In this document: positions 1 to 3,361 of the stretch, piece by piece
How the letters are laid out: each line of letters starts with the position of its first letter
Position numbering within the stretch: position 1 is the first letter of the stretch
Sequence record: PZ195121.1
From: a phage
DNA: 3,361 nt
Reading direction: 5' to 3' (one strand)
Position numbers and translations under genes: made by a program
The notes under the pieces: generated by a model
Database searches by the model: none
What the model saw: only the letters and a program-made list of their open reading frames with translations
What the model was told of the DNA's origin: nothing

Positions 1-51
1 TACCATGCCGTCAGGTTTAGGTGACGGTATATTCCATATACCGGAGGATCT
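1..51 (+). other. 5' untranslated leader (partial) upstream of the maturation gene, with stem-loops
   Basis: Seen in sequence: no convincing ORF with an RBS; potential hairpins CCGUCA(8-13)/UGACGG(22-27) and GGUAUAU(26-32)/AUAUACC(36-42, loop UCC) directly 5' of the Shine-Dalgarno. The two stems share G26-G27, so they are partly alternative folds. Window does not begin with the GGG typical of levivirus 5' ends, so the leader is probably incomplete. Confidence 0.6.
43..48 (+). promoter_or_regulatory. Shine-Dalgarno (GGAGGA) for the maturation protein gene
   Basis: GGAGGA at 43-48, followed by a 3-nt spacer and ATG at 52. Spacing is on the short side but acceptable. Confidence 0.6.
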
Positions 52-1224
52 ATGTTTCCGAAGTCAAATATCGATAGAAATTACAAGGTCAAACTTATCT
101 CTTACGACAAGAAAGGGAACCTTGTTTCCGACGACTCTTTCGAGCAAGTCGAAAACTATCTCTTTCAAAATCGTTCGAGTACGTATAAACCTGGTTATAT
201 CCGTCGCGACTTTCGAAGACCGACTAACTTTTGGAACGGCTTTCGCTGTTTCAACCAGCCAGTTGGTACCTTCACTCGGAAACTCTCTGATGGTGGGAGA
301 CAAGTTGCTGATTACGGCATTGTGAACCCTAATAAGTTCACTGCCAACAGTCAGCACTTGGGGGACAACATGGTAATTTACCCTGGTCCTTTCTCTATAA
401 ATATTGATCAGCGTGCTTCTGTCGAAGTCCTCAATAAGCTTTCACAATCGAACCTCAATATTGGGGTTGCAATTGCTGAAGCTAAGATGACTGCGTCATT
501 ACTCGCTAAACAATCTATAGCTCTCATCAGAGCCTACACTGCTGCAAAGCGCGGTAATTGGCGAGAGGTGTTTTCTCAACTCCTCATCTCCGAACACCGT
601 TTCAGAGCTCCTGCTAAGGATCTCGGAGGTCGATGGCTCGAACTGCAGTACGGTTGGTTACCCCTTATGAGCGATTTGAAAGCTGCATATGATTTGCTGA
701 CGCAAACCAAACTGCCTGCTTTCATGCCCTTGAGGGTCACCCGCACCGTTGGCGGAACGCACAGTTATAAAGTGCGCAACGTCGAATCTGCAGGGGATAC
801 TTGGTCCTATAGCGATCGTTTGTCGGTGAATTACCGAATATGGTATTTCATTTCCGATCCACGTCTCGCATGGGCTAGTTCCCTCGGGCTTCTTAACCCT
901 TTAGAAATTTATTGGGAAAAGACGCCTTGGTCGTTCGTTGTTGACTGGTTCTTACCTGTCGGTAATCTTATAGAAGCCATGAGTAATCCTCTTGGCCTCG
1001 ACATTATTTCCGGCACGAAGACCTGGCAACTTGAATCAAAACTCAATGCAACGCTTCTGGCTCCGGGCTGGTCTGGAACTGCAAAGTTGTCTGCATACGC
1101 GAAAGCATATGACAGATCTACTTTCTATTCCTTTCCCACCCCTTTGCCTTACGTGAAATCTCCACTTAGTGGTCTTCACTTAGCGAATGCATTGGCCTTA
1201 ATCAACCAACGCCTGAAAAGGTAA
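52..1224 (+). CDS. mat: Maturation protein (A protein; pilus-binding, RNA-attached virion protein)
   Basis: 390-aa ORF ending TAA (1222-1224). It is the first gene, directly upstream of an unmistakable levivirus coat gene, and the size matches group I/II levivirus A proteins (about 390 aa). RBS GGAGGA upstream. Function assigned by position, size and family context, not by a recognised motif. Confidence 0.88.
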
Positions 1225-1228
1225 TTAC

Positions 1229-1232
1229 GGAG
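1229..1232 (+). promoter_or_regulatory. Shine-Dalgarno (GGAG) for the coat gene
   Basis: GGAG at 1229-1232, 8 nt upstream of ATG 1241. The start codon lies in a small self-complementary element GCCAUAUGGC (1236-1245). Confidence 0.65.
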
Positions 1233-1240
1233 TTAGCCAT

Positions 1241-1633
1241 ATGGCAACTTTACGCAGTTTTGTACTCGTCGATAATGGCGGTACGGGGAATGTTACTGTC
1301 GTTCCTGTTAGCAATGCCAACGGCGTCGCTGAGTGGCTTTCTAATAACTCGCGCAGTCAAGCTTATCGCGTGACTGCCAGTTATCGTGCGTCAGGCGCGG
1401 ACAAGCGCAAATACACCATCAAACTTGAAGTGCCGAAGATCGTCACTCAAGTTGTAAACGGTGTTGAGCTGCCTGTTTCCGCATGGAAGGCTTACGCCTC
1501 TATTGACCTGACCATCCCTATCTTTGCTGCAACCGACGATGTGACCGTTATTTCCAAGTCACTCGCTGGTCTGTTCAAAGTTGGGAACCCTATCGCTGAC
1601 GCCATCTCTTCTCAGAGTGGCTTCTACGCATAA
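1241..1633 (+). CDS. cp: Coat (capsid) protein, levivirus group II (GA-like)
   Basis: 130-aa ORF, MATLRSFVLVDNGGTGNVTVVPVSNANGVAEWLSNNSRSQAYRVTASYRASGADKRKY...TIPIFAATDD...GNPIADAISSQSGFYA. Shows the conserved levivirus coat signature (FVLVDNGGTG, NGVAEWLS.NSRSQAY, ELTIPIF-like, GNPI) and is near-identical to my recollection of the phage GA coat protein. Single TAA stop with a second stop 2 codons downstream, so no read-through extension. Confidence 0.95.
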   Translation: MATLRSFVLVDNGGTGNVTVVPVSNANGVAEWLSNNSRSQAYRVTASYRASGADKRKYTIKLEVPKIVTQVVNGVELPVSAWKAYASIDLTIPIFAATDDVTVISKSLAGLFKVGNPIADAISSQSGFYA

Positions 1634-1824
1634 TGGGTCTGAAAGCAAAACATAAGGAAAACCTATGTTCCGATTCACAGAGGTCGAAAAGACTCTATGT
1701 ATGGATCGCACTCGCGATTGTGCTGTCCGATTTCACGTCTATCTTCAGTCATTGGATTTGGGGTCTTCTGATCCTCATTCTCCAGACTTTGATGGACTTG
1801 CCTACCTTCGTGATGAATGTTTAA
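1633..1824 (+). CDS. lys: Lysis protein (L-type single-gene lysis protein), overlapping coat stop and replicase start in a third frame
   Basis: 63-aa ORF whose ATG overlaps the coat stop (UAAUG at 1631-1635). Basic N-terminal region (KAKHKENL...RSKR) followed by a hydrophobic helix-like segment (LYVWIALAIVLSDFTSIFSHWIWGLLILILQTL) that contains an LS dipeptide, as in MS2 L. Position and size match the known lysis gene of group II leviviruses. Confidence 0.8.
   Translation: MGLKAKHKENLCSDSQRSKRLYVWIALAIVLSDFTSIFSHWIWGLLILILQTLMDLPTFVMNV
1649..1669 (+). promoter_or_regulatory. Coat-protein-binding translational operator hairpin at the replicase start (also the likely packaging signal)
   Basis: AACAUAAGGAAAACCUAUGUU folds as stem 1649-1653/1665-1669, bulged A1654, stem 1655-1657/1662-1664, tetraloop AAAA 1658-1661. 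The replicase AUG (1665-1667) is in the 3' arm and the SD (AGGA, 1655-1658) is in the stem/loop. Architecture matches the MS2/GA operator (bulged purine plus 4-nt A-rich loop). Confidence 0.85.
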
Positions 1825-3263
1825 CTAAACACCCCTCACTTGGAGACAGTAATTCGGACGCACGCCGTAAGGAATTGGCATATGCCAAACTTATGGATAG
1901 TGATCAAAGATGCAAAATCCAAAACAGTAACGGATACGACTACTCTCATATCGAGAGTGGCGTACTGAGTGGTATACTCAAGACCGCTCAGGCCCTTGTG
2001 GCGAACTTGCTTACGGGTTTTGAATCTCACTTCCTGAACGATTGTTCATTCTCCAATGGAGCCTCACAAGGGTTCAAGTTGCGGGATGCAGCGCCGTTTA
2101 AGAAGATCGCTGGGCAAGCAACCGTTACAGCTCCTGCTTATGACATTGCCGTGGCCGCCGTTAAAACGTGCGCACCGTGGTATGCTTATATGCAGGAAAC
2201 GTATGGCGATGAGACCAAATGGTTTCGTCGGGTATACGGCAACGGTTTGTTTTCTGTTCCGAAGAACAATAAAATAGATCGGGCTGCCTGTAAGGAGCCT
2301 GATATGAATATGTACCTTCAGAAAGGGGCGGGTTCTTTTATAAGAAAACGCCTTCGTTCTGTCGGTATAGATCTTAACGATCAAACGTGCAATCAGGAAT
2401 TAGCCCGACTTGGCAGCATTGATGGTTCACTTGCTACTATTGATCTTAGTAGCGCTAGTGATTCTATCTCTGACCGCCTCGTCTGGGATTTACTTCCACC
2501 GCACGTTTATTCATACCTCGCTCGTATTCGTTCGTCTTTCACTATGATCGACGGACGGTTACACAAGTGGGGTCTATTTTCTACCATGGGCAATGGCTTT
2601 ACATTCGAACTCGAGTCCATGATCTTTTGGGCTCTAAGTAAGAGTGTTATGCTATCCATGGGTGTTACTGGCTCATTAGGCATCTACGGTGATGATATAA
2701 TCGTCCCCGTTGAGTGTGCCCCGACCCTCCTTAAGGTACTATCCGCCGTAAACTTTCTTCCAAATGAAAAGAAGACGTTTATAACGGGTTACTTTCGTGA
2801 GAGTTGTGGTGCTCATTTCTTTAAAGGTGCCGACATGAAACCTTTTTACTGCAAGCGGCCAATGGAAACCCTTCCCGATGTCATGTTGCTTTGCAACAGG
2901 ATAAGGGGTTGGCAGACCGTTGGTGGAATGTCAGATCCGCGGCTCTTTCCTATTTGGAAGGAGTTCGCTGATATGATTCCGCCGAAGTTTAAGGGTGGAT
3001 GTAACCTAGATCGCGACACTTACCTCGTTTCGCCGGATAAACCCGGTGATACATTGGTTCGTATCGCTAAGGTACGCTCTGGTTTTAACCATGCGTTCCC
3101 GTACGGTCATGAAAGTGGCCGTTACGTCCATTGGTTACATATGGGATCGGGAGAAGTTCTCGAGACCATATCCTCCGCCAGGTTCAGGTGCAAACCTAAC
3201 TCGGAATGGAGAACACAGATCCCTCTATTTCCACAGGAATTAGAGGCCTGCGTTCTCTCCTGA
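1665..3263 (+). CDS. rep: RNA-dependent RNA polymerase (replicase beta subunit)
   Basis: 532-aa ORF. Catalytic YGDD motif (LGIYGDDIIVP; GDD codons at 2688-2696, in frame). Last and largest gene in canonical levivirus order. Tandem stops UGA-UAG at 3261-3266. Confidence 0.95.
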   Translation: MFRFTEVEKTLCMDRTRDCAVRFHVYLQSLDLGSSDPHSPDFDGLAYLRDECLTKHPSLGDSNSDARRKELAYAKLMDSDQRCKIQNSNGYDYSHIESGVLSGILKTAQALVANLLTGFESHFLNDCSFSNGASQGFKLRDAAPFKKIAGQATVTAPAYDIAVAAVKTCAPWYAYMQETYGDETKWFRRVYGNGLFSVPKNNKIDRAACKEPDMNMYLQKGAGSFIRKRLRSVGIDLNDQTCNQELARLGSIDGSLATIDLSSASDSISDRLVWDLLPPHVYSYLARIRSSFTMIDGRLHKWGLFSTMGNGFTFELESMIFWALSKSVMLSMGVTGSLGIYGDDIIVPVECAPTLLKVLSAVNFLPNEKKTFITGYFRESCGAHFFKGADMKPFYCKRPMETLPDVMLLCNRIRGWQTVGGMSDPRLFPIWKEFADMIPPKFKGGCNLDRDTYLVSPDKPGDTLVRIAKVRSGFNHAFPYGHESGRYVHWLHMGSGEVLETISSARFRCKPNSEWRTQIPLFPQELEACVLS

Positions 3264-3361
3264 TAGTATCAGGACCTCCCCGGACGGGGTGGGTGTGACC
3301 GAAAGGCCACTATGGAGGTGAATCCTCCACCGCCCAAAAGGCGGTTATCGGTGACTAGTTT
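3264..3361 (+). other. 3' untranslated region (probably truncated) with multiple stable stem-loops
   Basis: Seen in sequence: hairpins CCUGA(3259-3263)/UCAGG(3269-3273) enclosing the replicase stop, CCCC(3278-3281)/GGGG(3286-3289) with loop GGAC, GGAGG(3314-3318)/CCUCC(3324-3328), and ACCGCC(3329-3334)/GGCGGU(3340-3345) with loop CAAAA. Window ends ...GACUAGUUU rather than the ...CCCA 3' terminus expected for leviviruses. Confidence 0.6.

Follow-up and report, generated by a model that had tools for sequence, protein, structure and literature searches.

Almost full-length genome copy of a predicted F-specific RNA coliphage of the GA/BZ13 type

The stretch of DNA analyzed here (3361 nt, the whole of which we call the window) carries four open reading frames on the + strand, exactly in the order and with the sizes given in a preliminary description made from its letters (maturation-coat-(lysis)-replicase, 390/130/63/532 aa). 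All four proteins match levivirus Pfam families, as that description had proposed (Table 1), and the arrangement is the layout of Fiersviridae and Emesvirus, in which a plus-sense genome of ~3.4–3.6 kb carries maturation, coat, and replicase genes on one strand together with a small overlapping lysis gene. The YGDD motif that had been noticed in the replicase lies at residues 341–344 (nt 2685–2696), and the Shine-Dalgarno sequence GGAGG at 43–47, upstream of the maturation gene, corresponds to the annotated ribosome-binding site of the GA record (127–131). The lysis protein scores 29.3 bits against Phage_MS2_lysis, for which the cut-off is 25, and its gene coincides in position with the annotated lysis genes of GA and of BZ13 strains DL20 and DL10; the lysis AUG and the coat stop codon overlap in UAAUG (1631–1635), and the gene overlaps the start of the replicase in a different frame. 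After the coat UAA (1631–1633) the frame continues TGG GTC TGA, and read-through would add only two residues. Given this TGA three codons past the coat stop, the window has no A1 read-through gene as in Qubevirus (groups III and IV), the coat read-through (A1) protein being the feature that separates Qubevirus from Emesvirus japonicum. An additional + strand ORF (5–325, 106 aa) and ORFs on the minus strand, the longest of 106 aa, were rejected as chance ORFs, given their overlap with the real genes and a substitution pattern that follows the annotated frames.

Table 1. Positions of genes, untranslated regions, and RNA hairpins in the 3361-nt window
Feature	Position (nt)	Strand	Basis
5′ untranslated region, partial	1..51	+	Alignment with GA, KU1, DL20, and Logan contigs
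Maturation (A, assembly) protein gene, 390 aa	52..1224	+	ORF; Pfam PF03863 Phage_mat-A, E 8e-62
Coat protein gene, 130 aa including initiator Met	1241..1633	+	ORF; Pfam PF01819 Levi_coat, E 2e-38
Hairpin just upstream of coat stop/lysis start, presumed lysis-gene translational control element	1599..1623	+	Fold; GA annotation
Lysis protein gene, 63 aa	1633..1824	+	ORF; Pfam PF11125 Phage_MS2_lysis, E 9e-7
Replicase translational operator hairpin (presumed coat-protein binding site)	1648..1668	+	Fold; Rfam partial match; GA annotation
Replicase beta subunit (RNA-dependent RNA polymerase) gene, 532 aa	1665..3263	+	ORF; Pfam PF03431 RNA_replicase_B, E 6e-219
3′ untranslated region, partial	3264..3361	+	Alignment and extra 3′ sequence of DL20, GA, and KU1

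The operator hairpin claimed in the preliminary description was recovered by folding, with a minimum free energy structure of 5 bp, a bulged A, 2 bp, and an AAAA loop, and with the replicase AUG (1665–1667) in its 3′ arm; an operator of the Rfam RF02359 type has a bulged purine, a 4-nt loop, and a hairpin enclosing the replicase start codon. Its sequence is identical across all 16 group II sequences aligned, and also to nt 1733–1753 of the GA record, labeled there “pot. binding site coat protein.” Against the MS2 model itself (RF02359) it reaches 18.1 bits (E 0.49, model positions 16–36 of 36) compared with a gathering score of 40, and in the Rfam alignment a G-C pair of the MS2 consensus is replaced by A-U, a compensatory change; nothing besides this sub-threshold hairpin was returned by the Rfam scan of the window. 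The hairpin before the lysis gene folds with −9.7 kcal/mol (z −3.5), which none of 200 shuffled sequences equaled, is conserved like the operator, and corresponds to GA 1683–1707, annotated “pot. function in lysis gene control.” A simple duplex search upstream of the operator for Min Jou-type long-range pairing of 1634–1650 with the coat gene gave a best value of −14.3 kcal/mol, equaled by 43 of 300 shuffles and hence not significant, and no covariation was seen.

Compared with GA (X03869), the window is 85 nt short at the 5′ end and 20 nt short at the 3′ end, and the earlier wording “near-complete” is therefore accurate. A complete levivirus genome has authentic termini, namely a 5′ GG-rich hairpin and a 3′ end ...ACCACCCA, and genomes of the GA/KU1 type begin in the form GG..CGCCCCUUUCGGGGCG... 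In the window both termini are absent: the last 20 nt, which read GCTTGGCTAGTCACCACCCA in relatives, are missing, and the 3′-terminal helix is represented by its 5′ arm alone (GGTGACTAG at 3350–3358), the partner arm CTAGTCACC falling in the missing 3′ part (that the two arms are reverse complements was read directly from the DL20, GA, and KU1 sequences). Sequencing or assembly truncation, and not biological deletion, most simply accounts for the missing 85 and 20 nt.

Nucleotide matches over the whole window were found only to records of the Fiersviridae species Emesvirus japonicum (GA, BZ13 strains DL10, DL20, and T72, and KU1). The closest is DL20, with 95.9% identity over all 3361 nt (137 mismatches, no gaps), followed by DL10 (94.9%, aligned end to end) and by GA (94.4% end to end, 186–187 mismatches), while T72 and KU1 align over the whole window at ~85%. 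The count of differences from the GA reference, which the preliminary description had put forward as a check, comes to ~187 substitutions and 2 gap columns, and its assignment to GA holds as to type (group II, GA type) but not as to the nearest record, which is DL20 and not the GA prototype. Eight further GA-like contigs in public ENA and Logan assemblies have 93.8–95.7% identity, and neither these nor the three IMG/VR fragments found include a relative closer than DL20. There was no identical sequence in any collection searched; a 153-billion-gene index has no record of the exact replicase protein, and an exact 25-mer with two window-private bases (1040–1064) had no match in IMG/VR or JGI metagenome contigs. 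Judged by these alignments, the window is a distinct strain, ~4% from the nearest relative found.

Membership in a species and a genus is decided by pairwise amino acid identity of the RdRp, with thresholds of ≥80% for the species and ≥50% to genus members for the genus (PMC8743537). The window replicase is ~53% identical to MS2 replicases and 90–98% identical to those of GA, BZ13, and KU1, as expected within Emesvirus, and the individual values (98.5% for DL20, 97.6% for DL10, 97.4% for GA, 90.0% for T72, and 89.7% for KU1) all lie above the species threshold; we counted those for GA and DL20 in favor of membership in Emesvirus japonicum. The GA sub-lineage is recognized by a UAAUG overlap of coat stop and lysis AUG and by the lack of the 18-nt insertion seen in KU1 and T72, and this is the arrangement in the window when 1595–1675 is aligned with the 16 group II sequences. 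The preliminary description was also right that the coat protein is almost exactly that of GA, 128 of 129 residues being identical to the crystallized GA capsid protein (PDB 1GAV) with one residue different. Against the X03869 coat there are three differences; that record has A59 and G79, whereas the window, 1GAV, DL20, DL10, T72, and KU1 have T and V there.

Almost certainly, then, the window is a plus-strand-sense cDNA or assembled copy that covers ~97% of an F-specific ssRNA coliphage genome of group II (genogroup GII), from a phage that falls within Emesvirus japonicum (Fiersviridae) into the GA/DL20 subtype and encodes the four canonical proteins, with gene functions as read from the MS2 and GA systems; nothing observed contradicts this reading. 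An F-specific RNA coliphage is defined biologically, by an RNA genome, RNase-sensitive infection via the F pilus of E. coli, and here serogroup II; we infer the RNA nature, the F-pilus infection, and the serogroup from 94–96% identity to cultured group II isolates, and on that footing the window reproduces nearly the full length of the RNA genome of a presumed F-pilus-specific, GA/BZ13-type coliphage. The same four genes are annotated at matching positions in the GA, BZ13, and KU1 relatives. As had been anticipated, the system is well described and not novel: this is a strain-level variant of an ordinary, long-described virus, and its organization holds nothing new.

Of the 131 coding differences from DL20, 114 fall at third codon positions, and dN/dS against relatives is 0.02–0.06 for the maturation, coat, and replicase genes (0.03–0.04 for maturation), a pattern in which purifying selection is evident and which argues for a functional genome. 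It bears too on whether the window could be a cDNA construct made in the laboratory, or an element carried on DNA, instead of a sampled viral RNA genome, a reading that the presentation of the sequence as DNA and the absence of both termini would suit. We consider that origin extremely improbable: the window differs from every known strain by at least 137 substitutions, mostly synonymous, as in natural divergence, vector sequence is absent, and megablast found no match to it among 72,556 plasmids or 5,426 complete E. coli genomes. Promoter-like sites (3 versus 4.1 expected from shuffled sequence) and terminator-like sites (2 versus 3.0) are at chance level. The missing plasmid and E. coli matches and the chance-level DNA signals are consistent with an RNA genome without a DNA stage, and the preliminary description was right to hold that DNA-oriented features do not apply. 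Its further statement that only the + strand is biologically meaningful stands insofar as the minus strand is non-coding; the levivirus minus strand is, however, the template for replication and so is not meaningless.

The divergence of this sampled RNA genome from its relatives could be clonal, or the genome could be a mosaic from recombination among GA-like group II strains. The nearest neighbor does vary along the window (DL20 at ~150–750, GA at ~900–1200, Logan SRR30876066 at ~1950–2550), and a two-breakpoint max-chi-square test gave permutation p values of 0.015 for DL20 versus ENA ERZ21845985 and 0.030 for DL20 versus SRR30876066, but three other comparisons gave p 0.12–0.27 and the two low values are lost after correction for five tests. 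Moreover, the candidate parents differ by only 1–3% identity per 300-nt window, and no parent with >99% identity was found for any segment. With sliding-window and max-chi-square scans yielding weak, uncorrected signals only, we regard a mosaic origin as unlikely. Natural intergroup recombinants have been described (PMC3499819), and a group I × group II origin, like that of the JS strains DL52 and DL54, would be in keeping with two observations at the 5′ edge. The DL20 record runs 77 nt further upstream (and 20 nt further downstream), and this MS2-like 5′-terminal 77 nt stops exactly at the window start; the window shares with MS2 and DL20 a T at its nt 1, where all other group II genomes have C. 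That one shared base is the sole evidence within the window, however, every 300-nt segment of which is 92–99% identical to GA-like genomes, and MS2-type genomes match it at nt 2238–2641 only, with 74–77% identity, making an intergroup recombinant highly improbable. It is likewise quite doubtful that the window stands for a GA-like lineage not sequenced before, ~4% away from all genomes found, that might be a group II mosaic or share the MS2-like 5′ end of DL20; if it were so, it would add one more case of natural recombination in leviviruses.

For the clonally diverged GA-type genome that we favor, the working of the genes can be proposed by analogy with MS2 and GA, both of them well studied. 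The plus strand would serve as mRNA, and the maturation protein would bind both the RNA and the F pilus. The replicase subunit together with host factors would copy the RNA through a minus strand. Late in infection, dimers of the coat protein, bound to the operator hairpin with the replicase AUG, would turn replicase synthesis off. The lysis gene, with its AUG in UAAUG behind a stable hairpin, would probably be translated at a low level by ribosomes ending the coat gene.

In practice, the window is best handled as the genome of an RNA phage whose four genes and regulatory RNA hairpins are already known, and should not be searched for DNA features. Human fecal and sewage contamination is monitored with group II F-specific RNA phages as indicators. 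Within this group, DL20-like strains were reported to be the predominant GII type in wastewater (PMC6963950). An extra strain widens the known diversity slightly and raises no new biological question, its value being mainly bookkeeping.

Set beside known systems, the window is nearest to DL20 (FJ483839), which came from a clam in Narragansett Bay and has four genes of the same lengths and relative positions, with 5 amino acid differences in the maturation protein, 1 each in the coat and lysis proteins, and 8 in the replicase; the coat protein of DL10 likewise differs at 1 residue. GA (X03869/NC_001426), the group II prototype, has the same organization, UAAUG overlap, and operator hairpin, and differs by two single-base indels in untranslated regions (window nt 32 and after nt 3325) and by 10, 3, 2, and 14 amino acids in the maturation, coat, lysis, and replicase proteins, respectively. 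KU1 (AF227250) and T72 (FJ483838) form the other group II sub-lineage, which at ~90% RdRp amino acid identity belongs to the same species by the RdRp criterion; gene order and operator hairpin are the same, but in both phages 18 nt are inserted between coat stop and lysis start, and another 3 nt ahead of the operator; the window has neither insertion. With MS2 (Emesvirus zinderi, group I) the window has in common the genus, the gene order, the architecture of the operator hairpin, and the protein families. The nucleotide match to MS2-type genomes is confined to a replicase core of ~400 nt, and the MS2 operator has an AUUA loop where that of the window is AAAA. The MS2 lysis gene begins within the coat gene, whereas that of the window begins at the coat stop codon.

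Six of the 50,697 phage records searched by megablast span the whole window, and all six are Emesvirus japonicum, the species of the group II F-specific RNA coliphages. In a MAFFT alignment the closest is BZ13 strain DL20, with 95.9% identity (137 mismatches, 0 gap columns), followed by BZ13 strain DL10 (94.9%, 173 mismatches, 1 gap column), the group II prototype GA (X03869/NC_001426; 94.4%, 187 mismatches, 2 gap columns), BZ13 strain T72 (85.8%, 477 mismatches, 30 gap columns) and KU1 (84.7%, 514 mismatches, 23 gap columns). This nucleotide comparison bears out the GA-like levivirus identity proposed in the preliminary description. At the protein level, the maturation, coat, lysis and replicase products differ from those of GA at 10, 3, 2 and 14 residues and from those of DL20 at 5, 1, 1 and 8 residues, respectively. 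The RdRp identities are 98.5% to DL20, 97.4% to GA, ∼90% to KU1 and T72, and ∼53% to MS2; judged by the published species (80%) and genus (50%) thresholds (PMC8743537), the sequence can be assigned to the species Emesvirus japonicum, genus Emesvirus. The finding is correct but ordinary: both the species and the genome organization are already known, and the window is a new strain-level variant of Emesvirus japonicum.

Four long open reading frames, all on the plus strand, cover ∼95% of the 3361 nt, and the gene sizes, gene order and motifs given in the preliminary description were all recovered. In the translated replicase, DLSSASDS and STMGNGFTFELES motifs flank the YGDD. Beyond the coat stop codon only two sense codons (TGG GTC) precede an in-frame TGA; the coat frame closes there, and there is thus no read-through gene of the Qubevirus type. 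A 106-aa ATG-initiated frame at 5-325 of the plus strand, which overlaps the beginning of the maturation gene out of phase with it, was rejected as a gene for want of support and is taken as a chance ORF.

Coordinates of genes, motifs and RNA elements in the window
Feature	Position	Strand	Product or sequence	Evidence or description
Maturation gene	52-1224	+	390 aa	Pfam Phage_mat-A, E 8e-62
Coat gene	1241-1633	+	130 aa	Pfam Levi_coat, E 2e-38
Coat codon 59	1415-1417		Thr
Coat codon 79	1475-1477		Val
Lysis hairpin	1599-1623	+		-9.7 kcal/mol, z -3.5; shortly before UAAUG
Lysis gene	1633-1824	+	63 aa	Pfam Phage_MS2_lysis, 29.3 bits, cut-off 25
Operator hairpin	1648-1668	+	AAACAUAAGGAAAACCUAUGU	Fold: 5-bp stem, bulged A, 2-bp stem, AAAA loop
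Replicase gene	1665-3263	+	532 aa	Pfam RNA_replicase_B, E 6e-219
YGDD motif	2685-2696			Replicase residues 341-344
Terminal helix, 5' arm	3350-3358		GGTGACTAG

By analogy with the established biology of MS2 and GA, the plus strand would serve as mRNA, coat dimers would bind the operator hairpin and repress replicase translation, and termination of coat translation at UAAUG would be coupled to translation of the lysis gene. The maturation protein would mediate attachment to the F-pilus, and the replicase subunit would act with host factors to copy the RNA through a minus strand, which would therefore be a template, though non-coding; its longest ORF (106 aa) lies within the replicase gene.

Compared with GA, the window lacks the 5'-terminal 85 nt and the 3'-terminal 20 nt. 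The relatives end in GCTTGGCTAGTCACCACCCA, and only the 5' arm of the terminal helix is retained in the window. With all four genes whole and 97% of the GA genome length present, "near-complete" was an accurate description. The first 77 nt of the DL20 record (FJ483839) are nearly identical to the 5' end of MS2 (V00642 nt 1-75, plus two additional T) and do not resemble GA, KU1 or the GA-like Logan contigs. The junction at the end of this MS2-like stretch coincides exactly with the start of the window, whose first nucleotide is T; MS2 and DL20 also have T there, and every other group II genome has C. The MS2-like end of DL20 reflects either a primer/RACE artefact in the record or an intergroup exchange. 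Within the window itself, intergroup recombination is not supported, as nucleotide matches to MS2-type genomes are confined to nt 2238-2641 (74-77%) and sliding-window identities lend it no support. The nearest neighbor changes modestly along the genome, and two out of five max-chi-square comparisons gave low p values (0.015 and 0.030), but the case for recombination among group II strains is not convincing once these are corrected.

Assemblies in ENA (ERZ21844407, ERZ21845985) and Logan (SRR30876066, SRR30875675, SRR30876228, ERR2217812, ERR2217907, SRR17509909) yielded eight GA-like contigs, L030-L037 in our numbering, that are near-full or partial in length and 93.8-95.7% identical to the window. 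None is nearer than DL20, and the window is therefore a distinct strain, ∼4% from everything found in the collections searched, which were without the partial GenBank records of the group II strains BZ13, TH1, TL2 and JP34 (listed in PMC6963950). GA-like genomes recur as near-full contigs across several unrelated public sequencing runs. The replicase falls in a 19-member cluster at 90% identity, the exact protein had no entry in the gene index, and an exact 25-mer with two window-private bases had no match in IMG/VR or JGI metagenome contigs. Private to the window are 19 nucleotides and five amino acids (maturation S43, S238 and L336; replicase V7 and S484).

The coding sequence differs from that of DL20 at 131 sites, 114 of them third codon positions, and against both DL20 and GA the maturation, coat and replicase genes have dN/dS values of 0.02-0.06, a substitution pattern that is evidence for a functional genome. 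An origin as a DNA element or laboratory construct is unlikely given this pattern of divergence, which is that of natural evolution, together with zero matches in plasmids or E. coli genomes and promoter and terminator motifs at chance level. Conservation is unusually high where the lysis and replicase genes overlap and immediately downstream (1633-1950), at 97-99% among GA-like strains; the sliding window at 1651-1950 retains 96% identity even to KU1 and T72, versus 76-90% elsewhere, and the lysis frame shows a synonymous divergence of ∼0.02-0.05 versus ∼0.2 elsewhere. Such strong conservation is expected, since two reading frames and the RNA operator overlap there.

The operator hairpin, whose 3' arm contains the replicase AUG, is unchanged in 16 of 16 aligned group II sequences and corresponds to the X03869 feature "pot. 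binding site coat protein"; it is the GA-type equivalent of the translational operator in MS2. It differs from the MS2 consensus by a compensatory G-C to A-U change and scores 18.1 bits with the Rfam MS2 model, below the gathering score of 40 and thus outside formal Rfam membership. The lysis hairpin, a stable one, coincides with the GA feature "pot. function in lysis gene control," and the UAAUG that follows is the overlap of coat stop and lysis start. A test for long-range pairing of the Min Jou type gave no significant result. In KU1, T72 and three IMG/VR fragments, an insertion of 18 nt separates the coat stop from the lysis start; its absence from the window places the window in the GA sub-lineage of group II. 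All KU1/T72-type sequences (L004, L005, L008, L009 and L015) also carry a 3-nt insertion before the operator, and these common insertions mark out a second, stable sub-lineage within group II.

The coat protein is identical to the crystallized GA capsid protein (1GAV) at 128 of 129 residues, the sole difference being D for E at residue 120 (initiator Met counted). The GA record X03869/NC_001426 instead has Ala-59 and Gly-79, which look peculiar to that 1986 record: the window shares Thr-59 and Val-79 with PDB entries 1GAV and 1UNA and with DL20, DL10, T72 and KU1, and MS2 likewise has Thr at the position aligned to codon 59.

Follow-up and report, generated by a model that had tools for sequence, protein, structure and literature searches.

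The one-base coat-lysis overlap of a group II F-specific RNA phage genome and the control region around it

In the phage genome considered here three reading frames meet within a few tens of nucleotides: the coat gene ends, the lysis AUG shares the final A of the coat stop codon, and the replicase gene begins shortly downstream in the remaining frame. The question raised by this locus is how ribosomes are apportioned among these products, and in particular whether the lysis gene is read only by ribosomes that have just finished the coat gene. A second question is how much of the surrounding RNA takes part in this control. The whole stretch that was analysed, 3361 nt in length and hereafter called the window, aligns end-to-end with the group II F-specific RNA coliphages, and the junction could accordingly be compared base for base with that of well-studied relatives.

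Genome identity and the layout of the junction

Over 100% of the window the nucleotide identity is 95.9% to BZ13 DL20, 94.9% to DL10, 94.4% to GA and approximately 85% to T72 and KU1, all five of which are assigned to Emesvirus japonicum. The window is a group II (GA/BZ13-type) F-specific levivirus of this species. It corresponds to positions 78-3438 of the 3458 positions of DL20 and is, hence, a near-complete genome without the extreme ends. An exact look-up of its replicase protein in a large assembly collection gave no match, and the strain is, hence, not represented there. Its genes follow the group II order, maturation-coat-lysis-replicase, and comprise the 390, 130, 63 and 532 codons typical of that group. 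All four open reading frames pass the respective Pfam gathering scores:

52-1224: maturation gene, from the list of open reading frames; Pfam Phage_mat-A above the gathering score
1241-1633, + strand: coat gene, 130 codons plus UAA; Pfam Levi_coat, 132 bits
1633-1824, + strand: lysis gene, 63 aa; Pfam Phage_MS2_lysis (PF11125)
1665-3263, + strand: replicase gene (RNA-dependent RNA polymerase beta subunit), 532 aa; Pfam RNA_replicase_B, 728 bits

At the amino acid level the coat protein shares 98% identity with that of GA and 62% with that of MS2, and it matches the solved GA capsid (PDB 1GAV and 1UNA). It differs from its GA counterpart at three residues (T59, V79 and a D in the window; A, G and E in GA).

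The nucleotides 1625-1633 read UAC GCA UAA. The coat stop codon UAA (1631-1633) and the lysis AUG (1633-1635) share a single A, which is the one-base overlap that the original prediction had placed here. The replicase AUG (1665-1667) lies, as was also claimed, 32 nt past the lysis AUG (1665-1633) and in a third frame: the start coordinates modulo 3 are 2 for coat, 1 for lysis and 0 for replicase. Upstream, the lysis frame is closed by an in-frame UGA at 1597, past which the AUG at 1633 is the first start codon. The original prediction rightly called this arrangement known among group II leviviruses. In the GA record (X03869) the coat, lysis and replicase genes are annotated at 1325-1717, 1717-1908 and 1749-3347, i.e. 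with the layout of the window at an offset of +84, and the records of DL20 and DL10 carry the same gene layout. The arrangement has thus been annotated in GA since that phage was sequenced and has been tested there experimentally.

GA shares with the window the UAAUG overlap, the 32-nt spacing, the use of three frames, a lysis protein of 63 aa and the operator sequence. The window is a distinct strain (94.4% identical), with A1630 in the place of the G that precedes the stop codon in GA. The stretch 1631-1677 is identical in the window, GA, DL10 and DL20. The difference nearest to the junction is A1630 itself, which is a G in all three of these relatives and turns the last sense codon from GCG into GCA; this substitution could slightly alter the efficiency of reinitiation. 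The pentamer TAATG as such is not enriched in the window, with five matches on both strands as against 6.7 expected from the shuffled sequence. Therefore, the significance of the junction lies in its placement and conservation, rather than in the motif.

Lysis start and coat termination

Two features of the RNA bear directly on how ribosomes reach the lysis frame:

1631-1635, + strand: UAAUG overlap of coat stop and lysis start, the putative termination-reinitiation site; read from the sequence, identical in GA, DL10 and DL20
1587-1638, + strand: irregular 'lysis hairpin' from the predicted fold, with an apical hairpin at 1601-1621

The lysis start overlaps the stop codon and is devoid of a Shine-Dalgarno sequence (SD). 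The duplex energy with the anti-SD is -2.7 kcal/mol at the lysis start, as against -9.5 at the maturation start, -6.1 at the coat start and -6.2 kcal/mol at the replicase start. An SD upstream of the lysis AUG, when looked for by this duplex energy, is absent: the value falls at the 41st percentile of the start-like triplets of the window. In addition, the predicted lysis hairpin buries the coat stop codon and the G of the lysis AUG in its 3' arm, and A1633 and U1634 are left unpaired. The closing stem pairs ACCC at 1588-1590(91) with GGGU at 1635-1638, and UAU at 1591-1593 with AUA at 1630-1632. The fold of 1583-1642 has an energy of -19.1 kcal/mol (z -2.39) and its pairs recur in a 590-nt fold. 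The seven group II sequences compared all retain the ACCC:GGGU stem and the apical hairpin. Compensatory changes in this hairpin were sought among the same seven sequences and none was found, there being too little variation among them. The GA record marks the apical stem-loop as of 'pot. function in lysis gene control'. On the predicted structure, ribosomes could not complete the coat gene without opening the hairpin 1587-1638.

The dependence of lysis expression on coat translation has been addressed with lacZ reporters fused to the lysis frame of GA. According to the published account (PMC9955659), the change of the coat AUG to AUU abolishes expression, and the change of UAAUG to UAAUA lowers lysis-frame expression from 24.7% to 0.4% of upstream reading. 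The same account puts the share of upstream ribosomes that reinitiate on the lysis frame at approximately 25%, and states, citing Inokuchi et al. 2000, that no sequence was found by deletion and substitution analysis that permits coat-independent lysis expression (PMC9955659). In these constructs the sequence past the junction had been altered, and the native efficiency may differ from 25% (PMC9955659). The original prediction that lysis is coupled to coat termination is, hence, supported both by these reporters of GA, which in its native form is identical to the window over 1631-1677, and by the lack of an SD here. By analogy with GA, translation of the lysis frame in the present strain is probably carried out by ribosomes that have finished the coat gene at UAAUG. 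Stop/start overlaps of this kind are also seen in bacterial operons such as trpB-trpA (cited in PMC9955659), where the downstream gene is likewise read by upstream ribosomes. Most operon junctions, however, retain a downstream SD, such that independent initiation is possible; here there is none, and the coupling would be obligatory.

The position of the lysis start varies considerably among relatives. With distances counted between the first bases of the two codons, coat stop and lysis start, it lies at -47 in MS2, -5 in the uncultured phage AVE017, +2 in the GA-type phages, +3 in the metagenomic contig L039 (a GUG) and +20 in KU1 (a UUG). MS2 (group I, Emesvirus zinderi) resembles the window in having a homologous lysis protein with an SD-less start dependent on coat termination; it differs in that L starts 47 nt upstream of the coat stop, giving a 50-nt overlap of the two genes, and in that L has 75 aa. 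KU1, T72 and four environmental contigs have 18 nt between UAA and UG, which creates the UUG start at +20. Of these, KU1 and the BZ13 strain T72 belong to the same species as the window, with which they share the operator sequence and 97% amino acid identity in the lysis protein; they differ from it in this insert and in their UUG start, 20 nt past the first base of the stop. A 1996 paper by Groeneveld et al. reportedly bears a title that agrees with a UUG lysis start of the KU1 type. Pairing between the first 7 nt of the 18-nt insert and the final 7 nt of the coat gene leaves the stop codon in a triloop. The insert is also present in contig L014, which nonetheless reads UAAUG again at the insert's end. 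A neighbour-joining tree was used to ask if this UAAUG is ancestral or reverted; it places L014 inside the KU1-type clade, without a clear basal placement. L039 reads UAAGUG and has a 60-aa L-like open reading frame from the GUG at +3, while AVE017 has an unannotated 63-aa L-like open reading frame, with the start AUGGCUAA, at -5. The SD energies at the lysis starts of the KU1-type genomes, L014, L039, AVE017 and MS2 are all weak (-2.2 to -4.0 kcal/mol), and a lineage of contigs (L011-L013) has an AGGAG before a 70-aa L-like open reading frame at +15. Thus, the lysis start moves freely around the coat stop, mostly still without an SD, a spread that fits a mechanism for which a start codon close to where the ribosome terminates is sufficient.

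The same spread bears on how the terminated ribosome reaches the start codon. One account, the scanning model, holds that the post-termination 70S or 30S particle is never released and shifts along the RNA, up- or downstream by a few nucleotides, until it encounters a start codon. Such sliding could tolerate the range of lysis starts seen, which precede or follow the coat stop (-47 to +20) and are AUG, GUG or UUG, and initiation of MS2 lysis has been called 'ribosomal scanning and re-initiation' (PMC9894550). Further, in the published GA reporters, starts up to 4 nt downstream served equally well, and upstream starts served less well with distance. Set against this, Inokuchi et al. read their data on temperature-sensitive ribosome recycling factor (RRF) as release followed by rebinding; with RRF inactive, ribosomes read on in all three frames, not only from the AUG. 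We consider sliding without release a serious candidate for this step, albeit not the likelier one.

It is far less likely that free ribosomes use the lysis AUG as the hairpin breathes, with the gene being read irrespective of the coat gene and the one-base overlap reflecting genome compaction only. The hairpin is admittedly modest at -19.1 kcal/mol, with A1633 and U1634 predicted to be unpaired, and the related L011-L013 lineage has its own AGGAG for a lysis-like frame 15 nt past the coat stop. However, the SD energy of -2.7 kcal/mol at the lysis start is no better than that of the median start-like triplet, and removal of the upstream start in the GA reporters abolished expression (PMC9955659).

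An older model for MS2 has lysis activated by ribosomes that frameshift while reading the coat protein and end at out-of-frame stop codons close to the lysis start, instead of at the coat stop. The window does have such a stop, UGA at 1597-1599, which is in the lysis frame and 34 nt upstream of the AUG, and this model would likewise make lysis expression depend on coat translation. Nevertheless, two later accounts (PMC11339067 and PMC9894550, both citing Berkhout et al. 1987) attribute the activation in MS2 to coat termination, and a coupling of approximately 25%, as reported for the GA reporters, is far above plausible rates of spontaneous frameshifting. We regard this model as highly improbable for the present junction, and return to reinitiation by ribosomes that have terminated at the coat UAA as the preferred reading.

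The lysis frame as a gene

The product of the lysis frame scores 29.3 bits against PF11125 (cut-off 25). At the amino acid level it is 97-98% identical to its counterparts in GA, DL10, DL20, T72 and KU1, i.e. it is conserved to this degree even between genomes that are only approximately 85% identical in nucleotides. It is 38% identical to MS2 L, the sequence of which was verified from V00642 for the alignment, and shares with it the core LYV.I.LAI.LS.FT. Its N-terminus is basic, with a net charge of +4 over residues 1-20, and its hydropathy profile has two hydrophobic stretches with peaks at residues 20-30 and 40-47. The LS dipeptide occupies residues 31-32. On these sequence features the 63-aa protein would be classed as an L-like (type II) single-gene lysis protein. 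The KU1 Sgl, a 97% identical homologue, lyses E. coli when expressed from pBAD24, and does so without blocking peptidoglycan synthesis (PMC10614894).

Selection on the lysis frame is also visible in the gene that overlaps it. In the overlap the third codon position of the replicase frame is the second codon position of the lysis frame. Among six genomes, the replicase third-codon positions that vary number 4 of 53 within the lysis overlap and 216 of 480 outside it (Fisher p = 1.5e-8), and wobble variability in the overlap is the lowest of all 53-codon windows of the replicase gene. Therefore, a second constraint must act on this stretch. The obvious candidate is the protein encoded in the other frame, with RNA structure as an alternative.

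That the 63 codons are merely an open frame that arose by chance, as might be suggested by their small number and by the TAATG pentamer not being over-represented, is hardly credible and is already refuted by the Pfam match above threshold, the 97-98% conservation, the wobble suppression that is confined to the overlap and lowest there, and the lysis of cells by the KU1 homologue.

Replicase operator, a predicted long-range pairing and a proposed control scheme

Three further features lie around the start of the replicase gene or pair with its vicinity:

1649-1669, + strand: replicase translational operator hairpin, predicted to bind coat protein; from folds, conservation and covariation
1336-1341, + strand: GCUUUC, coat codons 32-34, 5' strand of a predicted long-range pairing; from the minimum free energy (MFE) fold
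1641-1646, + strand: GAAAGC, between the lysis AUG and the operator, 3' strand of the same pairing; from the MFE fold, invariant in group II

The operator hairpin has the MS2-type architecture, i.e. a 7-bp stem, a bulged purine at -10, a 4-nt loop and the AUG in the 3' arm. Its core stem is formed by 1651-1654/1664-1667 and 1656-1657/1662-1663, which the fold extends by two A-U pairs (1649-1650/1668-1669). The bulged base is A1655 (-10) and the loop is AAAA at 1658-1661 (-7 to -4). Within the hairpin lie both the replicase SD, AAGGA at 1654-1658, and the AUG at 1665-1667. It is present in every predicted fold and invariant in all group II sequences compared. In an alignment of six Emesvirus lineages (the window, KU1, MS2, the uncultured phage AVE017 and the metagenomic L039 and L013), 97.6% of the cells are paired, as against 9-52% in register-slid controls. 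The operator covaries: compensatory changes are found in two pairs, A-U versus G-C at -11/-1 and G-C versus U-A at -8/-3, and the bulged A and the loop A residues at -7 and -4 are invariant across the six lineages. Thus, MS2 has the same bulged A at -10 and the same A residues at -7 and -4; it differs in the loop, which is AUUA in MS2 and AAAA in the window, and in the -11/-1 pair, which is G-C in MS2 and A-U in the window.

A permissive-threshold Rfam scan of the whole window recovered nothing but a sub-threshold match to the MS2 operator (RF02359), which scores 18.1 bits (gathering score 40) and covers model positions 16-36 of 36. The RF02359 model is built on MS2-like sequences and their flanks; the alignment of the hairpin itself is free of gaps. 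The GA record marks the operator hairpin as 'pot. binding site coat protein'. The coat protein of the window keeps V29, T45, S47, R49, K57, T59, K61 and Y85, the RNA-contact positions of MS2, and has a Ser, as does GA, in the place of Asn87 of MS2. By analogy with MS2, the coat protein of this strain would bind the operator and repress the replicase, in keeping with the coat-mediated repression in the original prediction. Separately, an exact 18-mer scan of a metagenome collection with the operator sequence gave 31 loci, only three of which (L014, L039 and L043) are in leviviruses; the others have no similarity to the window.

The long-range pairing was absent from the original prediction. In the MFE fold of 1241-1830 the segment 1336-1341 is paired with 1641-1646, i.e. 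coat codons 32-34 are joined to the stretch that directly precedes the operator. The Min Jou pair of MS2 joins 1427-1433 (coat codons ~31-33) to 1738-1744, just 5' of the operator, and makes the replicase site inaccessible as long as the coat gene is not being translated (PMC11339067). In duplex scans of the window, KU1, MS2, L039 and AVE017 a complement turns up at coat nt ~91-96, and complementarity between coat codons ~31-34 and the segment 5' of the operator is, hence, common to MS2 and the window. The sequence of the pair differs with the lineage: the partners are GCUUUC/GAAAGC in the window and UGAAUGG/CCAUUCA, the known pair, in MS2, with equivalent complements of 7 bp in KU1 and, as AGUGGUU/AACCACU, likewise of 7 bp in L039. 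By itself a 6-bp complement is weak evidence, and the scan holds higher-scoring alternative duplexes; covariation of the pairing, looked for within group II, met with no informative variation there. We nevertheless consider the pairing 1336-1341/1641-1646 a likely homologue of the Min Jou interaction of MS2, by analogy with which it may act here.

Since this long-range pairing and the upstream hairpin belong to it, the control region is not confined to approximately 35 nt. The original prediction's estimate of about that much control sequence was in this respect too small: the hairpin 1587-1638 and the predicted pairing with coat codons 32-34 have to be included.

Taken together, we hold with considerable confidence that the best explanation of 1631-1667 is that it forms the central translational control junction of a GA/BZ13-type phage. 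Under this explanation, free ribosomes would load on the coat gene alone. Ribosomes reading the coat gene would melt the 1336-1341/1641-1646 pairing, thereby exposing the replicase ribosome-binding site, and would also melt the hairpin 1587-1638 in which the end of the coat gene is buried. After termination at UAA (1631-1633) a fraction of them would re-engage the AUG at 1633-1635, which, being devoid of an SD, could not recruit free ribosomes, and these re-engaged ribosomes would make the 63-aa membrane lysis protein. Because only a fraction of the terminating ribosomes would re-engage, the lysis protein would be made in a small, constant proportion to the coat protein, and lysis would have to wait until much coat protein is present. 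Finally, accumulating coat dimers would bind the hairpin 1649-1669 and shut off replicase synthesis. The 'timed lysis' that had been claimed for the junction would follow from this chain of events; the sequence itself does not show timing.

A further layer of control is conceivable, given that the operator hairpin follows the lysis AUG at a distance of only 16-18 nt. A ribosome on UAAUG would abut that hairpin with its leading edge and would cover the 3' strand of the long-range pairing. Coat dimers on the operator might, hence, serve as a roadblock or clamp and alter the share of terminating ribosomes that reinitiate on the lysis frame. The GA reporters worked with a disrupted operator, which indicates that the hairpin is not needed for the coupling, although it might still modulate it. 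We regard such a roadblock as doubtful. If it did operate, coat concentration, beyond the rate of coat translation, would set the timing of lysis in group II phages, and the starts at -47, -5, +2, +3 and +20 in the relatives would be different settings of the timer.

To return to the junction as a center of translational control, what the window adds is one more natural strain in which it is unchanged base for base, and its value lies in confirmation alone. The UAAUG junction of GA also serves as a model for bacterial ribosome recycling and reinitiation. For the phage itself, the junction is a textbook case of a 3.4-kb RNA genome scheduling three proteins through overlapping signals: the coat protein would be made freely, the lysis protein as a fixed fraction of it, and the replicase would be switched on by coat translation and off by the coat protein.

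The window's ends and its coat residues

The following stretches of the window are considered here:
1-51 and 3264-3361: terminal stretches
1415-1417 and 1475-1477: codons of coat residues 59 and 79 (mature protein numbering)

The first base of the window corresponds to position 78 of DL20, the closest BZ13 strain, and its last base lies 20 nt short of the DL20 3' end. As it thus begins and ends inside the DL20-equivalent genome, the window lacks the terminal structures required for replication. Within the coat protein, the window, KU1 and MS2 share Thr59 and Val79, in contrast to Ala59 and Gly79 in the GA record; in the MS2 coat, residue 59 belongs to the RNA-contact positions.

The KU1-type insert and its hairpin

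The KU1-type junction is characterized by an 18-nt insert after the coat stop and a UUG lysis start. The relevant features are:
KU1 (L005), 1708-1740: KU1-type junction element, also present in L004, L007, L008, L010 and L043
L014 (OGVH01001890.1), about 375-400: junction of a KU1-type contig with the insert present

The first seven nucleotides of the insert, GGCGUAG, are exactly complementary to CUACGCC, the final 7 nt of the KU1-type coat gene, and hence the two form a 7-bp hairpin with the coat stop UAA in its triloop. In the predicted fold, the UUG start is buried by a closing stem, which CAGC at the end of the insert lengthens. The predicted folding energy of the whole element is -31.4 kcal/mol for the KU1-type, as against -19.1 kcal/mol for the GA-type, in which coat stop and lysis start overlap as UAAUG. 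L014 has CAGUAAUGGG in place of the CAGCAUUGGG of the remaining KU1-type sequences, a reading that makes the start codon AUG and creates a second UAAUG; the UAA of this second site is in frame with the coat gene and lies 18 nt past the real coat stop. This junction could represent either an intermediate between the GA- and KU1-types or a reversion; a neighbour-joining tree including L014 favours neither.

Lysis starts in divergent relatives

Open reading frames (ORFs) resembling the MS2 lysis protein L (L-like) are found next to the coat stop in further leviviruses:
L039 (OGVK01001857.1), 1772-1957: L-like ORF of a divergent levivirus
ssRNA phage AVE017 (L048, NC_073941.1), 1754-1945: 63-aa L-like ORF (…AVSAICLSKYINQ…)
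L013, 1649-1876: example from the L011-L013 lineage of IMG/VR contigs (57% coat identity)

At the nucleotide level, L039 is about 68% identical to the window, and its nearest record is AVE017 at 76.5%; it shares with the window, without any change, the 18-nt sequence of the operator, the putative coat-binding hairpin at the replicase start. Its coat stop is adjoined by GUG (UAAGUG), which opens a 60-aa L-like ORF with an N-terminal part similar to group II L and a C-terminal part similar to MS2 L. The AVE017 record annotates only the maturation, coat and replicase genes; its L-like ORF, with an AUG 5 nt ahead of the coat stop (AUGGCUAA) and no Shine-Dalgarno (SD) sequence, is probably an unannotated lysis gene. 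In the L011-L013 contigs the L-like ORF is 70 aa long and includes an LS motif. Since this ORF is preceded by AGGAG and starts 15 nt past the coat stop (counted from the stop's first base), the lysis gene of this lineage may have an initiation of its own and not depend on reinitiation.

What the first reader, a model, noticed from the sequence alone, without database searches (positions are those of the whole stretch)
1633..1824. 63-aa overlapping lysis protein with basic N-terminus, hydrophobic helix and LS dipeptide
Single-gene lysis proteins of ssRNA phages are compact and fully embedded in other genes. This one overlaps the replicase N-terminal coding region for 160 nt in a different frame, so both proteins constrain the same nucleotides. 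The LS dipeptide inside the hydrophobic segment (AIVLSDF) is reminiscent of the conserved motif reported for MS2 L.
Basis: partly seen in the sequence, partly recalled or inferred. Interest (0 to 1): 0.5.

Follow-up and report, generated by a model that had tools for sequence, protein, structure and literature searches.

The report
Lysis gene of GA-type RNA phage

Summary
The window is a nearly complete genome of a group II levivirus (Emesvirus japonicum, the GA/BZ13/KU1 group). It is 95.9% identical in nucleotides to BZ13 strain DL20. ORF 1633-1824 lies exactly where the lysis gene is annotated in GA, in three BZ13 strains and in KU1, and it is 97-98% identical to those proteins. It passes Pfam's own threshold for Phage_MS2_lysis. 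It is the only long alternative-frame ORF kept open in all six group II genomes. Replicase wobble positions vary at 7.5% inside the overlap against 45% elsewhere. The start codon shares the UAAUG junction with the coat stop codon, and in GA this junction drives translation strictly by termination-reinitiation. The KU1 homologue has been expressed as a toxic L-like lysis protein in E. coli. Verdict: already known, low interest. Minor corrections: the gene is not fully embedded, because 31 nt are intergenic, and the conserved zone extends past its stop codon.

The parts
1633..1824 (+). Lysis gene L (sgl): 63 codons plus TAA
   Evidence: ORF found. It matches the annotated lysis CDS of GA, BZ13 and KU1 at 97-98% aa identity. 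Pfam PF11125 scores above its gathering cut-off. It is open in all six group II genomes.
1631..1635 (+). UAAUG junction: the coat stop codon UAA (1631-1633) overlaps the L start codon AUG (1633-1635) by one base. This is the termination-reinitiation site.
   Evidence: Read directly from the sequence. The same junction is present in GA, DL20 and DL10. In GA, L is translated only by ribosomes that have terminated on the coat gene, and there is no SD sequence (PMC9955659).
1601..1621 (+). Hairpin at the end of the coat gene, 11 nt upstream of the L start. The GA record annotates it as a potential lysis-gene control structure.
   Evidence: GA feature 1683-1707 corresponds to window 1599-1623. It folds at -9.7 kcal/mol, z = -3.47, and 0 of 200 shuffles fold as well.
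1649..1669 (+). Replicase translational operator hairpin (coat-protein binding site). It contains the replicase AUG at 1665 and lies inside L codons 6-13.
   Evidence: GA feature 1733-1753 corresponds to window 1649-1669. It folds as a stem with a bulged A and a 4-nt loop, -4.2 kcal/mol, z = -2.43. It is invariant in all six genomes.
1633..1692 (+). L domain 1: basic N-terminal region (residues 1-20, net charge +4)
   Evidence: It aligns with the last part of the longer basic N-terminus of MS2 and fr L.
1693..1722 (+). L domain 2: hydrophobic stretch LYVWIALAIV (residues 21-30) preceding LS
   Evidence: L21, Y22, V23, I25, L27, A28 and I29 are invariant across group I and group II L proteins.
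1723..1728 (+). L domain 3: Leu31-Ser32 (CTG TCC), homologous to MS2 L48-S49
   Evidence: Invariant alignment column in all 8 L proteins compared. Both codons are invariant at the nucleotide level in the six group II genomes.
1729..1821 (+). L domain 4: C-terminal hydrophobic region (residues 33-63), divergent from MS2 and carrying the second hydrophobicity peak
1665..1824 (+). Dual-coding segment where L and replicase codons 1-53 overlap. Replicase third codon positions are L second codon positions.
   Evidence: Replicase third positions vary at 4 of 53 sites here against 216 of 479 in the rest of the gene, Fisher p = 1.5e-8. This is the lowest of all 53-codon windows in the replicase gene.

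Best explanation
ORF 1633-1824 is the lysis gene L (a single-gene lysis protein, 'L-like' or type II Sgl) of a group II F-specific RNA coliphage of the species Emesvirus japonicum (GA/BZ13/KU1). How it is expressed (shown for GA in the literature, inferred here from the identical sequence): the gene has no ribosome-binding site of its own. Ribosomes that finish the coat gene at UAA are released, and a fraction rebind at the overlapping AUG of UAAUG. L is therefore made at a fixed low ratio to coat protein and accumulates late in infection. How the protein works (inferred by homology to MS2 L and KU1 Sgl): the basic N-terminal 20 residues stay in the cytoplasm. The hydrophobic C-terminal 43 residues, with the conserved LYV.I.LAI.LS.FT core, insert into the inner membrane as a helix and oligomerise. 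This causes lesions in the envelope and autolysis without blocking net peptidoglycan synthesis. The molecular target is unknown even for MS2 L. Because 160 of its 192 nt also encode replicase residues 1-53, and its codons 6-13 also form the coat-binding operator hairpin, the segment is under double or triple constraint and is almost invariant among strains.
For: The whole window is 94.4-95.9% identical to GA, BZ13 DL10 and DL20, and 85-86% identical to KU1 and T72, with the same gene order. The L ORF coincides with the annotated lysis CDS in all five relatives and is 97-98% identical in amino acids. Pfam Phage_MS2_lysis scores 29.3 bits against a cut-off of 25, and phrog_8450 gives E = 1.2e-32. 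BLASTP against MS2 L gives E = 6e-10. The LS dipeptide and the flanking hydrophobic residues are invariant across group I and II. The charge and hydropathy layout matches the four-domain L model (model described in PMC10229422, and bioRxiv 10.1101/2023.10.16.562596). A helix is predicted with pLDDT 84-95 over residues 21-63. L is the only alternative-frame ORF of at least 60 aa open in all six genomes, and the 18+3-nt insertions in KU1 and T72 keep the frame. Replicase wobble variability is 7.5% in the overlap against 45% elsewhere, p = 1.5e-8, and wobble changes resume at 1832, 1835, 1841 and 1844, directly after the L stop. L residues 17-48 are invariant in all six strains. The UAAUG junction is present, and its coupling mechanism has been shown in GA (PMC9955659). 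KU1 Sgl was used as a toxic L-like Sgl in E. coli, with a complex suppressor profile like that of MS2 L (PMC10229422).
Against: Nothing found here contradicts the explanation, but there are three caveats. First, no lysis assay exists for this exact sequence, and the exact 63-aa protein is not in the 15-billion-protein collection. Second, low nucleotide variability is not exclusive to the L overlap. The stretch 1876-1940 beyond the L stop and the coat-gene start at 1201-1380 are equally invariant, so RNA structure or other constraints contribute, and the synonymous-site test alone does not prove L coding. Third, the L-like layout does not guarantee the L mechanism, because PP7 Sgl has the same layout yet targets MurJ.
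Confidence: 0.96

Rival explanations
1. The ORF is a chance open frame. Its conservation reflects only replicase coding plus RNA-structure constraints (operator hairpin, long-range interactions) at the 5' end of the replicase gene.
For: Six other non-gene ORFs of at least 60 aa occur in the window. Invariant stretches also exist outside the ORF, at 1876-1940 and 1201-1380.
Against: The protein sequence is homologous to MS2 and fr L, although nucleotide similarity to group I in this region falls below megablast detection. All control ORFs are broken in at least one relative, while L is open in all six, and the KU1 and T72 insertions are multiples of 3. The GA and KU1 homologues have been studied experimentally.
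Confidence: 0.01
2. It is a lysis protein with the L-like layout, but it acts as a type I 'protein antibiotic' that inhibits a peptidoglycan-precursor step such as MurJ, as PP7 Sgl turned out to do.
For: The significance of the LS motif as a marker of mechanism was questioned after PP7 Sgl, which has the same domain layout, was mapped to MurJ.
Against: Unlike PP7 Sgl, this protein is a true sequence homologue of MS2 L. MS2 L does not block net PG synthesis. [quoted passage not shown]
Confidence: 0.03

Closest known systems
Lysis protein of phage GA (CAA27498, X03869 1717-1908) and of BZ13 strains DL20 and DL10 (ACT66727, ACT66719)
   Same: Same genomic position, same length (63 aa), same UAAUG coat-stop/L-start junction and the same 160-nt overlap with replicase. 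Amino-acid identity is 97-98%.
   Different: The differences are one or two substitutions. Q51 here is R in DL20. N62 here is S in DL10. Q16 and I49 here are E and Y in GA. The window's sequence equals the group II consensus.
Sgl of phage KU1 (AAF67675) and L of BZ13 strain T72 (ACT66723)
   Same: 97% identical, with an identical core over residues 7-50 or more. KU1 Sgl has been tested experimentally as a toxic L-like Sgl in E. coli (PMC10229422).
   Different: KU1 and T72 have an 18-nt insertion that splits the UAAUG junction, a UUG start codon and one extra codon (64 aa). In those phages coupling must work across a spacer of about 17 nt. The window has the compact GA-type junction.
MS2 L (75 aa) and fr L (71 aa), group I Emesvirus zinderi; Pfam PF11125
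   Same: Homologous: 38-43% identity, E = 6e-10. They share the block KH.. C...QRS..LYV.I.LAI.LS.FT, which includes the LS motif. They occupy the same position between coat and replicase, have the same basic N-terminus and hydrophobic C-terminus, and their translation is likewise coupled to coat termination.
   Different: The N-terminal basic domain here is 12-16 residues shorter. The gene starts at the coat stop codon rather than 50 nt (MS2) or 38 nt (fr) upstream of it, so it does not overlap the coat coding sequence. The C-terminal 25 residues are not recognisably similar. DnaJ dependence, which maps to the MS2 N-terminal domain, may not apply.

Membership tests
MS2-type lysis protein L (Pfam PF11125 Phage_MS2_lysis) | Sequence match to the family profile above the curated gathering score | tested here: met
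   29.3 bits against a cut-off of 25, E = 8.9e-7, residues 6-37. BLASTP against MS2 L gives E = 6e-10.
MS2-type lysis protein L (Pfam PF11125 Phage_MS2_lysis) | Gene lies between coat and replicase and overlaps the replicase start in a different frame | tested here: met
   L is 1633-1824 in frame 1 and replicase is 1665-3263 in frame 0, giving a 160-nt overlap. The layout is the same in GA, BZ13, KU1, MS2 and fr.
L-like (type II) Sgl four-domain architecture (Chamakura et al. 2017, as summarised in PMC10229422) | Domain 1: positively charged N-terminus of variable length | tested here: met
   Residues 1-20 hold 6 K/R against 2 D/E, net +4.
L-like (type II) Sgl four-domain architecture (Chamakura et al. 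2017, as summarised in PMC10229422) | Domain 2: hydrophobic stretch immediately preceding the LS motif | tested here: met
   LYVWIALAIV at residues 21-30. The Kyte-Doolittle 19-residue mean is 1.77 for residues 21-39. The stretch is conserved with MS2 and fr.
L-like (type II) Sgl four-domain architecture (Chamakura et al. 2017, as summarised in PMC10229422) | Domain 3: conserved Leu-Ser dipeptide | tested here: met
   L31-S32 is invariant in 8 of 8 aligned L proteins and aligns with MS2 L48-S49.
L-like (type II) Sgl four-domain architecture (Chamakura et al. 2017, as summarised in PMC10229422) | Domain 4: variable C-terminal region | tested here: met
   Residues 36-63 diverge from MS2 and fr but are conserved within group II.
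L-like (type II) Sgl, functional definition | Expression of the gene alone lyses the host | not testable with these tools
   This needs an experiment. The 97%-identical KU1 Sgl was used as a toxic Sgl in E. coli (PMC10229422).
L-like (type II) Sgl, functional definition | Lysis occurs without inhibition of net peptidoglycan synthesis (distinguishes type II from type I) | not testable with these tools
   Reported for MS2 L. I found no published measurement for a group II L protein.
L-like (type II) Sgl, functional definition | Dependence on the chaperone DnaJ through the N-terminal domain | not testable with these tools
   Shown for MS2 L only. The authors note that domain 1 is not conserved among L-like Sgls, so the dependence may not hold. 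The N-terminus here is 17 residues shorter than that of MS2 L.
GA-type coat-lysis translational coupling | UAAUG junction in which the coat stop and L start overlap, with no Shine-Dalgarno sequence | tested here: met
   The sequence GCAUAAUGGGU at 1628-1638 is identical in GA, DL10 and DL20 except at one wobble base. Its function has been shown in GA (PMC9955659).
Emesvirus japonicum (group II F-specific RNA coliphages) | Genome-wide nucleotide identity and the gene order mat-coat-L-rep | tested here: met
   94.4-95.9% identity to GA, DL10 and DL20 over all 3361 nt. The gene lengths of 390, 130, 63 and 532 aa are identical to those of GA.

The most novel reading that the evidence does not exclude
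The GA-type L protein may work somewhat differently from MS2 L. It has a much shorter basic N-terminus, which could make it independent of DnaJ. Its 43-residue hydrophobic tail has two hydrophobicity peaks (21-39 and 42-60), which could form either a helical hairpin or one very long tilted helix. In that case group II phages would offer a minimal natural L variant for finding the still unknown L target. Separately, the fully invariant 65-nt stretch at 1876-1940, just past the L stop, could be an undescribed cis-acting RNA element of group II phages.
Probability: 0.12. Interest if true: 0.3.

Novelty: already known. Interest (0 to 1): 0.07.

Why it matters
It matters little as a discovery. The lysis gene of group II RNA coliphages has been annotated since the GA genome record (X03869). 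Its translational coupling to the coat gene is a model system (PMC9955659). The KU1 homologue has been screened genetically (PMC10229422). The result is useful as a positive control for the scan, because a reader working from raw sequence alone correctly recognised an overlapping single-gene lysis protein and its LS motif. The only open biology is the one that applies to the whole family, namely that the molecular target of L is still unknown.

Tried and rejected
Rfam at gathering thresholds found no family in the window, so the operator and the 3' structures are not covered. An exact-sequence look-up of the 63-aa protein in the 15-billion-protein collection found nothing. This probably reflects gene callers skipping small overlapping genes and the one-residue differences from known strains, not novelty. 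Three primary papers could not be read because they are not held: Chamakura, Edwards and Young 2017, the L mutational analysis (PMC5775895); Chamakura, Tran and Young 2017, on DnaJ (PMC5446614); and Inokuchi et al. 2000 EMBO J (PMC313962). Their content is cited only through papers that summarise them. ORF length as evidence was rejected, because six comparable chance ORFs exist. ORF 1840-1968, in the same frame as L just downstream, was considered as an explanation for the conserved stretch beyond the L stop. It was rejected because its start is lost in DL20 and DL10 and it has internal stops in KU1 and T72. The large homology searches (search for homologous proteins, the search of protein representatives, metagenome scans) were deliberately not run, because the identification was already unambiguous.

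Full report
WHAT THE WINDOW IS. The 3361-nt window carries four genes on the + strand: a 390-aa ORF (52-1224), a 130-aa ORF (1241-1633), the 63-aa ORF in question (1633-1824) and a 532-aa ORF (1665-3263). Megablast against annotated phage records matches the whole window to group II F-specific RNA coliphages of the species Emesvirus japonicum. Identity is 95.9% to BZ13 strain DL20, 94.9% to DL10, 94.4% to GA, and 85-86% to T72 and KU1. Those records annotate maturation protein, coat protein, lysis protein and replicase with the same lengths and order. Relative to DL20, the window lacks about 77 nt at the 5' end and about 20 nt at the 3' end.

CHECK OF THE OBSERVATION. The ORF runs from ATG 1633 to TAA 1822-1824 and encodes MGLKAKHKENLCSDSQRSKRLYVWIALAIVLSDFTSIFSHWIWGLLILILQTLMDLPTFVMNV. 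The 160-nt overlap with replicase (1665-1824) in a different frame is correct. Residues 1-20 carry 6 Lys/Arg against 2 Asp/Glu. Residues 21-63 carry no Lys or Arg and show two Kyte-Doolittle peaks above the classical 1.6 threshold (1.77 for 21-39 and 1.78 for 42-60). A single-sequence AlphaFold2 model is one long helix (residues 3-62) with pLDDT 84-95 from residue 21 onward. That prediction is weak evidence on its own but is consistent with a helical membrane peptide. The LS dipeptide is L31-S32. There are two small corrections. The gene is not fully embedded, because nt 1634-1664 lie in the coat-replicase spacer and only one base is shared with the coat stop codon. LS also sits at the C-terminal edge of the first hydrophobic stretch rather than in its middle.

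IS IT MORE THAN CHANCE? ORF length alone is not informative, because the window holds six other non-gene ORFs of at least 60 aa. I aligned the six group II genomes and used those ORFs as controls. Each control is broken in at least one relative by internal stops, a lost start or a frameshift. The L frame is open in all six, and the 18-nt and 3-nt insertions in KU1 and T72 preserve it. Replicase third codon positions, which are L second codon positions, vary at 4 of 53 sites in the overlap against 216 of 479 in the rest of the gene (Fisher p = 1.5e-8). No other 53-codon window of the replicase gene is as invariant: the lowest elsewhere has 8 variable sites and the mean is 25. Wobble changes resume directly after the L stop, at 1832, 1835, 1841 and 1844. 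L residues 17-48, which include the hydrophobic core and LS, are invariant in all six strains. The substitutions fall at residues 3, 16, 49, 51, 61 and 62.

There is a caveat to this conservation argument. Two other stretches are equally invariant: 1876-1940 beyond the L stop and the coat-gene start at 1201-1380. Constraints other than L coding therefore also act in this central region. The conservation argument is supportive but not sufficient by itself.

HOMOLOGY. The protein is 97-98% identical to the annotated lysis proteins of GA, BZ13 DL20, DL10 and T72, and KU1. It scores 29.3 bits against Pfam PF11125 (Phage_MS2_lysis), above the curated cut-off of 25, and E = 1.2e-32 against phrog_8450. 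BLASTP against MS2 L gives 41% identity over 51 residues, E = 6e-10. In the 8-sequence alignment, H7, C12, R17, S18, L21, Y22, V23, I25, L27, A28, I29, L31, S32, F34 and T35 are invariant. L31-S32 aligns with MS2 L48-S49.

EXPRESSION. The coat stop and the L start form UAAUG (1631-1635), as in GA, DL10 and DL20. Inokuchi and colleagues showed for GA that the lysis gene has no Shine-Dalgarno sequence. It is translated exclusively by ribosomes that have completed the coat gene. Those ribosomes are released by ribosome recycling factor (RRF) at UAA, and about 25% rebind at the AUG in their reporter system (PMC9955659). In group I phages the L start lies 50 nt (MS2) or 38 nt (fr) upstream of the coat stop, and coupling involves hairpin unfolding and/or scanning. 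A hairpin annotated in GA as a possible lysis-control element is present at 1601-1621 (-9.7 kcal/mol, z = -3.5). The replicase operator hairpin, which is the coat-protein binding site, lies at 1649-1669, inside L codons 6-13. KU1 and T72 carry an 18-nt insertion exactly inside the UAAUG and use UUG as the start codon.

MECHANISM. The following is inferred by homology and was not tested here. MS2 L is a membrane protein whose C-terminal half is sufficient for lysis. Its basic N-terminal domain binds the chaperone DnaJ in a regulatory role. It oligomerises through its transmembrane domain and causes envelope lesions without stopping net peptidoglycan synthesis. Its target is unknown. KU1 Sgl, 97% identical to the present protein, was toxic in E. 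coli. [quoted passage not shown] I therefore assign the present protein to the L-like (type II) class with high confidence. The short N-terminus (20 residues before the LYV core, against 37 in MS2 L) leaves DnaJ dependence open.

COMPARISON AND NOVELTY. All sequence-level defining features of the MS2 L family and of the four-domain L-like architecture were tested and met. The functional features (lysis on expression, no block of PG synthesis, DnaJ dependence) cannot be tested with these tools. This exact 63-aa sequence is not on record, but it differs by only one or two residues from annotated proteins and equals the group II consensus. The feature is already known. The window is at most a new strain of a known species.

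VERDICT. Novelty is 'already known' and interest is low (0.07). The one unexplained item seen in passing is the fully invariant stretch 1876-1940 downstream of the L stop. It is not accounted for by any conserved ORF. The surrounding 1825-1940 segment has a predicted structure of -25.7 kcal/mol with z = -2.5.

Noticed in passing
window 1876-1940: This 65-nt stretch of the replicase gene lies 50 nt or more past the L stop and is 100% invariant in all six group II genomes, with 0 of 22 wobble positions varying. Flanking regions differ by 15-28 nt per 120 nt from KU1 and T72. ORF 1840-1968, in the same frame as L, is not conserved. The 1825-1940 segment folds at -25.7 kcal/mol with z = -2.47. It may be a cis-acting RNA element or part of a long-range interaction.
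   Followed up: partly
window 1201-1380: The start of the coat gene and its upstream spacer are nearly invariant, with 1-6 differences per 120 nt even against KU1 and T72. This is the least variable 160-nt stretch in the genome (6 variable sites at 1229-1388). It presumably reflects the coat initiation structure, but this was not examined.
   Followed up: no
L003 (KU1) 1718-1735 and L005 (T72) 1628-1645; aligns between window 1633 and 1634: KU1 and T72 carry an 18-nt insertion exactly inside the UAAUG coat-stop/L-start junction, plus a 3-nt insertion that adds one codon after residue 5. The annotated L start becomes UUG and is separated from the coat stop by about 17 nt.
   Followed up: partly
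window 1683: The window has G at this position where all five relatives have A. The change is silent in L (Arg17) but changes replicase residue 7 from Ile to Val.
   Followed up: yes
window 5-325 (+): This 106-aa ORF overlaps the 5' UTR and the start of the maturation gene. It is open only in the window and DL20 and is frameshifted with 4-8 stops in GA, DL10, KU1 and T72, so it is a chance ORF.
   Followed up: yes
window 1-3361 versus L002 (DL20) 78-3438: The window is a near-complete genome that lacks about 77 nt of the 5' end and about 20 nt of the 3' end relative to BZ13 DL20. Rfam has no family matching any part of it at gathering thresholds.
   Followed up: no
L001 (GA X03869) CDS 1717-1908: The GA record's note says 'put. 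lysis protein (aa 1-64)', but the CDS is 192 nt, which is 63 codons plus a stop. This is a minor annotation slip in the public record.
   Followed up: yes

Follow-up and report, generated by a model that had tools for sequence, protein, structure and literature searches.

The closest described counterparts of the element analysed here are the hairpins of about 20 nt at the replicase start that bind the coat protein and repress the replicase once coat protein has accumulated (PMC3561173). As summarised in that source, the loop adenine four bases 5' of the AUG and an unpaired purine are critical in MS2, in GA (Gott et al. 1991) and in PRR1. In the other conjugative-pilus RNA phages PRR1, C-1, Hgal1 and M, and in Qbeta and PP7, a coat-binding hairpin at the start of the replicase has an unpaired purine in its stem and an adenine that is critical in its loop (PMC3561173); these operators have other loop sizes, bulge positions and sequences as well as their own coat proteins, and they are set apart from the present locus on their published descriptions. 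For GA, the annotation of record X03869 marks positions 1733-1753 as 'pot. stem loop structure; pot. binding site coat protein', and binding of the GA coat protein to a sequence identical to the one considered here is attributed to Gott, Wilhelm and Uhlenbeck 1991, as cited in PMC3561173. A full-text literature search on the GA coat protein and the operator sequence found no paper detailing the GA operator.

The window, by which we mean the whole stretch of 3,361 nt that was analysed, matched group II F-specific RNA coliphages throughout when compared with the phage collection by megablast, with full-length identities of 95.9% to Escherichia phage BZ13 strain DL20 and 94.4% to GA (X03869/NC_001426), and identities of 94.9% to DL10 and approximately 85% to BZ13 T72 and KU1. 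All of them belong to the species Emesvirus japonicum, and this sequence comparison identifies the window as the almost complete genome of an F-specific RNA coliphage of group II in that species. The order of the open reading frames was maturation, coat, lysis and replicase, which is the standard levivirus layout (Table 1). The two ends of the window (1 and 3361) corresponded to positions 87-3446 of the 3466 nt of GA and to 78-3438 of the 3458 nt of DL20; relative to a complete genome, the window is short of ~77-86 nt at its 5' end and of 20 nt at its 3' end. A separate hairpin at 42-60, CGGAGGAUCUAUGUUUCCG, covers the Shine-Dalgarno sequence (GGAGG) and the AUG (52) of the maturation gene; the same scan found it in GA, DL20 and DL10 and did not detect it in T72 or KU1.

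Table 1. Features of the window and operator sequences of Emesvirus relatives; coordinates are those of the window unless a relative is named.
Feature	Coordinates	Strand	Operator sequence	Basis or remark
Maturation gene	52-1224			ORF list
Coat protein gene	1241..1633	+		ORF list; product would act in trans as repressor, binding the hairpin as a dimer
Lysis ORF, 63 aa	1633..1824	+		Whole hairpin lies inside, in another reading frame; lysis CDS in GA and BZ13 records
Replicase beta-subunit ORF, 532 aa	1665..3263	+		Length and position as in the GA replicase CDS
Operator hairpin, 8 Watson-Crick bp, one unpaired A, AAAA loop	1649..1669	+		Sequence and folds; annotated GA site identical
Conserved 19-nt core, -15 to +4 from the A of the AUG	1650..1668	+		Homologous to MS2 operator; 5 bp, bulged A, 2 bp, 4-nt loop
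Replicase Shine-Dalgarno, UAAGGA	1653..1658	+		Six bases 5' of the AUG; read from sequence
AA doublet, one A unpaired	1654..1655	+		Bulged A of MS2 corresponds to 1655 (-10)
AAAA tetraloop, -7 to -4	1658..1661	+		A-7 and A-4 invariant in relatives; -6 and -5 vary
GA group and L018 operator			ACAUA-A-GG-AAAA-CC-UAUGU	
MS2, L021, L030 operator			ACAUG-A-GG-AUUA-CC-CAUGU	
AVE017 operator			ACGUG-A-GG-AAAA-CC-CAUGU	
L017 operator			ACAUG-A-GG-AAUA-CC-CAUGU	
L020 operator			ACAUG-A-GG-AAAA-CC-CAUGU	
L012-14, L022, L031-34 operator			CAUG-A-GU-AUAA-AC-CAUG	
L019 operator	~1002-1021		ACAUG-A-GUAAAAUAC-CAUGU	Length variant

A preliminary description of this locus, made from the sequence, had proposed a hairpin with an AAAA tetraloop at 1649-1669, and the folding analysis bore this out. 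The segment reads AACAUAAGGAAAACCUAUGUU, and ViennaRNA folded the 21-mer into the 8-bp structure ((((((.((....)))))))) with a minimum free energy (MFE) of -4.2 kcal/mol. Its z-score was -2.43 and equally good folds were obtained for 5 of 200 shuffles, so that the isolated hairpin is predicted to be only marginally more stable than shuffled sequence. The expectation that it would also form in its genomic context held: it was both the MFE and the centroid structure in 41-, 81- and 141-nt contexts, it was kept in the partition-function folds of 500- and 800-nt segments by which long-range context was tested, and it was thus the MFE structure throughout the range of 21 to 800 nt. In the two longest contexts the pairs of the core stem had probabilities of 0.94-0.998, the pair of U1664 excepted, for which the probability is split between A1654 and A1655, and the outermost pair (1649-1669) had a probability of 0.78-0.88.

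It had also been proposed that the hairpin encloses both the ribosome-binding site and the start codon of the replicase, and both do lie inside it: the Shine-Dalgarno sequence, which is complementary to the 3' end of 16S rRNA, occupies the 5' arm plus the first loop base, and the AUG at 1665-1667 lies within the 3' arm. Because the hairpin is weak alone (-4.2 kcal/mol, and -3.3 kcal/mol for the 19-mer), the modelled energies suggest that sequestration of these two elements must come mainly from bound coat protein and less from the RNA structure itself. When the window was scanned for a strict operator signature, defined as 5 bp, an unpaired A, 2 bp and an ANNA loop, a single site was found, at 1650, against an average of 0.055 expected from dinucleotide shuffles of the whole window, and the scan returned no second hairpin of operator type. 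Since this one site sits exactly on the replicase AUG, a chance origin is negligible. The existence of the hairpin at 1649-1669 was therefore confirmed, with a correction to the register of the bulge that is taken up below.

The hairpin proved identical in 21 of 21 bases to the replicase operator of GA (X03869; annotation of Inokuchi et al. 1986), which upheld the earlier assignment to the GA type on the grounds of an AAAA loop in place of the AUUA of MS2. With an offset of 84 between the two sequences (replicase start at 1749 in GA and 1665 in the window), the annotated GA feature falls exactly on 1649-1669, and GA has the same placement of the replicase AUG and the same arrangement of coat, lysis and replicase genes. 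The surrounding genomes differ by ~5.6% and the hairpins not at all; between 1615 and 1700 the nearest differences in the flanks were A1630 and C1678, where GA has G, and G1683, where it has A.

The same 21-mer was invariant in all six group II genomes, KU1 and T72 included, and was found unchanged in six further environmental contigs. In the whole-genome alignment of group II, in which 22% of the columns vary, it lies within an invariant run of 37 nt (1641-1677) that is the seventh longest, and invariant runs of 42-89 nt occur elsewhere in the genome; the invariance of the hairpin in this alignment is suggestive, yet not unique to the region, and the lysis and replicase frames that overlap there may contribute to it. 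With no variation among the hairpins of the group II genomes, that group gave no covariation signal. In KU1 and T72, a 3-nt insertion (TTT or ATT) is present between 1647 and 1648, directly 5' of the unchanged hairpin. On the strength of the sequence identity, we concluded that the hairpin is the already described GA-type replicase operator and nothing new. In its probable mode of action and its structural class it goes with the MS2 operator, but two features specific to MS2 are lacking, namely a pyrimidine at -5 and a score at the Rfam gathering threshold, and it is best filed as GA-type.

The comparison with MS2 makes both points. The only Rfam match in the window, obtained at a relaxed threshold, was to RF02359, 'Bacteriophage MS2 operator hairpin', at 1648-1668; it covered model positions 16-36 of 36, which is the entire hairpin part, and aligned with it base for base, so that the comparison with published operators suggested in the preliminary description gave agreement for MS2 in alignment and for GA in full identity. 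The score of 18.1 bits (E 0.49) was far below the gathering score of 40 because the upstream, MS2-specific half of the model was unmatched, and we drew on this sub-threshold match for its alignment without treating it as proof that the site belongs to the family. The MS2/R17 operator (TR) and the window site have a common architecture and register: 5 bp lie below the bulged A at -10 and 2 bp above it, the loop has four bases, of which -7 and -4 are A, and the AUG falls within the 3' arm. The window has a hairpin spanning the Shine-Dalgarno sequence and the AUG, a stem of seven pairs with an unpaired A two pairs below the loop (in the A1655 register), and a loop of four bases in which the A at -7 and the A at -4 are invariant across seven operator types.

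The site also differs from that of MS2. The MS2 loop is AUUA, whereas that of the window is AAAA, with A at both -6 and -5; the MS2/R17 coat protein specifically prefers a pyrimidine at -5, and the corresponding base in the window (1660) is A. The pair under the bulge is G-C in MS2 and A-U in the window, the window has an extra A-U pair at the base of the stem, and the energies of the respective 19-mers were -3.3 kcal/mol for the window and -5.3 kcal/mol for MS2. Because an A-U pair stands under the bulge instead of the G-C of MS2, the position of the bulge becomes ambiguous and the stem is approximately 2 kcal/mol weaker.

This ambiguity bears on an element of the preliminary description that had to be amended, a single bulged A at 1654. 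A single unpaired A is indeed present, but U1664 can pair with either A1654 or A1655, the two registers have exactly the same energy of -4.2 kcal/mol, and they share the ensemble at 0.51 to 0.48. ViennaRNA, the Rfam alignment and the relatives all placed the unpaired A at 1655 (-10). Covariation is seen at 1654-1664, where G-C gives way to A-U and seven of seven operator sequences are paired; the register with A1654 unpaired, which is possible in this sequence, pairs in only two of seven relatives and was rejected as the homologous one. On the sequence comparison, then, the bulge is degenerate here, at 1654 or 1655, and the homologous register is 1655.

As group II offered no variation, we gathered relatives via the coat protein from viral and metagenome contigs and took AVE017 and MS2 from the phage collection. 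Wherever the junction between coat and replicase genes was intact, the lineage had a hairpin of the same shape on its replicase AUG, with loops of AUUA in MS2, AAAA in the GA group, AVE017, L018 and L020, AAUA in L017 and AUAA in L014. Across the eight pairs of seven distinct Emesvirus operators, 89% of the cells were paired and three pairs were changed on both sides, while the seven core pairs (alignment columns 2-20 to 9-14) were paired in 48 of 49 cells, with two of them changing on both sides. Two of the three pairs changed on both sides are the one under the bulge, from G-C to A-U, and the one that closes the loop, from G-C to U-A. The observed covariation score was reached by none of 500 shuffles and slid registers were only 14-62% paired, on a small set of seven distinct tetraloop sequences from which the structure itself had been derived; we therefore regard the covariation as supporting evidence and not as independent proof. 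The outermost pair, 1649-1669, was formed in two of the seven sequences, such that the conserved unit is 1650-1668 and the outermost pair is, as far as these sequences go, lineage-specific. The unpaired A, A-7 and A-4 were invariant across the relatives in the operator alignment, and positions -6 and -5 were variable.

Several of the relatives merit separate mention. In L019, which is uncultured and whose coat protein is 71% identical, an additional base above the bulge allows two readings, one of 2 bp and a 5-nt loop and one of 3 bp and a 3-nt loop; L024 has the same motif as L019 but breaks off within the hairpin and gave no usable operator. The exact GA-type 20-mer was found at 1014-1033 of L018, the coat protein of which is 73% identical, and L017, with a coat protein 74% identical, has an MS2-like stem with an AAUA loop at 1018-1036. 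In this set of sequences, the type of operator does not simply follow the distance between coat proteins. Two further contigs, L023 and L025, were rejected as sources of operators, since the coat match is truncated in each and the operator is absent; in L023 (860-1100) the coat match extends only to residue 98, beyond which the sequence is unrelated, rich in C and A and without an operator, and this metagenome contig is possibly a chimeric assembly.

The window also encodes the expected protein partner. Its coat protein matched the GA capsid structure (PDB 1GAV) with 266 bits and was 61% identical to that of MS2, and its numbering with the initiator Met equals the mature numbering of MS2. For the RNA contacts we used the residues V29, K43, T45, S47, R49, N55, K57, T59, K61, Y85 and N87, which we take to be those seen in the MS2 complex structures. 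Of these, V29, T45, S47, R49, K57, T59, K61 and Y85 are conserved between the window and MS2, and the substitutions relative to MS2 are K43 to R, N55 to K and N87 to S. Across nine Emesvirus coat proteins, Asn87 occurred only with U at -5 (MS2, L021), and operators with A at -5 always went with a Ser87 or Asp87 coat protein; Ser87 also accompanied U at -5, in L017. Lim, Spingola and Peabody are said to have found in 1994 that Ser87 relaxes discrimination at -5, and the pattern of residue 87 and the -5 base fits such relaxed discrimination. N87 and E89 govern the RNA-binding specificity of MS2 (bioRxiv paper). At the position of MS2 Tyr85, the residue is Thr in AVE017, L017, L018 and L019 and Ile in L014.

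Because the site is base for base that of GA and the coat protein is of GA type, we consider it very probable that the function of the hairpin is translational repression of the replicase by a coat-protein dimer, and we infer both binding and repression in this phage from the published work on GA and MS2. The proposed mechanism is that a small hairpin, with the replicase Shine-Dalgarno sequence in the 5' arm and the start codon in the other, would be bound late in infection by a dimer of the accumulated coat protein. By analogy to MS2, the dimer would recognise three adenines, the unpaired one at -10 and those at -7 and -4 of the loop. Its binding would block access of ribosomes to the replicase start and so turn replicase synthesis off. 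The complex of operator and coat protein would probably also provide one high-affinity contact that helps to start capsid assembly on the phage RNA, a packaging role that we infer for this hairpin from MS2 and R17 only.

That last step is where a different reading has an appreciable, if clearly minority, chance of being correct: the hairpin may be a translational repressor only, with packaging specificity arising from many dispersed coat contacts together with the maturation protein, in which case the term 'encapsidation signal' would be an overstatement. As the strict operator signature occurred in no other hairpin of the window, the scan is uninformative on packaging. MS2 genetics by Peabody in 1997 reportedly indicated that encapsidation tolerates loss of the operator interaction, which counts for the repressor-only reading. 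Against it stands the MS2 operator, which is the highest-affinity coat site, triggers assembly in vitro and is bound by a dimer in asymmetric cryo-EM maps. A role of the operator hairpin in starting specific encapsidation only 'has been suggested', for R17 (PMC3561173); packaging signals, which again count against the repressor-only reading, have been modelled for GA too (Dykeman et al. 2013, cited in PMC4368512). In the literature retrieved, no GA-specific evidence for a packaging role was found beyond that modelling paper, as represented by its citation in PMC4368512.

Within the preferred reading, in which the hairpin is a coat-binding repressor site, we also considered whether the 'sliding bulge', with the unpaired A at -10 or -11, is a functional adaptation and not a neutral variant, giving a different repression threshold or different binding kinetics with a Ser87 coat protein of relaxed specificity. 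We think this unlikely.

The elements that surround the hairpin introduce a further alternative. In the 800-nt fold, a long-range helix of 6 bp was predicted between GAAAGC at 1641-1646, three bases 5' of the operator hairpin, and GCUUUC at 1336-1341 in coat codons 32-34, the coat position of the Min Jou long-range interaction, through which translation of the MS2 replicase is coupled to that of the coat. Equivalents were seen with RNAduplex in KU1 (AGAAAGC/GCUUUCU), L020 (GAAAUCCA/UGGAUUUC) and L018 (CACUUAG/CUGAGUG); in these searches of the coat gene against the region 5' of the operator, the global duplexes were cluttered and only short core helices were read. Both partners of the long-range helix lie within invariant runs of the group II alignment. 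The hairpin could be viewed as no more than local mRNA structure, adjusting the initiation of the replicase or its coupling to coat translation without specific coat binding, given that its weak stem (-4.2 kcal/mol) alone masks the Shine-Dalgarno sequence and the AUG, and that the predicted upstream pairing of 1641-1646 with 1336-1341 could, by analogy to MS2, control access without the coat protein. We regard this as very improbable: the pairs of the stem covary around an unpaired A, an A-7 and an A-4 that are the same in all relatives, which is the pattern of protein recognition and unlike that of a plain stem, the coat protein keeps its RNA-contact residues, and the GA coat protein binds the identical sequence according to Gott et al. 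1991, as cited in PMC3561173. Still less credible is conservation imposed by the overlapping lysis and replicase frames with an incidental hairpin shape, for, while the whole hairpin lies within the lysis ORF (1633-1824) and from 1665 also within replicase coding sequence, and while the genome has further invariant runs of 42-89 nt, relatives that differ in sequence keep the pairing by compensatory changes, and a signature with a chance expectation of 0.055 per genome is found on the replicase AUG of all lineages examined.

Two observations concern the lysis gene in the same region. The coat stop and the lysis start overlap as UAAUG at 1631-1635, and in GA the coat-lysis junction drives translation of the lysis gene by termination-reinitiation (PMC9955659); in KU1 and T72 the lysis start lies 18 nt past the coat stop. 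A hairpin was predicted at 1599-1623 in the 141-nt fold, matching the lysis-control stem-loop of GA, where X03869 annotates 1683-1707, equivalent to window 1599-1623, as 'pot. stem loop structure; pot. function in lysis gene control'.

Taken as a coat-binding repressor site, the hairpin means that the window carries the canonical regulatory switch of the GA/BZ13 type, unchanged from the 1986 reference, and it is of little importance beyond correct annotation. The comparative set, with its four tetraloop types, one length variant, two covarying stem pairs and a residue 87 that tracks the -5 base, may help designers of orthogonal coat-protein/hairpin tags. If the sliding bulge should be adaptive after all, relatives of the L019 type may mark further co-evolved specificities of operator and coat protein.
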